Shown: positions 1 through 64,000 of the stretch, piece after piece
Numbering within the stretch: position 1 is the first letter of the stretch
How the letters are laid out: each line of letters starts with the position of its first letter
From: Escherichia coli
GTDB taxonomy: Bacteria > Pseudomonadota > Gammaproteobacteria > Enterobacterales > Enterobacteriaceae
Reading direction: 5' to 3' (one strand)
DNA length: 64,000 nt
NCBI RefSeq assembly: GCF_048403405.1
Contig: NZ_CP183129.1
Notes under the pieces: model-generated
The model's database searches: none
What the model saw: only the letters and a program-made list of their open reading frames with translations
Told to the model about the DNA's origin: nothing
Position numbers and translations under genes: made by a program

Positions 1-2
1 TC

Positions 3-80
3 CAGGCAGAGCATGAGGAATTTGCATTTGATATGAGCGACAGCCACAAAGAGCGACTTGCGGCGTTTGATGGGGTATGA
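3..80 (+). CDS. 3' end of an unidentified ORF entering from upstream of the window (C-terminus ...QAEHEEFAFDMSDSHKERLAAFDGV)
   Basis: Open frame 3 from the window edge to TGA at 78-80; its stop overlaps the ATG of the next ORF (ATGA), suggesting translational coupling. No family recognised. Confidence 0.25.
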   Translation, partial: QAEHEEFAFDMSDSHKERLAAFDGV

Positions 81-367
81 CGAGAATGACTGAAACTGAT
101 CTACTAAAAATAATTCGCCGCATTACCGGAATCAGTCAGCAGCCTGACGAACAGGCTACACAGCCGGACAGCGTGATAGCCGAAAATTACGCGCGTGTGG
201 TGGCTGAGGTGATGCGCCGTGACGGTATTGAGCTTAACGGCGTGGATATGCGCAACATACGAACCAGAGTCCTTGAGTTGCTGGCATACCGTCGCCGTTC
301 TCAACAACGGAGGGAGAGCGCGAAAAATACTTACCAGTGGAAGAAGCCGGAACGACTGCGGCGGTAA
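77..367 (+). CDS. hypothetical protein, 96 aa, basic C-terminus; not recognised
   Basis: ORF-track ORF with E. coli-like codon composition, ATGA-coupled to the upstream frame. It sits where I expect yhdJ downstream of fis; no minus-strand ORF here resembles a methyltransferase. Confidence 0.4.
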   Translation: MTRMTETDLLKIIRRITGISQQPDEQATQPDSVIAENYARVVAEVMRRDGIELNGVDMRNIRTRVLELLAYRRRSQQRRESAKNTYQWKKPERLRR

Positions 368-1086
368 CTTGCTGATATTCCCGATAACGCAAAATTGCGT
401 TGGCTGGCATAGTGCAAATTTGCACGATGACCTAACCCATTGACTTTTCTTCAATCCTCAATTTTGAGGAGGCCGGAAGATAAAAAACTGTCAAAACTTG
501 TCATGCAAAACGTTACCAGCACGGCTATTGATTTATTCGGCCCCTGCAACTGCTCCCAGAATGGTGGGGATCTGAAATCCGACCCTGAAAAAGTGCGCAA
601 AAGTGGTACGCAAAAATTAGCGTCCAGCCACAGCCACCAGCTAGACAGAACGCCCAGAGCATTGTCAGTAACTGGTTGATATTCCCGACAGCCCCAAAAT
701 GGGTTGGCTGGTGGGTGAGTTGCAGATCTGCAACTCGACCATGAAACTACGGAAACTACCCGTAGTTTGGGTAGTAAGAGTAACACCCAGATTCTGGGGC
801 TTACTCGCGATACCCAAATAAAGGGTATCGGTGGACGAAATATTATTTCTCATATGTGAGCACCGAAGGCGGAATTCCGCCCTCGGTTATCTATCATGCA
901 CAGGGAGAAGCAGGGCAAAACTCTTGCCATGGCGTCTTCCGGACCGCTCACCACACCGTTTTTATCCCCATTAAAAATGAAAAAACACATCACTGCGGAG
1001 ACATAACCACTGGCAGGTATCTATTCTATTTATTATTGTTCGGTTTCGTTCGTGCTTATGTGCAGTCAGTGGTGCAGTCATTTTAA

Positions 1087-1125
1087 TAAAAAAGGCGCTT
1101 CCCCATGCCGAGTAGCGCCTTTTTA
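1087..1125. terminator. bidirectional rho-independent terminator downstream of fis
   Basis: A-run, 7-bp stem AGGCGCT/AGCGCCT, T-run; reads as hairpin plus U-tract on both strands, immediately 3' of the fis stop. Confidence 0.6.
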
Positions 1126-1148
1126 ATCAAGCATTTAGCTAACCTGAA

Positions 1149-1445
1149 TTAGTTCATGCCGTATTTTTTCAATTTTTTACGCAGCGTACCACGGTTGATG
1201 CCCATCATCAGCGCAGCACGGGTCTGGTTACCACGGGTGTATTGCATCACCATGTCCAACAGGGGCTGTTCTACTTCAGCCAGTACCAGCTCATAGAGGT
1301 CATTCACATCCTGACCGTTCAGTTGAGCAAAATAGTTCTTCAGTGCCTGTTTAACCGAGTCACGCAGGGGTTTTTGGGTTACCTGATCCTGAGAGTTAAC
1401 GGTAGAAACGGTCAGTACGTCAGAATTTACGCGTTGTTCGAACAT
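1149..1445 (-). CDS. fis: DNA-binding protein Fis (nucleoid-associated global regulator)
   Basis: 98-aa translation [21 protein letters not shown]...[13 protein letters not shown] matches Fis. Confidence 0.98.
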
Positions 1446-1470
1446 AGTTCTGTCAGCTCTTTATTTCTGT

Positions 1471-2436
1471 TTACGCAAAATTTTCGAAGTATGCCTCCAA
1501 CGCCTCCAGCTGTTCGCTGGCATCCTCAATGGCGTTGAATGTGCGCCGAAACTGGTCATTTGGAGCGTGTTCCTGGAGATACCAGGAAACGTGTTTACGT
1601 GCAATTCGGTACCCTTTTGCCGGACCATAAAAGTCATGCAGTTCCCGAACGTGCGCGCAAAGCAAGCGCTTAACCTCTGCCAAAGGCAGCGGGGGCAGCA
1701 ACTCCCCAGTGTCCAGATAATGCTGGATTTCCCGAAAGATCCAGGGTCTTCCCTGAGCTGCGCGGCCTATCATCAGGGCATCCGCCCCTGTATAGTCGAG
1801 CACAGCTCTGGCTTTAAGCGGGTCAGTAATGTCGCCATTCGCGATAACCGGAATGGAAACTTTCTGCTTAACTGCCCGAATACTGTCGTACTCAGCTTCT
1901 CCATTGAACAAACAGGCGCGTGTACGGCCATGAATGGTCAGAGCCTGAATGCCACAGTCTTCAGCCAGTTGGGCAATCTCTTCGCAGTTACGGTGTTCCG
2001 GTGCCCAGCCGGTGCGAATCTTCAGGGTAACAGGAACGTCCACTGCATTGACGACCTCGGTAAGGATCGATTTAACGACATCCGGGTACTGCAAGAGGGC
2101 TGAACCTGCGAGCTTGCGATTCACTTTTTTAGCCGGGCAACCCATATTGATATCAATAATCTGGGCACCGCTTTCCACGTTAATACGTGCTGCATCTGCC
2201 ATTTCTTTCGGATCGCTACCAGCAATTTGCACGGTGCGAATACCGGGTTCATCAATGTGCACCATCCGTAAACGAGATTTGTCGCTTTCCCAAACCTGAG
2301 GGTTAGAAGACATCATCTCGGATACTGTCAATCCGGCTCCCATCTCGTAGCACAACGTCCGAAAAGGTCTGTCTGTAATGCCAGCCATGGGCGCTGCGAT
2401 CAGGCGATTTCTGAGCTGATATTGTCCGATGCGCAT
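1471..2436 (-). CDS. dusB: tRNA-dihydrouridine synthase B
   Basis: 321 aa, Dus family motifs, immediately upstream of fis in the same operon. Confidence 0.95.
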
Positions 2437-2620
2437 GAGTTAAGAAATGACCATACTGTGACTGCAAGGCGGCGTATATTACGCATTTTTTGCACGAGAT
2501 GAAAGGCCAAACTTTGACCAATCCTCTGAGATGGATCAAAGAATTGCATTTAAAATGAGCGTGGCGCGATAATTACTCATAAAAATCATCATATTAGAAA
2601 ATGTTGACTAAAATTTACAC
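2437..2620 (-). promoter_or_regulatory. dusB-fis operon promoter region
   Basis: AT-rich region directly upstream of the dusB start; known to carry the growth-phase regulated fis promoter. Individual sites not mapped here. Confidence 0.4.
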
Positions 2621-2763
2621 TCCAAGAAATTTGAGTAAGTTCTCAATTTTTCTTTATGAATGAAAATTTTGGCACGCAAATTTGCGTAAATAATCAGCAA
2701 ATTTACGTGCCTTTTGTGAGCTTGCTCGCACTTCGGCTTGGTCACCTTACGGTGATGCGAAGG

Positions 2764-3645
2764 TTAATTCTTACGACCGGTAATGCGGCACCACTCTTCT
2801 TTTTCCACGACCGGGTCCAGTGCGAAGCTGTCGGCATAAGCTTCGCAAACGCTCTCTGCCTGGCTTGCCAGAATACCGGAAAGGCCCAGCAAACCGCCTG
2901 AAACCGGCAGGACGCTGATTAACGGTGCCAGTTCACGTAATGGGCCTGCAAGGATGTTAGCGACCACCACGTCGGCTTTCATTTCTTCTGGCTGATCTTT
3001 CGGTAAGTAGAGTTCCAGACGGTCAGAGACGCCATTACGTTCCGCGTTGTCGCGGCTGGCCTGAATCGCCTGCGGATCGATATCAATACCAATGGCTTTT
3101 GCTGCACCCAGTTTCAGCGCCGCGATAGCCAGAATGCCGGAACCACAGCCAAAGTCGATGACTGTTTTACCGGTTAAATCGAGGCTGTCGAGCCATTGCA
3201 GGCACAGAGAGGTAGTTGGATGGGTACCCGTACCAAACGCCAGCCCTGGGTCTAACATTACGTTGACGGCGTTTTCGTCCGGCACATCACGCCAGCTTGG
3301 GCAGATCCACAGTCGTTCACCAAAGCGCATCGGGTGGAAATTATCCATCCATTCGCGCTCCCAGTCTTTATCTTCCAGTTGTTCGATTTTATGCGCGAAG
3401 ACTGCGCCGAGCAGCGGATGGTTTTCCAGAATCGCCACCACGTCGTTCATATCGGTTTCAGCGTCGAACAGACCAATCACATCGGTGTCGCCCCACAGGC
3501 GCGTTTCGCCCGGCAGCGGCTCAAACACAGGCGTATCGTGGGTATCCTGAAAAGTGATAGAAACGGCACCCGCTTCCATCAGCGCATCGCTAAGATCTTC
3601 CGCGTTCGCGCCGGTGGTGTTCAGTTTCAGTTGGATCCAAGGCAT
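2764..3645 (-). CDS. prmA: ribosomal protein L11 methyltransferase
   Basis: 293 aa, [11 protein letters not shown]... N-terminus and SAM-binding motif [13 protein letters not shown]. Confidence 0.95.
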
Positions 3646-3656
3646 GGCAAAACTCT

Positions 3657-5108
3657 TTATTTATCAGTAGTCAAAACGGTAGCTTGCGGGACGGATGTAC
3701 CGAAACGGTTTCCGACCAGGAAAGCCAGCAAACTTAGTAGTAACGAGGGCACGATAGGGTGGAAGCCCAGGTACTGAATATTCAGCGTCGCGAGTACGGC
3801 ATACAGCACGCCGCCAACGATCATCGCACTTAGCGCGCCTTTGGCGTTGGCGCGTTCCCAGTAAAGACCCAGCACCAGCGGCCACAGGAAAACGGCTTCC
3901 AGCCCACCGAAGGCCAGCAAATTCAGCCAGATGATCATTTCTGGCGGCTTCCAGGCGGCAAGCAGCAGCAACGCACCGAGAACTAACGTAATTACCGCCG
4001 ACATCCGCTTCAGACGCGTCTCGTTTTGCATTTGATCCGGACGGATATTCAAATAGAGATCTTTAATGATCGTAGCGGAACTTTGCAGCAACTGGGCATT
4101 GATCGTCGACATGATCGCAGCCATAGGTGCAGCCAGGAAGATCCCGGCAGCAAACGGTGGCAACACTTTTACCATTAACGTCGGGATCACCAGGTCCGGT
4201 ACGGTGAGATCGGGGATCACCGCCCGACCTAACGCTCCGGCCAGGTGCATACCGAACATCAGGATTGCGACCACAATCGTACCGATGATGATCCCCCGAT
4301 GTACGGCTTTGCTGTCTTTATAAGAGATACAGCGCACCGCAGTATGCGGCAGGCCAATCACGCCAAAACACACCAGCACCCAGAACGACGTCATAAACGC
4401 AGGCGACAGAATATCGTCAGCGCCTTGTGGCGTAACCAGTTGCGGATCGATGGTTTGCAGCGTCTCTACCGCATTGCTTAAGCCGCCAGCAGCATGGACC
4501 ACGCCAATAAGCAGCACAATGGTGCCAATCAGCATCACCAGCCCTTGCATGGTGTCGTTCAGCACGCTGGCGCGAAAGCCACCAAAGGCGGTGTAGAGCG
4601 CAATGCTGATGCCAAAAATCAGCAAACCTGTTTCATAAGGAATACCCGCCGCAGTTTCCAGCAGGCGCGCACCGCCGATAAACTGCACGGCCATCGCACC
4701 AACGAACGCAACCAGCAAACTCAAACTCGCCAGCCACACCAGCAGACGACTCTGGTAGCGGGCAAATAGCATATCGTTCAGCGTCACCGCATTGTAGCGG
4801 CGCGCAAGAATCGCGAACTTCTTGCCGAGAATACCGAGCGAAAGCCAGACCGCAGGAAGCTGAATCATCGCCAGCAATACCCAACCCAGGCCGTATTTAT
4901 AAGCAGCGCCAGGCCCGCCGATAAACGAACTGGCACTGATATAGGTCGCGGTGAGCGTCATCGCTAGCACAATACCGCCCATAGAGCGGCTACCGAGGAA
5001 ATACTCATTAAGGAAGGTGCCGGTGCTCCGTTTACGCATCGCATAAACAGAGATACCGAACACCACCACCAGATAGGCGACCAGCGGTAGAATCACTTCA
5101 AGCTGCAT
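3657..5108 (-). CDS. panF: sodium/pantothenate symporter
   Basis: Multi-TM SSS-family translation; start set at MQLEVILPL (483 aa); the track ORF begins 2 codons earlier at 5114. Confidence 0.93.
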
Positions 5109-5340
5109 CGTCATCCTCCAGTGGGATATCGCGATAGATAAATTTCACCATCGCCCAGCACAGTCCAATAAACAGCAGCGGCGTCAGGATGCAGGCCATC
5201 TCAAACCAGCGCGGAAAGCCGGTAAAACCGGGGGCAACGCCAGGTAAGTAAGCGGCTACTAACCATACCGCCAGATACAAAAGGGTCAGCCCCAGCGCCC
5301 AGCGCGCCTCTTTATGGGCCTGAACAAAACGAGTGTCCAT
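5098..5340 (-). CDS. yhdT: small inner-membrane protein YhdT (DUF997)
   Basis: 80 aa with two hydrophobic segments; overlaps the panF start by 11 bp as a coupled pair. Confidence 0.85.
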   Translation of the reverse strand: MDTRFVQAHKEARWALGLTLLYLAVWLVAAYLPGVAPGFTGFPRWFEMACILTPLLFIGLCWAMVKFIYRDIPLEDDDAA

Positions 5341-5448
5341 TTTTTGTCCCTGATGGGTGAAGAAAGCGGGGATTGTACCTTATGGGGGTTGTCGATCCCC
5401 AGTAATAAAAAAGGCCGGAAAATCCGGCCTTTTGACGCTTTTGCAGTC

Positions 5449-6798
5449 TTATTTTTCCTGAAGACCGAGTTTTTTCTCCAGATAGTGGATATTAGTACCA
5501 CCATGCTGGAAGTTCTCGTCATTCATGATGCGGATCTGTAGATCAACGTTGGTTTTGATACCGTCGATGATCAGCTCCTGCAGCGCATTCTTCATGCGGG
5601 CAATCGCCACGTCACGGTTTTCACCGTAGCAAATCAGCTTACCGATCATTGAGTCATAGTACGGCGGTACGGTGTAGCCCGCGTAGATATGAGACTCCCA
5701 ACGTACGCCAAAACCGCCAGGTGCGTGGAAACGGGTAATTTTGCCCGGACTTGGCAGGAAGGTGTTCGGATCTTCGGCGTTGATACGACATTCCACCGCA
5801 TGGCCGCGAACGTGAACTTCTTCTTGCTTGATCGACAGCGGTTGACCAGCAGCGATACGCAGCTGTTCTTTGATCAGGTCAACGCCGGTGATCATTTCAG
5901 TAACCGGGTGTTCTACCTGAATACGGGTGTTCATTTCGATGAAATAGAACTCGCCGTTTTCGAACAGGAACTCGAAAGTACCCGCACCGCGATAGCCGAT
6001 ATCAATACATGCTTTAGCGCAACGTTCGCCGATGTAGCGACGCAGTTCCGGGGTAATGCCTGGTGCTGGTGCTTCTTCGACCACTTTCTGGTGGCGGCGC
6101 TGCATGGAGCAGTCACGTTCCGCCAGATAGATAGCGTTGCCCTGACCGTCAGCCAGTACCTGAATCTCGACGTGGCGAGGATTTTCCAGGTATTTCTCCA
6201 TGTAAACCATATCGTTGCTGAAAGCAGCTTTCGCTTCCGCACGGGTCATGGAGATGGATTGTGCCAGTTCAGCGTCGCCGCGCACTACGCGCATACCGCG
6301 ACCGCCGCCGCCGCCGGAGGCTTTGATAATCACCGGATAACCAATGCGTTTAGCAATGGCGCGGTTTTTATCCATATCGTCGCCCAGCGGGCCGTCAGAA
6401 CCCGGTACGCAAGGAACACCCGCTTTTTTCATCGCCGCGATTGCGGATACTTTGTCGCCCATCAGGCGAATGGTTTCTGCTTTCGGGCCGATGAAGATAA
6501 AGCCGGAGCGTTCAACCTGCTCGGCAAAATTGGCGTTCTCGGAGAGGAAGCCGTAACCCGGATGGATTGCTACTGCGCCGGTGATTTCAGCGGCGCTGAT
6601 GATTGCCGGGATGTTCAGATAACTTTTTACTGACGGAGCAGGGCCGATACAGACCGTTTCATCTGCCAGTAATACGTGTTTTAGATCGCGATCCGCGCTG
6701 GAGTGCACAGCGACAGTCTTGATGCCCAGTTCTTTACAGGCACGAAGAATACGCAATGCAATCTCGCCGCGGTTGGCAATAACAATTTTATCCAGCAT
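5449..6798 (-). CDS. accC: biotin carboxylase subunit of acetyl-CoA carboxylase
   Basis: 449 aa from [16 protein letters not shown]; the track ORF extends 13 codons upstream into the accB-accC spacer. Confidence 0.97.
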
Positions 6799-6808
6799 GT
6801 TCGCCTCG

Positions 6809-7279
6809 TTACTCGATGACGACCAGCGGCTCGTCAAATTCTACCGGTTGTCCACTTTCGACCAGAATTGCTTTCACGGTACCGGATTTGTCCGCTTCGA
6901 TCTGGTTCATCATTTTCATGGCTTCAACGATGCACAGGGTATCGCCCACGTTGACTTTCTGACCCACTTCGATGAACGCTTTCGCGTCCGGGCTTGGGGT
7001 GCGGTAGAAAGTACCAACCATCGGGGAACGTACGATGTGACCACTGATTTCCGCTGCTGCTGGCGCTTCCATGGAAGGAACGGTCGCCGGAGCGGCTGCG
7101 TTAGATTGAGCTGGCTGCTGCATCATTGGTGCAGCGTAAGCTTGTTGCATCACAGGGAAACTTGCGGCAGGAGCTGCACGGCTGATGCGTACTGACTCTT
7201 CGCCTTCGGAGATTTCCAGTTCGGAGATGCCTGATTCTTCAACCAGCTCGATCAGTTTTTTAATCTTACGAATATCCAT
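6809..7279 (-). CDS. accB: biotin carboxyl carrier protein
   Basis: 156 aa, [22 protein letters not shown]..., Ala/Pro-rich linker and biotinylation motif EAMKMMN. Confidence 0.97.
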
Positions 7280-8256
7280 GAGTGGGTTCCGTACTCTTTG
7301 TTTAGTGTGATTGTGACAGGCGTTTCACCGCCGTCTGTAAAGCGTATGCCCCGACAGCTGTATGCATAGCGATAAATTCCAGCAGGCCGGGACGCCGGTC
7401 TATTTTGCCCCAGAGTGTCAATGTTAGACTTGACGGACATTGTGCAGCGATCTGCTGCTATCCTCCGGCAAAAAACAAAATATACCTTCGTTGCGCCAAT
7501 GTCACCTTTTCCGCAGCGCAAAAACTGCGTCAGGGAGGACGAGGTCGCACATTATAACGATTTCGTAGCAATTGGCAGCTAAATACTGGTCTTATCAGGG
7601 AAGATAATCAACAGCTAACATGTAAATAACCTTCAACACCGTGTAATTTGCAACAAGCCGCACAATTCACGAAATTAGCGCCATCATCGACGGAACTTCT
7701 TATAACGTAAGGCTAAAAGCTGTAAAGCCAGCCCTGCGAAGATGAGGGGCTGTAATGAGATAATCTTCACAGACCACAAATAATGTAGGGATGCCAGGAT
7801 CGCGACAAGATAGACGACATTACGCAGCGGTTGCTGAGGATTACGCAATTTTCACTGTATCGTCTGGATAGATGTGAATGCTAAAGCACGCAAAATCAAC
7901 CGTCTGACAATGCTCAGCATCAAATACGTTCGAGTGGTTAATTTGTAGGCAAATAAAATCAGATTATTCACCCCATGGTACCAGAAATCAGTAACAGGTT
8001 AAGCGTAGCGTCGCCCAGGCAAAGCACCATAAACCTAACAGGCGACGGAGGCGTATCAATAATGGCTGTTTAGTGGAGTAACAGTGCGCATCAATTTATG
8101 GTCAGTCGAAATCATGACGTTCCAGTTTGGATGATGTTGTACAACTTCATGACCAAGATGTTCGACGAAAGCTGTCCGGCTAACCGCTTTTCCCGTTAAC
8201 CGATTGAATAATGATTTCAAAATGAGTTCCCTCTCTTATTAATCCTTGCTAAATGG

Positions 8257-9231
8257 TTAGTTAACCTTCACCAGCGTGCGACCCTGGATCTGGTTATTAA
8301 TGATGGCCTCGGCAAACTTCGGTGCCTCTGCCAGAGATATCTCTTGTGCCGCCTGGGTATAGAATGATTCCGGTAAATCGGCGACCAATCGCTGCCAGGC
8401 TTGTGCGCGGCGTGTTGGTGGCGTCATCACTGAATCCACCCCCTGTAAACGGACATTACGCAGAATAAATGGCATGACCGTGGTCGGCAGAGTGAAACCA
8501 CCCGCCAGACCACAGGCCGCCACGCAGCCGCCGTAATTCATTTGCGCCAGCACTTTTGCCAGCACTTTGTCGCCAACGGTGTCAATTGCCCCAGCCCAGA
8601 CTTGTTTTTCCAGAGGACGGGATTCGGCAAACTCATCGCGAGGGAGAATACGGCTGGCTCCTAAACTTTTCAGATATTCATGGGTACTTTCGCGACCAGA
8701 AACGGCAACGACCTGATAACCCAACTTATGCAGCAGCGCCACGGCGGTACTGCCGACGCCACCACTGGCACCCGTCACGACAATCTCCCCATCCTGCGGG
8801 CGAACACCGGCATCTTCCAGCGCCATCACACACAGCATGGCGGTAAAACCGGCAGTACCGATAATCATTGCTTTACGCGCGTCCAGCCCTTGCGGCATGG
8901 CAACCAGCCAGTCACCTTTCACTCGCGCCTGCTCCGCCAGCCCCCCCCAGTGGTTTTCACCAACGCCCCAGCCAGTGAGTAACACCTCCTGACCGGCATG
9001 AAAACGCGGATCTTCGCTGGTGCGTACAGTTCCGGCAAAATCGATCCCAGGAATCATCGGAAAATTACGGATGATTTTTCCCTTACCGGTAATTGCCAGC
9101 GCATCTTTGTAGTTCAGGCTCGACCAATGAACATCAACCGTGACATCGCCCTCCGGCAGGCAACTTTCGTCCAGAGTCTTTACCGATGCGAGAGTTTTGC
9201 CGTCCTGCTGTTCTAAAAGTAACGCCTGCAT
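8257..9231 (-). CDS. acuI: acrylyl-CoA reductase / MDR-family NADPH oxidoreductase
   Basis: 324 aa MDR-family translation (former yhdH); position between accB and csrD. Confidence 0.9.
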   Translation of the reverse strand: MQALLLEQQDGKTLASVKTLDESCLPEGDVTVDVHWSSLNYKDALAITGKGKIIRNFPMIPGIDFAGTVRTSEDPRFHAGQEVLLTGWGVGENHWGGLAEQARVKGDWLVAMPQGLDARKAMIIGTAGFTAMLCVMALEDAGVRPQDGEIVVTGASGGVGSTAVALLHKLGYQVVAVSGRESTHEYLKSLGASRILPRDEFAESRPLEKQVWAGAIDTVGDKVLAKVLAQMNYGGCVAACGLAGGFTLPTTVMPFILRNVRLQGVDSVMTPPTRRAQAWQRLVADLPESFYTQAAQEISLAEAPKFAEAIINNQIQGRTLVKVN

Positions 9232-9382
9232 AAGTGGTCCTCATGTGCATGATGGATTGGAAAATAATTTCTGAAGACTATACTCGCTAATGGAAAAGCA
9301 AAGCCGATGAAGCGCAATAAATTGCGAGATAAATCTGATTTGCTAGTATGCCCGCTTCCTCACTATCGGAGTTAACACAAGG

Positions 9383-11323
9383 ATGAGATTAACGACGAAA
9401 TTTTCGGCCTTTGTTACGCTGCTCACCGGGTTAACAATTTTTGTGACTTTGCTGGGCTGTTCGCTAAGTTTCTACAACGCCATTCAGTATAAGTTTAGTC
9501 ATCGCGTTCAGGCGGTGGCGACGGCGATTGATACCCACCTTGTGTCGAATGACTTCAGCGCATTAAGGCCACAAATTACCGAATTAATGATGTCAGCAGA
9601 TATCGTTCGTGTAGACCTGCTGCATGGTGATAAACAGGTTTATACCCTCGCCAGAAATGGTAGTTATCGTCCGGTTGGCACCAGCGATCTGTTTCGCGAA
9701 CTGAGCGTTCCGTTGATAAAGCATCCGGGGATGTCGCTGCGTCTGGTTTATCAGGATCCGATGGGCAACTATTTCCATTCGTTGATGACCACCGCGCCGC
9801 TCACGGGGGCGATTGGCTTTATCATTCTTATGCTCTTCCTGGCGGTACGCTGGTTACAACGGCAACTTGCCGGGCAAGAATTGCTGGAAACCCGGGCTAC
9901 TCGTATCTTAAACGGTGAGCGTGGCTCTAATGTGTTGGGAACCATCTATGAATGGCCGCCCAGAACCAGCAGTGCGCTGGATACGCTGCTTCGTGAAATT
10001 CAGAACGCACGCGAACAACACAGCCGTCTTGATACGCTGATCCGCTCTTATGCCGCCCAGGACATGAAAACCGGCCTCAATAACCGACTCTTTTTCGATA
10101 ATCAGTTAGCAACGTTACTGGAAGATCAAGAGAAAGTAGGTACCCACGGGATCGTGATGATGATTCGTCTGCCGGATTTCAATATGTTGAGTGATACCTG
10201 GGGGCACAGCCAGGTTGAAGAACAGTTCTTCTCTCTGACGAATCTGCTATCGACATTTATGATGCGCTACCCTGGCGCACTGCTGGCGCGTTACCACCGC
10301 AGTGATTTTGCTGTGCTGTTACCGCACCGGACGTTAAAAGAGGCAGAGAGCATCGCCGGTCAGTTAATCAAAGCCGTCGATACCTTGCCGAACAATAAAA
10401 TGCTCGATCGCGACGATATGATCCACATTGGTATCTGCGCCTGGCGTAGTGGTCAGGATACCGAGCAGGTAATGGAACATGCAGAGTCTGCCACGCGTAA
10501 TGCGGGATTGCAGGGCGGCAATAGCTGGGCTATTTACGATGACTCGTTGCCTGAAAAAGGACGCGGTAATGTTCGCTGGCGTACGCTTATCGAGCAAATG
10601 CTGAGTCGCGGCGGCCCGCGCCTTTATCAAAAACCGGCGGTTACTCGCGAAGGTCAGGTTCATCATCGCGAACTCATGTGCCGCATCTTCGATGGTAACG
10701 AAGAGGTTAGCTCGGCGGAGTATATGCCGATGGTCTTGCAGTTTGGCTTATCGGAAGAGTATGACCGCCTGCAAATCAGCCGTCTTATTCCACTATTGCG
10801 TTACTGGCCTGAGGAAAATCTGGCGATTCAGGTTACCGTTGAGTCGCTGATTCGCCCGCGTTTTCAGCGTTGGCTGCGCGATACGTTAATGCAATGTGAA
10901 AGATCGCAACGAAAACGCATAATTATTGAACTTGCAGAGGCCGATGTAGGTCAACATATCAGTCGTTTACAACCTGTTATTCGTTTAGTGAATGCTTTAG
11001 GGGTACGGGTAGCCGTCAACCAGGCTGGTTTGACGCTGGTAAGCACCAGTTGGATCAAAGAACTTAATGTTGAGTTACTCAAGCTCCATCCGGGGCTGGT
11101 CAGAAACATTGAGAAGCGAACGGAGAACCAGCTGCTGGTTCAAAGCCTGGTGGAAGCCTGCTCCGGGACCAGCACCCAGGTTTACGCCACCGGCGTGCGT
11201 TCGCGAAGCGAGTGGCAGACCCTGATTCAGCGCGGTGTTACAGGTGGGCAAGGGGATTTTTTCGCGTCCTCACAGCCACTTGATACTAACGTGAAAAAAT
11301 ATTCACAAAGATACTCGGTTTAA
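9383..11323 (+). CDS. csrD: RNase E specificity factor CsrD (degenerate GGDEF-EAL protein)
   Basis: 646 aa, N-terminal TM segment, immediately upstream of mreB. Confidence 0.92.
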   Translation: MRLTTKFSAFVTLLTGLTIFVTLLGCSLSFYNAIQYKFSHRVQAVATAIDTHLVSNDFSALRPQITELMMSADIVRVDLLHGDKQVYTLARNGSYRPVGTSDLFRELSVPLIKHPGMSLRLVYQDPMGNYFHSLMTTAPLTGAIGFIILMLFLAVRWLQRQLAGQELLETRATRILNGERGSNVLGTIYEWPPRTSSALDTLLREIQNAREQHSRLDTLIRSYAAQDMKTGLNNRLFFDNQLATLLEDQEKVGTHGIVMMIRLPDFNMLSDTWGHSQVEEQFFSLTNLLSTFMMRYPGALLARYHRSDFAVLLPHRTLKEAESIAGQLIKAVDTLPNNKMLDRDDMIHIGICAWRSGQDTEQVMEHAESATRNAGLQGGNSWAIYDDSLPEKGRGNVRWRTLIEQMLSRGGPRLYQKPAVTREGQVHHRELMCRIFDGNEEVSSAEYMPMVLQFGLSEEYDRLQISRLIPLLRYWPEENLAIQVTVESLIRPRFQRWLRDTLMQCERSQRKRIIIELAEADVGQHISRLQPVIRLVNALGVRVAVNQAGLTLVSTSWIKELNVELLKLHPGLVRNIEKRTENQLLVQSLVEACSGTSTQVYATGVRSRSEWQTLIQRGVTGGQGDFFASSQPLDTNVKKYSQRYSV

Positions 11324-11501
11324 CCTGCCGTTTAATCCGTTTTCACGTAGAATAACGCGCGCTGCGTCTCATGGGAGTGTGCTTGTCTGCTCGCCAGATT
11401 GTTGCAGCACATATGCAGATGAATGACCTTACGCGGTTGCAAACAGGCGAGGAATGCTGCTGATGCATTAAGCCTTTCTGGACTCAGGCAGAGATTTGTA
11501 A

Positions 11502-12671
<1,170 letters not shown>

Positions 12672-12736
12672 TCGGATGCAGGCAGGGGAAATGTCTGTTT
12701 ACCCTGCCTGGTCTGATACGAGAATACGCATAACTT

Positions 12737-14328
<1,592 letters not shown>

Positions 14329-14336
14329 AGGTTTCT

Positions 14337-14930
14337 ATGACTTCTCTGTATTTAGCTTCCGGTTCTCCGCGTCGTCAGGAGTTACTTGCGCAACTTGGCG
14401 TAACCTTTGAACGTATTGTTACGGGCATTGAGGAGCAGCGTCAGCCGCAGGAGAGCGCGCAGCAGTATGTTGTGCGTCTGGCGCGCGAGAAAGCACAGGC
14501 GGGTGTCGCGCAAACGGCGCAGGATCTCCCGGTGCTGGGTGCGGATACTATCGTTATCCTGAACGGAGAAGTGCTGGAGAAACCGCGCGACGCAGAGCAT
14601 GCGGTGCAGATGTTGCGCAAATTATCGGGTCAGACCCATCAGGTAATGACGGCAGTGGCGTTGGCTGACAGCCAGCACATTCTCGATTGCCTGGTGGTCA
14701 CCGATGTGACTTTCAGAACGTTAACAGACGAAGACATCGCGGGCTATGTCGCCAGCGGTGAACCGTTAGATAAAGCAGGTGCATACGGTATTCAGGGGCT
14801 GGGTGGCTGTTTTGTCAGGAAGATAAATGGCAGCTATCACGCCGTAGTCGGCTTACCGCTGGTTGAAACGTATGAATTATTAAGTAATTTTAACGCACTG
14901 CGTGAGAAAAGGGATAAACATGACGGCTGA
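14337..14930 (+). CDS. yhdE: Maf-like nucleotide pyrophosphatase
   Basis: 197 aa, [21 protein letters not shown] (Maf signature). Confidence 0.93.
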
Positions 14931-16389
14931 ATTGTTGGTAAACGTAACGCCTTCGGAAACGCGAGTGGCGTATATTGATGGCGGTATTCTGCAGGAAATT
15001 CATATTGAACGTGAGGCGCGACGCGGAATAGTAGGCAATATCTACAAGGGTCGTGTAAGTCGTGTACTTCCGGGTATGCAGGCGGCTTTTGTAGATATTG
15101 GGCTGGATAAAGCCGCGTTTCTTCATGCATCTGACATCATGCCGCACACCGAATGTGTGGCGGGTGAAGAACAAAAGCAATTCACGGTGCGCGACATCTC
15201 GGAGCTGGTCCGTCAGGGGCAAGATCTGATGGTGCAGGTGGTGAAAGATCCACTTGGCACTAAGGGTGCGCGCCTGACCACGGATATCACGCTGCCTTCT
15301 CGCTATTTGGTATTTATGCCAGGGGCTTCTCACGTTGGGGTTTCCCAACGAATTGAAAGCGAATCAGAACGTGAACGCCTGAAAAAAGTGGTCGCAGAGT
15401 ATTGCGACGAGCAGGGCGGGTTTATCATCCGTACCGCAGCGGAAGGGGTTGGCGAGGCTGAACTGGCCTCCGATGCCGCTTATCTGAAACGCGTCTGGAC
15501 CAAAGTTATGGAGCGTAAAAAGCGCCCGCAGACTCGTTATCAGCTGTACGGCGAACTGGCGCTGGCGCAGCGTGTTCTGCGTGATTTCGCCGACGCCGAA
15601 CTCGACCGCATTCGCGTTGACTCACGCCTGACTTACGAAGCATTGCTGGAGTTTACCTCGGAGTACATTCCCGAGATGACCAGCAAGCTGGAGCATTACA
15701 CCGGACGCCAGCCGATTTTCGATCTCTTTGATGTCGAAAACGAAATTCAGCGAGCGCTGGAACGCAAAGTAGAACTGAAATCCGGTGGCTATCTGATTAT
15801 CGACCAGACCGAAGCGATGACCACCGTAGACATCAATACCGGGGCGTTTGTCGGTCATCGCAATCTGGACGACACCATTTTCAATACCAATATTGAAGCG
15901 ACGCAGGCTATCGCTCGCCAGTTACGGTTGCGTAATCTGGGCGGGATTATCATTATTGATTTCATCGATATGAATAATGAAGATCACCGCCGCCGCGTGC
16001 TGCACTCGCTGGAGCAGGCGTTGAGCAAAGACCGGGTGAAAACCAGCGTTAATGGTTTTTCGGCGCTGGGGCTGGTGGAGATGACGCGTAAACGCACCCG
16101 CGAAAGCATTGAGCACGTACTATGTAACGAATGCCCAACCTGCCACGGTCGCGGAACGGTGAAAACCGTGGAAACGGTATGCTATGAAATCATGCGCGAG
16201 ATTGTTCGTGTACACCATGCTTATGATTCCGACCGTTTCCTGGTCTATGCTTCTCCGGCAGTAGCTGAAGCCTTGAAAGGCGAAGAGTCACACTCGCTGG
16301 CGGAAGTGGAAATTTTCGTTGGCAAACAGGTTAAAGTACAAATTGAACCGCTCTATAACCAGGAGCAGTTTGACGTCGTAATGATGTAA
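14920..16389 (+). CDS. rng: ribonuclease G
   Basis: 489 aa from [17 protein letters not shown]; overlaps the yhdE stop by 11 bp. Confidence 0.95.
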
Positions 16390-16456
16390 ACAGATGCTGG
16401 GCCGCCATCCGGCAAAGGGTTTTTGAGTCACATTTTTAGCAGACAAGGAGTGACGG

Positions 16457-19400
16457 GTGAGGCGATTGCCGGGGATATTACTGCTTACTGGAGCCGCGCT
16501 CGTTGTGATCGCTGCCCTGCTGGTTAGCGGCCTGCGTATTGCTTTACCGCATCTTGATGCCTGGCGTCCGGAAATCCTCAACAAAATAGAATCCGCGACT
16601 GGCATGCCGGTAGAAGCCAGTCAGCTCTCAGCCAGCTGGCAGAATTTTGGCCCGACGCTTGAAGCACACGACATCCGTGCAGAACTAAAGGATGGCGGCG
16701 AATTTTCGGTTAAACGCGTTACTCTTGCGCTAGATGTCTGGCAGAGCCTGTTACATATGCGCTGGCAGTTTCGCGACCTCACTTTCTGGCAGCTGCGCTT
16801 TCGCACCAACACTCCTATCACCAGCGGCGGTGGTAATGATAGCCTGGAAGCCAGTCACATCAGCGATCTGTTTCTTCGTCAGTTCGACCATTTTGATCTC
16901 CGCGACAGTGAAGTCAGTTTCCTGACGCCATCCGGTCAGCGCGCCGAGCTGGCGATCCCACAACTCACCTGGCTGAACGATCCACGTCGACACCGTGCAG
17001 AAGGCCTGGTAAGCCTCTCCAGCCTTACCGGACAGCACGGCGTGATGCAGGTGCGTATGGATTTGCGCGATGATGAGGGGTTGTTAAGCAATGGTCGCGT
17101 CTGGCTCCAGGCGGATGACATCGACCTGAAGCCGTGGCTCGGTAAATGGATGCAGGACAATATTGCGCTGGAAACGGCACAGTTCTCCCTTGAAGGCTGG
17201 ATGACGATCGACAAAGGCGATGTAACCGGTGGCGACGTCTGGCTGAAACAGGGCGGTGCCAGCTGGTTGGGCGAGAAGCAAACGCATACGCTGTCGGTGG
17301 ATAATCTGACCGCGCATATTACGCGTGAAAATCCGGGATGGCAGTTCTCTATTCCCGATACACGGATCACGATGGACGGCAAACCCTGGCCGAGCGGAGC
17401 ATTGACGCTGGCCTGGATACCGGAACAGGACGTTGGCGGCAAAGACAATAAACGCAGTGACGAACTCCGGATTCGCGCCAGTAATCTGGAGCTGGCAGGC
17501 CTGGAGGGCATACGCCCGCTGGCCGCGAAACTTTCACCTGCACTGGGTGATGTTTGGCGCTCCACACAACCGAGCGGCAAGATTAACACTCTGGCGCTGG
17601 ATATCCCGCTTCAGGCGGCAGACAAGACCCGTTTTCAGGCATCGTGGAGCGATCTGGCCTGGAAGCAATGGAAATTATTACCGGGTGCGGAACACTTCTC
17701 CGGGACGCTTTCCGGCAGCGTAGAAAATGGTTTGCTTACCGCGTCGATGAAACAGGCAAAGATGCCTTACGAAACGGTATTCCGTGCGCCACTGGAAATC
17801 GCCGACGGCCAGGCAACGATAAGCTGGCTGAACAATGACAAAGGTTTCCAGCTGGATGGGCGTAATATTGACGTTAAAGCCAAAGCAGTCCATGCGCGCG
17901 GCGGTTTTCGTTACCTGCAACCAGCTAACGATGAACCCTGGCTGGGTATTCTGGCTGGCATCAGTACCGATGATGGTTCACAAGCCTGGCGCTATTTCCC
18001 GGAAAACTTGATGGGTAAAGACCTGGTTGATTACTTAAGTGGCGCGATTCAGGGCGGTGTAGCGGATAACGCGACGCTGGTTTATGGTGGCAATCCGCAA
18101 CTCTTCCCCTATAAACACAACGAAGGTCAGTTTGAAGTGCTGGTGCCGCTGCGCAACGCGAAGTTTGCCTTCCAGCCGGACTGGCCTGCATTAACTAACC
18201 TTGATATTGAACTGGACTTTATTAACGACGGTTTATGGATGAAAACCGATGGCGTTAATCTGGGCGGCGTGCGCGCGAGTAATCTCACCGCAGTGATCCC
18301 TGACTACTCGAAAGAAAAACTGCTGATTGACGCTGACATTAAAGGTCCGGGTAAAGCCGTCGGCCCTTACTTTGATGAGACACCGCTGAAAGATTCTCTG
18401 GGTGCAACCCTGCAAGAACTCCAGCTCGACGGCGATGTGAATGCTCGCTTACATCTCGATATTCCGCTGAACGGCGAACTGGTAACCGCGAAAGGTGAAG
18501 TGACGCTGCGTAATAACAGTCTGTTTATCAAACCACTCGACAGCACCCTGAAAAATTTGAGCGGGAAATTCAGCTTTATTAATGGCGATCTGCAAAGTGA
18601 ACCACTGACAGCAAGCTGGTTTAATCAGCCGTTGAACGTGGATTTTTCCACCAAAGAAGGGGCAAAAGCCTACCAGGTTGCGGTGAATCTCAACGGTAAC
18701 TGGCAACCAGCGAAAACCGGCGTTTTGCCTGAAGCGGTGAACGAAGCATTAAGTGGCAGCGTGGCGTGGGATGGTAAAGTGGGCATTGATCTGCCTTATC
18801 ATGCTGGCGCGACCTATAACGTAGAGCTAAACGGCGATTTGAAGAATGTGAGCAGTCACTTACCTTCACCGTTAGCCAAACCTGCGGGTGAACCACTGCC
18901 GGTAAACGTTAAGGTTGATGGCAATCTCAACAGCTTTGAGTTAACCGGACAGGCTGGTGCAGATAACCATTTCAATAGTCGCTGGTTGCTTGGTCAAAAG
19001 CTGACGCTCGACCGTGCTATTTGGGCGGCAGACAGTAAAACGCTCCCGCCGTTGCCGGAACAAAGTGGCGTTGAACTCAATATGCCGCCGATGAATGGTG
19101 CCGAGTGGCTGGCCCTGTTCCAGAAAGGCGCGGCGGAGAGTGTCGGTGGTGCAGCGAGTTTCCCACAACACATAACGTTACGTACGCCTATGTTGTCGCT
19201 GGGAAATCAGCAATGGAATAACCTGAGCATTGTTTCGCAACCGACGGCAAATGGCACCCTGGTTGAGGCGCAAGGGCGTGAAATCAACGCCACGCTGGCG
19301 ATGCGTAATAACGCGCCGTGGCTGGCGAATATCAAATATCTTTATTACAACCCGAGCGTGGCGAAAACTCGTGGTGATTCAACACAGTCATCACCTTTCC

Positions 19401-20257
19401 CGACAACGGAGCGCATTAACTTCCGTGGCTGGCCGGACGCCCAAATACGATGCGCAGAGTGCTGGTTCTGGGGGCAAAAATTCGGGCGCATTGACAGTGA
19501 TATCACCATTTCTGGCAATACATTAACGCTGACTAATGGACTGATTGATACTGGTTTTTCGCGGCTCACTGCCGATGGTGAATGGGTTAACAATCCGGGA
19601 AATGAACGCACCTCGCTGAAAGGAAAACTGCGTGGGCAGAAAATTGATGCCGCCGCAGAATTTTTTGGTGTCACGACGCCCATACGCCAGTCGTCATTTA
19701 ATGTGGATTACGATTTACACTGGCGCAAAGCACCCTGGCAACCAGATGAGGCGACGTTGAATGGCATCATTCATACTCAACTGGGCAAAGGCGAAATTAC
19801 CGAAATCAATACCGGACATGCCGGGCAATTGCTGCGCTTATTGAGCGTTGATGCACTGATGCGTAAGCTGCGTTTTGATTTCAGAGACACTTTTGGCGAA
19901 GGGTTCTATTTTGACTCCATTCGCAGCACCGCGTGGATTAAAGACGGCGTTATGCACACTGACGACACGCTGGTGGATGGCCTGGAAGCGGATATCGCCA
20001 TGAAAGGGTCGGTAAATCTGGTGCGTCGCGACCTGAATATGGAAGCGGTTGTCGCACCAGAGATTTCTGCGACGGTGGGCGTGGCTGCGGCTTTTGCGGT
20101 TAACCCCATTGTTGGCGCGGCAGTGTTTGCAGCCAGTAAAGTGCTGGGGCCGCTGTGGAGCAAAGTCTCCATTTTGCGCTATCACATTTCGGGTCCGCTG
20201 GACGATCCGCAAATCAACGAAGTGTTGCGCCAACCGCGTAAAGAAAAAGCGCAATGA
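16457..20257 (+). CDS. yhdP: AsmA-like envelope phospholipid-transport protein YhdP
   Basis: 1266-aa ORF, N-terminal TM anchor, GTG start at 16457; size and position match yhdP. Confidence 0.93.
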   Translation: MRRLPGILLLTGAALVVIAALLVSGLRIALPHLDAWRPEILNKIESATGMPVEASQLSASWQNFGPTLEAHDIRAELKDGGEFSVKRVTLALDVWQSLLHMRWQFRDLTFWQLRFRTNTPITSGGGNDSLEASHISDLFLRQFDHFDLRDSEVSFLTPSGQRAELAIPQLTWLNDPRRHRAEGLVSLSSLTGQHGVMQVRMDLRDDEGLLSNGRVWLQADDIDLKPWLGKWMQDNIALETAQFSLEGWMTIDKGDVTGGDVWLKQGGASWLGEKQTHTLSVDNLTAHITRENPGWQFSIPDTRITMDGKPWPSGALTLAWIPEQDVGGKDNKRSDELRIRASNLELAGLEGIRPLAAKLSPALGDVWRSTQPSGKINTLALDIPLQAADKTRFQASWSDLAWKQWKLLPGAEHFSGTLSGSVENGLLTASMKQAKMPYETVFRAPLEIADGQATISWLNNDKGFQLDGRNIDVKAKAVHARGGFRYLQPANDEPWLGILAGISTDDGSQAWRYFPENLMGKDLVDYLSGAIQGGVADNATLVYGGNPQLFPYKHNEGQFEVLVPLRNAKFAFQPDWPALTNLDIELDFINDGLWMKTDGVNLGGVRASNLTAVIPDYSKEKLLIDADIKGPGKAVGPYFDETPLKDSLGATLQELQLDGDVNARLHLDIPLNGELVTAKGEVTLRNNSLFIKPLDSTLKNLSGKFSFINGDLQSEPLTASWFNQPLNVDFSTKEGAKAYQVAVNLNGNWQPAKTGVLPEAVNEALSGSVAWDGKVGIDLPYHAGATYNVELNGDLKNVSSHLPSPLAKPAGEPLPVNVKVDGNLNSFELTGQAGADNHFNSRWLLGQKLTLDRAIWAADSKTLPPLPEQSGVELNMPPMNGAEWLALFQKGAAESVGGAASFPQHITLRTPMLSLGNQQWNNLSIVSQPTANGTLVEAQGREINATLAMRNNAPWLANIKYLYYNPSVAKTRGDSTQSSPFPTTERINFRGWPDAQIRCAECWFWGQKFGRIDSDITISGNTLTLTNGLIDTGFSRLTADGEWVNNPGNERTSLKGKLRGQKIDAAAEFFGVTTPIRQSSFNVDYDLHWRKAPWQPDEATLNGIIHTQLGKGEITEINTGHAGQLLRLLSVDALMRKLRFDFRDTFGEGFYFDSIRSTAWIKDGVMHTDDTLVDGLEADIAMKGSVNLVRRDLNMEAVVAPEISATVGVAAAFAVNPIVGAAVFAASKVLGPLWSKVSILRYHISGPLDDPQINEVLRQPRKEKAQ

Positions 20258-20327
20258 TTTGACGAGGGCGCGTAATTGCCCCAATCTCATATGATAATCG
20301 TTGCCAAAGGCCAACGAGCCGGAACAT

Positions 20328-20372
20328 AACCGTAGGCCGGATAGGGCGTTCACGCCGCATCCGGCAGCCGTA
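20328..20372. repeat. REP (repetitive extragenic palindromic) element
   Basis: GCCGGATAGGGCGTTCACGCCGCATCCGGC matches the E. coli REP consensus; lies in the yhdP-tldD spacer. Confidence 0.85.
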
Positions 20373-20397
20373 AAAAATCCTCTACTGCAGTAACTAA

Positions 20398-21858
<1,461 letters not shown>

Positions 21859-21910
21859 TAATTTCAGTATTTTCAGAAGGATAATTAATCCTTCTACGTG
21901 CACGAACGGT

Positions 21911-21940
21911 CCCCTCCCCCTCTGGGGTTAGGGTGAGGGG
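21911..21940. repeat. GC-rich hairpin element, probable bidirectional terminator (tldD/aaeR convergent)
   Basis: CCCCTCCCCCTCTGGGGTTAGGGTGAGGGG: arms CCCCTC/GAGGGG with an internal sub-hairpin; related to the element at 39760-39791. Confidence 0.5.
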
Positions 21941-21984
21941 AACCCATTGGCACAGGTTTGTACAACGTAACAGTACAATATGAA

Positions 21985-22914
21985 TTACTTCTCTTTCCCG
22001 CGCCCGTGCATTTCCTGAAACAATTTACCGACCTCAACAAAATAATCCGTCAGTGAGTTGATCACGACCTGTACCTTCAGCGGCAGCTTATCTTTTTCGG
22101 TATACAACGCATAAACCGGGCGTGGATCTGACTGGTAACGCGGCAGCAGGATCTCCAGCTCCCCGCGATTGATCTCGTTGATCACCCACATCAGCGGCAC
22201 ATAGGCGATCCCAGCGCCTGCAGTCAGCCAGCGCACCAGCGTCATCGGATCATTAGTCACAAATCTCCCTTGCGGGATCAGGCGAGTCGAGATCCCTTCC
22301 GGTGCGATCAGTTCAAATTCATTGTCGGGTCGCACGCTGTATTCAAGCCATGAATGACTACTTAAATCGGCGGGTTTTTCCGGTATGCCGTATTGTGTGA
22401 GATAGCTTTTCGCGGCGCACACCACCATTGGCATCGCGCCCAGACGGCGGGAAAACAGGCTGGAATCCTGCAACGCGCCGACGCGGATCACCACATCCAG
22501 ACCGTCGGCAATCAGGTCGGGGGCAGGAATTCCGGTAACCAGATTGACGCTCAAACCTGGGTATTCTTTCAGCATTTTTGCTGTCAGCCCGGCGAGAACA
22601 TTTTGTGCCATAGTTGAAGAACAGCCAATGCGCAGCGTCCCGATGGGGGTGTTATTGAAAGCATACAGTTGCTCATGAACATCCTGCACTTCATGAAGCA
22701 TCCGACGGCAGCCCTGGTAGTAAATTCTACCGGCTTCGGTCAGGCCAATGCTGCGTGTGCTACGGTTTAACAGCTTTACCTGCAACTCATCTTCCAGTTT
22801 TGACACCGTCTGACTGATGGACGAAACGCTCATCTGTAGCTGTCTGGCGGCGGCGGTAAAAGAGCCAAATTCAACTACTTTGGCAAACACCGACATGCGT
22901 TTTAGTCGTTCCAT
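21985..22914 (-). CDS. aaeR: LysR-family regulator of aaeXAB
   Basis: 309 aa, N-terminal LysR HTH, divergent from aaeXAB. Confidence 0.93.
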   Translation of the reverse strand: MERLKRMSVFAKVVEFGSFTAAARQLQMSVSSISQTVSKLEDELQVKLLNRSTRSIGLTEAGRIYYQGCRRMLHEVQDVHEQLYAFNNTPIGTLRIGCSSTMAQNVLAGLTAKMLKEYPGLSVNLVTGIPAPDLIADGLDVVIRVGALQDSSLFSRRLGAMPMVVCAAKSYLTQYGIPEKPADLSSHSWLEYSVRPDNEFELIAPEGISTRLIPQGRFVTNDPMTLVRWLTAGAGIAYVPLMWVINEINRGELEILLPRYQSDPRPVYALYTEKDKLPLKVQVVINSLTDYFVEVGKLFQEMHGRGKEK

Positions 22915-23096
22915 TATTCACTCTGACTTAAAAGTGATTTAGATCACATAATATAGATAACAGCATAACAGTTACGCTAATATATTAAATATCAATCTAC
23001 AGCAATGTTGCTCTCGCCCGGCTTTCCATGCCCTTCTCTGCGGCGACAGATGCTGAAAATAATAACGCCTGCTCTCTCTATACAACCAAGGTCAAC

Positions 23097-23300
23097 ATGA
23101 GTCTGTTTCCCGTTATCGTGGTGTTTGGGCTGTCCTTCCCACCGATATTTTTTGAATTGCTTTTATCACTGGCGATTTTCTGGCTGGTGCGCCGGGTACT
23201 TGTGCCAACAGGTATCTACGACTTTGTCTGGCATCCGGCGTTGTTCAACACCGCGCTCTATTGCTGCTTGTTTTATTTGATATCGCGACTGTTCGTTTGA
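23097..23300 (+). CDS. aaeX: small membrane protein AaeX
   Basis: 67 aa from [23 protein letters not shown]; the track ORF has a spurious upstream extension. Confidence 0.9.
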
Positions 23301-23307
23301 GGTTGAA

Positions 23308-24240
23308 GTGAAAACACTAATAAGAAAATTCTCCCGTACGGCCATCACGGTCGTATTAGTCATTCTGGCCTTCATCGCAATTTTTAATGCCTGGGTCTAT
23401 TACACCGAATCCCCGTGGACGCGTGACGCGCGCTTTAGCGCTGACGTCGTTGCGATCGCGCCGGACGTTTCTGGACTTATCACCCAGGTGAATGTTCATG
23501 ATAACCAGCTGGTGAAAAAAGGACAGGTACTGTTCACCATCGACCAGCCGCGCTATCAAAAGGCGCTTGAGGAAGCGCAAGCCGATGTTGCTTATTATCA
23601 GGTACTGGCACAGGAGAAACGCCAGGAGGCCGGACGTCGTAACCGTCTCGGTGTGCAGGCGATGTCTCGCGAAGAGATCGATCAGGCCAACAACGTACTA
23701 CAAACGGTTCTGCATCAGTTAGCGAAAGCGCAGGCGACCCGCGATCTGGCAAAACTGGATCTTGAACGCACGGTGATCCGCGCGCCAGCAGATGGCTGGG
23801 TGACCAACCTCAACGTCTATACCGGTGAGTTTATTACCCGTGGATCAACGGCGGTTGCGCTGGTGAAACAGAACTCCTTCTATGTACTGGCCTATATGGA
23901 AGAAACTAAGCTGGAAGGGGTGCGCCCTGGGTATCGTGCAGAGATCACGCCGCTTGGCAGTAACAAAGTGCTGAAAGGGACTGTTGATAGTGTTGCCGCT
24001 GGGGTCACCAACGCCAGCAGCACGCGTGACGACAAAGGGATGGCGACCATCGACTCTAACCTTGAATGGGTGCGTTTGGCGCAACGTGTTCCGGTTCGTA
24101 TTCGTCTCGACAACCAGCAAGAGAACATCTGGCCTGCGGGCACCACTGCTACAGTGGTGGTCACTGGCAAACAAGATCGCGACGAAAGCCAGGATTCGTT
24201 CTTCCGTAAAATGGCCCATCGCCTGCGTGAGTTTGGTTAA
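23308..24240 (+). CDS. aaeA: aromatic carboxylic acid efflux pump, membrane fusion subunit
   Basis: 310-aa HlyD-family translation, immediately upstream of aaeB. Confidence 0.95.
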
Positions 24241-24245
24241 TCACG

Positions 24246-26213
24246 ATGGGTATTTTCTCCATTGCTAACCAACATATTCGCTTTGCGGTAAAACTGGCGA
24301 CCGCCATTGTACTGGCGCTGTTTGTTGGCTTTCACTTCCAGCTGGAAACGCCACGCTGGGCGGTACTGACAGCGGCGATTGTTGCCGCCGGTCCGGCCTT
24401 TGCTGCGGGAGGTGAACCGTATTCTGGCGCTATTCGCTATCGTGGCTTTTTGCGCATCATCGGCACATTTATTGGCTGTATTGCCGGACTGGTGATCATT
24501 ATTGCGATGATCCGTGCACCATTATTGATGATTCTGGTGTGCTGTATCTGGGCCGGTTTTTGTACCTGGATATCCTCGCTGGTACGAATAGAAAACTCGT
24601 ATGCGTGGGGGCTGGCCGGTTATACCGCGCTGATCATTGTGATCACCATTCAGCCGGAACCATTGCTTACGCCGCAGTTTGCCGTCGAACGTTGTAGCGA
24701 GATCGTTATCGGTATTGTGTGTGCCATTATGGCGGATTTGCTCTTTTCTCCGCGATCGATCAAACAAGAAGTGGATCGAGAGCTGGAAAGTTTGCTGGTC
24801 GCGCAATATCAATTAATGCAACTCTGTATCAAGCATGGCGATGGTGAAGTTGTCGATAAAGCCTGGGGCGATCTGGTGCGACGCACCACGGCGTTACAAG
24901 GTATGCGCAGCAACCTGAATATGGAATCTTCCCGCTGGGCGCGGGCCAATCGACGTTTAAAAGCGATTAATACGCTATCGCTGACGCTGATTACACAATC
25001 CTGCGAAACTTATCTTATTCAGAATACGCGCCCGGAATTGATCACTGATACTTTCCGCGAATTTTTTGACACGCCGGTAGAAACCGCGCAGGACGTCCAC
25101 AAGCAGCTCAAACGCCTGCGGAGAGTTATCGCCTGGACTGGGGAACGGGAAACGCCTGTCACCATTTATAGCTGGGTCGCGGCGGCAACGCGTTATCAGC
25201 TTCTCAAGCGCGGCGTTATCAGTAACACAAAAATCAACGCCACCGAAGAAGAGATCCTGCAAGGCGAACCGGAAGTCAAAGTAGAGTCAGCCGAACGTCA
25301 TCATGCGATGGTTAACTTCTGGCGAACCACACTTTCCTGCATTCTGGGGACGCTTTTCTGGCTGTGGACGGGCTGGACTTCCGGCAGTGGTGCAATGGTG
25401 ATGATTGCGGTAGTGACGTCACTGGCAATGCGTTTGCCGAATCCACGCATGGTGGCGATCGACTTTATCTACGGGACGCTGGCAGCGCTGCCGTTAGGGC
25501 TGCTCTACTTTTTGGTGATTATCCCTAATACTCAACAGAGCATGTTGCTGCTGTGTATTAGCCTGGCAGTGCTGGGATTCTTCCTCGGTATAGAAGTACA
25601 GAAACGGCGACTGGGCTCGATGGGGGCGCTGGCCAGCACCATAAATATTATCGTGCTGGATAACCCGATGACTTTCCATTTCAGTCAGTTTCTCGACAGC
25701 GCATTAGGGCAAATCGTCGGCTGTGTGCTCGCGTTCACCGTTATTTTGCTGGTGCGGGATAAATCGCGCGACAGGACTGGACGTGTACTGCTTAATCAGT
25801 TCGTTTCTGCTGCTGTTTCCGCGATGACTACCAATGTGGCACGTCGTAAAGAGAACCACCTCCCGGCACTTTATCAGCAGCTGTTTTTGCTGATGAATAA
25901 GTTCCCAGGGGATTTGCCGAAATTTCGCCTGGCGCTGACGATGATTATCGCGCACCAGCGCCTGCGTGATGCGCCGATCCCGGTTAACGAGGATTTATCG
26001 GCGTTTCACCGACAAATGCGCCGCACAGCAGACCATGTGATATCTGCCCGTAGCGATGATAAACGTCGTCGGTACTTTGGCCAGTTGCTGGAAGAACTTG
26101 AAATCTACCAGGAAAAGCTACGCATCTGGCAAGCGCCACCGCAGGTGACGGAACCGGTTCATCGGCTGGCGGGGATGCTCCATAAGTATCAACATGCGTT
26201 GACCGATAGTTAA
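24246..26213 (+). CDS. aaeB: aromatic carboxylic acid efflux pump subunit AaeB
   Basis: 655-aa polytopic membrane protein of the aromatic acid exporter family. Confidence 0.95.
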
Positions 26214-26216
26214 GTC

Positions 26217-26246
26217 AAAACCGACGCCAAAAGCGTCGGTTTTTTC
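26217..26246 (+). terminator. rho-independent terminator of aaeXAB
   Basis: AAAACCGACGC-CAAAA-GCGTCGGTTTTTT directly after the aaeB stop. Confidence 0.8.
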
Positions 26247-26304
26247 ATGGCTATACTTAGCGATGAACGGCAGAACTCGCCGCGAAACGTGACGGTGGCA
26301 ACAG

Positions 26305-26577
26305 ATGAATATTTATACCTTTGATTTTGATGAGATTGAGAGTCAGGAGGATTTTTATCGCGACTTCAGCCAAGCCTTTGGTCTGGCGAAAGATAAGGTA
26401 CGCGATCTCGACTCACTATGGGATGTGTTAATGAACGATGTCCTGCCGCTACCACTTGAGATTGAATTTGTTCATCTGGGAGAGAAAACGCGTCGCCGTT
26501 TTGGCGCGTTAATATTGCTGTTTGATGAGGCAGAGGAAGAGTTGGAAGGGCATTTGCGTTTTAATGTTCGTCATTAG
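26305..26577 (+). CDS. yhcO: barstar-like ribonuclease-inhibitor family protein
   Basis: 90 aa, acidic, [27 protein letters not shown]; no barnase-like partner visible nearby. Confidence 0.85.
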
Positions 26578-26632
26578 CGCAAAAAAAAGCCCCCGAACCG
26601 AGGGCAATATCGTCGGACAAGACGATGAGGGT

Positions 26633-26896
26633 TTATTTGTACAGTTCAGCCGTAGCGTGCCAGGTGTCACCGCTACGAGCTTCCGTAATCTGGTAGGCCG
26701 TTGCGCCTTTCTCTTCTGCTTTTTTGTTCAGCATTTCACGCATATCCATTGGCGAAGACGCCACACCACTTACGGATACGGTCCCGATTGCTTCACGATT
26801 TTGTGCTTGTGCAGCATCAATGGAGTCGGCAGCGAATGCACCGAAAGATAGAACAGAAAGTACGCTTAATGCAGCAACAGTGGTTTTGATTTTCAT
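26633..26896 (-). CDS. yhcN: DUF1471 (YhcN/BhsA family) periplasmic stress protein
   Basis: 87 aa from MKIKTTVAALSVLSVLSFGAFA (signal peptide); the track ORF is 17 codons longer. Confidence 0.88.
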   Translation of the reverse strand: MKIKTTVAALSVLSVLSFGAFAADSIDAAQAQNREAIGTVSVSGVASSPMDMREMLNKKAEEKGATAYQITEARSGDTWHATAELYK

Positions 26897-27261
26897 GATT
26901 TTTACCTCGACATAATCTTTTAGCTGGGCCTTTGTTTCGTGACCCATATCACAAAATCAAGTATACACTAATTATTGAACTAATTAATACCACGCTAACT
27001 GTTTCAGTTGATACTAAGTGTTAAAAATGTGAATTTTAATAACAAAAAAGAATTAAAAACACGGTTATTTATTTTTAATTCTAGTATTTTCAATTAGATA
27101 ATGAATTTTGCATAATGTGCTTTTTTTATCGTATGTATTCATTGTGTGAATGACATGTCGCAGTAAAACGCACTATTCGTTAAATTAATCGCAGGGGAAA
27201 GCAGGGGGGTTGAGAGGGATAAGCAACATTTTCCCCGCCGCCAGAAGCGACGGGGCAGAGA

Positions 27262-27735
<474 letters not shown>

Positions 27736-28091
27736 TCACCCGATATGGTGGTTGATACAACATTATTGTGCATACAGATGAATTTTTATGCAAACAGTCA
27801 GCCCTGAAGAAGGCTGAAATAATGTTATGAAAGAGCGGGATTTTATCAAATTTCGTTATTGAGAAACATGCCTGCGTCACGGCATGCAAATTCTGCTTAA
27901 AAGTAAATTAATTGTTATCAAATTGATGTTGTTTTGGCTGAACGGTAGGGTATATTGTCACCACCTGTTGGAATGTTGCGCTAATGCATAAGCGACTGTT
28001 AATTACGTAAGTTAGGTTCCTGATTACGGCAATTAAATGCATAAACGCTAAACTTGCGTGACTACACATTCTTGAGATGTGGTCATTGTAA

Positions 28092-29105
<1,014 letters not shown>

Positions 29106-29122
29106 TTGATTAGCGGATAATA

Positions 29123-29152
29123 AAAAACCGGAGCGCAGACTCCGGTTTTTTG
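29123..29152. terminator. bidirectional rho-independent terminator (mdh / degS convergent)
   Basis: AAAAAACCGGAGCGCAGACTCCGGTTTTTT with A-run and T-run flanking a perfect stem. Confidence 0.85.
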
Positions 29153-29167
29153 TTTTGAGCGCACGAC

Positions 29168-30235
29168 TTAATTGGTTGCCGGATATTCCTGAATGGTGAC
29201 CTGCAGCGTTAACTGCTTATCATCACGCATCACTACAACCGGGATCACCGAGCCAGGGCGAATTTCCGCCACCTGATCCATCGTCTCCAGAGCAGAGATG
29301 GCCGGTTTGTTATCCACCGAAATAATCAAATCGTTGACCTGAATACCCGCATTCGCCGCCGGGCCGTCAGGTGACACTTCATTAACCACGATCCCTTGCA
29401 GTTGATCTATACCACCGCCCTGCGCGTGCAGTGGTGCGATCTCACGTCCGCCGATACCAATGTAGCCGCGGATCACGCGACCATCGCGGATCAGTTTATC
29501 CATAATTTTGGTTGCTAACTGGAAAGGAATCGCAAAGCCGATACCTTCCGGCGTTTCGCCATCGTTACTCTTATCAAACGACAGCGTGTTAATGCCCATC
29601 AGTTCGCCCAGCGAGTTCACCAGCGCGCCGCCAGAGTTACCGTGGTTAATGGAAGCATCGGTTTGCAGGAAGTTTTGCCGCCCGGTCGGGTTCAGACCGA
29701 TTCGACCCGTGGCACTAATAATCCCCTGGGTAATGGTCTGCCCGAGGTTGTACGGGTTACCGATCGCTAGTACCACGTCGCCAATGTGCGGTACGCGACG
29801 TGCATTGATTGGAATGGTAGGTAAACCGCCAGTGGCATTAATTTTAAGTACCGCCAGATCGGTTAGAGAGTCAGATCCCACCAGCAATGCTTCAAATACA
29901 CGCCCATCCTGTAAGGCGACGATGATCTGATCGGCGTCGTTGATGACGTGTTTATTGGTGATGATATAACCGCGTTGATCCATGATTACACCGGATCCCA
30001 GGGTGCGGATCTCAAGCTGGTTGTGAGAGTTGGTGTTCAAACCACGGTTGTAAACGTTAACCACCGCTGGTGCGGCGCGGCGAACCGCCAGATTATAGCT
30101 GGCAGGCGTCTCATCGGTACTGTCAAATTGCGGAGTGGAAAGCGGGTTAAGGCTGCGCAGCGAAGGCATGGCAACCAGCAGAATAGCGCCGACAATTAAT
30201 CCAATCGCAACGGAACGTAAGAGCTTCACAAACAT
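29168..30235 (-). CDS. degS: regulated intramembrane proteolysis serine protease DegS
   Basis: 355 aa, N-terminal TM, trypsin-like fold, single C-terminal PDZ. Confidence 0.95.
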   Translation of the reverse strand: MFVKLLRSVAIGLIVGAILLVAMPSLRSLNPLSTPQFDSTDETPASYNLAVRRAAPAVVNVYNRGLNTNSHNQLEIRTLGSGVIMDQRGYIITNKHVINDADQIIVALQDGRVFEALLVGSDSLTDLAVLKINATGGLPTIPINARRVPHIGDVVLAIGNPYNLGQTITQGIISATGRIGLNPTGRQNFLQTDASINHGNSGGALVNSLGELMGINTLSFDKSNDGETPEGIGFAIPFQLATKIMDKLIRDGRVIRGYIGIGGREIAPLHAQGGGIDQLQGIVVNEVSPDGPAANAGIQVNDLIISVDNKPAISALETMDQVAEIRPGSVIPVVVMRDDKQLTLQVTIQEYPATN

Positions 30236-30324
30236 GATGGAGGCGTCATTAAAAAAGGGAACGGCAGCAGCATACCACGAGTTAACCGGACATCACACGT
30301 CAGCCTGATGCCCGGTTTACGACA

Positions 30325-31692
30325 TTAACGCATCAGCAGATAGATGCTTTCATTGCCGCGTACAATTTGCAGGGCGATGATGGCCGGTTTTGCCGCCAGC
30401 ACTTTACGCATTTCAGCAATCGAGTTCACCCGATCGCGGTTGACGCCAATGATCACATCGTCTTTTTGCAAGCCTGCCTGAGCAGCTGGGCTTCCTTTGA
30501 CAACCTCATCGATCTTAATACCTTTGCCGCCATCTTTTAGCTGACCATCGCTCAACGTTGCACCTTCAAGCGCTGGCGTGATCATTTCAGCGCTGGCCGA
30601 CGAAGAGGTGCTGGTATCGAGCGTCACTTCTACTTCCAGTGGTTTGCCGTTACGCAGCAGGCCAAGCTTCACTTTCGTGCCCGGCTCGGTGGTTGCGATA
30701 CGAGAGCGCAACTCAGCAAAGCTATTCAGCGGTTTGCCGTTGAGGCTGGTAATAATATCGCCCGCTTTGACGCCCGCTTTTGCCGAGCCAGAACCTGGCA
30801 ACACTTCGCTGACAAACGCGCCACGCTGCACGTCAAGGTTGAAGGCTTTGGCGATATCGGCACTCATCTCTGTGCCTTTGATGCCTAACAGACCGCGTTT
30901 GATTTCACCAAAGTCGATAAGCTGCTGCGCCAGTGTTCGCGCCATATTACTGGGGATGGCAAATCCAATCCCGACGCTCCCGCCGCCAGGCGCAAGGATT
31001 GCCGTGTTGATGCCAATTAACTCACCGTTAAGGTTTAACAGTGCACCGCCGGAGTTACCGCGGTTAATGGAAGCATCTGTCTGGATAAAGTTTTCAAGAC
31101 CTTCAAGATTCAACCCACTGCGGCCTAATGCTGACACAATGCCAGAGGTGGCGGTTTGCCCAAGGCCAAATGGGTTACCGACCGCCACGGCAAAATCACC
31201 GACGCGCAATTTATCGGAGTCGGCAATAGCGATTTGCGTTAATTTGCTCGGGTTTTGAATTTGCAACAGGGCGATATCGCTCTGGTCATCGCTACCAATC
31301 AGTTTTGCATCAAACTCGCGCCCATCATTGAGCTGAATACTGATTTTCTGTGCCTGATTAATCACATGGTTGTTAGTCAGCACATAGCCTTTACTGGCGT
31401 TGATGATGACACCGGAGCCTAAACCTTCGAAGGGTTGTGCAGGTTGATCCGGTAAATCATCACCAAAAAACTTTTTGAATTCTTCCGGGATTTTCTGTCC
31501 CTGACTGGCCGTTCCTTCCACCCGTACGCTCACCACTGCCGGAAGCACTTTTTCCAGCATTGGAGCCAGACTGGGGAGAGGGGCCTGATCGGCAACCTGG
31601 CCTGGAATCGACGCAACGGCCTGAAATGACGCCGAGAGAGTTAACCCGACACTTAACGCTAATGCACTCAACAGCTGGGTTTGTTTTTTCAT
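30325..31692 (-). CDS. degQ: periplasmic serine endoprotease DegQ
   Basis: 455 aa from MKKQTQLLSALALSVGLTLSA (signal peptide); HtrA family with two PDZ domains. Confidence 0.95.
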   Translation of the reverse strand: MKKQTQLLSALALSVGLTLSASFQAVASIPGQVADQAPLPSLAPMLEKVLPAVVSVRVEGTASQGQKIPEEFKKFFGDDLPDQPAQPFEGLGSGVIINASKGYVLTNNHVINQAQKISIQLNDGREFDAKLIGSDDQSDIALLQIQNPSKLTQIAIADSDKLRVGDFAVAVGNPFGLGQTATSGIVSALGRSGLNLEGLENFIQTDASINRGNSGGALLNLNGELIGINTAILAPGGGSVGIGFAIPSNMARTLAQQLIDFGEIKRGLLGIKGTEMSADIAKAFNLDVQRGAFVSEVLPGSGSAKAGVKAGDIITSLNGKPLNSFAELRSRIATTEPGTKVKLGLLRNGKPLEVEVTLDTSTSSSASAEMITPALEGATLSDGQLKDGGKGIKIDEVVKGSPAAQAGLQKDDVIIGVNRDRVNSIAEMRKVLAAKPAIIALQIVRGNESIYLLMR

Positions 31693-31845
31693 TATTCCTG
31701 CTCTCGTACCTGAATGATAAGAAAAGAGATTCAAAACAGTTTGATGTTATTGAATTTTCAGACGGCTAACAATGAGACACCAGATTAAATGATAGTCGGG
31801 GAGGGAAAGAAGAGGAGGGCGCAATGGCTGCGCCCGAAAAATAAA

Positions 31846-32244
31846 TTAGTCGCGCTTCGCGCCAGTACGCAGCAGGCCGGACGCGCCTTCAGAATAGTCG
31901 CGAGGCATTTGCACCGGTGCCTGATCGTTGCTGGCTTCAGACTCTGCCAGACGATTACGGAACGGGTTTGCTTCAGCAGACAGTTCCGGCAGCAGGCTGC
32001 TGGAGCTTTTCGCCATGTGCTGATACAGCTGGCGATAGTCGTGCGCCATGGTATCCAGTAATTCCGCGCTGCGGGCAAAGTGGCTAACCAGCTCTTCGCG
32101 ATACTCGTCCAGTTCAGCTTTATTCTTTTCCAGTTCGTACTGCAACGCCTGTTGCTGGCGTAGTTTACGATTACCAAAACGCATGGCCACAGCACCAATA
32201 ATGATGCCGACGACTAACCCAATTAGCGCATATTCCCAGGTCAT
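31846..32244 (-). CDS. zapG: Z-ring associated inner-membrane protein ZapG (YhcB)
   Basis: 132 aa from MTWEYALIGLVVGIIIGAVAMRF. Confidence 0.9.
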   Translation of the reverse strand: MTWEYALIGLVVGIIIGAVAMRFGNRKLRQQQALQYELEKNKAELDEYREELVSHFARSAELLDTMAHDYRQLYQHMAKSSSSLLPELSAEANPFRNRLAESEASNDQAPVQMPRDYSEGASGLLRTGAKRD

Positions 32245-32437
32245 GAACATCTCCCGTTGTCTTTTGTTTCCGTAGGGTGTTGGCTTCAGGCTCCATGCCT
32301 GCGGCTGATTATGCCACTATAACCGTTAATTCCACAGAAGTGGAATCCCGACTGCATATCGCGTAGTGTAGAACGGCCTTTTTTTCGTCAACCGTGAACA
32401 ACGGCGCACCGATTATTCAAGGAATAACAATAAGATC

Positions 32438-33565
32438 ATGCAAAGCATTACCCCAACATCGCAATACCTGAAGGCGCTCAATGAAGGCAGCCATCAACCC
32501 GACGACGTTCAAAAAGAGGCCGTCAGCCGCCTGGAAATTATTTATCAGGAACTCATCAATAGCACGCCTCCAGCCCCCAGGACGAGTGGGCTAATGGCGC
32601 GGGTCGGTAAGCTGTGGGGTAAACGCGAAGACACAAAGCATACGCCAGTGCGTGGCTTATATATGTGGGGCGGTGTAGGACGCGGGAAAACCTGGCTGAT
32701 GGACCTTTTCTATCAAAGCCTGCCGGGAGAGCGGAAACAGCGTCTGCACTTTCACCGTTTTATGCTGCGGGTGCACGAAGAGCTGACCGAATTACAAGGC
32801 CAAAGCGATCCGCTGGAAATTATTGCCGATCGCTTTAAAGCAGAAACTGACGTGCTCTGTTTTGACGAATTTTTTGTTTCTGATATTACCGACGCCATGC
32901 TACTTGGCGGCCTGATGAAAGCCCTGTTCGCTCGCGGAATAACGCTGGTAGCGACGTCAAATATTCCGCCGGACGAACTTTATCGAAATGGCCTGCAACG
33001 TGCGCGTTTTTTGCCTGCAATCGATGCTATTAAACAGCATTGTGATGTAATGAACGTGGACGCTGGTGTTGATTATCGACTGCGTACACTCACTCAGGCG
33101 CATCTGTGGCTTTCGCCCCTCAACGATGAAACCCGGGCGCAAATGGATAAACTATGGTTGGCGCTGGCGGGGGCGAAACGAGAAAATTCACCGACATTAG
33201 AAATCAACCATCGGCCATTGGCGACAATGGGCGTCGAGAACCAGACGCTGGCGGTCTCTTTTACTACGCTGTGCGTCGACGCCCGCAGTCAGCATGACTA
33301 TATTGCGCTCTCACGCCTCTTTCATACGGTCATGTTGTTTGATGTACCAGTTATGACGCGGTTGATGGAGAGCGAAGCGCGACGTTTTATTGCGCTGGTG
33401 GATGAGTTTTACGAGCGCCATGTCAAATTAGTGGTGAGTGCAGAAGTGTCGCTGTATGAAATTTATCAGGGTGAGCGGCTGAAGTTTGAGTTCCAGCGTT
33501 GCCTGTCACGTCTGCAAGAGATGCAAAGCGAAGAGTATCTGAAGCGCGAGCATTTAGCGGGTTAA
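32438..33565 (+). CDS. zapE: cell division ATPase ZapE (YhcM, AFG1-like)
   Basis: 375 aa with Walker A GGVGRGKTWLMD. Confidence 0.93.
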   Translation: MQSITPTSQYLKALNEGSHQPDDVQKEAVSRLEIIYQELINSTPPAPRTSGLMARVGKLWGKREDTKHTPVRGLYMWGGVGRGKTWLMDLFYQSLPGERKQRLHFHRFMLRVHEELTELQGQSDPLEIIADRFKAETDVLCFDEFFVSDITDAMLLGGLMKALFARGITLVATSNIPPDELYRNGLQRARFLPAIDAIKQHCDVMNVDAGVDYRLRTLTQAHLWLSPLNDETRAQMDKLWLALAGAKRENSPTLEINHRPLATMGVENQTLAVSFTTLCVDARSQHDYIALSRLFHTVMLFDVPVMTRLMESEARRFIALVDEFYERHVKLVVSAEVSLYEIYQGERLKFEFQRCLSRLQEMQSEEYLKREHLAG

Positions 33566-33696
33566 AACCTGCCACAAATCACAAAAAGGGGTCGATCTTT
33601 GACCCCGACTTCTCTATAATCCTGCGACCCCACGTTACAAGAAAGTTTTTTTCCCAAAACTTTTTGTGTGCTGGCATAGGCTATTCGAAGGGGTAG

Positions 33697-34212
<516 letters not shown>

Positions 34213-34224
34213 TCGGGATTATAG

Positions 34225-34620
<396 letters not shown>

Positions 34621-34653
34621 TTGGCTTCTGCTCCGGCAGAAAACAATTTGCGA

Positions 34654-34682
34654 AAAAACCCGCTTCGGCGGGTTTTTTTATG
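34654..34682 (+). terminator. rho-independent terminator of rplM-rpsI
   Basis: AAAAAACCCGCTTCGGCGGGTTTTTTTAT after the rpsI stop. Confidence 0.85.
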
Positions 34683-35014
34683 GCTAAATTCTGAATCAGC
34701 GTAAAAAATGGAAAGTTGCTTTTTGCTGCCGTCTGACAGACAGGCAAAACAAAAACCACATCGCCAATAAGGGACTAAGTCAACTATTTCAGACTAAAGC
34801 GCATCTCTTTTTCCCCATTTCCGGCATCGACTCACCACAAAGGTCGCAAAATCTGGTAAACTATCATCCAATTTTCTGCCCAAATGTCGGGTATTGCTCA
34901 TTTTTTGTTTGATTTTCGAACAAAGAGAGTCGTTCCTTACTGGGTAACACAACTTCTGACTGGCCACCTGGTGGCTGGTAGCAGTAAAAATTCTGACTAT
35001 ACCTGGAGGTTTTC

Positions 35015-35653
35015 ATGGCTGTCGCTGCCAACAAACGTTCGGTAATGACGCTGTTTTCCGGTCCTACTGACATCTATAGCCATCAGGTCCGCATTGTGCT
35101 GGCTGAGAAAGGTGTAAGTTTCGAGATCGAACACGTGGAAAAGGACAATCCGCCTCAGGATCTGATTGACCTCAACCCGAATCAGAGCGTTCCGACCCTG
35201 GTGGATCGTGAGCTGACCCTGTGGGAATCTCGCATCATTATGGAATATCTGGATGAGCGTTTCCCGCATCCGCCACTGATGCCTGTTTACCCGGTAGCTC
35301 GCGGTGAAAGCCGTCTGTACATGCATCGCATCGAAAAAGACTGGTACACGCTGATGAACACCATCATCAACGGTTCAGCTTCTGAAGCAGATGCCGCACG
35401 TAAGCAACTGCGCGAAGAACTGCTGGCGATTGCGCCGGTCTTCGGTCAGAAGCCGTACTTCCTGAGCGATGAGTTCAGCCTGGTCGATTGCTACCTTGCT
35501 CCGCTGCTGTGGCGTCTGCCGCAACTGGGCATCGAGTTCAGCGGCCCGGGTGCGAAAGAGCTGAAAGGCTATATGACCCGCGTCTTTGAGCGTGACTCTT
35601 TCCTTGCTTCTTTAACTGAAGCAGAACGTGAAATGCGTCTGGGCCGGAGTTAA
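35015..35653 (+). CDS. sspA: stringent starvation protein A (GST-like)
   Basis: 212 aa, MAVAANKRSVMTLFSGPTDIYSHQVRIVLAEKG... Confidence 0.97.
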   Translation: MAVAANKRSVMTLFSGPTDIYSHQVRIVLAEKGVSFEIEHVEKDNPPQDLIDLNPNQSVPTLVDRELTLWESRIIMEYLDERFPHPPLMPVYPVARGESRLYMHRIEKDWYTLMNTIINGSASEADAARKQLREELLAIAPVFGQKPYFLSDEFSLVDCYLAPLLWRLPQLGIEFSGPGAKELKGYMTRVFERDSFLASLTEAEREMRLGRS

Positions 35654-35658
35654 TCTGT

Positions 35659-36156
35659 ATGGATTTGTCACAGCTAACACCACGTCGTCCCTATCTGCTG
35701 CGTGCATTCTATGAGTGGTTGCTGGATAACCAGCTCACGCCGCACCTGGTGGTGGATGTGACGCTCCCTGGCGTGCAGGTTCCTATGGAATATGCGCGTG
35801 ACGGGCAAATCGTACTCAACATTGCTCCGCGAGCTGTCGGCAATCTGGAACTGGCGAATGATGAGGTGCGCTTTAACGCGCGCTTTGGTGGCATTCCGCG
35901 TCAGGTTTCTGTGCCGCTGGCTGCCGTGCTGGCTATCTACGCCCGTGAAAATGGCGCAGGCACGATGTTTGAACCTGAAGCTGCCTACGATGAAGATGCC
36001 AGCATCATGAATGATGAAGAGGCATCGGCAGACAACGAAACCGTTATGTCGGTTATTGATGGCGACAAGCCAGATCACGATGATGACACTCATCCTGACG
36101 ATGAACCACCGCAGCCACCACGTGGTGGTCGACCAGCATTACGCGTTGTGAAGTAA
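35659..36156 (+). CDS. sspB: ClpXP adaptor stringent starvation protein B
   Basis: 165 aa, MDLSQLTPRRPYLLRAFYEWLLDNQLTPHLVV, acidic tail ending RGGRPALRVVK. Confidence 0.97.
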   Translation: MDLSQLTPRRPYLLRAFYEWLLDNQLTPHLVVDVTLPGVQVPMEYARDGQIVLNIAPRAVGNLELANDEVRFNARFGGIPRQVSVPLAAVLAIYARENGAGTMFEPEAAYDEDASIMNDEEASADNETVMSVIDGDKPDHDDDTHPDDEPPQPPRGGRPALRVVK

Positions 36157-36160
36157 TACT

Positions 36161-36193
36161 AAAACAGGCCCTGGCGGCCTGTTTTGTCTTTTT
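36161..36193. terminator. bidirectional terminator between sspB and dcuD
   Basis: AAAACAGGCC-CTGGC-GGCCTGTTTTGTCTTTTT. Confidence 0.8.
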
Positions 36194-36199
36194 AATGAC

Positions 36200-37567
36200 T
36201 TAATAAAATAGCGTGATTGTGGCAATCATATTCACCACGAAACCGACTGCCATGGGGATCGCTGTCCGCTTCACTACCGCAAAAGGCGAAACGCCTGCAA
36301 TTCCTGACGTAACGACCACCACCGCAGTAATCGGCGAAACAGCGCGCGCTAGCGTCGTGGCAAAATGCATCGGCATAATCATTACAACCGCTGGCACATG
36401 TAGTCCGGCTGCGATATTCGGAATAAGACTGGCAAATGACATAAACGGCGCATTGCCTGAGCCCATCACAATGGCACAAATGGCAATGACCAGCGCCATA
36501 ATAATCATCACGCCAATACCGCCCAGACCAGAATGCTCCGCACCCCTGATAACCGCATCGACAGTGCCAATCGTCGTTAAGCCTTTCGCAAATATTTCAC
36601 CCGCGACCACCAGCGTTACCACGTTGGCAAACTGCGTACCCATGCCGTCAAAAAACGCCTGCACATCATCCATTGTTTCACGCAAGTTATGCTTGCGGAA
36701 GAACTCAACAAACATCGTCACCGTCAAACTCAGTAACATCACCACCACCAGATGCAGTTCTGACTGCATCAGCCCGACGTGGGCAAGGAACAGCGAGCCG
36801 AGCATCAGGATTAACGGCATCACCGGTAAAATGGCGTAATAGAGCGGTGGGACATTATCGAGAGCTTTTTGCTCTGCCTGTTCGTGATTGATATTTTTAT
36901 CTTTTTTGTCGAAAGCGCGTTGCACGAAAAAGTGGGAGATCGCCACCGAGATAATGACGCAAGAGGCGACCGGAAGCTGGTAGTGGAAGAAGTAAGTGGC
37001 AATTTTCATTCCTGCGACCTGGGCAGCAAAAATGGAGTTCGTTTCCAGAATCCCCCACTCAATGGACATCGTGGTTGCGATAACCGCCACCGCAGAGAGG
37101 CGACTTACTCCCAGACTCACCAGCGTCGGAAATAAGGTGACCATCAGCAACATACCCAGACCGGAGGCGCTGGTAATAAACTGCGCCATGATTTGGCCGA
37201 TGACGTAAGTTGCCGACAGAATAATATACGGCGAGCGAATGAGTTTTAACGGGCGGCTTAACAAGCTCACCATCGCGCGACTTGCCCCTATGCGCTCCAT
37301 ATAGCGGGCATAACCGCCCACTGCCATAATCGACAGCCCCAATCCGGCAATGCGGTTGGACAGCATGCGCAGGATTTCATTATAAATATCGACGATCAAG
37401 TAGCCGCTGCTTTTGGCGGGATCGAGCACACCACCGAACCCTAACCAGACACCGCACATCATCAGGAAGATACCTGCGACAGCCAGCACCACCTGAGGTT
37501 TGTAGTTTTTCAGGATCAAATAGCCCATCGTAATTAATACGATGACAGATATAATTATGCCGAACAT
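36200..37567 (-). CDS. dcuD: C4-dicarboxylate transporter DcuD (DcuC family)
   Basis: 455 aa from [25 protein letters not shown]; polytopic membrane protein. Confidence 0.9.
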
Positions 37568-37946
37568 TGTTGAACTCCGTGTCAAAAGAAAACGGTCAAT
37601 CCCATAAACGGCAGATTGAAAACAATGATGTTATATTTTTTGCAAGGCTATTTATGGTGCGGATGTCGTGTTTTTAATTGTAGGTGAGGTGATTTTTCAT
37701 TAAAAAATATGCGCTTATGATTATTTTGTAAGAACACATTCATAATATTCATAATGCTCGTGAATAGTCTTATAAATAATTCAATCGGGATGTTTTTATC
37801 TGCGTTACATTAATTTTTCACAATAGTTAATTATTCCGTTAATTATGGTAATGATGAGGCACAAAGAGAAAACCCTGCCATTTTCCCCTACTTTCAATCC
37901 TGTGATAGGATGTCACTGATGATGTTAATCACACTGACCTTACAGA

Positions 37947-38738
37947 ATGGGCCTTATGAACGCATTTGATTCGCAAACCGAAGATTCTTCACCTGCAATT
38001 GGTCGCAACTTGCGTAGCCGCCCGCTGGCGCGTAAAAAACTCTCCGAAATGGTGGAAGAAGAGCTGGAACAGATGATCCGCCGTCGTGAATTTGGCGAAG
38101 GTGAACAATTACCGTCTGAACGCGAACTGATGGCGTTCTTTAACGTCGGGCGTCCTTCGGTGCGTGAAGCGCTGGCAGCGTTAAAACGCAAAGGTCTGGT
38201 GCAAATAAACAACGGCGAACGCGCTCGCGTCTCACGTCCTTCTGCGGACACCATCATCGGCGAGCTTTCCGGCATGGCGAAAGATTTCCTTTCTCATCCT
38301 GGCGGGATTGCCCATTTCGAACAATTACGTCTGTTCTTTGAATCCAGCCTGGTGCGCTATGCGGCTGAACACGCCACCGATGAACAAATCGATTTGCTGG
38401 CAAAAGCACTGGAAATCAACAGTCAGTCGCTGGATAACAACGCGGCATTCATTCGCTCAGACGTTGATTTCCACCGCGTTCTGGCGGAGATCCCCGGTAA
38501 CCCAATCTTCATGGCGATCCACGTTGCCCTGCTCGACTGGCTGATCGCCGCACGTCCAACCGTGGCTGATCAGGCTCTGCACGAGCATAACAACGTTAGC
38601 TATCAACAGCATATTGCGATCGTTGACGCGATCCGCCGCCACGATCCCGATGAAGCCGATCGCGCGTTGCAATCGCATCTCAACAGCGTCTCTGCTACCT
38701 GGCACGCCTTCGGTCAGACCACCAACAAAAAGAAATAA
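37947..38738 (+). CDS. nanR: GntR/FadR-family repressor of sialic acid catabolism
   Basis: 263 aa with GntR HTH, immediately upstream of nanATEK. Confidence 0.95.
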
Positions 38739-38801
38739 TGCCACTTTAGTGAAGCAGATCGCATTATAAGCTTTCTGTATGGGGTGTTGCTTAATTGATC
38801 T

Positions 38802-38824
38802 GGTATAACAGGTATAAAGGTATA
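38802..38824 (+). promoter_or_regulatory. NanR operator: three GGTATA direct repeats in the nanA promoter
   Basis: GGTATAACAGGTATAAAGGTATA lies between nanR and nanA and matches the published NanR operator architecture. Confidence 0.8.
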
Positions 38825-38859
38825 TCGTTTATCAGACAAGCATCACTTCAGAGGTATTT

Positions 38860-39753
38860 ATGGCAACGAATTTACGTGGCGTAATGGCCGCACTCCTGAC
38901 TCCTTTTGACCAACAACAAGCACTGGATAAAGCGAGTCTGCGCCGCCTGGTTCAGTTCAATATTCAGCAGGGCATCGACGGCTTATACGTGGGTGGTTCG
39001 ACCGGCGAAGCCTTTGTACAAAGCCTTTCCGAGCGTGAACAGGTACTGGAAATCGTCGCCGAAGAGGCGAAAGGCAAGATTAAACTTATCGCCCACGTCG
39101 GTTGCGTCAGCACCGCCGAAAGCCAACAACTTGCGGCATCGGCTAAACGTTATGGCTTCGATGCCGTCTCCGCCGTCACTCCGTTCTACTATCCTTTCAG
39201 CTTTGAAGAACACTGCGATCACTATCGGGCAATTATTGATTCGGCGGATGGTTTGCCGATGGTGGTGTACAACATTCCAGCCCTGAGTGGGGTAAAACTG
39301 ACCCTGGATCAGATCAACACACTTGTTACATTGCCTGGCGTAGGTGCGCTGAAACAGACCTCTGGCGATCTCTATCAGATGGAGCAGATCCGTCGTGAGC
39401 ATCCTGATCTGGTGCTCTATAACGGTTACGACGAAATCTTCGCCTCTGGTCTTCTGGCGGGCGCTGATGGTGGTATCGGTAGTACCTACAACATCATGGG
39501 CTGGCGTTATCAGGGCATTGTTAAGGCGCTGAAAGAAGGCGATATCCAGACCGCGCAGAAACTGCAAACTGAGTGCAATAAAGTCATTGATTTACTGATC
39601 AAAACGGGCGTATTCCGCGGCCTGAAAACGGTCCTGCATTATATGGATGTCGTTTCTGTGCCGCTGTGCCGCAAACCGTTTGGTCCGGTAGATGAAAAAT
39701 ATCTGCCAGAACTGAAGGCGCTGGCCCAGCAGTTGATGCAAGAGCGCGGGTGA
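38860..39753 (+). CDS. nanA: N-acetylneuraminate lyase
   Basis: 297 aa, [27 protein letters not shown]... Confidence 0.97.
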
Positions 39754-39759
39754 GTTTTT

Positions 39760-39791
39760 TCCCCTCGCTCGCCCCTACCGGGTGAGGGGAA
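39760..39791. repeat. GC-rich hairpin element in the nanA-nanT spacer (possible attenuator)
   Basis: CCCCTCGCTCGCCCCTACCGGGTGAGGGGAA; same CCCCTC...GGGTGAGGGGAA architecture as 21911-21940. Confidence 0.45.
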
Positions 39792-39861
39792 ATAAACGCA
39801 TCTGTACCCTACAATTTTCATACCAAAGCGTGTGGGCATCGCCCACCGCGGGAGACTCACA

Positions 39862-41352
39862 ATGAGTACTACAACCCAGAATATCCCGTGGTATCGCCAT
39901 CTCAACCGCGCACAATGGCGGGCATTTTCCGCTGCCTGGTTGGGATATCTGCTTGACGGTTTTGATTTCGTTTTAATCGCCCTGGTACTCACCGAAGTAC
40001 AAGGTGAATTCGGGCTGACGACGGTGCAGGCGGCAAGTCTGATCTCCGCAGCCTTTATCTCTCGCTGGTTCGGCGGCCTGATGCTCGGCGCTATGGGTGA
40101 CCGCTACGGGCGTCGTCTGGCAATGGTCACCAGCATCGTTCTCTTCTCGGCCGGGACGCTGGCCTGCGGCTTTGCGCCAGGCTACATCACCATGTTTATC
40201 GCTCGTCTGGTCATCGGCATGGGGATGGCGGGTGAATACGGTTCCAGCGCCACCTATGTCATTGAAAGCTGGCCAAAACATCTGCGTAATAAAGCCAGTG
40301 GTTTTCTGATTTCCGGCTTCTCTGTGGGGGCCGTCGTTGCCGCTCAGGTCTATAGCCTGGTGGTTCCGGTCTGGGGCTGGCGTGCGCTGTTCTTTATCGG
40401 CATTTTGCCAATCATCTTTGCTCTCTGGCTGCGTAAAAACATCCCGGAAGCGGAAGACTGGAAAGAGAAACATGCTGGTAAAGCACCAGTACGCACGATG
40501 GTAGATATTCTCTACCGTGGTGAACATCGCATTGCCAATATCGTAATGACACTGGCGGCGGCTACTGCGCTGTGGTTTTGCTTCGCCGGTAACCTGCAAA
40601 ATGCCGCGATCGTCGCTGTTCTTGGGCTGTTATGCGCCGCAATCTTTATCAGCTTTATGGTGCAAAGTACGGGCAAACGCTGGCCAACGGGCGTAATGCT
40701 GATGGTGGTCGTGTTGTTTGCTTTCCTCTACTCATGGCCGATTCAGGCGCTGCTGCCAACGTATCTGAAAACCGATCTGGCTTATAACCCGCATACTGTC
40801 GCCAATGTGCTGTTCTTTAGTGGCTTTGGCGCGGCGGTGGGATACTGCGTAGGTGGCTTCCTCGGTGACTGGCTGGGAACCCGCAAAGCGTACGTTTGTA
40901 GCCTGCTGGCCTCGCAGCTGCTGATTATTCCGGTATTTGCGATTGGCGGCGCAAACGTCTGGGTGCTCGGTCTGTTACTGTTCTTCCAGCAAATGCTTGG
41001 ACAAGGGATCGCCGGGATCTTACCGAAACTGATTGGCGGTTATTTCGATACCGACCAGCGTGCAGCGGGCCTGGGCTTTACCTACAACGTCGGCGCATTG
41101 GGCGGTGCACTGGCCCCAATCATCGGCGCGTTGATCGCTCAACGTCTGGATCTGGGTACTGCGCTGGCATCGCTCTCGTTCAGTCTGACATTTGTGGTGA
41201 TCCTGCTGATTGGTCTGGATATGCCTTCCCGCGTTCAGCGTTGGCTGCGCCCGGAAGCATTGCGTACTCATGACGCTATCGACGGCAAACCATTTAGCGG
41301 TGCCGTGCCATTTGGCCGCGCCAAAAACGATTTAGTCAAAACCAAAAGTTAA
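39862..41352 (+). CDS. nanT: sialic acid:H+ symporter (MFS)
   Basis: 496 aa from [22 protein letters not shown]. Confidence 0.95.
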
Positions 41353-41399
41353 TCCTGTTGCCCGGTCTCTATACCGGGCCTTTCGCTAAGGGAAGATGT

Positions 41400-42085
41400 A
41401 TGTCGTTACTTGCACAACTGGATCAAAAAATCGCTGCTAACGGTGGCCTGATTGTCTCCTGCCAGCCGGTTCCGGACAGCCCGCTCGATAAACCCGAAAT
41501 CGTCGCCGCCATGGCATTAGCGGCAGAACAGGCGGGCGCGGTTGCCATTCGCATTGAAGGTGTGGCAAATCTGCAAGCCACGCGTGCGGTGGTGAGCGTG
41601 CCAATTATCGGGATTGTGAAACGCGATCTGGAGGATTCTCCGGTACGCATCACGGCCTATATTGAAGATGTTGATGCGCTGGCGCAGGCGGGCGCGGACA
41701 TTATCGCCATTGACGGCACCGACCGCCCGCGTCCGGTGCCTGTTGAAACGTTGCTGGCACGTATTCACCATCACGGTTTACTGGCGATGACCGACTGCTC
41801 AACGCCGGAAGACGGCCTGGCATGCCAAAAGCTGGGAGCCGAAATTATTGGCACTACGCTTTCTGGCTATACCACGCCTGAAACGCCAGAAGAGCCGGAT
41901 CTGGCGCTGGTGAAAACGTTGAGCGACGCCGGATGTCGGGTGATTGCCGAAGGGCGTTACAACACGCCTGCTCAGGCGGCAGATGCGATGCGCCACGGCG
42001 CGTGGGCGGTGACGGTCGGTTCTGCCATTACGCGTCTTGAACACATTTGTCAGTGGTACAACACAGCGATGAAAAAGGCGGTGCT

Positions 42086-42089
<4 letters not shown>
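41400..42089 (+). CDS. nanE: N-acetylmannosamine-6-phosphate 2-epimerase
   Basis: 229 aa from [23 protein letters not shown]. Confidence 0.95.
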
Positions 42090-43422
<1,333 letters not shown>

Positions 43423-43440
43423 AACTTAGTTCGTTTTAAA

Positions 43441-43468
43441 GATTCTGCAGACACTGTCTGCAGAATTC
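43441..43468. repeat. perfect 11-bp-arm palindrome centred on CAGAC-N3-GTCTG (nanQ/yhcG convergent spacer)
   Basis: ATTCTGCAGAC-ACT-GTCTGCAGAAT; no flanking T-tract; same family as the three units inside yhcG. Confidence 0.7.
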
Positions 43469-43481
43469 GAAACCGCTGAAA

Positions 43482-44609
43482 TTAACGGCGTCTATAGCCT
43501 TCCTCTAGCACCGCCTGTGTTCGAACGAGTTCATCCGCGAGTCGTTTTTCATCAGGTAGTTGCATCTTATATTCGCTCGCCAGAACGGTGTTAGGCAAAC
43601 CAGCCAGTGCATAATACGCTTCGCCGGCTCCTTTCTCTGCACAGAGAACCAGACCGATGGGCGGATTTTCATCCGGTAGTGTCCAGTGCTCTTTGGCGTA
43701 GTTGAGATACATATTCATCTGTCCGGCATCGCTATAGCTGAATTTGCCCACTTTTAGATCGACGATTAGCAGGCAGCGTAAACGGCGGTGGAAAAACAGC
43801 AGATCGACACGAAACCAGTTGTCATCAATGCGTAACCTTCGCTGTCGACCAACAAAGGCAAAATCATCCCCAAGTTCCAGCATGAAATCCATCAGGTGGT
43901 TGATCAGCGCCTCCTCAAAATCAGATTCTGAGTATTCATCTTTCAACTCCAGAAATTCGAGCACAAAGGGATCGCGTATCGCCTGTTGCGGAAGAATATG
44001 CATCTCGGCAGGAGCGTGTTGTTGCAGCATGGCTGATTTATCATGTGACAGTAGTGTTCGCTCATAAAATTGGGTCGCAATTTGCCGCTCTAGCTGGCGG
44101 ACAGACCAACCACAGCGGAGCGTTTCTTTTTCATAAAAGCTGCGGGCGTCAGCGTTTTTAACGGAAAGTAGACGGACGTAGGTGGACCAGGGCAGGGGGA
44201 AAGATTTGGCAGACAGCGTCTGCCAAATCTTTGCCGATGGGAATTCTGCAGACGGTGTCTGCGGCATTCCCAATGGTGTTAATTCGCCAGACACTGTCTG
44301 GCGAATTTCAACATGTTGAAAAAAGAGGTAAAAAAGCCTCATTTGGCGTAAGTTTTTTGCAGAGAACCCACGCTTATACCTTAGACTTAAATCCTTTGAT
44401 AGTCGCTTGATTAGCTGCGCACCATACGCAGCCCTGGCCTCGCCACCTTGTTCAAATTCGACAATTCGTCGGCCAATTTCCCAGTATGTCGCGGTCATCA
44501 GCGCGTTAACGCTACGTACCGTTTCCGTCCGGGCGCTATCGACCAGGTGAATAATACCGTCGTGGATTTGCTGGTAGCCTGTTGAGGTTCTCTCTGAGAG
44601 CGATTCCAT
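43482..44609 (-). CDS. yhcG: DUF1016 (YhcG-family) protein with predicted PD-(D/E)XK nuclease fold
   Basis: 375-aa ORF, N-terminus MESLSERTSTGYQQIHDGIIHLVDSARTE; C-terminal region has nuclease-like D...ELK motifs (IVDLKVGK). Confidence 0.85.
   Translation of the reverse strand: MESLSERTSTGYQQIHDGIIHLVDSARTETVRSVNALMTATYWEIGRRIVEFEQGGEARAAYGAQLIKRLSKDLSLRYKRGFSAKNLRQMRLFYLFFQHVEIRQTVSGELTPLGMPQTPSAEFPSAKIWQTLSAKSFPLPWSTYVRLLSVKNADARSFYEKETLRCGWSVRQLERQIATQFYERTLLSHDKSAMLQQHAPAEMHILPQQAIRDPFVLEFLELKDEYSESDFEEALINHLMDFMLELGDDFAFVGRQRRLRIDDNWFRVDLLFFHRRLRCLLIVDLKVGKFSYSDAGQMNMYLNYAKEHWTLPDENPPIGLVLCAEKGAGEAYYALAGLPNTVLASEYKMQLPDEKRLADELVRTQAVLEEGYRRR
44200..44307. repeat. three tandem hairpin-forming palindromic units inside the yhcG coding sequence
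   Basis: Units at 44200-44232, 44234-44276 and 44281-44307, each with arms ending in CAGAC, a 3-nt centre, and GTCTG; arms differ between units but stay self-complementary. Confidence 0.7.
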
Positions 44610-44792
44610 TATCTGTCCCTTTATATGGCGCTGTGTTGAATAATGGAATCAGCTATACGCCGGGCATCTGCCGGTAACAATCCAGATGTGCGTATTACAT
44701 TGGTTTTCTTCAGATTATGCGAGGCGCTTTCCAGTACGAAAGGAGAATTTCAGCGCCGACTCTTTTCTGAGGAGGCGGCGCTGGGACAGAGC

Positions 44793-46223
<1,431 letters not shown>

Positions 46224-49200
46224 TTACTGCGCCTGCACGCGCAACTCTGCTGCGCTACGACTACGGTGACCCAGCAGTGCTTTTACATCACTGGACTTCG
46301 GTTTAACCAGCGCAAATTTAGTGGCGAAGGTTGACCAGTTCGCCAGAATCTCTTCACCGCGCTGAGAACCGGTATGCTGAACATGCTCGGTGATAAGACC
46401 GCGCAGATGCTCTTCATGGATCGCCAGATCGTCAACGCTTAAGACCTCGACCAGTTCCGGGTTAACGCGTTTGCGGAAATCGCCGCTTTCATCGAGAACG
46501 TAAGCGAAGCCGCCGGTCATGCCCGCGCCGAAGTTAACGCCGGTTTTACCCAGAATACAGACAATACCGCCCGTCATATATTCACAGCCGTTGTCGCCAA
46601 TGCCTTCTACCACGGTGATAGCACCGGAGTTACGCACGCCGAAACGTTCACCCGCGCGGCCTGCGGCATACAGACGACCTCCGGTCGCGCCATACAGGCA
46701 GGTGTTGCCGATAATGCTTGCTTCATGGCTGCGGAAGGCTGAGCCAACCGGAGGACGAATGGCGATTAAGCCGCCCGCCATGCCTTTACCGACATAGTCG
46801 TTGGCATCACCGGTCAGGTACAGTTCCACGCCGCCCGCGTTCCACACACCGAAGCTCTGGCCTGCGGTGCCGTTGAAGTACGCTTTGATCGGATCGGCTG
46901 CCAGACCCTGATCGCCGTGCGTCTGGGCGATATAGCCTGAAAGCGACGCGCCGACAGAACGGTCGGTGTTGCGAATATCGAACCAGAAGGTTTTGCTCTG
47001 ACGCTCATCGACAAACGGTTTTGCCTGTTGCAGCAACTGTGCGTTCAGCAGGCCGTTATCAAACGGCGGGTTGTTTTCGGTACAGTAGAGCGCCTTACCT
47101 GGATGCGGCTCAGCGGTCTCCAGCAGTTTCGACAGCGCCAGTTTCTGCTGTTTGGCGGTGAAACCGTCCAGCTCTTTCAGCAGGTCGGTGCGACCAATCA
47201 GATCCACCAGACGCGTTACCCCCAGCTGTGCCATCAGCTCGCGGGTTTCACGGGCGATAAACTCAAAGTAATTAGTCACCTTGAACGGCAGGCCGTGATA
47301 GTGATTCTTACGCAGTTTGTCATCCTGAGTTGCTACACCCGTCGCGCAGTTGTTCAGGTGGCAAATACGCAGATATTTACAGCCGAGCGCCACCATCGGA
47401 CCGGTGCCGAAGCCGAAGCTTTCTGCGCCGAGAATCGCCGCTTTGATGATATCGACACCCGTTTTCAGGCCGCCATCGACCTGCAAACGAATTTTATGAC
47501 GCAAGCCGTTGGCAACCAGCGCCTGCTGGGTTTCCACCAGACCGAGTTCCCACGGACAGCCTGCGTATTTCACCGATGAAAGCGGGCTTGCGCCGGTGCC
47601 GCCGTCATAGCCTGCGATGGTGATTAAATCGGCATAAGCTTTCGCCACACCGGTCGCGATGGTGCCTACTCCCGGTTCGGACACCAGCTTCACGGAGATC
47701 ATCGCTTTCGGGTTAACCTGCTTGAGGTCGAAAATCAGCTGCGCTAAGTCCTCGATAGAGTAGATATCGTGGTGCGGCGGCGGGGAGATCAGCGTCACTC
47801 CGGGCACCGAATAGCGCAGTTTGGCGATGTAAGGCGTGACTTTATCGCCCGGTAACTGACCGCCTTCGCCCGGCTTCGCGCCCTGGGCGACTTTAATCTG
47901 AATGACGTCGGCATTGACCAGATACGCCGGAGTAACCCCAAAGCGACCAGAAGCCACCTGCTTGATGCGCGACACTTTGTTAGTGCCATAGCGCGCCGGA
48001 TCTTCGCCGCCTTCACCGGAGTTAGAGTTGCCGCCGATGCTGTTCATCGCTTCCGCCAGCGCCTCGTGGGCTTCCGGGCTTAACGCGCCGATAGACATCG
48101 CAGCGGTATCGAAGCGTTTAAACAGTTCGCTTGCCGGTTCAACATCCGCAATGTTGACCGCGTTTTCACCCGGCGTAATTGCCAGCAGATCGCGCAGCGT
48201 GGTTGCCGGACGCTCATTAACCAGCTTCGCGTATTCCTGATAGTCGCTGTACTCGCCGCTTTGTACCGCCTGTTGCAGCGTGCGCACCACGTCCGGGTTG
48301 TAGGCATGGTATTCGCCGCCGTGGACGTATTTCAGCAGGCCGCCCTGGCTGATGGGCTTACGCGCCAGCCAGGCACGTTTCGACAGATTCAGCAGATCCT
48401 GCTGGAAGTCTTCAAAGCTCGCCCCACCAATGCGACTGACCGCCCCCTGGAAGCACAGGCCCACGACATCATCGTGTAGACCGACCGCTTCAAACAGTTT
48501 CGAGCAGCGGTAAGAGGCGATGGTGGAAATGCCCATTTTGGACATGATTTTGTACAAGCCTTTGTTGATGCCGTTACGGTAGTTGAGCATCACGGTACGA
48601 TAATCTTTGGCAATCGCGTGGGTGTCTACCAGGCGGCCCAGCGTTTCATAGGCAAGGTACGGATAAATAGCCGTCGCACCGAAGCCCAGCAACACGGCGA
48701 AATGGTGCGGATCGCGGGCGCTGGCGGTTTCGACGATGATGTTGGCATCGCAACGCAAGCTTTGATCGACCAGACGGGTCTGGATCGCGCCAACCGCCAT
48801 CGGGGCTGGAACCGGCAGGCGATCTTTAGCGATATTCCTGTCGGAGAGCACCAGCAACACGGTGCCGCTACGTACCATTTTTTCAGCTTTGTCGCACAGC
48901 TCTTTGACCGTCGCTTCGAGCGTGGTTTTGGTGACGTCAAAGGTGATATCCAGTGTATCTGCGCGGTAGTGCTCCTCTTTCATCGTCGTGAGCTGTTTGA
49001 AATCGGAGTAGAGCAGAATCGGCGATTTAAAACTTAAACGGTGCGCCTGGCCCTCTGCTTCACAGAAGACGTTCATTTCACGACCAATGCTGGTGGCGAG
49101 CGACATAACATGCGCTTCACGCAGCGGGTCGATTGGCGGGTTAGTCACCTGGGCAAACTGCTGGCGGAAGTAGTCGTAAATAATGCGCGGCTGACTGGAG

Positions 49201-50684
49201 AGCACGGCGAATGGGGTGTCGTCGCCCATCGAACCGACCGCTTCCTGACCGTTTTCGCCCAGTACGCGAATTACGGAGTCCAGCTCTTCCGCGCTGTAGT
49301 TAAACTGTTTCTGGTAACTGGCAAGTGTGTCGTCGTCCAGTTCGCGGCTACCTACTTCTTCATCGGGCAGATCTTCAAACGGTACCAGTCGGCGGACGTT
49401 TTTCTCCATCCACTCTTTATATGGATGGCGGCTTTTCAGATCGTCATCGGTTTCTGCCGAGTGCAGAATACGCCCACTGCGGGTGTCGATAACCATCAGT
49501 TCGCCTGGCCCGACGCGGCCTTTTTCGACCACTTCGTCAGGCTGGTAATCCCAGATACCGACTTCAGAGGCGCAGGTGATGAGCTTATCTTTGGTGATGA
49601 CGTAGCGCGCCGGACGCAGACCGTTACGGTCGAGGTTACAGGCGGCAAAACGACCGTCAGACATCACGATGCCTGCCGGGCCATCCCACGGCTCCATATG
49701 CATGGAGTTAAAGTCAAAGAAGGCGCGCAGTTCCGGGTCCATATCCGGGTTGTTCTGCCAGGCAGGTGGGACTAATAGACGCATGGCACGGATGATATCC
49801 ATCCCGCCTGCCAGCAGGAGTTCCAGCATGTTATCCATCGAACTGGAGTCAGAGCCGGTTTCGTTGACGAACGGCGCGGCGTCGTGCAGGTCAGGGATCA
49901 GCGGCGTCTGGAATTTATAGGTACGCGCACGCGCCCATTGGCGGTTACCGGTGATGGTGTTGATTTCACCGTTATGCGCCAGGTAGCGGAACGGCTGCGC
50001 CAGCGGCCAGCGCGGTACGGTGTTAGTGGAGAAGCGCTGGTGGAACAGGCAAATGGCCGATTCCAGACGCAGGTCCGCAAGATCCAGATAAAAGCGCGGC
50101 AGATCCGCCGGCATACACAGACCTTTATAAATATTGACCAGATTCGACAGGCTACAGACGTAGAAGTCTTTGTCGGCTTCGAGACGCTTTTCAATGCGGC
50201 GGCGGGCGATAAACAGACGGCGCTCCATATCGCGCGGACGCCAGCCTGCCGGGGCGTTCACAAAAATTTGCTCAATGCGTGGCAGAGAGGAGAGGGCGAT
50301 TTCACCCAGCACGCCTTCGTTAGTGGGGACATCACGCCAGCCCACAATCGACAACGTTTCGCGTTGCAGCTCTTCTTCAACGATGCGGCGTGCGGCAGCA
50401 GCGAGTTCAGGATCTTTATTCAGGAAGAGCATCCCGACAGCGTAGTTTTTTGCTAAACGCCATCCGCGCTCCTGCGCAACGATGCGAAAAAAGCGATCCG
50501 GTTTTTGTAACAGCAAGCCGCAACCGTCACCGGTTTTACCATCGGCGAGAATCGCGCCACGGTGCTGCATGCGGGCCAGTGCGTGTATAGCAGTACGCAC
50601 TACCTTGTGGCTAGGTTCGCCTTCTATGTGGGCGATCAGGCCGAAACCACAGTTATCCCTCTCAAGGGATTTATCGTACAACAT
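46224..50684 (-). CDS. gltB: glutamate synthase (NADPH) large subunit
   Basis: Start set at [19 protein letters not shown] (short propeptide before the catalytic Cys; 1486 aa). The track ORF continues in frame 36 codons further upstream, to 50792. Confidence 0.93.
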
Positions 50685-51358
50685 ATCGTGAACCTCCCCC
50701 AGGCTCTGCGGGAACCCCACTTCCGAACCGCTGCGCACGGGCACAGAAAGAGCGTGGCGACGGGGTTTGCGTGTCATACGCGCGCCTCGCATTCGCCCCC
50801 TTGTTGTCCTTTTCGCATCGGTTAATACGGTGAAGAGGGGATCTCAATTACTGCATAAATATGATGAGCAGGCTGCTCATCCAGAAAGCTTCCAGCGGAT
50901 TTCCAACTTATCGGGAAAGCTGATACAGGTCAAATGGCAAGCTTATTGGTACAGAAATGTGCTTTAGCGCAAAATTCTTTATTAATTAGCTGAAATTAAA
51001 ATGGATTTTCTCTTTAAGGCTAAAAGGGGAGTCGTTAGAGAAACTGCCAATTCCTGACTGTCATAAAGGCGTGTTAACCCTTATCCTGCCTTGAACTGAC
51101 GAGAAAACCAGCATTTTATACTGCCTTAATTGTTAATGGCATTTTATGCTACTGTTTTTGCCTAAAATCTATAAGGAGATAAAAAAATCTGACACAAGAT
51201 AAGCAAAAATGATTTATGTGATCATGCATGAAATTTCGGTAATTTTGATTGATTATGCAGTTGATAAAAGCAGGCCGGGACGATTGATCCAGGTCATCGC
51301 CGAATTGAGCTAAAAATGGCAGGCTTTGGCCTCTTTTCAAGGCGCGGTCTATCAGATT
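50685..51358. promoter_or_regulatory. gltB upstream regulatory region and divergent yhcC promoter
   Basis: About 670 bp of AT-rich non-coding DNA between divergent gltB and yhcC; the gltBD promoter is known to have an extended upstream regulatory region. Sites not mapped here. Confidence 0.4.
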
Positions 51359-52288
51359 ATGCAGTTACAGAAATTAGTCAATATGTTTGGTGGTGATCTC
51401 ACCCGTCGTTATGGGCAAAAGGTGCATAAGCTGACGCTGCACGGCGGTTTTAGCTGCCCTAACCGTGACGGTACCATCGGGCGTGGCGGCTGCACATTCT
51501 GTAATGTTGCCTCGTTTGCCGATGAAGCGCAGCAACATCGTTCTATTGCCGAACAACTGGCGCACCAGGCGAATTTAGTTAACCGCGCTAAACGCTATCT
51601 GGCCTACTTTCAGGCGTATACCAGCACCTTTGCGGAAGTTCAGGTGCTGCGTTCTATGTATCAGCAGGCGGTGAGCCAGGCCAATATTGTTGGTTTGTGT
51701 GTTGGTACCCGCCCGGACTGCGTGCCGGATGCGGTGCTGGATCTGCTTTGCGAATATAAGGACCAGGGTTACGAAGTGTGGCTGGAGCTGGGGCTACAAA
51801 CCGCCCACGACAAAACGCTGCATCGCATCAATCGCGGTCATGATTTTGCCTGCTATCAGCGCACGACGCAGTTGGCGCGTGAGCGCGGGCTGAAGGTGTG
51901 TTCTCACTTAATTGTCGGCCTGCCTGGCGAAGGGAAGGCTGAATGTTTGCAAACGCTGGAGCGAGTGGTTGAAACCGGCGTGGACGGCATAAAGCTGCAT
52001 CCGCTGCATATAGTAAAAGGCAGCATTATGGCGAAAGCCTGGGAAGCGGGGCGTTTGAACGGTATTGAACTGGAGGATTACACGCTCACTGCCGGAGAAA
52101 TGATTCGCCATACGCCACCGGAAGTGATCTACCACCGCATTTCCGCCAGCGCCCGTCGCCCGACGTTGCTTGCTCCGCTGTGGTGCGAAAATCGATGGAC
52201 GGGAATGGTCGAGCTGGATCGTTATCTGAATGAACATGGCGTACAGGGATCGGCGCTGGGACGTCCGTGGCTACCTCCAACGGCGTAG
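51359..52288 (+). CDS. yhcC: radical SAM protein YhcC
   Basis: 309 aa from MQLQKLVNMFGG; the Cys cluster is CPNRDGTIGRGGCTFC. Confidence 0.88.
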   Translation: MQLQKLVNMFGGDLTRRYGQKVHKLTLHGGFSCPNRDGTIGRGGCTFCNVASFADEAQQHRSIAEQLAHQANLVNRAKRYLAYFQAYTSTFAEVQVLRSMYQQAVSQANIVGLCVGTRPDCVPDAVLDLLCEYKDQGYEVWLELGLQTAHDKTLHRINRGHDFACYQRTTQLARERGLKVCSHLIVGLPGEGKAECLQTLERVVETGVDGIKLHPLHIVKGSIMAKAWEAGRLNGIELEDYTLTAGEMIRHTPPEVIYHRISASARRPTLLAPLWCENRWTGMVELDRYLNEHGVQGSALGRPWLPPTA

Positions 52289-52383
52289 GCCATTGAGGGG
52301 AATTCCGCATTTCTCACACAATTTATAACGTAACTGTCAGAATTGGGTATTATTGGGGCAGGTTGTCGTGAAGGAATTCCCTA

Positions 52384-54720
52384 ATGAAGCAAATTCGTCT
52401 GCTGGCGCAGTATTATGTTGACCTGATGATGAAGTTAGGTCTGGTGCGCTTCTCAATGTTGCTGGCGCTGGCCCTCGTCGTTCTTGCCATTGTGGTACAA
52501 ATGGCGGTAACCATGGTGCTGCATGGTCAGGTCGAAAGCATTGATGTTATTCGTTCTATCTTCTTTGGTTTGCTGATTACGCCGTGGGCGGTCTACTTTC
52601 TATCGGTGGTCGTCGAGCAACTGGAGGAGTCACGACAACGTCTGTCACGACTGGTGCAAAAACTGGAGGAGATGCGCGAGCGCGATTTGAGCCTCAACGT
52701 TCAGTTAAAAGATAATATTGCCCAGCTAAATCAGGAAATCGCCGTTCGTGAAAAAGCGGAAGCAGAACTGCAGGAAACCTTCGGCCAACTGAAAATTGAA
52801 ATTAAAGAGCGCGAAGAGACACAAATTCAGCTCGAACAGCAATCCTCATTCTTACGTTCCTTCCTTGATGCTTCACCCGACCTGGTTTTTTATCGTAACG
52901 AAGATAAAGAGTTTTCCGGCTGTAACCGCGCGATGGAGCTGCTGACCGGAAAAAGCGAAAAACAACTGGTTCACCTGAAACCTGCTGATGTTTACTCACC
53001 GGAAGCCGCTGCGAAAGTCATTGAAACCGATGAAAAGGTGTTCCGTCATAATGTGTCACTGACCTATGAGCAGTGGCTGGATTATCCCGACGGGCGCAAA
53101 GCCTGTTTTGAAATCCGTAAAGTGCCGTACTACGACCGCGTGGGTAAACGTCACGGTTTGATGGGTTTTGGTCGCGACATTACCGAGCGTAAGCGGTATC
53201 AGGATGCGCTTGAACGCGCCAGCCGCGACAAAACGACGTTTATTTCCACCATCAGTCACGAATTGCGTACACCGCTGAATGGTATCGTCGGCCTGAGCCG
53301 CATTCTGCTGGATACCGAACTCACCGCCGAGCAGGAAAAATATCTCAAAACCATCCATGTTTCGGCCGTCACGCTCGGGAATATCTTCAACGATATTATC
53401 GACATGGATAAGATGGAACGGCGTAAGGTCCAGCTTGATAATCAGCCGGTTGATTTCACCAGCTTCCTTGCCGATCTGGAAAATCTCTCCGCATTGCAGG
53501 CGCAACAAAAAGGATTGCGCTTTAATCTGGAGCCTACGCTGCCATTACCGCATCAGGTCATTACCGACGGGACGCGTTTACGGCAGATCCTGTGGAATCT
53601 CATCAGTAACGCCGTCAAATTCACCCAGCAAGGCCAGGTTACCGTGCGCGTGCGCTACGATGAAGGCGATATGCTGCATTTTGAAGTGGAAGACTCTGGT
53701 ATCGGCATTCCGCAAGATGAGCTGGATAAAATCTTCGCCATGTATTACCAGGTGAAAGACAGTCATGGCGGTAAACCTGCCACTGGCACCGGTATTGGTC
53801 TGGCCGTTTCTCGTCGTCTGGCGAAAAATATGGGCGGCGATATTACGGTTACCAGCGAACAGGGCAAAGGTTCAACCTTTACGTTGACGATCCACGCACC
53901 GTCGGTAGCAGAAGAGGTCGATGATGCGTTTGATGAAGACGATATGCCTTTACCGGCGCTGAATGTGCTGCTGGTGGAAGACATTGAACTGAACGTGATT
54001 GTCGCGCGTTCTGTGCTGGAAAAATTAGGTAACAGCGTTGATGTCGCCATGACCGGCAAGGCGGCGCTGGAGATGTTTAAACCGGGCGAATACGACCTGG
54101 TATTGCTGGATATTCAGTTGCCAGATATGACCGGGCTGGATATCTCTCGTGAACTGACGAAGCGTTATCCGCGCGAGGATTTACCGCCGCTGGTGGCCTT
54201 AACCGCTAACGTGCTGAAAGACAAGCAAGAGTACCTCAATGCTGGAATGGATGATGTGCTGAGTAAGCCGCTTTCTGTTCCGGCGCTAACCGCGATGATC
54301 AAGAAATTCTGGGATACCCAGGATGATGAGGAGAGTACGGTGACGACAGAAGAGAACAGTAAATCAGAAGCATTGCTCGATATTCCCATGCTGGAACAGT
54401 ATCTCGAACTTGTAGGACCGAAGCTGATCACCGACGGGTTAGCGGTGTTTGAGAAGATGATGCCGGGCTATGTCAGCGTGCTGGAGTCGAATCTGACGGC
54501 GCAGGATAAAAAAGGCATTGTTGAGGAAGGACATAAAATTAAAGGTGCGGCGGGGTCAGTGGGGTTACGCCATCTGCAACAGCTGGGTCAGCAAATTCAG
54601 TCTCCTGACCTTCCCGCCTGGGAAGATAACGTCGGTGAATGGATTGAAGAGATGAAAGAAGAGTGGCGTCACGACGTAGAAGTACTGAAAGCGTGGGTGG
54701 CAAAAGCCACTAAAAAATGA
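52384..54720 (+). CDS. arcB: aerobic respiration control sensor kinase ArcB
   Basis: 778 aa: two N-terminal TM segments, PAS, HisKA (SHELRTPLNG), receiver and HPt domains. Confidence 0.97.
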   Translation: MKQIRLLAQYYVDLMMKLGLVRFSMLLALALVVLAIVVQMAVTMVLHGQVESIDVIRSIFFGLLITPWAVYFLSVVVEQLEESRQRLSRLVQKLEEMRERDLSLNVQLKDNIAQLNQEIAVREKAEAELQETFGQLKIEIKEREETQIQLEQQSSFLRSFLDASPDLVFYRNEDKEFSGCNRAMELLTGKSEKQLVHLKPADVYSPEAAAKVIETDEKVFRHNVSLTYEQWLDYPDGRKACFEIRKVPYYDRVGKRHGLMGFGRDITERKRYQDALERASRDKTTFISTISHELRTPLNGIVGLSRILLDTELTAEQEKYLKTIHVSAVTLGNIFNDIIDMDKMERRKVQLDNQPVDFTSFLADLENLSALQAQQKGLRFNLEPTLPLPHQVITDGTRLRQILWNLISNAVKFTQQGQVTVRVRYDEGDMLHFEVEDSGIGIPQDELDKIFAMYYQVKDSHGGKPATGTGIGLAVSRRLAKNMGGDITVTSEQGKGSTFTLTIHAPSVAEEVDDAFDEDDMPLPALNVLLVEDIELNVIVARSVLEKLGNSVDVAMTGKAALEMFKPGEYDLVLLDIQLPDMTGLDISRELTKRYPREDLPPLVALTANVLKDKQEYLNAGMDDVLSKPLSVPALTAMIKKFWDTQDDEESTVTTEENSKSEALLDIPMLEQYLELVGPKLITDGLAVFEKMMPGYVSVLESNLTAQDKKGIVEEGHKIKGAAGSVGLRHLQQLGQQIQSPDLPAWEDNVGEWIEEMKEEWRHDVEVLKAWVAKATKK

Positions 54721-54832
54721 CCCCGGCTAGACCGGGGTGCGCGAATACTGCGCCAACACCAGGGAAATCTTGGCTGCGCCGTAAATTATTATGATGAGTT
54801 ACAAGGGCACAGCACTGTTTTTCAGGCTGCAC
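54712..54832 (-). ncRNA. arcZ: ArcZ small RNA (RyhA/SraH), Hfq-dependent
   Basis: The minus strand reads GTGCAGCCTGAAAAACAGTGCTGTGCCCTTGTAACTCATC...CACCCCGGTCTAGCCGGGGTCATTTTTT, matching ArcZ as I recall it (one possible mismatch near the 5' end). The terminator U-tract overlaps the arcB stop codon. Confidence 0.85.
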
Positions 54833-54949
54833 GCAGTTAAGATAGCAAAACTTAAATGATTTGTTACATGAATCAGTTAAATGTGTGATGCGTAGCATTT
54901 TTATTAAAAAAATTAATGTGTTTCAGTCAATTGCGAAAGGATGATCACA

Positions 54950-55603
54950 ATGAAGAAAATTGGCGTAATTCTGAGCGGATGCGGCGTCTATGACGGTTCT
55001 GAAATTCATGAAGCGGTGTTGACGTTGTTAGCTATTTCACGCAGCGGTGCGCAGGCGGTCTGCTTTGCACCGGATAAGCAGCAGGTTGATGTTATCAACC
55101 ATTTAACGGGCGAAGCGATGACGGAAACGCGCAATGTGCTGATTGAAGCGGCACGAATAACGCGCGGTGAAATCCGTCCTCTGGCCCAGGCCGATGCCGC
55201 TGAACTGGATGCGTTGATTGTGCCGGGGGGTTTTGGCGCGGCGAAGAATTTAAGCAATTTTGCCAGTCTTGGTAGCGAATGCACCGTTGACCGTGAATTA
55301 AAGGCGCTGGCACAAGCGATGCATCAGGCCGGAAAACCGCTTGGTTTTATGTGTATTGCCCCGGCGATGCTGCCGAAAATTTTCGATTTCCCGCTGCGTT
55401 TGACCATCGGTACTGATATCGATACCGCAGAAGTGCTGGAAGAGATGGGCGCGGAGCATGTGCCGTGTCCTGTCGATGATATCGTGGTTGATGAAGACAA
55501 TAAGATTGTCACCACCCCGGCATATATGCTGGCGCAGAACATTGCAGAAGCGGCGAGCGGCATTGATAAGCTGGTTTCCCGCGTGCTGGTCCTGGCGGAA
55601 TGA
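54950..55603 (+). CDS. elbB: DJ-1/PfpI-family glyoxalase ElbB
   Basis: 217 aa from [24 protein letters not shown]. Confidence 0.92.
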
Positions 55604-56328
55604 GTAAAAGCCGCTTAACGGTGTTTAGTTTCGTTCGCCGTTTTCTTCTGCGGTTAATGGTTGTCCTCGCCGTTTTCTGGGGCGGGGGCATTGCGTTGTT
55701 TAGCGTTGCGCCTGTTCCTTTCTCTGCGGTAATGGTCGAGCGGCAAGTCAGCGCCTGGCTGCATGGCAATTTTCGTTACGTGGCACATTCTGACTGGGTC
55801 AACATGGATCAAATCTCGCCGTGGATGGGACTGGCGGTGATTGCCGCAGAAGATCAGAAGTTTCCTGAGCACTGGGGCTTTGATGTCGCTTCCATTGAGC
55901 AAGCCCTGGCGCACAACGAACGCAATGAAAACCGTATTCGCGGTGCGTCGACGATTTCTCAGCAGACAGCCAAAAATCTCTTTTTATGGGATGGGCGCAG
56001 CTGGGTTCGAAAAGGGCTGGAAGCCGGATTAACGCTGGGGATAGAAACTGTCTGGAGCAAAAAGCGTATCCTGACGGTTTACCTGAATATCGCCGAATTT
56101 GGCGACGGTGTGTTTGGCGTCGAAGCTGCGGCACAACGTTATTTCCACAAACCCGCGAGCAAACTTACCCGCTCGGAAGCTGCATTACTGGCAGCTGTAT
56201 TACCTAATCCACTTCGTTTCAAAGTCTCCGCGCCATCGGGCTACGTGCGTGGCCGTCAGGCGTGGATTTTACGGCAGATGTATCAGTTAGGCGGTGAGTT
56301 GTTTATGCAACAGCACCAGCTTGATTAA
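55600..56328 (+). CDS. mtgA: monofunctional peptidoglycan glycosyltransferase
   Basis: 242 aa, N-terminal TM, transglycosylase motifs ([19 protein letters not shown]). Confidence 0.95.
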
Positions 56329-56957
56329 GCTTCGCGCGAAGTGAGGGCCAGCATTTTGCTCTCACGAGGTTGCAGATCTTTCTGCAGGGCAATAGCCAGC
56401 GCCGGTTGGGTGATAAATCGTTTCCATAACCGCTCTTGCTTACGCAGACAACACCACTTCGACCAGGTTGCCAGTGGAATCAATGTGCTTTCACCAATGT
56501 TGTCGCAGACGACGGGGATAACCTCTGACTCACTGATGCGATGACAGAGGATATTCTGCGGCTTCAGCGACATCGTCACGATACGGTTATCCTGCAAATA
56601 ACGCTTCAGCTGTTTCAGTAACTGGCGCAGTTGTGCAACGTCTTCTTCGTAACGGCATTGTTCAGCAAATTCGGTCAGCGTAATGGAGGGCTTGCCGTCA
56701 AAATCTGCAATCACATCGTAGACATAACCGGTTCCGCAATCCGTCTCAACGGTACCGTGATAGCGCGGTATTCCACTCCAGTCTTTTAACCGGCGACCAA
56801 GATGCGCGTAGTACTTTAACTCACGGCGGATCTCTTTATCGCCACCATCGCCACGATGGTAGACAATCTTGATACAGCGTTGGGCATCTTCCGGATGCGC
56901 ATAACATTTCCGATGTCTTCCGGTGCCCAGGGGACTTTGTTCAGATAAGCGAATCAT
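56325..56957 (-). CDS. yrbL: PhoP-regulated protein YrbL
   Basis: 210 aa from [24 protein letters not shown]; the track's longer ORF would overlap the PhoP box at 57008-57024. Confidence 0.85.
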
Positions 56958-57007
56958 GCCATCTCCTGGAAATATTTTCTGATGATCTCCAGTATGGTCG
57001 ATTAACT

Positions 57008-57024
57008 TAAACAAAACCTAAACA
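57008..57024 (-). promoter_or_regulatory. PhoP box upstream of yrbL
   Basis: Minus strand reads TGTTTA-GGTTT-TGTTTA, a perfect match to the (T/G)GTTTA-N5-(T/G)GTTTA PhoP direct repeat, about 50-65 bp upstream of the yrbL start. Confidence 0.75.
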
Positions 57025-57170
57025 ATGCCTCTTAAGGTTTTCTTAAGGTTCTTCTGAAAGTGAAAAGCGCACAAAATGTACAAATGACGTTGATTGAGAA
57101 CGATTTGAGTACGTGATTTTCTTATTGTCGGGGGGAGTTTGAAGGGAGTTGTATGTCAAAGTGATGAAGA

Positions 57171-57443
57171 TTAATCTTCATCAAAACCAGAATTAAAGAG
57201 GGCGATAACGGCGGCCAGTGCTTCCTCTTCCTGTGGACCGGTCGCTTCAACTTCAATCTGCCGTCCTTTGGCAGAATCCAACATCAGCAGCGCAATAACG
57301 CTGTTGGCTTCAGCCTCGGTGCCTTCGTCATTACGTAACAGCACTTCAGCGTCAAAACCCTGCATTAATTCAAACAGCTTCATTGCAGGCCGGGCATGCA
57401 TGCCCAGCTTGTTTGTGATTTCAACAGTTTGCTTGACGGTCAT
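57171..57443 (-). CDS. npr: phosphocarrier protein NPr (nitrogen-related HPr)
   Basis: 90 aa, [26 protein letters not shown]... Confidence 0.95.
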
Positions 57444-58294
57444 GGTTTACGTTTTTCCAGCGTACGATGGCGTGACTGGACGTTTTTACCGCGCGAGCGG
57501 AAGTAGTCTGCCAGTTGCTCTGCAATATACACCGAACGGTGCTTCCCGCCGGTACAACCAATGGCGACCGTCAAGTAGCTACGGTTGTTGGTTTCCAGCA
57601 TAGGCAACCATAGCTCAAGATAGCTTCGCGTCTGGTAGATAAAATTGTGTACTTCTGTGTGGCGGTCGAGAAACGCGGCGACGGGTTTATCAAGACCTGT
57701 CATTGGACGCAGTTTCGGATCCCAGTGCGGGTTCGGCAAGAAGCGCACGTCAAAGACGTAATCTGCATCGATAGGGATACCGTGTTTGAAGCCGAAAGAC
57801 TCAAAGACCATGGTCAGTTCGCGTTCACGTTTACCCAGCAGACGGGTACGCAGCATTTCAGCCAGCTCGTGAACGGACATTTCTGAGGTATCGACAATCA
57901 GATCCGCTCGCGAACGCAGAGGTTCCAGCAAATCGCTTTCTTTGTCGATAGCACTTTCCAGCGACAGGTTTTTGCTTGAAAGCGGATGCAGTCGGCGCGT
58001 GTCACTGTAACGACGAATTAAGGTATTACGGTCGGCATCCAGGAACAGTAGTTGCGGTGAGAAAGCGTCAGGCAGGTTACTCATCGCCTGTTCGAATATT
58101 TCTGGTGACTCCGGCATATTACGAACATCAATGCTGACGGCGGCAGAAATCTCGCGATCGGCCAGAGTTCGAGCCAGATCGGGTAACAACACTACGGGAA
58201 GGTTATCCACGCAGTAAAAACCCATATCTTCCAGCGCACGCAGGGCGACAGATTTACCTGAACCTGAACGTCCGCTGACGATCATCAGTACCAT
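57440..58294 (-). CDS. rapZ: RNase adaptor protein RapZ
   Basis: 284 aa with Walker A GRSGSGKS; stop overlaps the npr start. Confidence 0.95.
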
Positions 58295-58339
58295 GTACTG
58301 TTTCTCCTCACAACGTCTAAAAGAGACATTACCGAATAA

Positions 58340-58831
58340 CTACGCTTCATCCGGAGTACCTTCGGTATCCGTAATGATTTGATACAGCTCTTCATCGCTC
58401 TGGGCTGCGCGTAAACGGCGGCAGATGGTTTTGTCCGCCAGACGTTTCGCCACCAGCGACAGAGTATGCAGGTGCGTTTTAGTTTGGTCTGCCGGCACCA
58501 GCAGGGCAAAAAGTAAGTCCACCGGTTGGTTGTCGATGGCATCGAAAGCTATAGGCGTTTCGAGCTGAACGAAAACGCCAACGGCGCGCAGAGTATCTTC
58601 TTCCAGTTTGCCATGCGGAATGGCAATACCATTGCCGATACCGGTACTGCCCATTTTTTCCCGCGTCAGGATAGCTTCAAAAACCACCTGAGGCGGTAGG
58701 CTAAGTTGTTTCGCCGCCAGCTCGCTGATGATTTCCAGGGCGCGTTTTTTGCTCTGACAGTGGACGCGGCTTCGCGTACATTCCCTGTTAAGAACACTGC
58801 TAAGCTGTAGAGTTGTATCATTATTTGTCAT
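58340..58831 (-). CDS. ptsN: nitrogen-related PTS IIA protein
   Basis: 163 aa from MTNNDTTLQLSSVLNRE. Confidence 0.95.
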   Translation of the reverse strand: MTNNDTTLQLSSVLNRECTRSRVHCQSKKRALEIISELAAKQLSLPPQVVFEAILTREKMGSTGIGNGIAIPHGKLEEDTLRAVGVFVQLETPIAFDAIDNQPVDLLFALLVPADQTKTHLHTLSLVAKRLADKTICRRLRAAQSDEELYQIITDTEGTPDEA

Positions 58832-58948
58832 AATTTCACCTAAGAACCTGCCCACTCAAACAGTGGAACAGGCTCGGAGCATTAACCGTACAAATGGCCC
58901 GTTGTGCCGCACAACAGGCCGCCATGCACATGCTAATTGCCCGGACAA

Positions 58949-59236
58949 TTAGTGTTGTTTCAGTTTATCTTTATGTTTGGTCAACTGGCGTGCCAGCTTA
59001 TCAATTAAGCCATCAATGGCAGCGTACATGTCCTGACCTTCCGCGCTGGCATGAATTTCACCACCGTTTACATGCAGTGTTGCATCTGAGGTGTGGGTGA
59101 CTTTCTCCACTTTCAGAACAACATAGACCTGGTTGATTCGGTCAAAATATTGCTCAAGTTTGGCAAATTTGGCTGTAACAAATTCGCGCAGTGCCTCGGT
59201 GATCTCGACGTTATTTCCGGTAATGTTGAGCTGCAT
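58949..59236 (-). CDS. hpf: ribosome hibernation promoting factor
   Basis: 95 aa from MQLNITGNNVEITEALREFV; the track ORF has a 28-codon spurious extension. Confidence 0.95.
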   Translation of the reverse strand: MQLNITGNNVEITEALREFVTAKFAKLEQYFDRINQVYVVLKVEKVTHTSDATLHVNGGEIHASAEGQDMYAAIDGLIDKLARQLTKHKDKLKQH

Positions 59237-59258
59237 AGTGTCTTCCTTATCGGTTGGG

Positions 59259-60692
59259 TCAAACGAGCTGTTTACGCTGGTTTGACGGCGGAATGGATAA
59301 AGACTCTCGGTACTTCGCAACAGTGCGGCGTGCCACCATGATACCTTGTTCCGACAGCAAAGAGGTTAACTTGCTGTCGCTCAACGGTTTCGCTGGGTTT
59401 TCCGCCGCGATTAATTTCTTCACCAGCGCACGAATCGCCGTGGAGGAAGCTTCGCCGCCGCCCTCGGTATTGACGTGACTGGAAAAGAAATACTTCAGTT
59501 CAAAAATGCCTCGTGGACTATGCAGGTATTTTTGCGTGGTCACGCGAGATATCGTCGATTCATGCATTTCGACAGCCTGGGCGATATCGGCCAGTACCAT
59601 CGGTTTCATATATTCTTCGCCTTGCTCAAAGAAGGCTTGCTGCTGTTCAACGATACAGCGACTCACGCGCAGTAGCGTATCGTTACGGCTTTCCAGACTC
59701 TTGATCAACCATTTGGCATCCTGCAGATTGCTGCGGATAAACTGGCTGTCACCATCGTTACGCGCGTTATTGCACATCGAGGCGTAGTGCTGGTTGATTT
59801 GCAGACGCGGAATGCTGTCACTGTTGAGTTCTACCGTCCAGTGACCGTTATGCTTACGCACCAGCACATCTGGAATGACATACTCAGGTTCGCCAGTCTG
59901 GATCGACTGCCCGGGGCGCGGATCGAGCGACTGGATCAGATTGACGGCTTCTTTCAGCACATCTTCTTTCAGACGCGTGACGCGCATTAAAGTGCGGAAG
60001 TCGTGATTGGCTAACAGATCGAGATGATCGCTAATGATCAGTCTGGCCTCTTCCAGCCACGGCGTGGTCTTATCGAATTGGGAGAGTTGGATCAGCAGAC
60101 AGTCACGCAGATCTTTTGCCGCCACACCGACCGGATCAAACCGTTGGATCCGCTTAAGGACGGCTTCAACTTCGTCGATGTCGATCTCTTCATCGCCCAT
60201 ACTTTCGAGAATATCTTCCAGCGGGACAGTCAGATAACCGGTGTCATCAACGGCATCGACGATAGAGGTAGCAATGGCGCGGTCAGTATCGGAAAACGGT
60301 GTCAGCTCGACCTGCCACATCAGGTAATCCTGCAAGGTCTGCGTCGTTTCGCCCTGATAGACCGGCAGCTCGTCGTCAATGTAGTCACCGCTGGTGCCGG
60401 ATGGTGTACCAGCGGTGTAAATGGTGTCCCAACTGGCATCGAGCGGCAGCTCTTCCGGCATCTCTTTTTGTTCGAGCGCGTCGGCGGTGTCCAGAGTTTC
60501 ACTGTCTTGCGTTTCGCGGGTGTCGATTTCTTCATGAGTGTCGATTTGCTCAAGCAGCGGATTACTCTCCAGCGCCTGCTGTAGCTCCTGCTGAAGTTCC
60601 AGCGTCGACAACTGCAACAGACGAATTGCCTGTTGGAGCTGTGGCGTCATCGCCAGTTGTTGGCTAAGCCTGAGTTGCAAACCTTGCTTCAT
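59259..60692 (-). CDS. rpoN: RNA polymerase sigma-54 factor
   Basis: 477 aa, [33 protein letters not shown], acidic region II, C-terminal RpoN box. Confidence 0.98.
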
Positions 60693-60739
60693 GTTCAGAA
60701 TCGTACTCTCCTGCTAAAACGTCGCAAACTTCTACCCTA

Positions 60740-61465
60740 TCAGAGTCTGAAGTCTTCCCCAAGGTATACACGCTTAACGTGTTCGTCTTGTAAGATTTCT
60801 GTAGGCGTGCCGTGGGCGATCAAATGCCCCTGACTGACGATATAAGCGCGTTCACAAACCGCCAGTGTTTCACGCACGTTGTGGTCAGTGATCAGTACGC
60901 CCAGGCCGCTGTCGCGCAGGTGCTCAATGATGCGTTTAATGTCGATAACCGAGATCGGGTCAACCCCGGCAAACGGTTCGTCGAGCAGAATAAATTTCGG
61001 ATTCGCAGCCAGTGCGCGGGCAATTTCTACACGGCGACGTTCACCCCCGGAGAGTGACTGCCCCATGCTGTCACGCAGGTGCTCAATGTGAAACTCTTCC
61101 ATCAGCTCGTTCGCGCGGTCTTCACGTTGTTCAGCAGACAAGTCGTCACGAATTTGCAGTACCGCCATCAGGTTATCGTAAACGCTGAGGCGACGGAAAA
61201 TGGAGGCTTCCTGCGGCAGATAGCCGATACCGCGGCGCGCGCGTGCATGCAGAGGCAGCAGACTGATATCGTCATCATCAATAATGATGTTGCCCGCATC
61301 GCGCGGCACAATGCCTACAACCATGTAGAAAATGGTGGTCTTACCGGCACCGTTTGGCCCCAGCAGACCGACAATTTCCCCGGAGTTGACGGTCAGGCTG
61401 ACGTCTTCTACCACGCGACGGCCTTTATAGGCTTTTGCAAGGTTCTTTGCAGTTAATGTTGCCAT
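60740..61465 (-). CDS. lptB: LPS export ABC transporter ATP-binding protein
   Basis: 241 aa, Walker [10 protein letters not shown] and ABC signature LSGGERRR. Confidence 0.97.
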
Positions 61466-61471
61466 AACGAA

Positions 61472-62029
61472 TTAATTACCCTTCTTCTGTGCCGGGGTCT
61501 GGCCTTTGTTGTTTTTGTCCTGCAGCTGCGACGGCACCAGAACGGTGGTTACGCGCTTACCTTTGTCGCTGAAAGCCTGCATTTTCTGCTCTTTCACCAG
61601 GTAAGTGATCTTATCGCCCTTAATGTTGCTATCGACCTGCTGCAGATAAGCATTACCCGTCAGAACGACAAAATCTTTTGCCAGTTCGTAGTGCATCTGG
61701 GAAGCGTGACCTTCAACGGGTTTACCATTGTCCTGCATCTGGTAGAACGTTGCCGGTTTACCGTAGCCGTCAATCACTTCTTTACCTTGTTCGCCGCCCG
61801 GACGGGTAACGACCACTTTGTCGGCATTAATTTTGATGGTGCCCTGGGTGACGATGACATTACCGGTAAAGGTAACCACGTTGCCTTGCATATCAAGAGA
61901 TTGCTGGTCCGATTCAATATGGATCGGCTGATCAGTGTCTCCGGTTACGGCAAATGCCGGAATGCTGGCGGCCAGAAGTGAGCTGGCAAGCACAAGATTA
62001 AGGCTGAGTTTGTTTGTTTTGAATTTCAT
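61472..62029 (-). CDS. lptA: LPS transport periplasmic protein LptA
   Basis: 185 aa from MKFKTNKLSLNLVLASSLLAASIPAFA (signal peptide). Confidence 0.95.
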   Translation of the reverse strand: MKFKTNKLSLNLVLASSLLAASIPAFAVTGDTDQPIHIESDQQSLDMQGNVVTFTGNVIVTQGTIKINADKVVVTRPGGEQGKEVIDGYGKPATFYQMQDNGKPVEGHASQMHYELAKDFVVLTGNAYLQQVDSNIKGDKITYLVKEQKMQAFSDKGKRVTTVLVPSQLQDKNNKGQTPAQKKGN

Positions 62030-62573
62030 AGGATGTTCTAACCTTTTCAATCAGCTCGGCGTTCTTGCTGCGTAAGTTGCCGCGCATTTTCAGACCGCTG
62101 GAGTTAAATGTTGTTCCGTATAACGTGACGAGGTCTTCAGAGGTAACATCCTGCGTCACCAGATTGATCTGCGCGTTATCCGTCGTGATTCTGCGAAGTT
62201 GAGAGTCCGGCACAAGTGCGTTGACTTCAACGTGTCCATATAAATAGAGCATCCGGTCATTGGTCAGCTTGGCTTTATCTGCTTTTACGGACCATGTCGG
62301 GATTTTATCCTTATCAAACGTGGTAAGTACCGGCTGCGTAAACCACGAAACGGCCTGATCGGAATAATATTCAACGTGTTGAGCAATCAATCGATAGCTT
62401 AGTGCCCCTTCTGGGTTATAGACGAGCGTGTCCGTATGCTCGCTTTTATAGGTGGGATCATTGTTGTTGACGACCACCTGGGCGGTATCGTCTTTTTCGG
62501 CCATATTAATGCCGATCATCACCAGAACCGCCAGTGATAGCACAATGATAACCCAACGTCTGGCTTTACTCAT
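61998..62573 (-). CDS. lptC: LPS export protein LptC
   Basis: 191 aa, N-terminal TM anchor; 3' end overlaps the lptA start by 32 bp. Confidence 0.95.
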   Translation of the reverse strand: MSKARRWVIIVLSLAVLVMIGINMAEKDDTAQVVVNNNDPTYKSEHTDTLVYNPEGALSYRLIAQHVEYYSDQAVSWFTQPVLTTFDKDKIPTWSVKADKAKLTNDRMLYLYGHVEVNALVPDSQLRRITTDNAQINLVTQDVTSEDLVTLYGTTFNSSGLKMRGNLRSKNAELIEKVRTSYEIQNKQTQP

Positions 62574-63136
62574 ATCGATTGCCCTTTGGCTTCATCCAGT
62601 TTGCCCTGCGCCAGGAGTAATAAGTCGCAAACTTCTCGCACTGCGCCACGACCGCCAGCAATGCGCGTCACGTAATCGGCGCGCGGGATCAACAGTGGAT
62701 GCGCATCGGCCACGGCGACGCTTAAACCCACTTTTTCCATTACCGGCCAGTCGATGAGATCATCGCCGACATAAGCCACATTTTCCGGGGCAATCGCCAG
62801 TTTTTCCAGCAGATCGCTAAAGGCGATCAGTTTGTTTGACTGCCCCTGATACAAGTGAGTGATCCCCAATGTGGCACAACGATCTTCTACCAGTTTAGCC
62901 TTTCGCCCGGTAATGATAGCGACTTCAATATCAGAGGTGAGCGCACAACGAATGCCATAACCGTCACGAACATTGAACGCTTTCAGCTCTTCGCCATTAT
63001 TGCCCATATAAATCAGGCCATCTGACAGTACGCCATCGACATCGAGGATCAGCAGACGAATGTTCTCTGCTTTTGCCATAACGTCGGCGCTGACAGGGCC
63101 GTAACAGGTCGCAAGCGACGCACCTGCTTTGCTCAT
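62570..63136 (-). CDS. kdsC: KDO 8-phosphate phosphatase
   Basis: 188 aa, HAD-family motif LILDVDGVLSDG; stop overlaps the lptC start. Confidence 0.95.
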   Translation of the reverse strand: MSKAGASLATCYGPVSADVMAKAENIRLLILDVDGVLSDGLIYMGNNGEELKAFNVRDGYGIRCALTSDIEVAIITGRKAKLVEDRCATLGITHLYQGQSNKLIAFSDLLEKLAIAPENVAYVGDDLIDWPVMEKVGLSVAVADAHPLLIPRADYVTRIAGGRGAVREVCDLLLLAQGKLDEAKGQSI

Positions 63137-63156
63137 TGTTGTTTATCCTTGAATCT

Positions 63157-64000
63157 TTACACTACGCCTGCACGCAGTAAATCATGCATATGTAACACAC
63201 CGAGTAAATGGTCGCCATCGGCAACCATCACGGAGGTGATATGGCGGGACTGCATTAAGTTCAGTGCCTCAACGGCCAGAATGCCAGGGCGCACACGTAT
63301 TCCCCCCGGCGTCATCACATCGGCAATACTTAACTGACGAACATCCACGCCCATATCGAAGACACGGCGTAAATCACCGTCGGTAAAGATGCCTTCAATC
63401 ATCATATTGTCATCGCAAATGACAGTCATACCAAGATTTTTGCGGGTAACTTCCAGCAATGCGTCACGCAGACTGGCCGTTTTCTTAACATGCGGGATCT
63501 CATCGCCCGTATGCATAATATCGTTTACGCGCAGCAGAAGTTTACGACCCAGTGCGCCGCCTGGGTGTGAGAGCGCAAAATCTTCAGCAGTAAAGCCGCG
63601 TGCTTTTAACAGAGCGACAGCGAGGGCATCGCCCATAACCAGCGTGGCGGTGGTGCTGCTGGTCGGTGCCAGCCCTAACGGACAGGCTTCTTTCGCTACT
63701 TTAACACACAGATGCACATCTGCGGCGCGCGCCATGCTGCTCTCCGGACGACCGGTGATGCAGATTAACGGTACGTGAAGACGCTTAAGCACTGGAATTA
63801 AGGCCGTGATTTCGCTGGATTCACCTGAGTTAGAGATAGCAATCACCACATCCTGTGGGGTGACCATGCCTAAATCACCATGCGCGGCTTCACCAGGATG
63901 GACGAAAAATGAAGGTGTACCGGTGCTGGCAAACGTTGCCGCCATTTTGCGCCCAATATGCCCCGATTTCCCCATCCCCATGACGACAACTTTCCCTTTA
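63157..64000 (-). CDS. kdsD: arabinose-5-phosphate isomerase KdsD (5' end beyond the window)
   Basis: C-terminal ~280 aa with SIS and tandem CBS domains; the N-terminus lies past position 64000. Confidence 0.9.
   Translation of the reverse strand, partial: KGKVVVMGMGKSGHIGRKMAATFASTGTPSFFVHPGEAAHGDLGMVTPQDVVIAISNSGESSEITALIPVLKRLHVPLICITGRPESSMARAADVHLCVKVAKEACPLGLAPTSSTTATLVMGDALAVALLKARGFTAEDFALSHPGGALGRKLLLRVNDIMHTGDEIPHVKKTASLRDALLEVTRKNLGMTVICDDNMMIEGIFTDGDLRRVFDMGVDVRQLSIADVMTPGGIRVRPGILAVEALNLMQSRHITSVMVADGDHLLGVLHMHDLLRAGVV

Follow-up and report, generated by a model that had tools for sequence, protein, structure and literature searches.

The first 1165 positions of the analysed DNA (a stretch of 64,000 nucleotides from Escherichia coli, called the window here) very probably belong to a capsid-forming phage-inducible chromosomal island (cf-PICI) of 15.3 kb, which is inserted at the 3' end of fis and of which they form the right end. 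Elements of this type are phage satellites that produce their own small HK97-type capsids, package their own DNA and require the tails of helper phages (10.1101/2022.09.08.507074). The window begins 78 nt before the end of terL, and the remaining part of the island was deduced from identical genomes. An earlier note, based on the letters of the window, had considered that the segment downstream of fis might be the edge of an inserted element. Each feature that it had placed there was found where it had put it, and the supposed element was recognized as an integrated phage satellite. PICIs at fis and cf-PICIs have both been published, thus the main finding is known biology.

Counted from the beginning of attL up to the last position before attR, the island in locus L001 comprises 15,285 bp, and the layout in strain 4621 is the same. 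In E. coli D8 and in strain 4621 the genes follow each other in the order int, AlpA-type regulator, Icd-like, DUF4222, primase, capsid, HK97 protease, portal, connector, HNH, TerS (P27 family), TerL and ORF96. These names were borne out by PHROGs, NCBIfam and Pfam: the integrase matched phrog_1 (E 1e-59), the primase phrog_864 (E 1e-191), the AlpA protein Phage_AlpA PF05930 (E 1.7e-14) and the 553-aa TerL protein phrog_9 (E 2e-180); the capsid also had a PHROG match, and the protease (TIGR01543), portal (TIGR01537), connector (TIGR01560) and TerS (TIGR01558) all scored above the respective cut-offs. None of the 20 annotated genes between attL and attR is a tail or lysis gene, three of them being annotated as hypothetical proteins only, and no defence gene was detected by PADLOC in the accessory slot. 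It has been described that cf-PICIs are approximately 10-15 kb long, have int at the left end, carry AlpA, primase and their own HK97-type genes, and are devoid of tail and lysis genes (10.1101/2022.09.08.507074). The island agrees with this description in its size, in its integrase, AlpA and primase genes and in the arrangement of its HK97-type morphogenesis and packaging genes, whose order, capsid-protease-portal-connector followed by hnh-terS-terL, is that of the proteobacterial cf-PICIs (10.1101/2022.09.08.507074).

The earlier note had proposed to look upstream for an integrase and for a direct repeat of the fis 3' flank. The integrase is there in the identical genomes, and both junctions are marked by an exact 80-bp repeat (attL at L001 5801-5880, beside yhdJ; attR at L001 21086-21165), whereas the empty site in K-12 has a single copy. 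The attR copy includes the last 17 nt of fis with the stop codon and rebuilds the 3' end of the gene. The segment had been correctly perceived as foreign; its boundary, however, is not at position 1148, as had been assumed, but is formed by the 80-bp repeat, which extends 17 nt into fis. No tRNA or tmRNA was found at the junction. Very probably, the tyrosine integrase of the island recombined attP with the 3' end of fis; the recombination duplicated the 80 bp, so that fis and its terminator stayed intact at attR and the second copy came to lie beside yhdJ at attL. The packaging operon reads rightwards, convergently with fis, with terL and the gene of a small basic protein as its last genes (Table 1).

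A 22-bp sequence next to attR is a probable arm-type site, to which the integrase would bind. The second copy is located across the att core at L001 6008-6029, in the same orientation and just upstream of int, and this is the sole long repeat shared by the right-end non-coding DNA and the remainder of the island. As stated in the passages of PMC10111431 that deal with fis PICIs, the attL and attR sites of these elements share the identity block TACGGCATGAACTAA at the fis terminus, often reaching into the terminator. The reverse complement of this block, TTAGTTCATGCCGTA, is present at 1149-1163, within the 80-bp repeat, and at attL too. With regard to the definition of fis PICIs in the same passages (PMC10111431), AlpA was found in the island and tail genes are absent by annotation.

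Table 1. Features of the right end of the island and of the adjoining chromosomal genes (window coordinates; bit scores refer to covariance model R1)
Feature	Position	Strand	Remarks
terL, 3' end	3-80	+	last 25 codons and stop; C-terminus QAEHEEFAFDMSDSHKERLAAFDGV
ORF96, last gene of the packaging operon	77-367	+	96-aa basic helical protein; phrog_1561, E 1e-53
Repeat unit 1	362-411	+	box TAACTTGCTGATA and hairpin AACGCA/TGCGTT; 53.2 bits
Lineage-specific extra module, ~300 bp, between repeat copies	412-665	+	
Second small hairpin	412-429		inside module 412-665
Repeat unit 2	430-480		inside module 412-665; hairpin TCCTCA/TGAGGA; 46.5 bits
Repeat unit 3	666-715	+	box TAACTGGTTGATA and hairpin CCCA/TGGG; 55.2 bits
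Conserved hairpin-rich non-coding module	716-990	+	common to other satellite types
Probable integrase arm-type site	1059-1080	+	22 bp, TGTGCAGTCAGTGGTGCAGTCA, two copies of GTGCAGTCA
attR	1086-1165	.	exact 80-bp direct repeat of attL; contains the fis terminator hairpin (~1088-1130)
fis	1149-1445	-	intact, 98-aa ORF; annotated Fis WP_000462905.1 in identical DNA
dusB	1471-2436	-	
prmA	2764-3645	-	

It had been pointed out that in K-12 fis is soon followed by yhdJ and that no methyltransferase-like ORF is present between the first base of the window and fis. Both observations were correct: in K-12 yhdJ is located 85 bp past fis, and this junction is intact in 5309 of the 5426 complete E. coli genomes. 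The earlier note had also allowed that the segment might be ordinary core sequence of E. coli, but the full 1-1148 segment was detected in only 38 of the 5426 genomes (<1%). The suggestion of a lineage-specific replacement was not upheld: in the matching genomes yhdJ is still present beyond the island, at a distance of 15.3 kb, which shows that the gene was displaced and not replaced.

A true lineage-specific replacement would exist if the genome from which the window derives carried only a dead remnant (terL 3' end, ORF96, trailer and attR) after a deletion that took yhdJ as well. Exactly such a state is found in E. coli KL53, where an IS3 element in acrF is directly followed by the last 822 bp of terL, and yhdJ, yhdU, acrS and acrE are missing; in some strains such as KL53 the DNA is 99.8% identical, yet only the remnant is present. 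KL53-like strains lost yhdJ and most of the island later, by an IS3-associated deletion. A partial TerL is annotated in 4 of 30 among the matches listed, which would also fit a remnant. Nevertheless, we consider it highly improbable that the window represents such a remnant, and equally that the segment is a replacement in this sense, because four genomes share 100% identity with the window over 12 kb, as compared with only 98.5% for KL53 (over 17.6 kb), and strain 4621, the one of the four that was read upstream, has yhdJ and the complete island upstream of the window-identical DNA. There is virtually no chance that the two plus-strand ORFs constitute a toxin-antitoxin or addiction module, an interpretation to which their ATGA stop/start overlap had given rise. 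The overlap is present as described, the ATG of ORF96 overlapping the stop codon of TerL, but the upstream ORF is the C-terminus of the 553-aa terminase, and by this identity a type II toxin-antitoxin operon was rejected. ORF96, on its part, belongs to no Pfam family and gave a single, marginal PADLOC match (BrxA, E 0.0096), which was disregarded, as was a role as defence protein. The pair consists of terL and the last gene of a phage-type packaging operon.

The DNA at 3-80 is annotated as 'terminase large subunit' in 38 E. coli genomes. ORF96, which RefSeq starts at the next ATG (86-367, 93 aa), encodes a protein with a pI of 10.8. Its 975 close homologues are 'hypothetical' throughout, and only 39 representatives (at 50% identity) were found among 1.84 billion proteins. 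No sequence match was obtained in the PDB. The AF2 model consists of three helices (pLDDT 73), and with this model no fold match was detected in the PDB or BFVD. The gene is under purifying selection, with pN/pS values of 0.31 for the whole gene and 0.09 for its last 12 codons, and the C-terminal tail, Y-x-W-K-K-P-E-R-L-R-R, is invariant. A nucleic-acid constraint as the cause of this invariance was rejected because the synonymous sites of the tail vary as elsewhere (pS 0.29).

Between ORF96 and attR lies a non-coding trailer of ~720 bp (368-1085). The earlier note had described it as some 700 bp of repeat-rich non-coding DNA, and it was indeed found to be rich in repeats and hairpins and to contain no PHROG-matching ORF; ten ORFs of 36-111 aa in 368-1084 were inspected for hidden small genes, and none had a PHROG hit. 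Pieces of 368-1084 have matches in 1399 of the 5426 E. coli genomes. Folded as RNA, the stretch 360-1090 exceeds shuffled sequences in stability (z = -4.6). The TAA of repeat unit 1 doubles as the stop codon of ORF96. The box of this unit is the reverse complement of the IHF consensus (consensus match at 365-377, minus strand); unit 3 has its match at 669-681, on the minus strand as well, and carries a Chi octamer at 707. A direct repeat, 364-407 and 668-711, recurs with a spacing of 304. Besides the two hairpins listed in Table 1, the 412-665 module comprises ~185 bp with no assigned feature, and it is missing from most related satellites, whose matches fall in two pieces that skip it. For the 716-990 module the consensus fold of 14 homologues predicted stem-loops at approximately 717-736, 738-772, 778-806 and 808-830; a 26-bp palindrome is located at 862-887, and one-sided changes in the module are nearly all G.U-compatible on the plus strand.

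Scanning of positions 1-3000 with Rfam models (cmscan, E up to 1) yielded nothing within 368-1085. The matches obtained were at chance level, and the sole one in the vicinity was a sub-threshold STnc40-like match on the fis terminator. Comparison of the trailer with 50,697 phage records gave no meaningful match, which argues that it is neither the cos nor a regulatory site of a helper phage. A lambda-type cos in the trailer was rejected: cosN GGGCGGCGACCT with cosQ and cosB is absent from the right end of the island, and in L003, a related PICI of the helper-embedded type, the lambda cos precedes terS (position 14726) and is not part of the trailer. A replication origin at the right end was also rejected because the iterons adjoin the primase gene. 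When the trailer was compared with the remainder of the island, no antisense complementarity beyond chance was seen except for the 22-bp arm repeat, and a consensus scan of the trailer revealed no promoter or strong intrinsic terminator.

We infer that this DNA is transcribed as a structured 3' trailer of the packaging operon; it is built of modular hairpin units, each preceded by an IHF-consensus box, and is followed by integrase arm-type sites and the att core. By analogy with REP/BIME elements, its most likely role would be to end and insulate late transcription and to protect the upstream mRNA, and at the DNA level the boxes may be bound by IHF. Whatever function is considered here for the units or for ORF96 is likewise a proposal.

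In the repeat unit, which is ~50 nt long, a box that agrees with the IHF consensus is combined with a hairpin that has a co-varying stem and an A/U-rich loop of 3-4 nt. The covariance model detected the three copies of the trailer and none in the other 63 kb of the window. Altogether 264 units were identified in 92 loci; they are always co-oriented, and in 79 of the 92 loci they directly follow ORF96. Covariation in the hairpin was greater than in each of 500 shuffles. Near-pairs on the plus strand are G.T in 32 and A.C in 12 cases, a bias underlain by few independent events. The pattern YAANNNNYTGATW, the reverse complement of the IHF consensus WATCARNNNNTTR, fits 89 of 98 distinct units and two of the three window copies. 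The invariant box positions C4 and T15 lie outside what the IHF consensus accounts for. A species-level genome scan with a strict unit pattern gave 10 hits, of which those from Trabulsiella and from four species of Xenorhabdus seem genuine; the others resemble chance matches. The family is absent from Rfam and from the phage records, and no description of it was found in the literature searched; nor was anything relevant found there on an sRNA or IHF link to PICIs or to CP-933C.

The units may tentatively be regarded as a hitherto undescribed family of structured repeats that is under selection and confined to the phage satellites of enterobacteria; in its hairpin a conserved basal C-G clamp and a purine-rich internal loop would be combined with an apical stem that co-varies freely. 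Possibly the units work together with the arginine-rich tail of ORF96. As such, they may, for example, be RNA elements that control how the late transcript is read through or processed in the direction of attP and int, or they may serve as decoys. A role at the level of DNA is possible but doubtful: an array of IHF sites, each beside a short palindrome as in BIME-1/RIP, could conceivably bend the satellite DNA in the vicinity of attP or organise it, and thereby serve, for instance, integrative recombination, replication or the condensation of the DNA in the small capsid. Most boxes fit the IHF consensus, and three of the four N positions in it carry little information; this is in line with such a role, and so is the location of the units between the last gene and attP/attR in satellites that differ in their integrases and att sites. 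In addition, in L004, a circular 12-kb element, the units are inverted relative to the flanking genes, antisense to both, an arrangement that is easier to reconcile with a DNA-level role than with a 3' UTR. On the other hand, the units are 370-720 bp from the att core, beyond the usual reach of arm sites, the left arm has no units, and in 84 of the 92 loci the units have one fixed orientation with respect to ORF96. Moreover, the palindromes vary in sequence yet keep their pairing, which argues for a folded single strand and not for a protein-binding duplex, and the purine richness of the internal loop is confined to one strand, with wobble-compatible changes favouring the plus strand.

It is rather unlikely that the units are selfish or neutral miniature repeats that arose by duplication of the ORF96 3' end with the downstream hairpin and were then shuffled by recombination, serving the satellite at most as a filler that tunes genome length to the small capsid. 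Such an origin would be compatible with the copy number of 1 to 7 and the mosaic arrays, with the presence or absence of the 304-bp module between close relatives, and with the resemblance of the sequence past each hairpin to the last ORF96 codons and TAA. However, conservation from Escherichia to Xenorhabdus extends to the box, to the basal C-G pairs and to the purine-rich internal loop, while the stems change by compensatory substitutions. This pattern indicates selection. The lack of copies outside satellites within the 64-kb window also speaks against selfish repeats. If the units are such a selected family and work together with the ORF96 tail, the two would be a new pair of cis-element and protein in satellite biology and not filler.

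The 'missing yhdJ' reflects the presence of a mobile phage satellite at a hotspot that has been documented before, and not a rearrangement of the core genome. The annotation also gains, as RefSeq shows the segment as 'hypothetical protein' and unannotated DNA. Interest in cf-PICIs is topical since their own capsids combined with tails from different phages lead to spread across species, and a fis-integrated relative with a TerL so similar to that of the tested prototype (see below) can be used as a natural variant. Not only cf-PICIs but also helper-embedded PICIs and other satellites have the array of repeats at the end and the conserved last gene, and no discussion of these two features was found in the literature searched. 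If functional, they would mark a common regulatory or structural module of such satellites.

The prototype cf-PICI is EcCIEDL933, whose small capsids and dependence on tails have been demonstrated experimentally (10.1101/2022.09.08.507074). It is the CP-933C region of E. coli O157:H7 EDL933, and its gene order is the same as that of the fis-integrated island: int, AlpA-type regulator, Icd-like, DUF4222, primase, capsid, protease, portal, connector, HNH, a small ORF, TerS, TerL, an ORF96 homologue and a non-coding array of the same units. Because the TerL proteins are 93% identical and the architecture is identical, the fis-integrated island is presumably inducible, forms small capsids and is transferred with helper tails; its mobility and helper dependence are thus assumed by homology. 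EcCIEDL933 has another integrase and is inserted in the roxA/phoQ intergenic region, whereas the site here is the fis 3' end; the two also differ in the accessory genes located between primase and capsid, and EDL933 has seven tandem units as opposed to the three units and the 716-990 module of the fis-integrated island. In the passages of Tommasini, Mageeney and Williams (2023, PMC10111431) that treat them, fis PICIs have the same fis terminus with TACGGCATGAACTAA, AlpA, and yhdJ on the far side, and nine 'elongated' ones, mainly from Salmonella, are longer than 22 kb. With 43% identity, the integrase of the island is related to the helper-embedded PICI integrase clade. Terminal repeat units are not described in the fis PICI passages of that paper, nor do the terms searched for in its whole text lead to them (PMC10111431).

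Satellite units resemble two further systems. In the BIME-1/RIP elements of E. coli, REP palindromes flank an IHF site. Like these elements, the satellite units are short extragenic repeats that combine an IHF-consensus site with hairpin-forming palindromes, follow an operon and occur in variable tandem number. They have, however, no sequence similarity to REP and contain one hairpin per box instead of two converging REPs per IHF site; BIME-1/RIP elements are spread over the chromosome, whereas the satellite units are confined to phage satellites and are variable in hairpin sequence. The nut sites of lambda consist of boxA and the boxB hairpin, and the N protein carries an arginine-rich motif. 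In the satellites, too, a conserved linear box is followed by a short, sequence-variable hairpin, and the adjacent ORF96 ends in an invariant arginine-rich tail with tryptophan (RRRSQQRRESAKNTYQWKKPERLRR), a likeness to lambda N. In contrast to nut, the satellite loops are 3-4 nt long and A/U-rich and not GNRA-like pentaloops, and the box is unlike boxA; lambda nut sites follow an early promoter, whereas the satellite units stand at the end of the operon.

The DNA to the left of fis in the window had been laid out correctly in the earlier note (the end of an ORF, a 96-aa ORF joined to it by an ATGA overlap, then non-coding DNA), and approximately 720 bp without a credible gene separates ORF96, the 96-aa ORF, from fis. 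It was likewise right in naming yhdJ as the neighbour of fis in K-12; there yhdJ begins 85 bp after fis. Among 5,426 complete E. coli genomes the K-12 type fis-yhdJ junction was found in one piece in 5,309 and was interrupted in about 2 per cent, and megablast detected the complete 1-1148 segment in 38, nearly all remaining genomes matching only a short fis-adjacent stretch. These counts show that yhdJ is the normal neighbour of fis, and that the segment is accessory DNA carried by less than 1 per cent of the genomes.

In E. coli D8, whose DNA is 100 per cent identical to window positions 1-1148, a capsid-forming phage-inducible chromosomal island (cf-PICI) lies between yhdJ and fis, and the segment forms its right end. 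The inserted DNA (15,285 bp) encodes a tyrosine integrase, a 245-aa hypothetical protein, a small HTH regulator (AlpA; PF05930, E 1.7e-14), YlcI/YnfO (on the opposite strand), an Icd-like protein, a hypothetical protein, DUF4222, a primase, three small or unknown genes, major capsid protein, HK97 prohead protease, portal, head-tail connector, HNH endonuclease, a small ORF, TerS (P27 family), TerL and the ORF96 protein. Matches to protein profiles confirmed the gene names, and no tail or lysis genes were found among the annotated genes of the island. The ORF that stops at base 80 encodes the C-terminal end of TerL, and the toxin-antitoxin operon considered in the earlier note found no support; full-length TerL is 93 per cent identical to that of EcCIEDL933. 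Four genomes are 100 per cent identical to the window over 12 kb, and one of them, strain 4621, contains the same complete island with yhdJ on the far side. The suspected edge of an inserted element is real: the D8 island, like that of 4621, has an integrase, and in D8 an 80-bp repeat marks both junctions. The alternative of a replacement does not hold for the exact-match genomes, in which yhdJ is kept beyond the island. Between yhdT and accC (25340-34022 of the D8 locus, L001), D8 also has 8.7 kb of clustered genes for sugar utilisation (kinases, DeoR regulator, tagatose-bisphosphate aldolase, ABC transporter, epimerase); this cluster is absent from the window (5339-5449) and from E. coli KL53.

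Features of the fis region and of the island ends (window positions unless L001, the D8 locus, is indicated)
Feature	Position	Strand	Remark
terL 3' end (ORF tail)	3-80	+	
ORF96	77-367	+	ATG overlaps preceding ORF's stop as ATGA
Repeat unit 1	362-411		covariance model
Repeat unit 2	430-480		covariance model
Repeat unit 3	666-715		covariance model
22-bp sequence TGTGCAGTCAGTGGTGCAGTCA	1059-1080		just left of attR; second copy upstream of int, 128 bp to the right of attL
attL copy of 80-bp repeat	L001 5801-5880		
attR copy of 80-bp repeat	1086-1165		L001 21086-21165
fis	1149-1445	-	E. coli fis region, reversed
dusB	1471-2436	-	
prmA	2764-3645	-	
panF	3657-5114	-	

Comparison of the D8 island ends with the empty site of K-12 revealed that the 80-bp direct repeat is exact at both junctions; the earlier note had proposed to look for such a repeat of the fis 3' flank and for an integrase gene, which is present in the D8 island. 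Since the repeat contains the fis terminator hairpin and the final 17 nt of fis, stop codon included, integration occurred inside the 3' end of fis and the gene was rebuilt. The 22-bp sequence is the only long repeat connecting the right-end DNA with the remainder of the island, and its paired copies are read as putative arm-type sites of the integrase. Tommasini, Mageeney and Williams report that 3,565 genomic islands of Enterobacterales map to fis and class every one as a PICI, and describe an identity block, TACGGCATGAACTAA, at the fis terminus reaching into the terminator, with yhdJ across the island (PMC10111431). In the window the block occupies 1149-1163 (minus strand), and the island integrase is 43 per cent identical to that of a helper-embedded PICI belonging to the integrase clade of that study; the island boundaries match the published description. 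The fis terminator and 3' end (1088-1155, minus strand) gave a sub-threshold Rfam match to the Salmonella sRNA family STnc40 (25.6 bits, where the gathering score is 45). An A-run and a T-run border this terminator, so that it could end transcription from either side, the satellite late operon included.

An island can be reduced to a remnant, as was observed in KL53 (99.8 per cent identical over 1-1148), where an IS3 in acrF directly abuts the final 822 bp of terL (NZ_CP030919.1, 11303-16867); yhdJ, yhdU, acrS, acrE and approximately 13.6 kb of the satellite are gone, and ORF96, the non-coding trailer and attR are retained with 99.8 per cent identity. Partial TerL annotations as in KL53 were seen in at least four among the 30 matches listed. 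That the window's own genome holds only such a remnant is nevertheless very improbable, because its identity with KL53 is only 98.5 per cent over 17.6 kb.

ORF96 is a real gene, with a pN/pS of 0.31 over 39 distinct coding sequences. It falls in phrog_1561, a function-unknown family, and matched no Pfam family. The 975 near-identical homologues, all named hypothetical or prophage proteins, are from Escherichia, Shigella, Salmonella and relatives, and when 1.84 billion representative proteins were searched exhaustively, only 39 representatives, mostly fragments, came up; judged by these searches, the family is narrow. Even the most divergent members share an unchanged C-terminal stretch of 11 residues, Y-x-W-K-K-P-E-R-L-R-R. 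In the tail codons pN/pS is 0.09 and synonymous sites vary as elsewhere in the gene, thus the constraint acts on the peptide. In being rich in arginine and having a tryptophan, the tail is reminiscent of the RNA-binding motif of lambda N, a resemblance only. The AlphaFold model consists of three helices (pLDDT 73), and nothing similar was found in PDB or BFVD.

The tail had been called repeat-rich, and it does contain a 44-nt direct repeat (364-407 and 668-711, 82 per cent identical, 304 bp apart), which comparison with other satellites identified as one unit of a wider family. The unit (about 50 nt) consists of a box, TAAC-N3-YTGATWYTYYCG, a hairpin and YCGG; the hairpin is made up of a basal C-G/G-C clamp, which is conserved, an internal loop rich in purines, an apical stem of 4-11 bp and an A/U-rich loop of 3-4 nt. 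There are at least nine clearly different apical stem sequences, each wholly self-complementary. In an almost gap-free alignment of 34 units, 57 cells were changed on both sides, as against 30 ± 4 after shuffling (0 of 500 shuffles), and covariation scored twice as high as in any slid register; a model-based alignment with 51 distinct rows gave the same result.

Scanning IMG/VR for the unit pattern yielded 84 contigs, whose arrays are mosaics of units. In the whole set, 264 units were found over 92 loci (1-7 per locus), co-oriented in all and mostly spaced by 46-55 bp. The array lies 3' of ORF96 in the same orientation in 84 of the 92 loci, and directly after it in 79 of these 84, the TAA of the unit being the stop codon of the ORF; this association is somewhat inflated, because the scan pattern favoured the first unit. 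Any unit would be able to give ORF96 an in-frame TAA. The DNA 3' of each unit hairpin (e.g. AAGTCGGCGCGGTAAC) resembles a shortened ORF96 end (AAGAAGCCGGAACGACTGCGGCGGTAAC, last 33 nt of 77-367), and sequence comparison suggests that the array arose by duplication of the ORF96 3' end together with the first unit. The covariance model detected no units in the other 63 kb of the window, and this absence is the informative result, because the three window copies are seeds of the model. Single units were also seen in four Xenorhabdus species (L092, L094, L095, L096, L097) and in Trabulsiella guamensis (L093); box, basal clamp and purine-rich loop are unchanged in them, but the stems are new and compensatory, e.g. 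CCTCC/GGAGG. In L092 an AlpA-like gene lies at 1.3 kb and a primase gene at 6 kb from the unit, hence the motif is older than the Escherichia satellites. Two Chi octamers (GCTGGTGG or complement) lie within 80 bp in the tail (634-641, minus; 707-714, plus), and they recur in the non-coding tails of other satellites (L003, L005, L010, L015), some arrays having three or four. At 862-887 an EcoRI site is surrounded by a near-perfect palindrome of 26 bp, ACCGAAGGCGGAATTCCGCCCTCGGT; in relatives the sole mismatch is on the opposite arm, as if the palindrome had been flipped.

As to what the units might do, IHF-consensus boxes beside palindromes point to a role at the DNA level. In 89 of 98 distinct units the box, read as its reverse complement, fits the IHF consensus WATCARNNNNTTR, with low information at three of the four N positions of the consensus, and an IHF site beside a palindrome recalls BIME-1/RIP elements. 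This reading is kept alive by the circular record L004, in which two units adjoin the presumed attP yet are antisense to both neighbouring genes. Other features point to the units acting as folded plus strand: G.T near-pairs outnumber A.C near-pairs in the stems (32 vs 12), the internal loop is purine-rich only on the plus strand, one-sided substitutions in predicted stems of the conserved module next to the units (716-990) are nearly all G.U-compatible on that strand, one pair in these stems shows full compensatory change, and the 731-nt region folds more stably than shuffles (z = -4.6). With moderate confidence we regard the region as a structured 3' trailer of the packaging operon. Such a trailer would end and insulate late transcription before attP/attR, and might stabilise the upstream message, as REP/BIME elements do; IHF is possibly bound at its boxes.

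Three other roles for the trailer were rejected: a cos site (the related satellite L003 has a lambda cos before terS), a replication origin (iterons were found by the primase gene instead) and protein-coding DNA (none of the ten ORFs of 36-111 aa in 368-1084 had a PHROG match). The trailer had no similarity to any phage among 50,697 phage records, no Rfam match in a cmscan of 1-3000 and, the 22-bp repeat aside, no complementarity to the rest of the island.

Just downstream of the D8 primase gene (L001 ~11900-12100), TGTTCACC/GGTGAACAG motifs are repeated around an A/T-rich stretch, in the position and form expected for a satellite replication origin. L004 (pZ1323CEC0013_1-4, NZ_CP148430.1, 12,152 bp, circular) was deposited as a plasmid and has PICI-type gene content (integrase, HTH regulator, TOPRIM/DUF927 primase, DUF4222, Ash, AntA/B, PerC); from these genes, it may be an excised, circular satellite. 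Its two units are at 3091-3208, beside the presumed attP. In E. coli GZEC065 (L003, 5916-16738), a helper-embedded PICI lies within the portal gene of a lambdoid prophage and carries a lambda-type cos (14726) of its own along with genes for TerS, capsid and decoration proteins. At its end are an ORF96 homologue, three units and the 716-990 module that the window also has; its integrase and att site differ from those of the window island.

The observation is a correctly spotted, ordinary mobile-element boundary; publications already cover the element, the family to which it belongs and the attachment site, and identical copies are present in RefSeq genomes. The residual interest is in the terminal repeat family and in ORF96 with its invariant basic tail, for neither of which a description was found in the searchable literature, and which are common to cf-PICIs, helper-embedded PICIs and other satellites. 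EcCIEDL933, the experimentally characterised cf-PICI prototype, builds its own small capsids and packages itself via its own HNH-TerS-TerL, taking only tails from the helper phage (10.1101/2022.09.08.507074; 10.1101/2025.02.11.637232). It has the same gene order as the island, including the ORF96 homologue and the non-coding tail, where seven units are arranged head to tail, but is inserted between roxA and phoQ, not at fis.

What the first reader, a model, noticed from the sequence alone, without database searches (positions are those of the whole stretch)
364..780. Two ~70-bp imperfect direct repeats, each ending in a 12-bp palindrome, plus AAACTAC iterons
Copy A (364-432) and copy B (667-740) share the architecture ...GTAACTnGnTGATATTCCCGAnAnC-CAAAAT-GnGTTGGCTGG...-palindrome-CGAC/TGACC at roughly 75% identity. 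The palindromes are TGCAAATTTGCA and TGCAGATCTGCA. Just downstream (745-775) AAACTAC occurs as direct and inverted copies (GAAACTACGGAAACTACCCGTAGTTTGGGTAG). A duplicated unit with conserved flanks and palindromic ends suggests protein-binding iterons or operators, or a duplicated small-RNA or type I toxin-antitoxin-like locus; it is not a layout I can assign to a known element.
Basis: seen in the sequence. Interest (0 to 1): 0.45.

Follow-up and report, generated by a model that had tools for sequence, protein, structure and literature searches.

The report
Reiterated hairpin units ending phage satellites
The two repeats are copies of a previously undescribed ~43-base unit, a likely IHF-binding sequence followed by a small hairpin, that is strung one to six times after the last gene of E. 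coli phage satellites (PICIs); its role is still unproven.

Summary
Window 364-432 and 667-740 are imperfect direct repeats: 44 nt ungapped at 82%, and 53 identical of 74 aligned columns. A third, weaker copy lies at 433-476.

All three sit in the non-coding right end of a ~15 kb capsid-forming satellite (PICI) integrated at the 3' end of fis. The first copy starts at the stop codon of the satellite's last gene.

Each copy is one unit of a family with three parts:
- a conserved lead, TAAC-nnn-YTGAT-ATT, whose reverse complement is the IHF consensus WATCARNNNNTTR;
- a hairpin whose stem sequence varies but stays paired (25 stem variants, clear covariation);
- a GGCYGG tail.

A covariance model found 111 units in 507 kb of related loci. 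All are co-oriented with that last gene and lie within ~650 nt after it. None occurs elsewhere in the 64 kb window.

Related satellites carry 0-6 units in mosaic order, so the array is accessory. The duplication here is a modular reiteration.

The repeats are not lambda-type cos sites, not replication iterons, not any Rfam family, and probably not a small toxin gene. The 'AAACTAC iterons' are the arms of a hairpin.

My best guess is a satellite-specific analogue of IHF-binding BIME/RIP elements. An RNA-level role in the 3' UTR is not excluded.

The parts
77..367 (+). Last conserved gene of the satellite (96 aa; PHROG phrog_1561; homolog of EcCICFT073 c1504). Its stop codon is the first TAA of unit 1.
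   Evidence: ORF listing. phrog_1561 at E = 1e-53. No Pfam match. 72-85% identical to the last ORFs of the L006 and L003 satellites. The AlphaFold model is three helices plus a basic tail, with no fold match.
365..407 (+).
   Evidence: Model R1 scores 50.0 bits. The reverse complement matches WATCARNNNNTTR. It is contiguous with the ORF, as in L003, L071 and L092.
408..429 (.). Palindrome A, CATAGTGCAAA|TTTGCACGATG.
   Evidence: Inverted repeat I14; coordinates. The same block follows A-type units in L079, L108 and L140.
433..476 (+).
   Evidence: Model R1 scores 39.1 bits. It resembles the internal units of EcCICFT073 (L006 8706 and 8805).
477..667 (.). Lineage-specific spacer between unit 2 and unit 3.
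   Evidence: Found only in L013/L168 (100%) and partly in L140 (81% over 74 nt) among 180 loci. In E. coli, about 41 genomes carry it.
669..711 (+). A Chi sequence (GCTGGTGG) lies at 707-714.
   Evidence: Model R1 scores 56.1 bits. IHF consensus match. It marks the start of the module at 668-984 that is ~86% conserved in other satellites.
717..834 (+). Highly conserved ~118-bp core. It holds palindrome B (717-736, containing TGCAGATCTGCA), the AAACTAC hairpin (744-768), and a long irregular hairpin (about 757-827) that includes GATACCC-AAATAAA-GGGTATC (809-829).
   Evidence: More than 95% identical in 39 sequence variants from IMG/VR and E. coli. RNA fold of 742-838 is -42.6 kcal/mol, z = -5.5. 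One compensatory change is seen, GATACCC/GGGTATC to GATCCCC/GGGGATC, in L152.
862..887 (.). G+C-rich palindrome ACCGAAGGCGGAA|TTCCGCCCTCGGT.
   Evidence: Inverted repeat I12. Conserved in L003-type modules, with the single mismatch flipped to the other arm.
1036..1080 (+). Attachment-arm elements: two TYGTTCG repeats (1036-1042, 1046-1052) and the doubled motif TGTGCAGTCAGTGGTGCAGTCA (1059-1080).
   Evidence: Coordinates. [quoted passage not shown] The Buttiauxella fis satellite L009 has the identical doubled motif.
1086..1165 (.). The 80-bp attL/attR identity block: the fis terminator plus the fis 3' end (TTAGTTCATGCCGTA at 1149-1163). This is the right boundary of the satellite.
   Evidence: Longest common block between L001 5801-5880 and 21086-21165. 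It matches the published fis-PICI identity block TACGGCATGAACTAA (PMC10111431).

Best explanation
What it is (shown). The two repeats are units 1 and 3 of a three-unit array in the non-coding right end of a fis-integrated, capsid-forming PICI satellite. A unit is ~43 nt and has three parts: a sequence-conserved lead (TAAC-nnn-YTGAT-ATT-yyCG) whose reverse complement is the IHF consensus; a hairpin conserved in pairing but not in sequence; and a GGCYGG tail. Units occur only directly downstream of, and co-oriented with, the last conserved satellite gene (phrog_1561 / c1504). Copy number runs from 0 to 6 and the order is mosaic.

How the duplication arose (inferred from comparison). It came from modular reiteration and recombination between satellites. 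Copy A is contiguous with the gene, as in single-unit relatives. Copy B is contiguous with the conserved downstream core, also as in single-unit relatives. L071 is exactly the A-lead/B-tail fusion expected from recombination between the two copies.

How it most likely works (inferred, not shown). The leads are IHF-binding, DNA-bending sites next to hairpin-prone palindromes. That would make the array a satellite-borne analogue of the IHF-binding BIME-1/RIP elements found at the 3' ends of E. coli transcription units. On this reading it is an accessory architectural and insulating region between the late operon and the attachment arm, and its repeats also serve as recombination joints for shuffling right-end modules. 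It is not required for integration or packaging.
For: Context:
- Annotation of the identical locus in strain D8 shows int, an HTH regulator, primase, capsid, protease, portal, HNH, TerS, TerL and the 96-aa ORF, lying between yhdJ and fis.
- The attL/attR identity block is 80 bp.

Unit specificity:
- Model R1 finds three hits in the 64 kb window (56, 50 and 39 bits; the next best is 11 bits).
- It finds 111 hits in 507 kb of 91 sources, all on the + strand and all within ~650 nt after the ORF stop.
- The exact internal lead occurs in 40 IMG/VR loci; 39 of them have the ORF homolog directly upstream on the same strand.

Hairpin:
- 25 distinct stem sequences were found.
- On the model-fitted alignment, 75% of cells are paired. 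There are 52 double-sided changes against 19.2 +/- 2.8 in shuffles. The covariation score is 0.446 against 0.125 (0 of 500 shuffles reach it) and is higher than in all slid controls.

IHF consensus:
- Information content is high at T1 A2 A3, T9 G10 A11 T12 and T14 T15, and low at columns 5-8. This is the pattern of YAA-NNNN-YTGAT-W.
- 39 of 52 distinct units match the consensus exactly.
- Three consensus matches fall in the 800-bp right end, against 0.25 per kb in the window overall.

Mosaic origin:
- The single unit of L003/L004 aligns to both window copies.
- L071 is an A/B hybrid.
- L140 keeps the same A...spacer...B layout at ~80% identity.

Dispensable: the Buttiauxella and Pluralibacter fis satellites go from the ORF stop straight to the attachment arm.

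No plus-strand RNA signature: among hairpins with one internal mismatch, 14 have G.T on the + strand and 25 have A.C.

Analogy: REP/BIME elements bind IHF, the BIME-1 linker carries an IHF site, and they act as terminators, mRNA stabilisers and topological insulators (PMC3333891).
Against: - IHF binding is inferred from a degenerate consensus only. The match could be a coincidence of one ancestral sequence; I estimate roughly a 0.5% chance for a conserved 13-mer in a 43-nt unit, which is not negligible after looking at many motifs.
- Thirteen of 52 units depart from the consensus, and the first unit after the stop codon is often the poorest match.
- The strict co-orientation with the operon, the overlap with the stop codon and an invariant A in the hairpin loop (column 29) fit an RNA-level role at least as well.
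- Covariation was counted on an alignment fitted to the model, and the units are related by descent, so the shuffle control overstates significance (caveat).
- The units fail several defining features of REP/BIME (see the membership test).
- No experiment bears on function.
Confidence: 0.5

Rival explanations
1. RNA-level element. The units and the conserved core are stem-loops in the long 3' UTR of the satellite's late operon. They would protect the mRNA from 3' exonucleases, attenuate read-through towards the attachment site and int after circularisation, or give rise to a 3'-UTR-derived small RNA.
For: - All 111 units are co-oriented with the operon and begin at or just after the stop codon.
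- The hairpin covaries, and a loop position is an invariant A on the + strand.
- Window 360-1000 folds far better than shuffles (z = -7.2), as does 742-838 (z = -5.5).
- No promoter lies between the ORF and the units, so they would be co-transcribed.
Against: - The minus strand folds equally well (z = -6.75).
- There is no excess of G.U over A.C on the + strand (14 against 25).
- No convincing intrinsic terminator closes the region in the window (893-975, z = -0.3).
- There is no Rfam match.
- There is no antisense target inside the satellite beyond chance-level 10-12-mers.
- An RNA role does not explain why the conserved lead copies the IHF consensus.
Confidence: 0.25
2. Neutral scars. The units are leftovers of repeated illegitimate or homologous recombination at the end of the last gene, for example deletions across tandem satellites. 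They would be carried along without a function of their own.
For: - Copy number runs from 0 to 6 in mosaic order, and units are absent from distant relatives.
- The gene's own 3' end (GAAGAAGCCGGAA, 340-352) resembles a unit tail (GAGGAGGCCGGAA, 466-478; repeat D4). Many internal units are preceded by GGCGCGG, which resembles the gene's CGGCGG.
- Tandem fis satellites are documented (PMC10111431).
Against: - Every unit starts at the same TAAC boundary.
- Stems change by paired substitutions rather than decaying.
- The lead is conserved at specific positions while columns 5-8 drift.
- The A...spacer...B layout persists at ~80% identity of the spacer.
Confidence: 0.15
3. Binding sites (iterons or operators) for a satellite-encoded protein, such as the adjacent 96-aa protein, AlpA or the primase.
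For: - The units are tightly linked to the 96-aa gene (39 of 40 loci).
- That protein has a conserved basic C-terminal tail.
- The AAACTAC/GTAGTTT arms are conserved in sequence across arrays while the centre between them varies.
Against: - Homologs of the protein exist without any units.
- The palindromes differ in sequence from unit to unit, which a single dimeric protein would not tolerate.
- Spacing is irregular.
- The published origin of EcCICFT073 lies next to pri, not at the right end (PMC6092414, context).
- The protein model shows no recognisable DNA-binding fold.
Confidence: 0.08
4. A small-protein or type I toxin-like gene in the conserved core (741-821, MKLRKLPVVWVVRVTPRFWGLLAIPK), with the surrounding hairpins controlling its translation.
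For: - The 9-nt indel inside it keeps the reading frame.
- Several substitutions are synonymous in this frame (CTA to TTA, TTC to TTT, CTC to CTT, ATA to ATC).
- The peptide is partly hydrophobic.
Against: - The synonymous/non-synonymous count is 7/8, the same as in frame +2.
- The ATG is destroyed by a 1-nt deletion in L140, and the stop codon is replaced by TAT, TTT or TAC in many variants, giving unrelated extensions.
- No Shine-Dalgarno sequence precedes the ATG (read directly from the sequence).
- RefSeq annotates nothing there in the genomes examined.
- An Arg and a Pro interrupt the hydrophobic stretch.
Confidence: 0.05

Closest known systems
REP/BIME elements of E. coli, especially BIME-1 (RIP/RIB), which combine an IHF-binding linker with palindromic units at the 3' ends of transcription units
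   Same: Both are short hairpin-forming units in non-coding DNA just after the last gene of an operon. Both have variable copy number from locus to locus. Both combine an IHF consensus with palindromes. REPs also serve as recombination and insertion targets, and the satellite units are proposed to. (REP/BIME properties from PMC3333891.)
   Different: - There is no GTAG tetranucleotide 5' of the unit's hairpin foot.
- Units are all in direct orientation, not alternating REP/iREP.
- Stem sequences are free to vary (25 variants), whereas REPs fall into three conserved classes.
- There are only a handful of copies, all confined to satellite right ends, rather than hundreds spread over the genome.
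- No associated RAYT transposase is present.
The two cos sites (cos1, cos2) of the E. coli satellite EcCICFT073
   Same: Both are a duplicated non-coding element near the packaging genes of an E. coli PICI. [quoted passage not shown]
   Different: - The EcCICFT073 cos sites carry lambda cosN (GGGCGGCGACCT) and flank rppA, at L006 7558 (+) and 8297 (-).
- The unit array lies separately, after c1504, at L006 8652-8850.
- No cosN-like sequence within 2 mismatches exists in window 1-1200.
IHF sites and arm-type repeats of tyrosine-integrase attP sites (lambda P arm; the doubled motif of helper-embedded PICIs)
   Same: Both involve matches to the IHF consensus near a satellite attachment site. This satellite has genuine arm elements: the doubled motif at 1059-1080, TYGTTCG repeats, and an IHF consensus at 1125 inside the identity block.
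   Different: - The units lie 440-800 bp from the crossover region, far outside the ~80 and ~135 bp arm geometry.
- They travel with the last late gene rather than with the integrase type. The same units occur in satellites at clpS, phoQ, fis and inside prophage terL.
PeSL cassettes of T4-type phages (conserved short motif plus stem-loop flanking shuffled modules). This comparison is from my own knowledge and was not checked here.
   Same: Both are a conserved lead plus a stem-loop repeated at module boundaries in a hyperplastic, mosaic region, where they plausibly mediate recombination.
   Different: PeSLs contain a functional early promoter and flank protein-coding ORFs. The satellite units show no promoter and flank non-coding segments.

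Membership tests
PICI satellite (fis-integrating, capsid-forming type) | Integrase, AlpA-type regulator and primase at the left; unidirectional organisation; size ~10-15 kb. | tested here: met
   Annotation of the identical locus in strain D8: int, HTH regulator, Icd-like protein, DUF4222 protein and primase, most on one strand (4 of the 21 element genes lie on the other); about 15.3 kb between the attachment sites.
PICI satellite (fis-integrating, capsid-forming type) | Own capsid and packaging genes (capsid, protease, portal, connector, HNH, TerS, TerL) but no tail genes. | tested here: met
   All are present at L001 14055-20080 and no tail genes are annotated. This matches the description of cf-PICIs (10.1101/2022.09.08.507074).
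PICI satellite (fis-integrating, capsid-forming type) | Integration at the 3' end of fis, with an identity block containing TACGGCATGAACTAA. | tested here: met
   The 80-bp identity block at window 1086-1165 contains the reverse complement at 1149-1163 (PMC10111431).
PICI satellite (fis-integrating, capsid-forming type) | Induction, excision and transfer by a helper phage. | not testable with these tools
   Needs experiment.
Lambda-type cos site | cosN sequence GGGCGGCGACCT (or a close variant) with cosQ upstream. | tested here: not met
   No match within 2 mismatches in window 1-1200. The same search finds both EcCICFT073 cos sites and the helper prophage cos in L006.
Replication iterons | Several near-identical short direct repeats at regular (helical) spacing, next to an AT-rich stretch and the initiator gene. 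| tested here: not met
   Units are 43 nt and 72-82% alike. Their starts are 68 and 236 bp apart, about 8.5 kb from the primase gene, and they are absent from related satellites.
IHF binding site | Match to WATCARNNNNTTR. | tested here: met
   Exact matches at 365-377 and 669-681 (minus strand). 39 of 52 distinct units match, and the conservation profile follows the consensus.
IHF binding site | Physical binding and bending by IHF. | not testable with these tools
   Needs EMSA, footprinting or ChIP.
REP/BIME | A 20-40 nt imperfect palindrome with a conserved GTAG 5' of the hairpin foot. | tested here: not met
   The unit lead ends in ..CGAnAA before the stem, with no GTAG. GTAG does occur in the conserved core (762-765, 771-774), but that core is single-copy.
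REP/BIME | Pairs in alternating orientation; hundreds of copies dispersed in the genome. | tested here: not met
   All 111 units are in the same orientation and confined to satellite ends. There are only 3 in the 64 kb window.
Type I toxin-antitoxin | A conserved small hydrophobic ORF with a maintained start and stop. | tested here: not met
   For ORF 741-821: the ATG is lost in L140, the stop codon is not conserved, and the synonymous/non-synonymous count of 7/8 is not frame-specific.
Type I toxin-antitoxin | An overlapping or adjacent antisense small RNA. | tested here: inconclusive
   No Rfam family matches. Only weak promoter-like and terminator-like matches occur on the minus strand, at background level. 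No expression data are available.
Known RNA families (Rfam 15) | A covariance-model match at or near the gathering score. | tested here: not met
   Window 1-1500: the only matches are to the fis terminator (STnc40, 25.6 bits against a gathering score of 45) and noise. L006 7400-9300: nothing at E <= 1.

The most novel reading that the evidence does not exclude
The unit array and the >95%-conserved 118-bp core are a dedicated cis-regulatory device of E. coli phage satellites. One possibility is an IHF-bent, hairpin-rich gate between the end of the late operon and attP-int. Such a gate would control whether transcription runs on into the integrase and regulatory genes once the element has circularised. 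Alternatively, the region could be the source of a satellite RNA that acts on the helper phage. Either way it would be a new functional module, shared by classical and capsid-forming PICIs, that no study has addressed.
Probability: 0.15. Interest if true: 0.6.

Novelty: new variant of a known kind. Interest (0 to 1): 0.4.

Why it matters
PICI satellites are intensively studied as drivers of gene transfer, virulence and phage defence. Published maps, however, stop at the last gene.

This analysis shows that the 0.3-1 kb between that gene and the attachment arm is organised, not random. It holds a satellite-specific repeat family with a covarying hairpin and an IHF-like lead, followed by a nearly invariant 118-bp core shared by satellites with different integrases and packaging strategies.

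If functional, this could bear on several open points:
- how late transcription is insulated from int and from host genes such as fis;
- how right-end cargo modules are shuffled;
- whether IHF takes part in the satellite life cycle.

If not functional, it is still a useful marker for delimiting PICIs and tracing their recombination history.

Tried and rejected
- Second cos site, as in EcCICFT073: rejected. cosN is absent here, and in CFT073 the cos sites are physically separate from the units.
- Known RNA family: no Rfam hit, even at permissive E-values, in the window or in the CFT073-type array.
- Intrinsic terminator closing the region: L003-type modules have a possible stem followed by CGATTTTTTAT. 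The fold of the window equivalent (893-975) is no better than shuffles, and the scan gives only background-level hits, all on the minus strand.
- Strand of a putative RNA: both strands fold equally well. The G.T versus A.C count in 128 distinct hairpins shows no plus-strand bias.
- Protein coding in the conserved core: no frame-specific constraint.
- Antisense targets of the lead or core within the satellite: only chance-level 10-12-mers.
- Function of the adjacent 96-aa protein: no Pfam domain, no PDB sequence match, and the AlphaFold model (pLDDT 77) has no Foldseek match below E = 1. The PHROG family is of unknown function.
- More distant relatives: the genome-contig scan returned only 5 loci, none with units.
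- Literature: no paper in the library contains any of six diagnostic sequences. The PICI papers I read discuss cos, att and gene zones but not this region.
- Resemblances considered by eye and dropped without a formal test:
  - LexA box (CTG-N10-CAG only in a hypothetical hybrid of the two copies);
  - RfaH ops (GGCGGTAAC against GGCGGTAG, which breaks the C3:G8 pair);
  - the phiX174 origin core (TTGATATT);
  - IS200/IS605 ends;
  - CRISPR repeats;
  - lambda nut boxA/boxB with the Arg-rich tail of the 96-aa protein. Homologs of that protein exist without units, which argues against a dedicated pair.
Full report
**Observation.** Window 364-407 and 668-711 are a 44-nt ungapped direct repeat at 82% identity, with E = 5e-8 in a self-BLAST of window 1-1150. 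With gaps, 364-432 against 668-741 gives 53 identical of 74 columns.

The 12-bp palindromes are at 413-424 and 721-732. They extend to 22 bp (408-429, one mismatch) and 20 bp (717-736, perfect). The two palindromes differ by changes on both arms that preserve pairing.

AAACTAC is at 744-750 and 753-759, with GTAGTTT at 762-768. Together they form a 9-bp stem (AAACTACGG / CCGTAGTTT). The 'direct repeat' is a 9-bp tandem duplication that some relatives lack.

**Context.** Window 1149-1445 (-) is fis, followed by dusB, prmA and panF. Thirty-eight complete E. coli genomes carry window 1-1150 almost identically.

In strain D8 the stretch between yhdJ and fis holds a ~15 kb element. Its genes are integrase, an HTH regulator, an Icd-like protein, a DUF4222 protein, primase, major capsid, prohead protease, portal, connector, HNH, TerS (P27 family), TerL and a final 96-aa ORF. 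This is the gene set of a capsid-forming PICI. Integration at the 3' end of fis is a documented PICI site.

attL and attR share an 80-bp block (window 1086-1165 = L001 5801-5880) that includes the published identity block. Everything in the finding therefore lies in the non-coding right end of a phage satellite. Copy A begins at the stop codon (365-367) of the satellite's last gene (window 77-367).

**Not cos sites.** EcCICFT073 is known to carry two cos sites, and the reason is an open question. I located them in CFT073 by their lambda cosN sequence: L006 7558 (+) and 8297 (-), flanking rppA.

They are distinct from the region after the last gene, c1504 (L006 8373-8654), which is where unit-like repeats sit. 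No cosN-like sequence exists in window 1-1200.

**The unit family.** In satellites at clpS (L003) and inside a prophage terL gene (L004), a single unit follows the homologous last gene. That one unit aligns both to copy A, continuing leftwards into the gene, and to copy B, continuing rightwards into a ~320-bp module. The window therefore has about 304 extra bases between two copies of what is a single unit elsewhere.

Eighty IMG/VR loci encoding homologs of the 96-aa protein gave 35 distinct downstream regions. Most contain 1-6 co-oriented units.

A unit is:
- a lead, TAAC-nnn-YTGAT-ATT-yyCG-nAA;
- a hairpin with a 4-7 bp stem and a 3-6 nt loop;
- a tail, RGGCYGG.

I found 25 different stems, for example ACGCA/TGCGT, CCTCA/TGAGG, CAGCC/GGCTG, TCCCCC/GGGGGA, TTCGCC/GGCGAA, GTGCA/TGCAC and CGGCTC/GAGCCG.

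A covariance model built from 33 units finds exactly three units in the 64 kb window: 669-711 (56 bits), 365-407 (50 bits) and 433-476 (39 bits). The next hit scores 11 bits. These three were in the training set, so the informative result is the absence of other hits.

Across 91 sources (507 kb) the model finds 111 units. All are on the strand of the last gene and all lie within ~650 nt after its stop.

On the model-fitted alignment, 75% of cells pair and 52 cells have changes on both sides, against 19.2 +/- 2.8 in shuffles. The covariation score is 0.446 against 0.125, and every slid control is lower. The usual caveat applies: the sequences are related and the alignment was fitted to the model.

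An exact search for the internal lead in 2.9 million viral contigs returned 40 loci. Thirty-nine have the gene homolog directly upstream on the same strand. The exception (L108) is a rearranged locus with a distant homolog in the opposite orientation.

**The lead matches the IHF consensus.** The reverse complement of TAAC-nnn-YTGAT-A is T-ATCAR-nnnG-TTA, that is, WATCARNNNNTTR.

The conservation profile of 52 distinct units follows this pattern. T1 A2 A3, T9 G10 A11 T12 and T14 T15 are nearly invariant, and columns 5-8 are variable. Thirty-nine of 52 units match exactly.

In the 64 kb window the consensus occurs 16 times (0.25 per kb). Three of these fall in the 800-bp right end: the two copies, and one inside the att identity block. 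Satellites with other integrases also show an IHF consensus next to their doubled arm motifs, on the opposite strand, so use of IHF by these elements is plausible. Binding itself is untested.

**DNA or RNA?**
- Both strands of 360-1000 fold about 7 standard deviations better than shuffles. This reflects the density of palindromes and does not pick a strand.
- Among 128 distinct hairpins in the right-end regions, those with one internal mismatch show G.T on the + strand 14 times and A.C 25 times. There is thus no signature of selection on a plus-strand RNA.
- Promoter-like and terminator-like matches are at background level.
- No convincing terminator closes the region in the window.
- Rfam has nothing.

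Against that, strict co-orientation with the operon, overlap with the stop codon and an invariant loop A remain compatible with an RNA role. I rank the DNA-level (IHF, architectural) reading first and the RNA reading second.

**Accessory and mosaic.** The fis satellites of Buttiauxella and Pluralibacter go from the stop of the homologous gene directly to the attachment arm or to other genes, with no units. The units are therefore not needed for integration, excision or packaging.

The conserved core is joined to at least six different lead/hairpin variants, or to none. L071 is precisely the copy-A lead and hairpin fused to the copy-B tail. L140 keeps the window's A...spacer...B layout while its spacer has diverged to ~80% identity.

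The spacer at 477-667 is otherwise private to this lineage and occurs in about 41 E. coli genomes. The gene's own 3' end resembles a unit tail (repeat D4), which suggests that units arose by reiteration of the gene end.

**Conserved core.** Window 717-834 is more than 95% identical in 39 variants drawn from satellites of different types. It contains palindrome B, the AAACTAC hairpin and a long irregular hairpin (-42.6 kcal/mol, z = -5.5). One stem shows a two-step compensatory change.

A 26-codon ORF (741-821) lies in the core, but coding is not supported:
- the synonymous/non-synonymous count of 7/8 equals that of another frame;
- the ATG is lost in L140;
- the stop codon is not conserved.

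**The adjacent protein.** It belongs to phrog_1561, of unknown function. It has no Pfam domain. Its model is three helices plus a basic tail ending in a conserved YQWKKPE motif. There is no structural match. It gives no lead on the units.

**Comparison with known systems.** The nearest analogy is BIME-1/RIP: an IHF site plus palindromic units after the last gene of an operon, with variable copy number. The units fail the defining REP features: no GTAG, no alternating orientation, no genome-wide spread, and no conserved stem classes. The relation is therefore 'works like', not membership.

No paper in the library contains the diagnostic sequences. The PICI literature I read does not describe this region.

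**Verdict.** This is a real, conserved and apparently undescribed repeat family specific to the right ends of Escherichia PICI satellites. The duplication in the window is a modular reiteration. Function is inferred, not shown. Interest is moderate.

Noticed in passing
window 1059-1080 and L001 6008-6033: This fis satellite has a doubled motif, TGTGCAGTCAGTGGTGCAGTCA, in two co-oriented copies about 80 bp and about 135 bp either side of the crossover region. That is the same geometry reported for the TGTATTGC doubled motif of helper-embedded PICIs. That paper states the motif was not found in fis PICIs (PMC10111431), so fis PICIs appear to have their own sequence version. The Buttiauxella fis satellite (L009) carries the identical motif.
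   Followed up: partly
window 1036-1052; L003 about 18410-18440; L006 about 9050-9085: Two or three TTGTTCN repeats at ~10-bp spacing lie just inside the doubled arm motif in several satellites. They could be binding sites for the excision factor (AlpA). From memory, they also recall the P4 type I iteron TGTTCACC.
   Followed up: no
window 707-714 (+) and 634-641 (-): A Chi sequence (GCTGGTGG) is embedded in the tail of copy B and is conserved in many variants (L003, L136 and others). A second Chi lies on the other strand in the spacer. L003 has a further Chi about 330 bp downstream. This may simply follow the host's Chi bias.
   Followed up: no
L004 6992-19491: A satellite is inserted inside the large-terminase gene of a lambdoid prophage, with the two halves of the gene annotated as pseudogenes. 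This is the known helper-embedded PICI configuration.
   Followed up: no
L003 about 17010-17060: A cos-like sequence, GGGTCCTCCCGG...ACGGGGCGGGAGCGGCGCGG, lies upstream of the TerS-like DUF1441 gene of this satellite. It is a variant of lambda cosQ/cosN and sits at the position where EcCICFT073 has cos1.
   Followed up: no
L020 / L149 (second copy of the core): The conserved core occurs twice in these elements. One copy is interrupted after TTTTGGGGCT by a sequence beginning GGCTTTGTTGAATAAATC, which from memory is an IS903-type inverted repeat.
   Followed up: no
window 77-367 and homologs in L007-L011, L108: The C-terminal tail of the last satellite protein is conserved across genera (..ERHRQRM..YQWKKPE..RR). 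From memory, its Arg-rich stretch followed by QWK resembles the RNA-binding arginine-rich motif of lambda N. No test was possible.
   Followed up: no
window 762-805: Inside the conserved core, GTAG (771-774) directly precedes a ~35-nt imperfect palindrome (TAAGAGTAAC..CCCAGATTCTGGGG..CTTACTCG). This is the GTAG-plus-imperfect-palindrome layout of REP elements, although it is single-copy here.
   Followed up: no
window 1088-1155 (-): A weak Rfam match to Salmonella sRNA STnc40 (25.6 bits against a gathering score of 45). It is the fis terminator hairpin inside the att identity block.
   Followed up: no
window 28-50: A 23-nt stretch inside the end of terL (TTGATATGAGCGACAGCCACAAA) is 83% identical to the lead region of copy B (676-698). 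Model R1 gives it only 9.5 bits, so it is probably chance.
   Followed up: partly

Follow-up and report, generated by a model that had tools for sequence, protein, structure and literature searches.

The gene yhcO lies in a 64-kb stretch of Escherichia coli DNA, the whole of which was analyzed and is referred to here as the window. The local gene order is yhdP, tldD, aaeR (minus strand), aaeX, aaeA, aaeB, yhcO, yhcN (minus strand), argR (minus strand), and mdh, and the RefSeq annotation of the region reads "yhcO: barstar family protein." The features of the locus are as follows.

20413..21858, plus strand: tldD, a synteny anchor to the RNase-barstar operons of other Enterobacterales (comparative loci; annotation)
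24246..26213, plus strand: aaeB, the upstream flank, an efflux-pump subunit and not a toxin gene (Pfam FUSC, 544 bits; RefSeq)
26214..26304, plus strand: the 91-bp aaeB-yhcO spacer, where relatives carry a barnase-like RNase gene of about 450 bp (gene orders of 91 loci)
26217..26245, plus strand: hairpin and U-run resembling an intrinsic terminator, at the end of the aaeXAB operon (RNA fold -16.7 kcal/mol, z -5.1)
26251..26259, plus strand: CTATACTTA, a sigma-S-type extended -10 element and putative yhcO promoter, 46 nt before the ATG
26294..26298, plus strand: GGTGG, a weak Shine-Dalgarno-like candidate read from the sequence, 6 nt before the ATG
26305..26577, plus strand: yhcO coding sequence, 90 amino acids and stop, barstar family (open reading frame, Pfam, PDB, fold, RefSeq)
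26608..26627, plus strand: weak terminator-like hairpin after yhcO, within the spacer between the convergent genes yhcO and yhcN (consensus scan)
26633..26896, minus strand: yhcN, the downstream flank in convergent orientation, for a periplasmic stress protein (DUF1471) and not a toxin gene (NCBIfam YhcN equivalog, 149 bits; RefSeq)

The hairpin after aaeB, whose fold was equaled by none of 200 shuffled sequences, separates yhcO transcriptionally from aaeB. It was missed by the consensus terminator scan because its stem absorbs part of the U-run, while folding reveals it. Both Klebsiella oxytoca and another species of Escherichia share its sequence and likewise have CTATACTTA after it. This element occurs only once in the window (0.09 occurrences expected), and we take it to resemble the extended -10 consensus of sigma-S closely. 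A scan for sigma-70 promoters found none upstream of yhcO, and the fold of the yhcO/yhcN spacer was nonsignificant (z -1.8). In its present arrangement yhcO is a monocistronic gene, with the terminator of aaeB in front of it and a sigma-S-type -10 element between the two. The presence of such an element is consistent with the published RpoS dependence of yhcO, which amounts to 214-fold in stationary phase (PMC2907692). The gene is also among those listed as rising upon rapid acid treatment (PMC2270276), and overexpression of LldR raised yhcO mRNA more than twofold in a 2023 study that lists the function of yhcO as unknown (PMC10272880).

The first-pass annotation had described an immunity-like gene without a toxin gene on either side and without a visible cognate RNase. 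The FUSC family assignment of AaeB and the YhcN equivalog match agree with this description, and relatives of barnase, binase, RNase Sa, and RNase T1 were found neither adjoining yhcO nor anywhere in the six-frame translation of the whole window (best E value, 0.6). Of the query sequences used, that of barnase was confirmed when it aligned with the RNases described below, and that of barstar by a match to the PDB barstar chain. RNase G (rng, 14902 to 16389), about 10 kb upstream, was considered as a partner and rejected, as it belongs to an unrelated family and as the yhdP side beside rng is also present in genomes that retain the barnase-like gene. The neighbors of yhcO are the housekeeping and stress genes tldD, aaeRXAB, yhcN, argR, and mdh, at a site that is fixed across genera, and the surroundings contain neither a polymorphic-toxin locus (Rhs, CdiA, or T6SS) nor an array of immunity genes.

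YhcO as a barstar-family protein

An ATG-to-stop open reading frame occupies exactly positions 26305 to 26577 and encodes 90 amino acids, among them 21 Asp and Glu against 10 Lys and Arg, giving a pI of 4.48; the acidic 90-residue protein of the first-pass annotation is therefore present as described. YhcO matched the Pfam Barstar profile PF01337 over residues 1 to 81 with 38.6 bits (E value, 1.1e-9), against a gathering cutoff of 23.4. None of the NCBIfam profiles matched YhcO, and the PADLOC defense models gave no match for YhcO or for a barnase-like RNase. The solved structure PDB 2CX6, E. coli YhcO deposited as "ribonuclease inhibitor Barstar," is identical to the protein of the window at 89 of 90 residues, and PDB 5F4C is the Salmonella orthologue. 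The AlphaFold2 model of YhcO (pLDDT, 95.6), with strands at residues 2 to 7, 51 to 56, and 84 to 88 and helices at residues 14 to 24, 35 to 43, and 60 to 79, agreed with 2CX6 at a TM score of 0.99 and contains the barstar alpha/beta fold (beta1-alpha1-alpha2-beta2-alpha3/4-beta3). Apart from the YhcO structures themselves, the only significant fold matches in the PDB were chains of the Bacillus amyloliquefaciens barstar, with TM scores of 0.78 to 0.82 and an rmsd of about 2 A. YhcO has the DxxxD motif in helix alpha2, which is the family signature of Imm-Barstar (PMC3482391), as well as the acidic residue that corresponds to E76 of barstar.

By sequence alone, the similarity of YhcO to the Bacillus barstar chains is weak (phmmer E values of 0.06 to 0.5 at about 20% identity), and such a match might have been a chance resemblance of a small acidic protein. 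This explanation is refuted, and is left with a negligible probability, by a Pfam score above the curated cutoff, by a fold match to barstar at a TM score of about 0.8, and by a continuous series of homologues that leads to proteins paired with genuine barnase homologues. A comparison of structure or profile had been named beforehand as a means by which the barstar likeness could be refuted; the likeness withstood it. The gene is a genuine member of the barstar-type RNase-inhibitor family and had been annotated as such previously. A 427-bp stretch around yhcO was found in 5,425 of 5,426 complete E. coli genomes and is 100% identical to that of many strains.

RNase-barstar pairs in related genomes and the loss of the RNase gene

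A search of 1.8 billion representative proteins yielded 111 relatives of YhcO at an E value of 0.001 or below, and all of the full-length relatives among them carry the motif FG-x-NLDALWD-x-x-TG. The nearest nonorthologous relatives, at 44 to 45% amino acid identity, are encoded directly downstream of a PF00545 "Ribonuclease" gene, and ahead of the pair are yhdP, a CN-hydrolase gene, and tldD. In two of the three cases the pair comes immediately after these genes, and in the third it is separated from them by two others. The yhdP/tldD segment is an anchor common to E. coli and these nearest RNase-barstar pairs.

For a broader comparison, loci were retrieved with the pattern [FKY][GV]x[ND]LD[AS]LWD from one genome per species and annotated with marker proteins and an RNase HMM. 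This gave 80 loci, 13 of the Enterobacteriaceae type and 67 outside that group, with the following gene orders.

Morganellaceae and Budviciaceae (Xenorhabdus, Photorhabdus, Providencia, Proteus, Arsenophonus, and Budvicia): yhdP, CN-hydrolase gene, tldD, RNase, barstar
Yersiniaceae and several Hafniaceae (Serratia, Yersinia, Rouxiella, and Ewingella): (tldD), aaeR, aaeXAB, (aldehyde dehydrogenase), RNase, barstar, darP, pmbA
Enterobacteriaceae (Escherichia, Salmonella, Citrobacter, Enterobacter, Lelliottia, Kosakonia, and Klebsiella) and Erwinia mallotivora: tldD, aaeR, aaeXAB, (aldehyde dehydrogenase), yhcO, yhcN, argR, mdh, with no RNase gene

In the second of these orders, tldD was seen where the retrieved flank reaches that far; in Hafnia alvei and Hafnia paralvei, aldH is the only one of the upstream genes that falls within the flank. 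The RNase-barstar pair of Budvicia lies about 1.9 kb after tldD. Some relatives have the aldehyde dehydrogenase gene before the RNase gene at the position equivalent to the aaeB-yhcO spacer.

Of the 67 loci outside the Enterobacteriaceae-type group, 64 have an intact RNase gene upstream of the barstar gene. The two adjoin in every paired genome, with the RNase stop codon placed between -17 and +32 nt from the barstar start, mostly at 3 to 5 nt. The paired RNases match barnase and binase at E values of about 4e-38, all 64 retain the residues corresponding to barnase K27, D54, R59, E73, R83, R87, H102, and Y103, and 60 of the 64 have an N-terminal hydrophobic, export-like segment. The upstream genes are the same in the Enterobacteriaceae-type loci, and the RNase gene adjoining the inhibitor gene is absent from all 13.

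The 13 orphan sequences formed one clade in 298 of 300 neighbor-joining bootstrap replicates, next to the syntenic pairs of the Yersiniaceae. Since all 13 loci lack the RNase gene and their sequences form one clade, a single ancient deletion is the most parsimonious history. When the aaeB/aldH-yhcO spacers of six Enterobacteriaceae-type loci were searched by permissive tblastn with three RNases, the matches were short noise, several of them on the opposite strand, and no RNase remnant was seen. Gene order and phylogeny make it highly probable that an ancestral operon for an exported barnase-type RNase and its barstar lost the RNase gene and that yhcO, the inhibitor gene, is what remains of it. 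In this history, the ancestor of the Enterobacteriaceae (and Erwinia mallotivora) would have undergone a clean deletion of the RNase gene with retention of the inhibitor gene.

The three remaining loci outside the group each have an intact barstar gene beside a damaged RNase gene. In Edwardsiella ictaluri, RNase residues 87 to 148 alone are left; in Hafnia psychrotolerans, residues 12 to 51 and 120 to 149 flank an internal deletion; and in an Arsenophonus endosymbiont, the RNase gene is split. All three are independent and younger cases of RNase decay.

The yhcO gene, its family assignment, its structure, and its missing partner are already in public databases. The deletion history and the clade-specific change of the interface described below were not found in the literature searched; both are ordinary inferences of comparative genomics.

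Interface residues, selection, and the proposed present target of YhcO

Two segments of the coding sequence correspond to the parts of barstar that contact the RNase.

26386..26448, plus strand: codons for residues 28 to 48, the loop and helix alpha2, which in barstar plug the RNase active site (alignment with barstar and 80 homologues)
26527..26541, plus strand: codons for E75 to E79 (EAEEE), aligned with barstar E76 and E80 (invariant in 13 of 13 orphans)

Residues D36, W39, D40, E75, and E79 of YhcO, which align with barstar D35, W38, D39, E76, and E80, are kept in all 13 orphans, and the D, W, and D positions of the D36-S-L-W-D40 segment are invariant in the 67 paired sequences as well. 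In contrast, when the 21 columns that are conserved among 90% or more of the 67 paired homologues are compared with the orphan clade, 4 are seen to differ. These four positions are invariant in all of the paired homologues as F, G, N, and A and are replaced in the orphans by K31, V32, and S37 (13 of 13 each) and by D34 (11 of 13). All four replacements fall within the partner-binding loop and helix, a concentration with a Fisher P value of 0.021 that is weakened by the preselection of those columns in the scan pattern. The pattern does not force the perfect linkage of motif state with the presence of the RNase, and pattern-free searches gave the same two motif states, with the F-G-x-N motif in the homologues so found. 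The conserved Thr corresponding to barstar T42 is variable in the orphan clade, and one residue is inserted after helix alpha2, so that at the family interface positions F/Y30, G31, N33, A36, and T42 (barstar numbering) the YhcO clade has K, V, D (11 of 13), S, and a variable residue. This divergence of the interface is consistent with the lower Barstar profile score of YhcO (38.6 bits, against 53 to 58 bits for the paired orthologues). As the new interface residues are themselves invariant, we read them as a new constraint and not as drift. With these positions fixed in a new state, YhcO has probably changed in specificity and moved away from its former RNase partner.

Pairwise dN/dS ratios in the orphan clade (43 informative pairs) reached at most 0.275, and their median was 0.126, compared with 0.108 for the paired barstar genes of Yersiniaceae and Hafniaceae; these values are approximate because synonymous sites between genera are saturated. 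The nonsaturated pair of Escherichia species gave 0.055. Rates taken relative to AaeB, which served as a local clock, were 1.54 for the orphan clade and 0.92 for the paired barstars, a difference of about 1.7-fold. Constraint on the orphan barstar thus appears to be somewhat relaxed yet clearly present, and these ratios indicate that yhcO is under purifying selection and is not decaying. The earlier suggestion that an immunity-like gene has been kept without its toxin accords with these low dN/dS values of about 0.05 to 0.13 and with the retention of the gene in 5,425 of 5,426 E. coli genomes.

We propose that YhcO is a cytoplasmic protein, induced in stationary phase, that would bind the basic active-site cleft of an RNase-type enzyme 1:1, inserting helix alpha2 and the preceding loop in the manner of barstar. 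Because no barnase-type enzyme of E. coli itself came to light in the window or in the DNA-level search of whole genomes, the likeliest targets would be RNase domains of the barnase family that competitors inject, for instance those of Rhs/T6SS or CDI toxins. Salmonella SPI-6 has Rhs effectors that contain a Ribonuclease domain and are accompanied by Barstar immunity genes (PMC10469887), which makes protection against a delivered toxin plausible. A barstar-domain protein is also among the predicted CDI immunity proteins of Pseudomonas (PMC4725963), and Imm-Barstar has been linked both to Tox-Barnase and to Ntox21 (PMC3482391). Taken by itself, an action of YhcO on foreign, delivered barnase-family toxins is a serious candidate to which, on the comparative data, we would give slightly less than even weight. 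We lean modestly toward the combined reading, in which the orphan of a deleted RNase operon has been kept as an inhibitor of injected RNase toxins.

The four changed but otherwise invariant interface positions would fit a simple role in generic immunity only partly. Moreover, according to Hartley in 1988, barnase reportedly could not be cloned in E. coli without barstar. As barnase kills E. coli in the absence of barstar, chromosomal yhcO would give growing cells no protection against an RNase that is about 55% identical to the lost one; a low, sigma-S-dependent expression of yhcO in growing cells could be the reason for this lack of protection. The literature found on yhcO consists of expression lists and one regulator study and contains no results on inhibition or binding, and that on barstar and barnase in Enterobacteriaceae has an annotation-level mention for Klebsiella alone. 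As a core, vertically inherited gene of low diversity, yhcO is unlike the typical orphan immunity genes of variable islands.

The main alternative to an inhibitor of delivered toxins is that YhcO was retuned after the loss of the RNase to a new endogenous partner, one bound in stationary phase or under acid stress, for example, another nuclease or a basic nucleic-acid-binding protein, and is no longer a barnase-type inhibitor. We regard this neofunctionalization as possible but rather unlikely. It would account for the fixation of K31, V32, and S37 in 13 of 13 orphans and of D34 in 11 of 13 despite saturated synonymous sites, which suggests a new constraint; for the confinement of all replacements to the partner-binding loop and helix, although the Fisher test behind this (P = 0.02) is weakened by the preselection of columns in the retrieval pattern; and for the gain by yhcO of its own sigma-S-type promoter and its place in the RpoS and acid response. 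Native yhcO is not known to rescue barnase toxicity, which also agrees with this alternative. Against it, the searches and the literature searched offered no candidate partner, and the residues aligned with barstar D35, D39, E76, and E80 are invariant and point to a barnase-like basic cleft; such acidic plug residues matter for RNase binding and come at a cost in stability. The more specific version, in which YhcO, rebuilt at K31, V32, D34, and S37, would be a sigma-S-induced inhibitor or regulator of a different endogenous target such as a stationary-phase nuclease, is a tentative and somewhat less likely proposal. If it holds, a retargeted YhcO would represent an antitoxin domesticated into a housekeeping regulator.

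It is improbable that the E. coli genome still has a cognate barnase-like RNase gene at another site and that YhcO protects against that enzyme, even though YhcO is conserved with its inhibitory residues kept and the whole genome was covered by a DNA-level search only. The window contains no RNase relative, and the RNase and barstar genes are adjacent in every paired genome. When the Serratia RNase-barstar DNA was used as a query against 5,426 E. coli genomes, its barstar part, an internal control, matched yhcO in 4,986 of them, while its RNase part was never matched in a search that is not sensitive and needs roughly 65% identity or more. Protein relatives of the RNase were likewise absent from Escherichia, Salmonella, and Klebsiella plasmids and from 50,697 phage records, which argues against a partner carried on plasmids of the Enterobacteriaceae or in phages; the plasmid matches that were obtained belonged to Bacillus, Clostridium, two minor single matches, and mislabeled Proteus chromosomes, and the YhcO relatives filed as plasmid borne were almost all chromosomes or large chromosomal fragments. 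E. coli K-12 is also not known to have a PF00545-family RNase, which further speaks against an unlinked partner. Slightly less probable again is that yhcO is a functionless relic that has simply not been lost yet. Its evolution relative to AaeB is faster than that of the paired genes, and no phenotype was reported in the yhcO literature found; however, dN/dS lies at 0.05 to 0.13 and never above 0.275 in the 43 informative pairs, the gene is still intact in at least seven genera after one ancient loss of the RNase and is present in 5,425 of 5,426 E. coli genomes, and it is strongly and specifically regulated.

Comparison with known inhibitor and immunity systems

The present result is modest and largely confirmatory, in that it sharpens an open question about a y-gene and does not describe a new kind of system. 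The gene is one of those still without an assigned function in the best-studied bacterium; it is strongly RpoS dependent, and its structure has been solved twice. Its origin from a barnase/barstar operon would narrow the matter to testable questions, namely, whether YhcO still acts on the RNases of Serratia, Yersinia, Hafnia, and Proteus, whether it acts on RNase toxins injected by T6SS or CDI systems, or whether the four interface changes of its clade are the sign of a new partner. The locus also offers a natural example of the asymmetry expected between toxin and inhibitor, in which the toxin gene can be lost first and the inhibitor can persist under selection; loss of the RNase first is seen once anciently and three times recently.

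The barstar of B. amyloliquefaciens, the inhibitor of barnase (PDB 1BRS and 1A19), has the same three-strand, four-helix alpha/beta fold as YhcO and is similar in size and acidity. Its residues D35, W38, D39, E76, E80, and P48 align with D36, W39, D40, E75, E79, and P50 of YhcO. The two proteins nevertheless share only about 20% identity, and barstar Y30, G31, N33, and A36 correspond to K31, V32, D34, and S37 in YhcO, which has one extra residue after helix alpha2. While barstar occurs alongside a secreted RNase, yhcO has no adjacent RNase gene and has its own sigma-S-type promoter.

The operon of the Yersiniaceae and several Hafniaceae is orthologous to yhcO by position, with aaeR-aaeXAB(-aldH) upstream and tldD where the flank reaches it. 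The paired barstars of Serratia and Yersinia are 51 to 57% identical to YhcO, with a nearly identical C-terminal half, and one annotation calls the inhibitor of Yersinia pestis "probable ribonuclease inhibitor YPO3690." In contrast to yhcO, the operons of Yersiniaceae, Hafniaceae, and Morganellaceae have an intact, probably exported RNase; the paired barstars carry the family-typical motif F-G-x-N-L-D-A-L-W-D-x-x-T-G, from which YhcO differs; and the downstream neighbors in the paired Yersiniaceae and Hafniaceae loci are darP-pmbA, as opposed to yhcN-argR-mdh at yhcO.

Imm-Barstar immunity proteins, as described by Zhang et al. in 2012 (PMC3482391) and for Salmonella SPI-6 (PMC10469887), share PF01337 and the DxxxD signature with YhcO, and their assigned role of neutralizing a barnase-type RNase domain is the one proposed here for YhcO. 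Their genes, however, come right after the toxin gene in variable islands, whereas yhcO belongs to the core genome, keeps a fixed chromosomal site, and lacks a toxin gene. The orphan immunity genes of CDI, T6SS, and bacteriocin systems are similar to yhcO in that an inhibitor is kept without its toxin and is thought to protect against non-self toxins. Such orphans are usually strain variable, are often arrayed beside toxin loci, and are acquired by recombination. In contrast, yhcO would have been orphaned by deletion of its partner and passed on by vertical inheritance across a whole bacterial family.

RNase pseudogenes and distant RNase-barstar pairs

RNase pseudogenes were found next to intact barstar genes in three independent cases, each with a different lesion in the barnase-like gene (coordinates are those of the individual barstar-gene loci):

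L073, 7774-7992: Edwardsiella ictaluri RNase pseudogene, 5' truncation
L054, about 7795-7993: Hafnia psychrotolerans RNase pseudogene, internal deletion
L045, 7496-7994: RNase pseudogene of the Arsenophonus endosymbiont of Aphis craccivora, split reading frame

In Erwiniaceae-type genomes (loci L047, L052, L058, L063, L067, L077, L078, and L085), a more distantly related RNase-barstar pair, with 31-41% identity to YhcO, occupies another, non-syntenic site. These genomes are from Pantoea, Mixta, Winslowiella, and Erwinia endophytica, together with one record that bears the title Enterobacter cancerogenus M004. A weak AaeA/HlyD-like gene lies near this pair in three of the genomes.

Variation on both sides of the barstar gene

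Yersinia, Citrobacter amalonaticus, Enterobacter, Lelliottia, Kosakonia, and Erwinia mallotivora carry an aldehyde dehydrogenase gene (PF00171) that separates aaeB from the barstar gene. This position has no PF00171 gene in Escherichia, Salmonella arizonae, Klebsiella oxytoca, and Serratia, and the gene's presence in some genera and absence from others therefore constitute a second presence/absence event at the aaeB-barstar spot. On the downstream side, two tandem yhcN-like (DUF1471) genes lie 3' of yhcO in most other Enterobacteriaceae loci; both of the two Escherichia loci have a single one.

About 6400-7960 in L015-L021, L023, and L038 (counterpart, window 26214-26304): PF00171 aldehyde dehydrogenase gene
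About 8330-9060 in L014-L022 and L038 (counterpart, window 26633-26896): yhcN-like (DUF1471) genes

The gap between yhcO and yhcN is about 60 bp in other genera, whereas in Kosakonia cowanii (L023, 8270-12590) extra DNA of about 4.3 kb separates yhcO from the yhcN genes. In many RNase-containing genomes (L001-L004, L024-L041, and similar loci), the barstar gene has darP-pmbA on its downstream side; the E. coli chromosome has a rearrangement breakpoint directly after yhcO, and yhcN-argR-mdh stands there in place of darP-pmbA. In Morganellaceae, e.g., Xenorhabdus and Photorhabdus, tldD is immediately upstream of the RNase-barstar pair, which is thus flanked on its two sides by tldD and pmbA, genes whose products are partner proteases.

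In the E. coli window, rng (RNase G; 14902-16389) is found about 10 kb upstream of yhcO in one conserved block, yhdE-rng-yhdP-tldD. RNase G was rejected as the partner of YhcO because it belongs to an unrelated RNase family, and the closeness of rng to the barstar gene looks coincidental.

Atypical database records

Among the YhcO-related database proteins P0001-P0009 and P0029-P0032, some entries are N-terminally extended (105-137 amino acids), and three metagenome entries have a LytTR (PF04397) match fused to Barstar. These forms are probably start-codon or assembly artifacts, since the 90-amino-acid form is the one used by RefSeq and by both PDB entries. Several plasmid-collection records of 4-5 Mb (NZ_OL790811.1, NZ_OL790696.1, NZ_CP134663.1, and others) are whole chromosomes of Proteus mirabilis, E. 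coli, and Klebsiella, so that chromosomal genes show up as "plasmid" matches.

LldR-box-like sequences within yhcO

Two LldR-box-like sequences have been given for the "yhcO" gSELEX peak in a study of the LldR regulator (PMC10272880). Both map within the yhcO coding sequence and none upstream of it:

Window 26376-26392: LldR-box-like sequence 1, inside the yhcO coding sequence
Window 26441-26457: LldR-box-like sequence 2, inside the yhcO coding sequence

Follow-up and report, generated by a model that had tools for sequence, protein, structure and literature searches.

Genes of the YhcG/DUF1016 family carry a short palindrome within their own reading frame, and it appears close to certain that this palindrome is conserved family-wide at the level of the DNA and symmetrically with respect to its two strands. 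A universal unit occupies a fixed position within the DUF1016_N domain. The conserved property is the complementarity of the two arms and not the peptide that they encode, and the symmetry of the DNA dictates part of the YhcG protein sequence. No earlier description of the palindrome was found in the literature searched on DUF1016 and yhcG.

Palindromic units at the yhcG locus of Escherichia coli

The window, that is the whole 64-kb stretch of E. coli DNA that was analysed, contains the gene named yhcG in RefSeq at positions 43482-44609 on the minus strand. It encodes a protein of 375 aa with a DUF1016_N domain (PF17761, aa 19-184, E 1e-41) and a YhcG_C PD-(D/E)XK nuclease domain (PF06250, aa 208-360, E 5e-56), which matches the PADLOC candidate defence family PDC-S02 over aa 8-370 (PDLC04807, E 1.9e-135). 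The C-terminal domain has been related to DUF91 and to YraN-like or archaeal junction resolvases (Kosinski 2005, PMC1189080). A sequence search of the PDB returned no solved relative, and the best structural matches are NucS/EndoMS. In the AF2 model, built from an alignment of 97 sequences (pLDDT 73), residues 97-114 are in coil conformation, with a pLDDT below 50 at residues 104-108 and confident helices on either side. The palindromic units described below encode a flexible surface loop that joins helix alpha-4 of the N-terminal domain to its conserved LPW(S/T)H helix. The loop peptide reads I-x-Q-T-x-S-x-[EKQ] in the YhcG subfamily, and its motif is recognizable family-wide (IxQTxSxE, IVQQxVAQL, IVxTLSRQL) within the Pfam DUF1016_N model.

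The pattern CAGACNNNGTCTG (CAGAC-N3-GTCTG) has four matches in the window for 0.07 expected, a number reached by none of 100 shuffles, and all four are located at yhcG; a search allowing one mismatch revealed no real further copy in the window. An earlier note on this DNA had claimed four hairpin palindromes, and all of them are confirmed here. Two keep the coordinates first proposed for them (44200-44232 and 44281-44307), one is narrowed from 43441-43468 to 43442-43466, and the last, placed at 44234-44276, lies close to the 44238-44272 retained here.

The intergenic unit (43442-43466, no strand assigned) is perfect, ATTCTGCAGAC-ACT-GTCTGCAGAAT, and can be described as 11-bp arms with a 3-nt loop or as 12-bp arms with a 1-nt loop. 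It starts 16 nt past the yhcG stop codon, between the convergent genes nanQ (yhcH) and yhcG, and is devoid of a T-run. It is 72-79% identical to the in-gene units and also contains about 15 nt of their 5' flank, corresponding to the part that encodes FQxxxI. A post-stop unit is also found in four other Escherichia loci (L005, L006, L015 and L030), with a compensated change from CTG/CAG to CTC/GAG between lineages, and is translated as RILQTLSGES in a read-through allele (P0023).

The three remaining units are in frame in yhcG, on the minus strand. In coding order, unit 1 (EIRQTVSGEL, 44281-44307) is perfect, AATTCGCCAGAC-ACT-GTCTGGCGAATT, and sits directly after helix alpha-4 of the N-terminal domain; when positions are compared in 80 loci, it is the counterpart of the universal and usually perfect first unit of the family. 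Unit 2 (GMPQTPSAEFP, 44238-44272) is an imperfect palindrome and a degenerate tandem duplicate, with 8 inner pairs, of which one is G·T, then a single mismatch and 7 outer pairs; its arms, ATTCTGCAGAC and GTCTGCGGCAT, have 2 mismatches and are then followed by a 7-bp outer stem (GGGAAT/ATTCCC). Unit 3 (AKIWQTLSAKSF, 44200-44232) is perfect with 15-bp arms, AAAGATTTGGCAGAC-AGC-GTCTGCCAAATCTTT. The units recur with a period of 39 nt, so the peptide repeat is of 13 aa and not of about 11 aa as first supposed, and the gaps between them are of just 6-14 nt. Folded as single-stranded DNA, the four units reach -10.9 to -18.5 kcal/mol (z -5.3 to -9.2), with unit 1 at -12.8 kcal/mol (z -7.3) and unit 3 at -18.5 kcal/mol (z -9.2), and none of 200 shuffles folds as stably.

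Several known types of element were rejected for this region. A consensus scan for terminators and promoters called none of the four units and no T/U-run follows any of them, which rejects an intrinsic terminator, and an Rfam scan of the region at E<=10 gave only noise (best E >= 1.9, far below gathering scores). A CRISPR array was rejected as well, the units being 72-79% identical, 6-14 nt apart and inside a CDS. TRF calls no tandem array in the region because the units are too diverged.

Distribution in the DUF1016 family

Among 80 YhcG orthologues that span at least 8 phyla, about 75 have a palindrome of 25-33 nt at one fixed site, about +260 to +330 nt into the gene, and all units of this orthologue set are in codon phase 0. 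Indeed, 70 perfect 11/11 hairpins were found among 309,152 centres scanned, nearly all of them at the fixed yhcG site. The unit is still present in a locus with 40% identity (L083). Furthermore, 16 distant DUF1016 homologues (26-41% identity) were found on plasmids by a tblastn protein search, and 14 of these have a palindrome at the same place, the two others (L126 and L127) being without a good one; a peptide-pattern scan of viral contigs for distant homologues gave only one locus. The cores found in the distant homologues differ (GTGAC/GTCAC, CAACA/TGTTG and GCCACAG/CTGTGGC), and the dimensions of the element hold family-wide, with 11-16-bp arms, a 1-5-nt centre and a constant codon register. 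The co-evolution with the N-terminal half of yhcG that had been suggested from the window is supported by this universal unit fixed in DUF1016_N. The peptide retained without palindromic DNA in distant orthologues, which would have spoken against a functional element, is the opposite of what is seen, since palindromic DNA is kept even where the peptide has changed. As a side observation on the loops, 7 of 33 pairs of units with identical arms have reverse-complement loops, for 11% expected, which is suggestive and too weak to claim.

The number of units varies from 1 to 4 per gene. The best unit of each gene is paired at 11/11 in 52 of 75 loci and at >=10/11 in 70 of 75, and second units in other lineages are mostly paired at 8-9/11. 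Typically, a gene contains a single perfect copy, in most cases the first, and 0-3 decaying tandem duplicates. The constant position and codon phase indicate that one unit is ancestral and was not inserted. The suspicion that the 33-aa block of E. coli is an insertion is therefore right for the extra units, which are lineage-specific tandem duplicates (1-4 copies), and wrong for the ancestral one. A few lineages have an additional copy just outside the gene, as in L129 and L130, where copies lie upstream of the start codon. These extragenic copies are sporadic (about 5-7 lineages among 116 loci), which argues against an operator-type role as a general property. Each E. coli genome has 1-6 DUF1016 palindrome places (median 3), consistent with the yhcG locus together with DUF1016 paralogues.

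Complementarity of the arms and codon usage

All 14 of the 14 arm pairs display changes on both sides. The cells changed on both sides amount to 202, against 83 in shuffles, and none of 500 shuffles reaches 202; the covariation score is 0.451, against 0.141 in shuffles and at most 0.11 in slid controls. That the arms differ between units and yet remain self-complementary had been taken as pointing away from chance, and these compensated changes across phyla bear out that the nucleic acid itself is constrained. For the 11 core pairs, 161 double changes are counted versus 6 one-sided, wobble-type cells. Mismatches within the units are distributed as 29 G·T, 23 A·C and 101 of other types, wobble is not enriched on either strand, and the set of loops, R-S-Y, is closed under reverse complement. 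The arms pair strictly by Watson-Crick rules and neither strand is favoured.

The same peptides encoded by resampled synonymous codons would give 5.37 pairs per unit out of 11, to be compared with the 10.24 observed (p<=0.01 for 109 of 114 units). Codon choice within the units is accordingly extreme, Ser being encoded by TCT in 104 of 107 cases (9% elsewhere in the same genes), Ile by ATT in 86 of 89 (28% elsewhere) and Glu, Lys or Gln by NAA codons in 101 of 101 (38% elsewhere). The dependence extends to the amino acids themselves: a C at the third base of codon x2 goes with Gly at residue x7 (53/62) and a G with Ala (46/52), such that Val encoded by GTC pairs with Gly and Val encoded by GTG pairs with Ala. 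Residues x2, x7 and x8 track the genetic code and not chemistry. Taken with the strict Watson-Crick covariation, these forced codons place the constraint on the DNA, equally on both strands, and not on the protein.

Discussion

The explanation that we favour, and to which as a whole we give slightly less than an even chance, is that of a structure-forming DNA palindrome kept by selection as a cis-acting site, in combination with arm-to-arm copying. Strict Watson-Crick pairing without strand bias would be expected if both strands fold, a cruciform being a four-way junction, and the same pattern would also result if, by template switching during replication, one arm serves as the physical template for the other. 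Arm-to-arm copying would supply fast compensated changes, and purifying selection would keep at least one perfect copy as a cis-acting site for its gene. The gene product, a nuclease whose fold is similar to those of NucS and of junction resolvases, is the one factor shared by every host, so that YhcG itself would be the best candidate for using the site, an assignment that we regard as unlikely on its own. By binding to the hairpin or cruciform within yhcG, the protein may limit the expression of a toxic defence nuclease, and breaks at the site could drive recombinational replacement in the hypervariable patch described below. The breakpoint of a truncated allele and the end of viral homology at the palindrome (see below), together with the variable number of units, likewise speak for fragility and recombination at the site. 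A scheme in which YhcG binds or nicks the cruciform of its own gene, with self-regulation sensitive to supercoiling or infection and, by way of breaks at the site, arm correction and recombinational turnover of the hypervariable loop, is likewise speculative and in our view unlikely. Against the favoured explanation, the extrusion of a cruciform from arms of 11-15 bp is kinetically unfavourable in vivo.

Foremost among the rivals is neutral template switching, in which an ancestral coding palindrome, functionless and located in a tolerant loop, would be kept perfect only by this process; we consider it a serious possibility, if a somewhat improbable one. Template switching alone could give both the strict pairing and the forced codons, and strict Watson-Crick pairs with no wobble bias and with both strands alike are exactly what arm copying predicts. 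It is moreover a published mechanism for the upkeep of short inverted repeats, perfect inverted repeats conserved in proteobacteria having been attributed to it (PMC5941160), and arm homogenization with spacer inversion is reported for yeast coding DNA (PMC8604942). In the AF2 model the peptide forms an unstructured loop, and two probable pseudogenes (L075 and L078) retain perfect units, as this rival would have it. Against it stand the retention of the palindrome from 26% to 100% protein identity across phyla, the lack of any further perfect coding palindrome with 11-bp arms in the roughly 280 kb of flanking sequence scanned, and a quasipalindrome in gltD that keeps its mismatch throughout Enterobacteriaceae. 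Furthermore, second units with two mismatches have gone uncorrected across a genus-level radiation in which unit 1 is perfect. In the Paraburkholderia group, the same two mismatches of unit 2 are present in 12 of 15 aligned sequences, and identity at synonymous third positions reaches 94.5% within unit 1 and 91% within unit 2, compared with 76% over the remainder of the gene; unit 2 likewise stays imperfect in Escherichia. The persistence of these mismatches next to a perfect unit 1 suggests that correction is slow on the timescale of the upkeep of unit 1. Alternatively, a constraint at the protein level on unit 2 might account for its persistent imperfection.

The inverted repeats attributed to template switching (Ripley model; Lavi et al. 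2018, PMC5941160) are, like the yhcG unit, short, perfect over the long term, concerted in their arms and strictly Watson-Crick paired, and the same proximate mechanism is proposed for both. However, the published examples lie in non-coding DNA and come from comparisons between related proteobacteria, whereas the yhcG unit is in frame at a fixed codon position in one family, is found across phyla down to 26% identity, dictates amino acids and has sister copies in the same gene that remain uncorrected.

A cis-acting mRNA hairpin serving as a translational pause, as a processing site for RNase III or another enzyme, or as an attenuator giving an N-terminal fragment seems to us quite improbable. 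The element is transcribed within the CDS and would fold very stably, and N-terminal-only fragments are common among annotated proteins and PADLOC sub-models. The way in which the arms vary is at odds with the control of expression by mRNA structure, one of the roles that the earlier note had envisaged, because wobble is tolerated on neither strand. G·U is avoided, as seen from the 6 one-sided versus 161 double changes at core pairs; G·T mismatches (29) are about as numerous as A·C ones (23); and synonymous changes that would preserve G·U are never seen. The change of GAA to GAG, for instance, would retain a U·G pair while giving the preferred codon, yet it is absent (0/101), and at the pair where GCA to GCG would keep wobble, no U·G occurs among 80 units. 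A generic cis-regulatory RNA helix was rejected on this basis, strong covariation being present without G·U intermediates on the transcribed strand. In L129 and L130, the copies that precede the start codon also lie outside the coding part of the transcript. Cis-regulatory RNA hairpins of coding regions and intrinsic terminators share with the yhcG unit stable stem-loops with covarying arms, and the unit differs from them in having no G·U tolerance, U-tail, strand preference or Rfam family.

We attach a similarly low probability to a recombination site, either att-like or a crossover point, used by integrases or for the exchange of the C-terminal nuclease cassette. The units are at the centre of a hypervariable mosaic patch (44079-44379, minus strand, about +230 to +530 nt of the gene) that is 43-88% identical between E. 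coli alleles, versus 97-100% for the rest of the gene (window compared with L003, L006 and L015), and breakpoints fall exactly at palindrome edges. A truncated yhcG allele present in about 13% of complete E. coli genomes breaks at 44204, exactly the outer edge of unit 3, and the homology of viral remnants stops at the palindrome. Owing to the post-stop copy, the C-terminal module is bracketed by units in Escherichia. DUF1016 is immediately preceded by an integrase gene in L131 and L138, integrase genes also occur in its vicinity in L127 and L118, two units of L101 are 16 nt upstream of a serine recombinase gene, and DUF1016 is enriched beside the targets of programmed inversion (PMC9881135). 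On the other hand, among 5,426 complete E. coli genomes, neither an inversion junction (0/5,426) nor a clean deletion junction was found, the truncated allele being one single replacement event. Its 470-nt replacement segment, found in 726 genomes, was rejected as a mobile element since it is single-copy and clonal, and its 101-aa ORF, annotated as 'transposase', has no match in Pfam or NCBIfam. An island associating an integrase with DUF1016 (L139) has no flanking copy of the palindrome, the E. coli yhcG locus is without an integrase, and most loci have neither a second copy nor a neighbouring recombinase (within 1.5-kb flanks, which were not systematically annotated). In integron attC, IS200/IS605 and REP-RAYT hairpins, the folded structure matters rather than the sequence of the arms, which covary freely; these sites have conserved extrahelical bases or asymmetry, act through one strand and have tyrosine or HUH enzymes nearby. 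The yhcG site, in contrast to attC-type sites, is symmetric and intragenic, and its only constant neighbour is a PD-(D/E)XK nuclease.

A mobile palindromic repeat inserted in frame, be it of the REP/MITE type or of the kind known in Rickettsia, a miniature repeat in the terms of the earlier note, is largely refuted and has in our opinion very little chance of being correct. Units do exist both inside and outside CDSs, and viral contigs contain about 16 matches to the pattern that are not in DUF1016 ORFs. However, several of these viral matches are what deletion has left of a yhcG homologue, and some of the remaining ones look like ordinary hairpins or terminators. Moreover, the element is not dispersed, the four copies of the window all being at yhcG and E. 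coli genomes having only 1-6 places, and its position and codon phase are identical in all homologues. The Rickettsia palindromic elements (Ogata et al. 2000, as cited in PMC4316617) are likewise translated in frame in a surface-exposed permissive region and are lineage-specific insertions of 100-150 nt in many unrelated genes and between genes, whereas the yhcG unit has 25-33 nt, is ancestral and is confined to one gene family without dispersal. The REP/BIME elements of E. coli are also palindromes, perfect or imperfect, of about 25-35 nt that can occur in tandem, and one yhcG copy does lie between convergent genes. REP sequences have another consensus and are extragenic with hundreds of copies per genome, unlike the 1-6 places of the yhcG unit, all at DUF1016 genes. 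Finally, a purely protein-level repeat whose DNA would be palindromic by chance, to which a family-wide motif lying within the Pfam DUF1016_N model could have pointed, is refuted by the resampling of the same peptides (5.4/11 versus 10.2/11 pairs), by the synonymous base of one arm that predicts the amino acid of the other and by residues x2, x7 and x8 that follow the genetic code and not chemistry.

In the Rpn family (Storz laboratory), too, a defence-linked nuclease gene reportedly contains an in-frame repeat that differs in copy number among strains of a single species, the repeats there being said to be 4-aa units in a dimerization helix and not reported as palindromic DNA.

YhcG/DUF1016 proteins are very widespread and are commonly encoded in type I restriction-modification operons and defence islands, as well as on plasmids and in phages. 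The present analysis changes the reading of the best-known motif of the family (IVQQxVAQLPW, IVxTLSRQLSW, IxQTxSxE), which is a translated DNA palindrome and not a requirement of the protein. It provides a rare and clean natural case in which the symmetry of a DNA secondary structure overrides codon usage and dictates amino acids across phyla, as well as a natural test bed for distinguishing selection on DNA structure from homogenization by template switching, a question raised by earlier work on inverted repeats. If YhcG does recognize the site, yhcG would encode a protein whose sequence is set in part by a cis-acting DNA target lying in the gene itself, and the genes of this family of candidate defence nucleases would contain, within their coding frame, the very DNA structure recognized by their products.

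The yhcG locus and its palindromes

The window is a segment of an E. coli chromosome; the region is 100% identical to that of strain TUM14771 and carries nanE-nanK-nanQ (yhcH) on the plus strand, followed by yhcG on the minus strand (43482-44609, 375 aa, with a DUF1016_N domain at residues 19-184 and a YhcG_C PD-(D/E)XK nuclease domain at residues 208-360) and by gltD and gltB. Four hairpin palindromes of the CAGAC-N3-GTCTG type, hereafter units, are found here: in coding order, unit 1 (44281-44307, perfect), unit 2 (44238-44272, imperfect) and unit 3 (44200-44232, perfect, 15-bp arms) within yhcG, and a perfect post-stop unit (43442-43466) starting 16 nt past its stop codon. The palindromes reported in an earlier note are real, as the 64 kb contain four matches to CAGACNNNGTCTG where 0.07 are expected, a number that none of 100 shuffles attains; a one-mismatch search of the window for it yielded no real extra copy. 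Folded as single-stranded DNA, the units reach -10.9 to -18.5 kcal/mol (z -5.3 to -9.2). The in-gene units are spaced by 39 nt, and the peptide repeat is therefore of 13 aa instead of the ~11 aa initially proposed. The post-stop unit is 72–79% identical to the in-gene units, has ~15 nt of 5' flank in common with them and is translated as RILQTLSGES in a read-through allele (the YhcG homologue P0023), and for these reasons we consider it derived from a gene-internal unit.

The distance from yhcG to gltD in the window strain is 184 nt (44610-44792), and yhcF, yhcE and yhcD, which precede yhcG in locus L004, are absent from this strain; in K-12 they belong to the gltF-yhcADEF cluster. The gltD coding sequence contains a quasipalindrome, AACGCTATATCA-AT-GATAAAGCGTT (encoding ERYINDKAF), about -1220 to -1290 from yhcG (loci L007, L009, L010, L013-L015, L030 and L048), which is kept across Enterobacteriaceae with an identical internal mismatch in every genus, a natural coding example left "uncorrected". 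At the 5' end of yhcG (44602-44650, minus strand), a perfect 11-nt inverted repeat with a 27-nt spacer, GATTCCATTAT / ATAATGGAATC, would in the mRNA pair the start codon with the 5' UTR and place the Shine-Dalgarno in the loop; this repeat is conserved in Escherichia loci, with a fold z-score of only -1.0. An antisense/divergent RNA of K-12, G0-10703, has been reported to overlap the yhcG 5' UTR (PMC7967276).

An in-frame palindrome conserved across the family

YhcG/DUF1016 genes have as an integral feature a DNA palindrome that is conserved, in frame and structure-forming, and part of the protein sequence is dictated by it. In all protein homologues compared (349–391 aa), the FYLxFQxIE helix is followed by one or more EI-x-QT-x-S-x-E units, one to four per homologue and one, two or three per E. 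coli strain. Scanning a single genome per species gave 80 loci (40–97% protein identity) in Enterobacteriaceae, Burkholderiaceae, Pasteurellaceae, Propionibacteriaceae and Bifidobacteriaceae as well as in cyanobacteria, Chloroflexota, Planctomycetota, Acidobacteriota, Verrucomicrobiota and Bacteroidota. Nearly all of them carry a 21–35-nt palindrome at +260 to +330 nt of the gene, of the form ATT-NNN-CAGAC-NNN-GTCTG-NNN-AAT, and the codon phase is identical for every unit. Perfect hairpins with 11-bp arms occur at 70 of 309,152 possible centres, almost all at the unit site. The middle NNN varies between lineages in a compensated manner (GTG/CAC, TTC/GAA, CGG/CCG, TGC/GCA, GCG/CGC, TCG/CGA, CCG/CGG, CTC/GAG and TGG/CCA), and so does the core, with GGAATC/GATTCC in Bifidobacteriaceae, CAGAT/ATCTG in Gemmataceae, CCCGAC/GTCGGG in Phycisphaerales and GAGAC/GTCTC in locus L065.

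Furthermore, an unbiased sample of 16 plasmid-borne homologues (26–41% identity) retrieved by tblastn included 14 with a palindrome at the same place and with unrelated cores, such as CAATTGTCGTGAC-GCT-GTCACGACAATTG (PIVVTLSRQL), GTTGCGCAACAG-G-CTGTTGCGCAAC (VAQQAVAQL) and AATTATGCCACAG-T-CTGTGGCACAATT. The well-known DUF1016 motif IVQQxVAQLPW / IVxTLSRQLSW is thus what the palindrome encodes. No description of this element was found in the literature searched.

Constraint on the nucleotides and strand symmetry

The constraint acts on the nucleotides and not on the peptide. When the unit peptide was kept fixed and synonymous codons were redrawn from the same gene, 5.37 of 11 positions were paired, against 10.24 of 11 observed (p<=0.01 in 109/114 units). 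The Ser codon is TCT in 104/107 units (9% elsewhere in those genes), the Ile codon ATT in 86/89 (28% elsewhere) and the E/K/Q codon NAA in 101/101 (38% elsewhere). Within the unit peptide I-x-Q-T-x-S-x-[EKQ], the synonymous third base at x2 predicts the residue at x7, C going with Gly (53/62) and G with Ala (46/52): Val GTC pairs with Gly and Val GTG with Ala, while Leu CTC pairs with Gly and Leu CTG/TTG mostly with Ala. Likewise, x8 can be predicted from the base that opens codon x2 (C, E; T, K; G, Q). These pairings track the genetic code and not side-chain chemistry. Over 80 distinct units (alignment A2), both-side changes are seen in 14/14 pairs, the cells changed on both sides number 202 against 83 in shuffles (reached by 0/500), and the covariation score (0.451) exceeds those of shuffles (0.141) and of slid controls (at most 0.113).

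The signature is that of DNA, not RNA, and is strand-symmetric. Pairs in 103 distinct units comprise 980 Watson-Crick and 153 mismatches, the latter being G·T (29), A·C (23, equivalent to G·U on the antisense strand) or neither (101), and the 11 core pairs show only 6 one-sided, wobble-type cells against 161 both-side changes. The change of GAA to GAG, which keeps a U·G pair and gives the codon preferred in GC-rich genomes, has no case in the units, and a U·G pair from GCA to GCG or GGA to GGG is seen in 0/80. The loop is R-S-Y (AGT, ACT, AGC, GCT, GCC, GGC, ACC or GGT), and reverse complementation maps this set onto itself. Wobble should be tolerated on the strand concerned by an RNA helix, or by a hairpin needed on only one DNA strand, and its absence argues against both; the observed pattern is predicted by folding of both strands (cruciform) or by physical arm-to-arm copying. 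Lack of wobble, of any Rfam match to the unit region and of a terminator tail at the units together speak against an RNA helix.

Copies outside YhcG/DUF1016 genes

The unit occurs at just 1–6 places per E. coli genome and is therefore not a dispersed repeat; the palindromic mobile unit or miniature repeat that the earlier note had envisaged is not supported. The 25-nt pattern was found at 38 viral loci, 22 of them within DUF1016 genes of only 30–50% identity; among the 16 outside DUF1016 ORFs, three are gene remnants and some of the rest look like ordinary hairpins or terminators. Viral remnants of a yhcG homologue, of ~180 nt, consist of the units, the ~70 nt that follow and the final 36 nt of the gene, and homology stops at the palindrome. 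Two such internally deleted remnants of 179 nt (4686-4864 and 6008-6186 of L118, a low-GC viral contig; others are in L097 and L121) bracket a two-gene module with a SocA-like antitoxin, beside a tyrosine integrase; the 544-aa protein of the gene upstream has no NCBIfam match. Bare palindromes outside the gene are sporadic, at -105 in Pseudanabaena and -67 in Rhodococcus, just past the stop codon in Escherichia (16 nt in the window) and at ~+60–70 in Gemmataceae.

Two further arrangements were observed. L101 has adjacent perfect units, ATTCATCAGAC-ACT-GTCTGATGAAT and ATTGGGCAGAC-GTT-GTCTGCCCAAT (9938-9985), which end 16 nt ahead of a large serine recombinase gene (568 aa); being 23 nt apart, the two do not share a reading frame, and no DUF1016 gene is present in this stretch. 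The Moraxella plasmid locus L133 has another palindrome, ACTGTGGCAA(A)TTGCCACA, with two copies upstream (504-532 and 551-577) and one just downstream (1583-1603) of its DUF1016 gene, beside a parB-like gene; this palindrome may serve as an operator or in partition.

Breakpoints and exchange at the unit site

The unit site forms a hotspot for REARRANGEMENT and exchange. A replacement allele, present in 726 of 5,426 complete E. coli genomes (~13%) including BL21, has the DNA between the nanQ stop and the outer edge of unit 3 (44204) swapped for 470 nt of unrelated DNA (L001 2531-3000, replacing window 43423-44203). Its junction falls exactly at the palindrome edge, and the allele lacks the post-stop unit and the C-terminal two-thirds of yhcG, leaving only an N-terminal fragment. 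The replacement is single-copy and a clonal event; its 101-aa ORF (RefSeq "transposase") has no Pfam or NCBIfam match. Moreover, in a patch centred on the units (~+230 to +530 nt of yhcG, 44079-44379), E. coli alleles (L003, L006, L015) are 43–88% identical, against 97–100% outside it, and two types of helix alpha-4, NLRQMR and NLWQ[FI][KR], are common to Escherichia, Salmonella, Citrobacter and Pseudocitrobacter. This hypervariable mosaic points to imported patches or diversifying selection. A phase-variable switch is ruled out, as no inverted allele exists among the 5,426 genomes.

Possible selection and arm-to-arm copying

The main rival to selection is that template switching between the arms alone keeps the palindrome perfect, a documented mechanism for short inverted repeats (PMC5941160, PMC8604942, PMC7202029). 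However, perfection is concentrated in one unit per gene: the best unit scores 11/11 in 52/75 loci and at least 10/11 in 70/75, second units mostly score 8–9/11, and the best unit is the 5'-most one in 41/55 multi-unit genes. Besides, in the Paraburkholderia group (15 aligned sequences, 13 species), unit 2 retains two identical arm mismatches (AATGTCC...GGAAAAT) in 12/15 sequences while its loop changes, so that correction is not fast on the timescale on which unit 1 stays perfect. Synonymous third-position identity in this group is 94.5% in unit 1, 91.2% in unit 2 and 76.4% elsewhere in the gene. Since the persistence of the unit 2 mismatches may also stem from a constraint on the protein, we infer, rather than observe, that purifying selection maintains one perfect palindrome per gene; arm-to-arm copying likely contributes to the compensated changes.

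Protein context and significance

An AlphaFold2 model of a one-unit allele (97-sequence alignment, pLDDT 73) has residues 97-114, including the unit peptide, as coil (pLDDT <50 at 104-108), flanked by confident helices at 84-96 and 115-121, which places the palindrome in a permissive loop of DUF1016_N. The best structural neighbours of the predicted fold are NucS/EndoMS nucleases, in agreement with the link made earlier between the YhcG C-domain and both DUF91 and YraN-like or archaeal junction resolvases (PMC1189080). YhcG also matches the PADLOC candidate defence family PDC-S02, many profiles of which are only 107–133 aa long, cover YhcG residues ~5-110 and stop at the unit; N-terminal fragments cut short at the palindrome, whether real truncations or ORF-calling breaks, are thus probably common in databases. 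Homologues reside in type I RM operons (L124, L126, L134, L135), adjoin integrases (L131, L138) or lie in a defence island with Shedu (L139), in agreement with the enrichment of DUF1016 beside inversion-targeted specificity genes (PMC9881135).

Altogether, selection would preserve the palindrome as a hairpin or cruciform site acting in cis, with a contribution of arm-to-arm copying, and its likeliest partner would be the junction/NucS-like nuclease encoded by the gene itself. The YhcG nuclease would thereby act on the palindrome of its own gene, in self-regulation and/or break-driven exchange.

Follow-up and report, generated by a model that had tools for sequence, protein, structure and literature searches.

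The start codon of yhcG lies within one arm of an inverted repeat, which raises the question of whether a hairpin in the mRNA controls translation of this gene, as an earlier note on this DNA had proposed. The window, that is, the whole 64,000-nt stretch of Escherichia coli DNA analyzed here, contains yhcG directly 3′ of gltD, on the same strand and with a 183-nt gap between the two genes. The protein consists of DUF1016_N and YhcG_C, a PD-(D/E)XK nuclease domain, and matches PDC-S02, a single-gene phage-defence candidate in PADLOC; a sequence search of the PDB with YhcG gave no hit. The coordinates of all features are collected in Table 1.

Table 1. Features in and around yhcG; positions are those of the window.
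Feature	Position	Strand	Basis or remark
One arm of the repeat, GATTCCATTAT	44602-44612		read from window sequence
Other arm of the repeat, ATAATGGAATC	44640-44650		read from window sequence
5′ (upstream) arm in yhcG mRNA, GAUUCCAUUAU	44640..44650	(-)
3′ (downstream) arm in yhcG mRNA, AUAAUGGAAUC	44602..44612	(-)	holds start codon and codons 2-3
yhcG start codon AUG	44607..44609	(-)	inside mRNA-downstream arm; ORF and RefSeq annotation of PCN033
Shine-Dalgarno-like AAGGGA	44616..44621	(-)	in hairpin loop, 6 nt 5′ of AUG
Full predicted RNA hairpin	44599..44654	(-)	3 outer pairs, 1-nt bulge, 12-pair stem
yhcG coding sequence, 375 aa	43482..44609	(-)	annotated yhcG in PCN033
yhcG leader, conserved in blocks across Enterobacteriaceae	44610..44735	(-)	alignment
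Putative proximal promoter	TTGTTA 44680-44675, TATAGC 44657-44652	(-)
Position homologous to G0-10703 -10/start	44654..44666	(+)	TATACG at 44654-44659, equivalent start 44666
Stem-loop just 3′ of gltD stop codon (44793)	44751..44783	(-)	followed by AAAUUCUCCUUUCGU
CAGAC-N3-GTCTG palindrome, 12-bp arms	44281-44307
CAGAC-N3-GTCTG palindrome, 15-bp arms	44200-44232		-24.6 kcal/mol as RNA
Shorter CAGAC-N3-GTCTG copy	44248-44262
CAGAC-N3-GTCTG palindrome, non-coding	43442-43466		15 nt after yhcG stop codon

Geometry and predicted fold of the start-codon hairpin

The two arms are complementary at 11/11 positions and are separated by a 27-nt spacer. Coordinates and sequence agree in every respect with the geometry claimed beforehand: the inverted repeat is exact over 11 bp, with the AUG located in the 3′ arm and the Shine-Dalgarno (SD) sequence in the loop. 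How often such an arrangement arises by chance depends on the scale considered. Perfect 11-mer inverted repeats with a spacer of 3-50 gave 19 hits in the window (corresponding to ~12 distinct sites, most of which are terminators or terminator-like), compared with 0.85 in dinucleotide shuffles. The probability that a repeat placed at random overlaps any of the 57 start codons is ~1.6% (57 x 2 x 9 / 64000, calculated by hand), and start-codon-covering perfect 11-bp repeats are expected at ~0.014 per window, or ~1 per 5-Mb genome. Thus, the yhcG repeat is unusual locally, yet at the scale of a genome it is within chance.

The 12-pair stem of the predicted RNA hairpin comprises 11 Watson-Crick pairs and one U.G pair and closes a loop of 25 nt. 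Folded locally (59-nt segment), it has a free energy of -15.5 kcal/mol (z = -3.45), and 0/200 shuffles were as stable. The hairpin is retained in a 91-nt context and is present in both the MFE and the centroid structure of the 241-nt leader and, likewise, of the 227-nt 5′UTR of K-12. In thermodynamic terms the stem is credible, and the folding energy of the yhcG 5′ region is in line with the earlier proposal. The pairing probability of the AUG is 1.00, which places yhcG at the top of the window jointly with aaeB (1.00), arcB and nanA being at 0.99; since the PCN033 gene coordinates are partly 1-2 nt off on the window, this value is slightly imprecise for ~15 of the control genes, whereas that of yhcG is exact. 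The SD region is mostly free (pairing probability of 0.24). Taken as a sequestration hairpin, the structure therefore encloses the start codon in its stem and leaves the SD itself outside it, and a fully paired AUG next to a mostly free SD fits a partial, standby-type decrease of initiation rather than a shut-off. Despite the high local stability (z = -3.45), the energy required to open the region from -20 to +15 (12.95 kcal/mol, ensemble) ranks only 14th among the 57 annotated genes in the window. The proposal that the stem could occlude initiation is thus supported in part, by its geometry, its stability, and the transcription of both arms in K-12 (see below), but weakened by the open SD and the opening rank of 14/57.

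Several other identities of the repeat were considered and rejected. A search of positions 43300-45000 with Rfam cmscan (E-value up to 10) yielded chance hits only, none of them in 44560-44800. An intrinsic terminator or attenuator is not compatible with an A/U-rich stem and a 27-nt loop followed by GCUCUCAGAG, and the terminator scan was empty. A MITE, an IS remnant, or a REP-type terminal repeat is ruled out because the arm sequence recurs only by chance: GATTCCATTAT with <=1 mismatch gave 3 matches (1.19 expected), namely, the two arms and one chance site. An invertible (phase-variable) segment is also rejected, as 12/12 Escherichia and Pseudocitrobacter alleles read share one orientation, no recombinase gene is adjacent to the yhcG repeat, and the 27-bp spacer between the arms is too short for inversion; in a survey of inversions, DUF1016 appears only among the neighbours of genes that invert. 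A conserved 4-5-bp helix, GCGU:RCGC, which encloses the region and was seen by eye, is too weak to claim.

Transcription and conservation of the yhcG leader

Published start sites for yhcG in K-12 lie at 3367641 and 3367673, with the ATG at 3367827 (PMC7967276 Table S1), which is 186 and 154 nt 5′ of the ATG, behind the -10-like sequences TAGTCT and TACTAT of MG1655. Thus, both arms are part of the yhcG mRNA in K-12. The earlier note had argued that a start site downstream of 44612 would exclude the upstream arm from the transcript; the K-12 data do not place a start there, but the coordinate itself was muddled, since the mRNA-upstream arm corresponds to 44650-44640 on the minus strand, and only start sites below 44640 exclude it. 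The window diverges from K-12 upstream of approximately -123, and the K-12 start sites lie beyond that point. In K-12, gltF-yhcADEF is located between gltD and yhcG; the gltD-adjacent arrangement of the window is present in 3139/5426 complete E. coli genomes and also in Kluyvera, most Citrobacter loci, Superficieibacter, Pseudocitrobacter, and Salmonella arizonae, and is therefore ancestral. The 501 bp of the window that were tested are identical to E. coli PCN033. The stem-loop behind gltD folds at -19.2 kcal/mol (z = -2.83), and a scan of 44450-44950 for sigma-70 promoters and terminators found zero sites. As this hairpin is not followed by a proper U tract and the scan detected no terminator, read-through from gltBD into yhcG is plausible in the window.

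Across enterobacterial genera, the leader is conserved in blocks (GAAAGCnnCTCGCAnAT, ATGTAAT, GGATTGAC/GGATTGTT, GCGTATnGnT, and AGGGA, the last being part of the SD), a pattern that, judging from the alignment, looks more like a promoter or operator than like an RNA structure. A -35/-10-like pair can be read from the alignment (TTGTTA-17-TATAGC in the window, TTGACC-17-TATTGG in Kluyvera); if it were used, transcription would begin inside the upstream arm. A sigma-54 reading of TGGAAAGCGCCTCGCA was rejected because Kluyvera, C. koseri, and Superficieibacter carry TCG or TTG in place of its GG, and inspection of the leader by eye for Fur, LexA, CRP, and NanR boxes yielded no adequate match. 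As a separate observation, an ATGTAA "start-stop" mini-ORF is conserved in the leader; in some genera it looks more like a direct repeat of ATGTAAT with 10-nt spacing.

The same intergenic region in K-12 (yhcF-yhcG) also encodes a candidate ncRNA, G0-10703, from the set of Raghavan et al, 2011, which was re-examined in PMC7967276; it starts on the other strand, 57 nt upstream of the yhcG ATG, and diverges from yhcG (PMC7967276 Table S1). In K-12, the end of its -10 hexamer, TATACT, is 3 nt away from the upstream arm, so that its promoter overlaps the repeat. However, G0-10703 is transcribed from the opposite strand and away from the repeat. In the window its -10 is degraded to TATACG, without the final T (mapped by homology), and the K-12-specific sequence that G0-10703 runs into is replaced by the 3′ end of gltD.

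For conservation of the stem itself, 80 YhcG loci were fetched from one-genome-per-species contigs, and the arms were compared in 12 Escherichia and Pseudocitrobacter alleles. The upstream arm matches at 11/11 positions in the window, W2-5, O55:H7, LD67-1, E69, E. whittamii, and E1V33, and at 10/11 in the K-12 lineage (outer G>C) and in SCPM-O-B-8794 (inner A>C). Both of these natural variants break a pair, and no compensatory change occurs in the Escherichia alleles read; in the SCPM allele, the hairpin disappears from the predicted MFE and centroid structures and the pairing probability of the AUG falls to 0.55. The 3′ arm is invariant in all Escherichia alleles examined, which is expected of a start codon and coding sequence. 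The arms agree at 10-11/11 positions in every one of the Escherichia alleles, those of E. whittamii and a cryptic clade among them, and a 9-bp core is kept throughout, but divergence is too low for this to carry weight; with ~7/27 variable sites in the loop versus 2/11 in the arm, arm and loop vary at about equal rates.

In Pseudocitrobacter, the MES N-terminus is kept, but only 6 Watson-Crick pairs plus wobbles are left and the stem is weakly present in the centroid. Citrobacter, Kluyvera, Superficieibacter, and S. arizonae have other N-termini (MNTLTS, MTTPTP, and others), other folds, and, upstream of the SD, a different small repeat (TGATAGCGA...TCGCAACTATCA); the S. arizonae copy of yhcG is a disrupted ORF. 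The probability that the start is paired ranges from 0.01 to 0.99 in orthologues from these four genera. RNAalifold on 15 enterobacterial leaders found no consensus structure (-0.03 kcal/mol, 2 pairs), and the arm sequences constitute the non-conserved part of the leader across genera. Sequestration of the start codon as a convergent trait of the YhcG family was rejected, because the median pairing probability of the start over 73 family members is only 0.57, the background of ordinary genes in the window. Conservation of the stem in orthologous loci, which the earlier note had named as a way to check its proposal, was thus not borne out, as pairing fails beyond Escherichia and comparison within the genus is uninformative. 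From the alleles compared, the start-codon stem appears restricted to Escherichia and shows no sign of selection.

The gene as a whole is not universally kept either. The region is found at >=90% identity in 4293/5426 complete E. coli genomes, and the leader region is missing from ~1100/5426. In 726 genomes, O104:H4 and BL21 among them, yhcG has 470 bp of unrelated, single-copy DNA in place of its 3′ two-thirds, and one of the junctions falls exactly on the outer edge of the palindrome at 44204-44228 (see below); a 101-aa "transposase" ORF in the replacing DNA has no Pfam or NCBIfam match and, being single-copy, is not an active element. yhcG is thus dispensable.

Damper, neutral palindrome, or DNA element

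Among the explanations considered, the hairpin is best read, tentatively and with somewhat less than even confidence, as a passive, constitutive, and Escherichia-specific damper of yhcG translation. We infer that, once both arms are transcribed, the mRNA would fold in vivo into an A/U-rich stem of 12-15 pairs, which would bury the AUG along with the first two to three codons while leaving the SD (AAGGGA) exposed in a loop of 25-27 nt. 30S subunits would dock on the open SD (standby binding) and then wait for the stem to breathe, and the outcome would be a constitutive lowering of initiation on yhcG. In the window, the stem would limit translation of the PD-(D/E)XK nuclease from transcripts that may read through from gltBD. 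Low expression of YhcG is plausible given that it is a nuclease-fold defence candidate, and if the hairpin does damp translation, this would explain how such a candidate can be located directly behind the strongly expressed gltBD without over-production. As YhcG is uncharacterised, a regulatory detail at its start has little leverage. The hairpin is not a regulatory switch, and no ligand-, temperature-, or sRNA-responsive element was found at it. "Translational control" in the sense of a selected or regulated device, which the earlier note had suggested, finds no support, since the stem is not conserved beyond Escherichia, breaks in the arm are uncompensated, and the SD is open.

Structures of this kind are well known, and the yhcG start hairpin is an unremarkable further instance. 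The closest likeness is to the coat gene of phage MS2, for which de Smit and van Duin reportedly modelled an initiation-codon hairpin with exposed SD and standby binding of the 30S subunit; here, too, the AUG is enclosed in a local stem next to a single-stranded SD, and a stability-dependent decrease of initiation is expected. Cases of the MS2 type have been proven by mutation and compensation, whereas the yhcG stem is a prediction with a long loop (25-27 nt) and without phylogenetic support. In type I toxin-antitoxin systems such as hok and tisB, the mRNA of the toxin is translationally silenced, with its ribosome-binding region buried in structure. A potentially harmful product and a buried start region are shared with yhcG, and in K-12, the antisense-oriented G0-10703 overlaps the 5′UTR. 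However, it does so from -57 upstream and not at the hairpin; moreover, processing-dependent activation or toxicity of the product is not known for yhcG, and the fold is not family-wide. In RNA thermometers (ROSE, fourU), the SD pairs with a U-rich strand via weak or non-canonical pairs. These and the expression platforms of riboswitches resemble the yhcG element in being cis-acting 5′UTR hairpins at the start site, but, unlike in thermometers, the yhcG SD lies in the loop, the stem is perfect, and no Rfam family matches.

Whether the hairpin affects expression at all is the point on which the next explanation, ranked close behind, differs. The repeat may be a neutral coincidence, that is, either a lineage-specific accident of the A/T-rich leader or a quasipalindrome perfected by template switching, without measurable effect on expression; this is a real possibility, if a slightly less probable one than a damper. 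It is consistent with the one such case per genome expected by chance, the absence of the stem from other genera, the uncompensated arm variants with about equal variation of arm and loop, the ordinary energy needed to open the ribosome-binding site, and the dispensability of yhcG (truncated or without its leader region in the genomes mentioned above). What keeps it from first place is physical: a stem of -15.5 kcal/mol that contains the AUG and is transcribed in K-12 is expected to lower initiation. The 9-bp core kept in all Escherichia alleles read points the same way, though divergence there is too low to lend it weight.

The two remaining explanations shift the function from the start codon to DNA or to the 5′ end of the transcript. 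That the arms are half-sites for a protein, or parts of a promoter (of the divergent G0-10703, of a proximal yhcG promoter, or of both), is unlikely. In K-12, the repeat does occupy the spacer, the -35, and the upstream region of the G0-10703 promoter, and around it the leader consists of conserved blocks separated by variable spacers, a pattern shared with promoters and operators; but the centres of the arms are 38 bp apart, unlike in a single dimer operator, no known motif (Fur, LexA, CRP, NanR, sigma-54) was recognised by eye, and it is precisely the arms that are not conserved across genera. In addition, the G0-10703 -10 of the window (TATACG) is devoid of the critical last T, and no sigma-70-like site passed the scan. 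Least probable of all is a 5′-terminal stabiliser, in which the putative proximal promoter would start transcription at ~44648-44643 and a 9-10-bp stem at the very 5′ end would block 5′-end-dependent decay. The -35/-10-like blocks do recur across genera with a spacer of constant length (17-18 bp) and variable sequence, and a transcript from 44648 still folds a 10-bp 5′-terminal stem (-12.2 kcal/mol). However, the stability of this shortened transcript does not exceed that of shuffles (z = -0.81), the -10 is without the conserved final T in all species, no promoter was found in the scan, and no starts other than those at -154 and -186 are listed in the published K-12 data (PMC7967276).

Palindromes within yhcG coding sequences

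Beside the start-codon repeat, further perfect inverted repeats in or next to yhcG share the core CAGAC-N3-GTCTG (Table 1). This core occurs four times in the 64-kb window, always in or next to yhcG, compared with 0.07 occurrences expected. The unit is a perfect 25-bp palindrome, ATT-NNN-CAGAC-NNN-GTCTG-N'N'N'-AAT. Perfect palindromes with a 3-nt loop and arms of 11-16 bp were counted in 71 intact YhcG homologues from Beta- and Gammaproteobacteria, Acidobacteria, Planctomycetes, Nitrospirae, Cyanobacteria, and others. Across these homologues, 58 (4.9 per kb) are located in a short linker that precedes the conserved FPLPWSxY motif, compared with 0 in the other 70 kb of coding sequence and 14 in 329 kb of flanks. 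Copy number is between 0 and 4 per gene when imperfect copies are included, perfect copies numbering <=3.

The linker encodes Q/E-T-x-S motifs, 58/117 of which lie in perfect palindromes (arms >=11 bp), where free choice of synonymous codons predicts 0.05. As the variable triplets stay complementary, covariation is forced on the amino acids (I-V..S-A-Q, I-L..S-A-K or S-G-E, I-R..S-G-E, and I-S-E-T..S-R-K). In the non-coding copy 3′ of the stop codon in Escherichia, lineages differ by two changes that compensate each other. No excess of sense-strand G.U, which was used to tell RNA from DNA, was detected in the coding palindromes (70 G.U versus 135 A.C); the constraint is thus one of strict Watson-Crick pairing, and the molecule subject to it could be DNA or RNA. 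No mention of coding palindromes in YhcG genes was found in the searchable literature. They matter more than the start hairpin, because here a base-pairing constraint overrides the choice of both codons and amino acids in a widely transferred defence-island gene.

That nucleic-acid hairpins control yhcG at more than one level, with the start hairpin as an Escherichia-specific addition to the palindromes maintained across phyla, is quite improbable. Under such a scheme, the YhcG nuclease or DUF1016_N might bind hairpins formed by its own mRNA or gene, leading to autoregulation, or the hairpins might be recombination points at which gene segments are exchanged. However, both the CAGAC core and the 3-nt loop of the palindrome family are absent from the start-site repeat.

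Palindromes in the coding sequences of YhcG homologues

Genes of the YhcG/DUF1016 family, compared between the window and loci fetched from other genomes (L005-L083), carry a family-wide perfect in-frame palindrome with the unit ATT-NNN-CAGAC-NNN-GTCTG-N'N'N'-AAT, in which arms of 11-16 bp flank a loop of 3 nt and which encodes the peptide I-x-Q-T-x-S-[AG]-[EKQ]. A count covering 71 intact homologues, spread over many phyla, placed 58 palindromes in the linker before FPLPWSxY, compared with 0.05 expected from synonymous-codon resampling. The remaining 70 kb of coding sequence outside the linker contained none, and the flanks contained 14 in 329 kb. The number of copies per gene varied between zero and four. 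The variable triplets of the palindrome co-vary, and covariation of the encoded amino acids is thus forced; an excess of G.U pairs on the sense strand was not observed in the palindromes. The palindromes may serve as structured elements in regulation or as sites of recombination, or the YhcG nuclease may itself target them. No mention of these palindromes was found in the searchable literature.

Features of yhcG and its leader
Feature	Position or motif	Strand	Remark
YhcG palindrome copy	44200-44232	minus	inside yhcG
YhcG palindrome copy	44248-44262	minus	inside yhcG
YhcG palindrome copy	44281-44307	minus	inside yhcG
YhcG palindrome copy	43442-43466		15 nt past yhcG stop
Replaced yhcG segment	43424-44203		replacement at L091 545-1014; also in L092
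Leader block 1	GAAAGCnnCTCGCAnAT	minus	leader alignment
Leader block 2	ATGTAAT	minus	leader alignment
Leader block 3	GGATTGAC	minus	leader alignment
Leader block 4	GCGTATnGnT	minus	leader alignment

Replacement of the 3′ part of yhcG

Single-copy foreign DNA of 470 bp takes the place of the 3′ two-thirds of yhcG in 726 E. coli genomes out of 5426, O104:H4 C227-11, CT29, and BL21 among them; this is a single clonal event. One junction is the exact outer edge of the 25-bp yhcG palindrome, homology resuming at 44204 (ATTTGGCAGAC); the other lies directly behind the nanQ stop codon. The replacement encodes an ORF of 101 aa, annotated as "transposase," for which neither Pfam nor NCBIfam returned a match.

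The gltD-yhcG junction and the yhcG leader

The adjacency of gltD and yhcG seen in the window is the ancestral state in Enterobacteriaceae. Where the window has 58 bp (44733-44790), K-12-type genomes carry gltF-yhcADEF, a segment we take to be ∼6 kb (window compared with L001 and L093). The hairpin following gltD sits within these 58 bp and is absent from the K-12-type layout. The K-12 yhcG promoters (start sites −154 and −186) fall in K-12-specific sequence. The candidate divergent ncRNA G0-10703 has its −10 site within 44654-44666 (plus strand), reading TATACT in K-12 but TATACG in the window; strains with the gltD-adjacent layout therefore probably have a weak promoter for this ncRNA or none. 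If transcribed in the window, the K-12-type ncRNA body would run into the gltD 3′ end.

Alignment of enterobacterial yhcG leaders resolved 44610-44735 (minus strand) into discrete blocks conserved across genera, without RNA structure. Superficieibacter and S. arizonae each carry two ATGTAAT copies with a 10-nt offset, and the MGYG-HGUT-00110 locus has a near-copy. The pair TTGACC-17 nt-TATTGG resembles a promoter whose −10 element is weak; transcription from it would start within or beside the upstream arm (44640-44650) of the inverted repeat around the yhcG start codon.

Individual rearrangements were also observed. Strain PSJ-23 (L002) has an IS3-family insertion at window position ∼44656, on the outer side of the upstream arm and separated from it by 6 bp; IS1 interrupts yhcF in strain BH212 (L001 2400-3097); and the upstream arm and most of yhcG are deleted in strain HH97 (L003). 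In Citrobacter gillenii, a second copy of the gltD 3′ end (L009 3596-3691; residues 441-472, 91% identical) lies directly downstream of yhcG, which looks as if it had arrived by an insertion that duplicated the gltD end.

Follow-up and report, generated by a model that had tools for sequence, protein, structure and literature searches.

The gltD gene, which encodes the small subunit of glutamate synthase, and yhcG lie only 183 bp apart in the 64,000-nt stretch of Escherichia coli DNA analyzed here (the window), and no gene is found between them. In K-12 the same gltD/yhcG site holds the Yhc locus, gltF-yhcA-yhcD-yhcE-yhcF, a beta-class chaperone-usher cluster which is wholly absent from the window. 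Was a fimbrial operon removed from this lineage, or was it never there? Wurpel et al. (2013) left open whether most strains have lost Yhc, which would then be a remnant, or whether it was acquired later (PMC3559732).

The genes gltB (46224-50792), gltD (44793-46211) and yhcG (43482-44609) follow each other on the minus strand in the order gltB-gltD-yhcG. GltD has 472 aa (TIGR01318, E 1.6e-270) and is annotated as such in the RefSeq record of strain PCN033. YhcG, a DUF1016 / PD-(D/E)XK nuclease of 375 aa, matched Pfam PF17761 (DUF1016_N) and PF06250 (YhcG_C). On the plus strand the nan operon (nanR, A, T, E, K and Q; 37947-43422) converges on yhcG, and its last gene nanQ (yhcH; 42958-43422; NF040884, E 1.8e-70, and annotation) bounds the variable interval on its far side. 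From the gltD stop (44793) to the yhcG start (44609) the gap is exactly 183 bp (44610-44792), its right edge being the gltD stop codon. PCN033 is 100% identical to the window from 44200 to 45200, and its annotation has the same two genes 183 bp apart; its identity to the window falls to 98.7% over 9-16 kb.

All three ORFs of at least 20 aa that touch positions 44610-44792 are plus-strand frames antisense to either gltD or yhcG, and profile search gave no family match for them. The Rfam search of the spacer gave no match. No ORF in the gap encodes an usher (PapC_N, Usher or PapC_C), a PapD-type chaperone or a DUF1120 subunit, which means that no member of the Yhc system lies there, and K-12 GltF, YhcA, YhcD and YhcF searched by tblastn found no match anywhere in the 64-kb window. 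The first-pass annotation had described 183 bp free of ORFs between the two genes; the coordinates are confirmed, and the three antisense frames are all that has to be added.

It had also placed about 7 kb with gltF and the yhcADEF genes between gltD and yhcG in K-12. This is indeed the K-12 order, and no direct adjacency exists there: strain BW25113 holds 7,210 bp between the gltD and yhcG codons, comprising gltF, yhcA, yhcD, yhcE split by IS5 (yhcE::IS5) and yhcF. Yhc is cryptic in K-12 because IS5 disrupts yhcE (PMC3559732, PMC5216030). Both GltF and YhcF of K-12 are DUF1120 proteins according to Pfam. The GC content of the fimbrial cluster is 42-47%, against 56-58% in its flanks.

On the gltD side, homology between the window and K-12 begins at the stop codon (44791). 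On the yhcG side the two are near-identical to about 44655 and then about 65-70% identical, with conserved blocks, up to 44732 (about 75 bp). By alignment the difference is a replacement, 58 bp against about 7.1 kb, together with a diverged stretch, and not a clean indel. The flanks of the K-12 cluster match those of E32, TKEC21-17 and 08_3323, which are strains of the junction type. The last 300 nt of K-12 gltD are 99.3-99.7% identical to these three strains right up to the stop, and for K-12 nanQ the figures are 99.6% against E32 and 08_3323 and 96.8% against TKEC21-17. After gltD, K-12 carries a palindromic hairpin which is unrelated to the hairpin found in the window at 44751-44783.

About 126 bp of K-12 just downstream of gltD (L001 18490-18620) are homologous to a Pseudocitrobacter sequence (L008 11441-11565; 67%, E 1e-10), a yhcG-less MAG in which the matching region lies downstream of its own gltD. 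The window-type allele lacks this stretch, and the ST131 allele lacks most of it. The gltD-proximal 130 bp or so of K-12 were also considered as an inverted piece of yhcG, and this was rejected, as the palindrome alone matches.

Counted from gltD, the spacer starts with a 58-bp segment (44733-44790, minus strand) which alignment and a search of the K-12 interval found to be missing from the K-12 allele. It is present at 92-100% identity in E32, TKEC21-17, 08_3323, LR-62-2, Escherichia lineage L005 and E. albertii, and no counterpart was found across the 7,210-bp interval of K-12 or in any cluster-bearing locus. Because these 58 bp are common to the relatives and missing in K-12, K-12 would have lost them when the cluster entered. 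The segment contains the hairpin CAGCGCCGCCUC-N9-GAGUCGGCGCUG (44751-44783, minus strand; 12-nt arms, 92% complementary), with a folding energy of -19.2 kcal/mol and a z-score of -2.7; none of 200 shuffled sequences folded as well. Its stem begins 10 nt past the gltD stop codon (17 nt from the codon start), and as a GC-rich stem-loop directly after a stop codon it resembles a terminator. The stem is followed by AAAUUCUCCUUUCG and not by the U-run of a canonical terminator, and consensus promoter and terminator scans of the spacer called no site, this hairpin included. It is a plausible and likely gltD terminator. In the alignment the stem sequence is kept in Pseudocitrobacter faecalis, and Salmonella and Citrobacter koseri have a different hairpin at the same position.

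The rest of the spacer (44610-44732, minus strand) is shared with K-12 at 76% identity overall, and would be the upstream region of yhcG with its promoter and 5'UTR. The blocks TGGAAAGC, CTCGCA, AATGTAATAC, GGATTG and GCGTAT are conserved out to Salmonella in the alignment. The spacer length of 183 bp was found again in all five of the other junction-type E. coli loci that were fetched. In K-12, a candidate antisense RNA of stationary phase, G0-10703, extends over 128 bp of the yhcG 5'UTR (PMC7967276).

Repeat search found an inverted repeat with perfectly matching 11-nt arms, GATTCCATTAT / ATAATGGAATC, which are separated by 27 nt (44602-44650, minus strand). The yhcG ATG (44609-44607) sits in the proximal arm (44602-44612), and the outer arm is at 44640-44650. 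The fold of -16.9 kcal/mol (z -1.1) is no better than that of shuffled sequence. The junction had been said to coincide with this repeat, which holds only in part: near-identity to K-12 does stop next to it, at about 44655 just past the outer arm, but homology runs on to 44732 and both alleles have the repeat. Since K-12 (10 of 11 bases) and E. marmotae have retained it, the repeat is a feature of the yhcG 5' region and not a product or scar of rearrangement.

Outgroup genera share with the window both the adjacency of gltD and yhcG and their common strand. Spacers of 207 bp (Salmonella enterica), 209 bp (C. koseri), 181 bp (P. faecalis) and 183 bp (the cryptic Escherichia clade L100) separate the two genes, and the YhcG orthologues of these four have 77-82% aa identity. 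Escherichia lineage L005 has the direct layout too, as has the type strain of E. albertii, with a 3'-truncated yhcG, and the junction is found at 95-98% identity in three other Escherichia species-level lineages. The resemblance of the Salmonella, C. koseri and P. faecalis regions to the window includes gene order, strand, a length of 181-209 bp, shared blocks and a terminator-like hairpin directly after gltD; unlike in the window, genes for cytosine permease and deaminase separate yhcG from the nan operon in Salmonella. Among these loci, a small and opportunistic sample with at least two Escherichia loci among the GltD matches listed and the others reached through YhcD and YhcG homologues, the spacer is orthologous and its divergence from the window scales with distance: 2.7% in E. 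coli E32, 3.3-6.0% in other Escherichia, 26% in P. faecalis and 43% in Salmonella. None of the outgroup loci was recognized as coming from E. fergusonii, Shigella, E. ruysiae or E. whittamii. Such growth of divergence with phylogenetic distance fits what would be expected for vertical descent. As yhcG follows gltD in the outgroups with orthologous spacers, the direct junction can be taken as the ancestral state of the group.

Within Escherichia the spacer differs by 2.7-6.0% where four-fold degenerate sites of gltD differ by 16-28%, a conservation 4-7 times that of synonymous sites. In the comparison with Salmonella its divergence reaches the neutral level (43%, with 42% at the four-fold degenerate sites of gltD). 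The low values within Escherichia could come from lineage-specific constraint or from recent spread of a haplotype across species.

The three alleles of this site were counted in 5,426 complete E. coli genomes, a collection biased to laboratory K-12 derivatives and clinical clones. A contiguous direct gltD-yhcG junction is present in 3,140 genomes (58%). The K-12-type cluster is carried by 1,122 genomes if at least 80% of the K-12 gltF-yhcA-yhcD segment is asked for and by 1,293 with any match, and 1,288 of these 1,293 matches are at least 99% identical to K-12. A third allele, of ST131 type, without cluster and without yhcG, is found in 947. Together the three make up about 96-99% of the complete genomes. 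It means that the K-12 layout is the minority, the direct junction is common and the window is not unusual. Yhc has been described as a sporadic, under-represented beta-class locus, present only in K-12 and in phylogroup A ETEC (PMC3559732, PMC5216030), and this sporadic distribution, with its restriction to phylogroup A (PMC5216030), is already published.

Positions 44200-45200 of the window were matched at 99% identity or more in only 7 of the 5,426 genomes. From about 44700 to 47900, which covers gltD and the 3' part of gltB, the window differs by 4-6% from K-12, E32, ST131 and LR-62-2, and at four-fold sites it is 20% off those E. coli, equal to its distance from E. albertii. Among E. coli strains the stretch from nanK to gltB is a mosaic of 93-99% identity. 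This mosaic and the divergent gltD/gltB allele suggest recombination between lineages.

Fimbrial clusters at this site are not limited to E. coli. The order gltD-gltF-yhcA-yhcD-yhcE-yhcF was found at the same site and in the same orientation in some E. albertii (YhcD 82% aa identity) and in E. marmotae (YhcD 67%), and inverted homologous clusters abut gltD in Citrobacter sp., Kluyvera and two Enterobacter species (E. asburiae/cloacae), with YhcD at 41-57%. The loci of these diverged gltD-adjacent clusters are L088-L093, L094, L095, L012 and L013. The Kluyvera and E. asburiae clusters have additional DUF1120 subunit genes. In Citrobacter L094, gltD is followed by the inverted cluster, the yhcG upstream blocks and a 5' remnant of yhcG, and in E. 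marmotae a K-12-type yhcF-yhcG intergenic region, 85% identical to that of K-12, is followed by a yhcG pseudogene. Klebsiella oxytoca carries a cluster at an unrelated locus elsewhere in its genome. At the nucleotide level, identity of K-12 to E. marmotae is 64% for gltF, 74% for yhcA, 67% for yhcD, 80-88% for yhcE and 85% for yhcF, and to E. albertii it is 74%, 80%, 77%, 64-71% and 66%, respectively; the flanks in these comparisons are 92-95% identical. By these alignments the cluster alleles are a mosaic and deeply diverged. Cluster and empty haplotypes coexist in E. coli and also in E. albertii. Diverged copies at the same site in relatives mean that the cluster type is also old at this site. 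We found no report of the synteny of diverged clusters directly after gltD in the literature searched; the same-site copies of E. marmotae and some E. albertii and the inverted copies of Citrobacter, Kluyvera and Enterobacter are a new but modest observation.

Several histories could give an empty junction. The chance that the cluster is present after all, and was collapsed in the assembly or missed in annotation, is negligible: the junction is not an assembly artefact, because six independent complete genomes (TUM14771, GN02461, 4621, MS 69-1, TUM1226 and OX030728) are 100% identical over 36000-52000, a span of 16 kb. It is also contiguous in the 3,140 genomes counted above, and beside the antisense frames the gap offers neither ORF nor fimbrial homology, the latter being missing from the rest of the 64-kb window as well. 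A recent clean deletion, in which the window lineage had a K-12-like gltF-yhcADEF and lost about 7 kb at once, is very improbable. The K-12 cluster does stand at exactly the same place and the locus does suffer deletions, with yhcG truncated in E. albertii, E. marmotae and TKEC21-17 and absent in ST131. However, the 58 bp at 44733-44790 sit in the junction and are absent from K-12, thus the junction is not derivable from the K-12 allele by deletion. The clean removal of the cluster, one of the two readings offered by the first-pass annotation, is contradicted by this segment and by the next 75 bp or so, which are only about 65-70% alike. Moreover, the junction of the three other Escherichia lineages and its orthologue in P. 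faecalis would have to be explained, no fimbrial gene fragments were found among the gap ORFs or by tblastn of the 64-kb window, and the breakpoints have no flanking direct repeats.

The loss might also be very old. The cluster would then have been present in an early enterobacterial ancestor, the empty junction would have arisen once before the split of Escherichia and Salmonella, and the two haplotypes would since have persisted or been exchanged across species. At least five genera have homologous clusters next to gltD, in one orientation or the other, Citrobacter L094 keeps the yhcG upstream blocks and a remnant beside its inverted cluster, the yhcF-yhcG intergenic region of E. marmotae is of K-12 type, and both haplotypes occur within E. 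coli and within E. albertii, all of which would agree with such an ancestor. But the cluster genes are only 64-88% identical between K-12 and E. marmotae where the flanks are 92-95%, and they are mosaic, which repeated horizontal replacement at a hotspot fits equally; the K. oxytoca cluster is at an unrelated locus; and the empty spacer is free of scars, with what looks like a normal terminator and promoter region. We consider this old loss unlikely. The other reading of the first-pass annotation, that the locus is ancestral and without fimbriae, agrees with the direct layout and orthologous spacer in Salmonella, C. koseri, P. faecalis, the Escherichia lineages and 58% of the E. coli genomes. 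The 183 bp are very probably an ordinary, vertically inherited gltD-yhcG region, in which case the junction is ancestral and the K-12 arrangement is derived.

The ST131 or B2-type allele is also without the fimbrial cluster and carries the same palindromic hairpin family as the window. Unlike the window, it lacks yhcG and the 183-bp spacer; gltD and nanQ are 67 bp apart and converge on a single palindromic hairpin (L003 11936-12002). Its gltD flank (13 nt and the hairpin) is identical to that of K-12 and the flank on the nanQ side matches the hairpin that follows yhcG, and for this reason the allele looks like a deletion derivative of the K-12-type allele, as if formed between two copies of the palindrome.

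The palindrome belongs to yhcG itself. Repeat search and alignment showed three in-frame 39-bp tandem units in the gene (44193-44309, minus strand), each a palindrome around CAGACNNTGTCTG, which encode EIRQTVSGELTPL / GMPQTPSAEFPSA / KIWQTLSAKSFPL. There is one unit in Salmonella, C. koseri and Escherichia L100, two in P. faecalis and L005, and three in the window and K-12; in locus L086, loss of two units and 2 bp leads to a yhcG frameshift. The palindrome is within the yhcG coding sequence in every genus examined. The gene is one of the LSPA-6 typing loci of E. coli O157:H7 and shows length polymorphism there (PMC3514354). This is length variation of the same gene, consistent with the 39-bp copy number, and it concerns the interior of yhcG and not the gltD-yhcG junction. 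To judge from locus L086, the published LSPA-6 amplicon alleles may be linked to the 39-bp units.

A copy of the yhcG-internal palindrome forms a hairpin between the convergent nanQ and yhcG (43441-43467; -22.7 kcal/mol, z -5.5), which is found in Escherichia only and not in P. faecalis, C. koseri or Salmonella. Other extragenic copies are located at L001 18578-18606, L003 11961-11989, L004 3411-3486, L008 11446-11482, and L091 7970-8000 and 14130-14290. K-12, ST131 and E. marmotae each have a copy immediately past gltD, and where yhcG has suffered deletion, as in the E. albertii type strain, E. marmotae and Pseudocitrobacter L008, copies sit at the deletion endpoints. The CAGACNNTGTCTG palindrome was considered as a dispersed mobile element and rejected, as the median is two places per genome (two strands of one locus) and the maximum four.

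YhcG matched the PADLOC candidate single-gene anti-phage family PDC-S02 over its full length (residues 8-370, E 1.9e-135). The gene is damaged or lost in E. albertii, E. marmotae, Citrobacter L094, TKEC21-17 (with a transposase fragment), 08_3323 and ST131, and a role in defense, as the candidate family assignment would imply, may explain why truncation, frameshift and deletion of yhcG are frequent. We tentatively raise the possibility that the site after gltD is a long-lived, trans-species presence/absence site for a beta-class operon, with rearrangements seeded by the palindrome native to yhcG.

Gene order, spacer orthology and allele counts were observed directly; for the direction of change and the mode of recombination in the region as a whole we infer the following history. 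The order gltB-gltD-yhcG followed by the nan operon would be ancestral in the group of Escherichia, Salmonella, Citrobacter and Pseudocitrobacter. Within E. coli, the window lineage would never have had a fimbrial operon removed and would simply have retained the ancestral junction, the spacer consisting of the terminator-like hairpin of gltD and then the presumed promoter and 5'UTR of yhcG. Into an otherwise typical E. coli chromosome, the low-GC beta-class cluster gltF-yhcADEF would have entered between the gltD stop and the yhcG upstream blocks, replacing the 58-bp terminator segment, most likely through homologous recombination with a diverged Escherichia-like donor.

Taken alone, this is an ordinary result of little consequence. 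For annotation, the 183 bp can be read as the gltD terminator and the yhcG regulatory region. It gives a partial answer to the question of Wurpel et al.: within E. coli, Yhc behaves as an acquisition into the ancestral gltD-yhcG junction, although the cluster type has a long history at the same site in related species. More generally, the K-12 gene order is not the default of E. coli, and an operon of K-12 that seems to be missing from another strain is often a gain of K-12.
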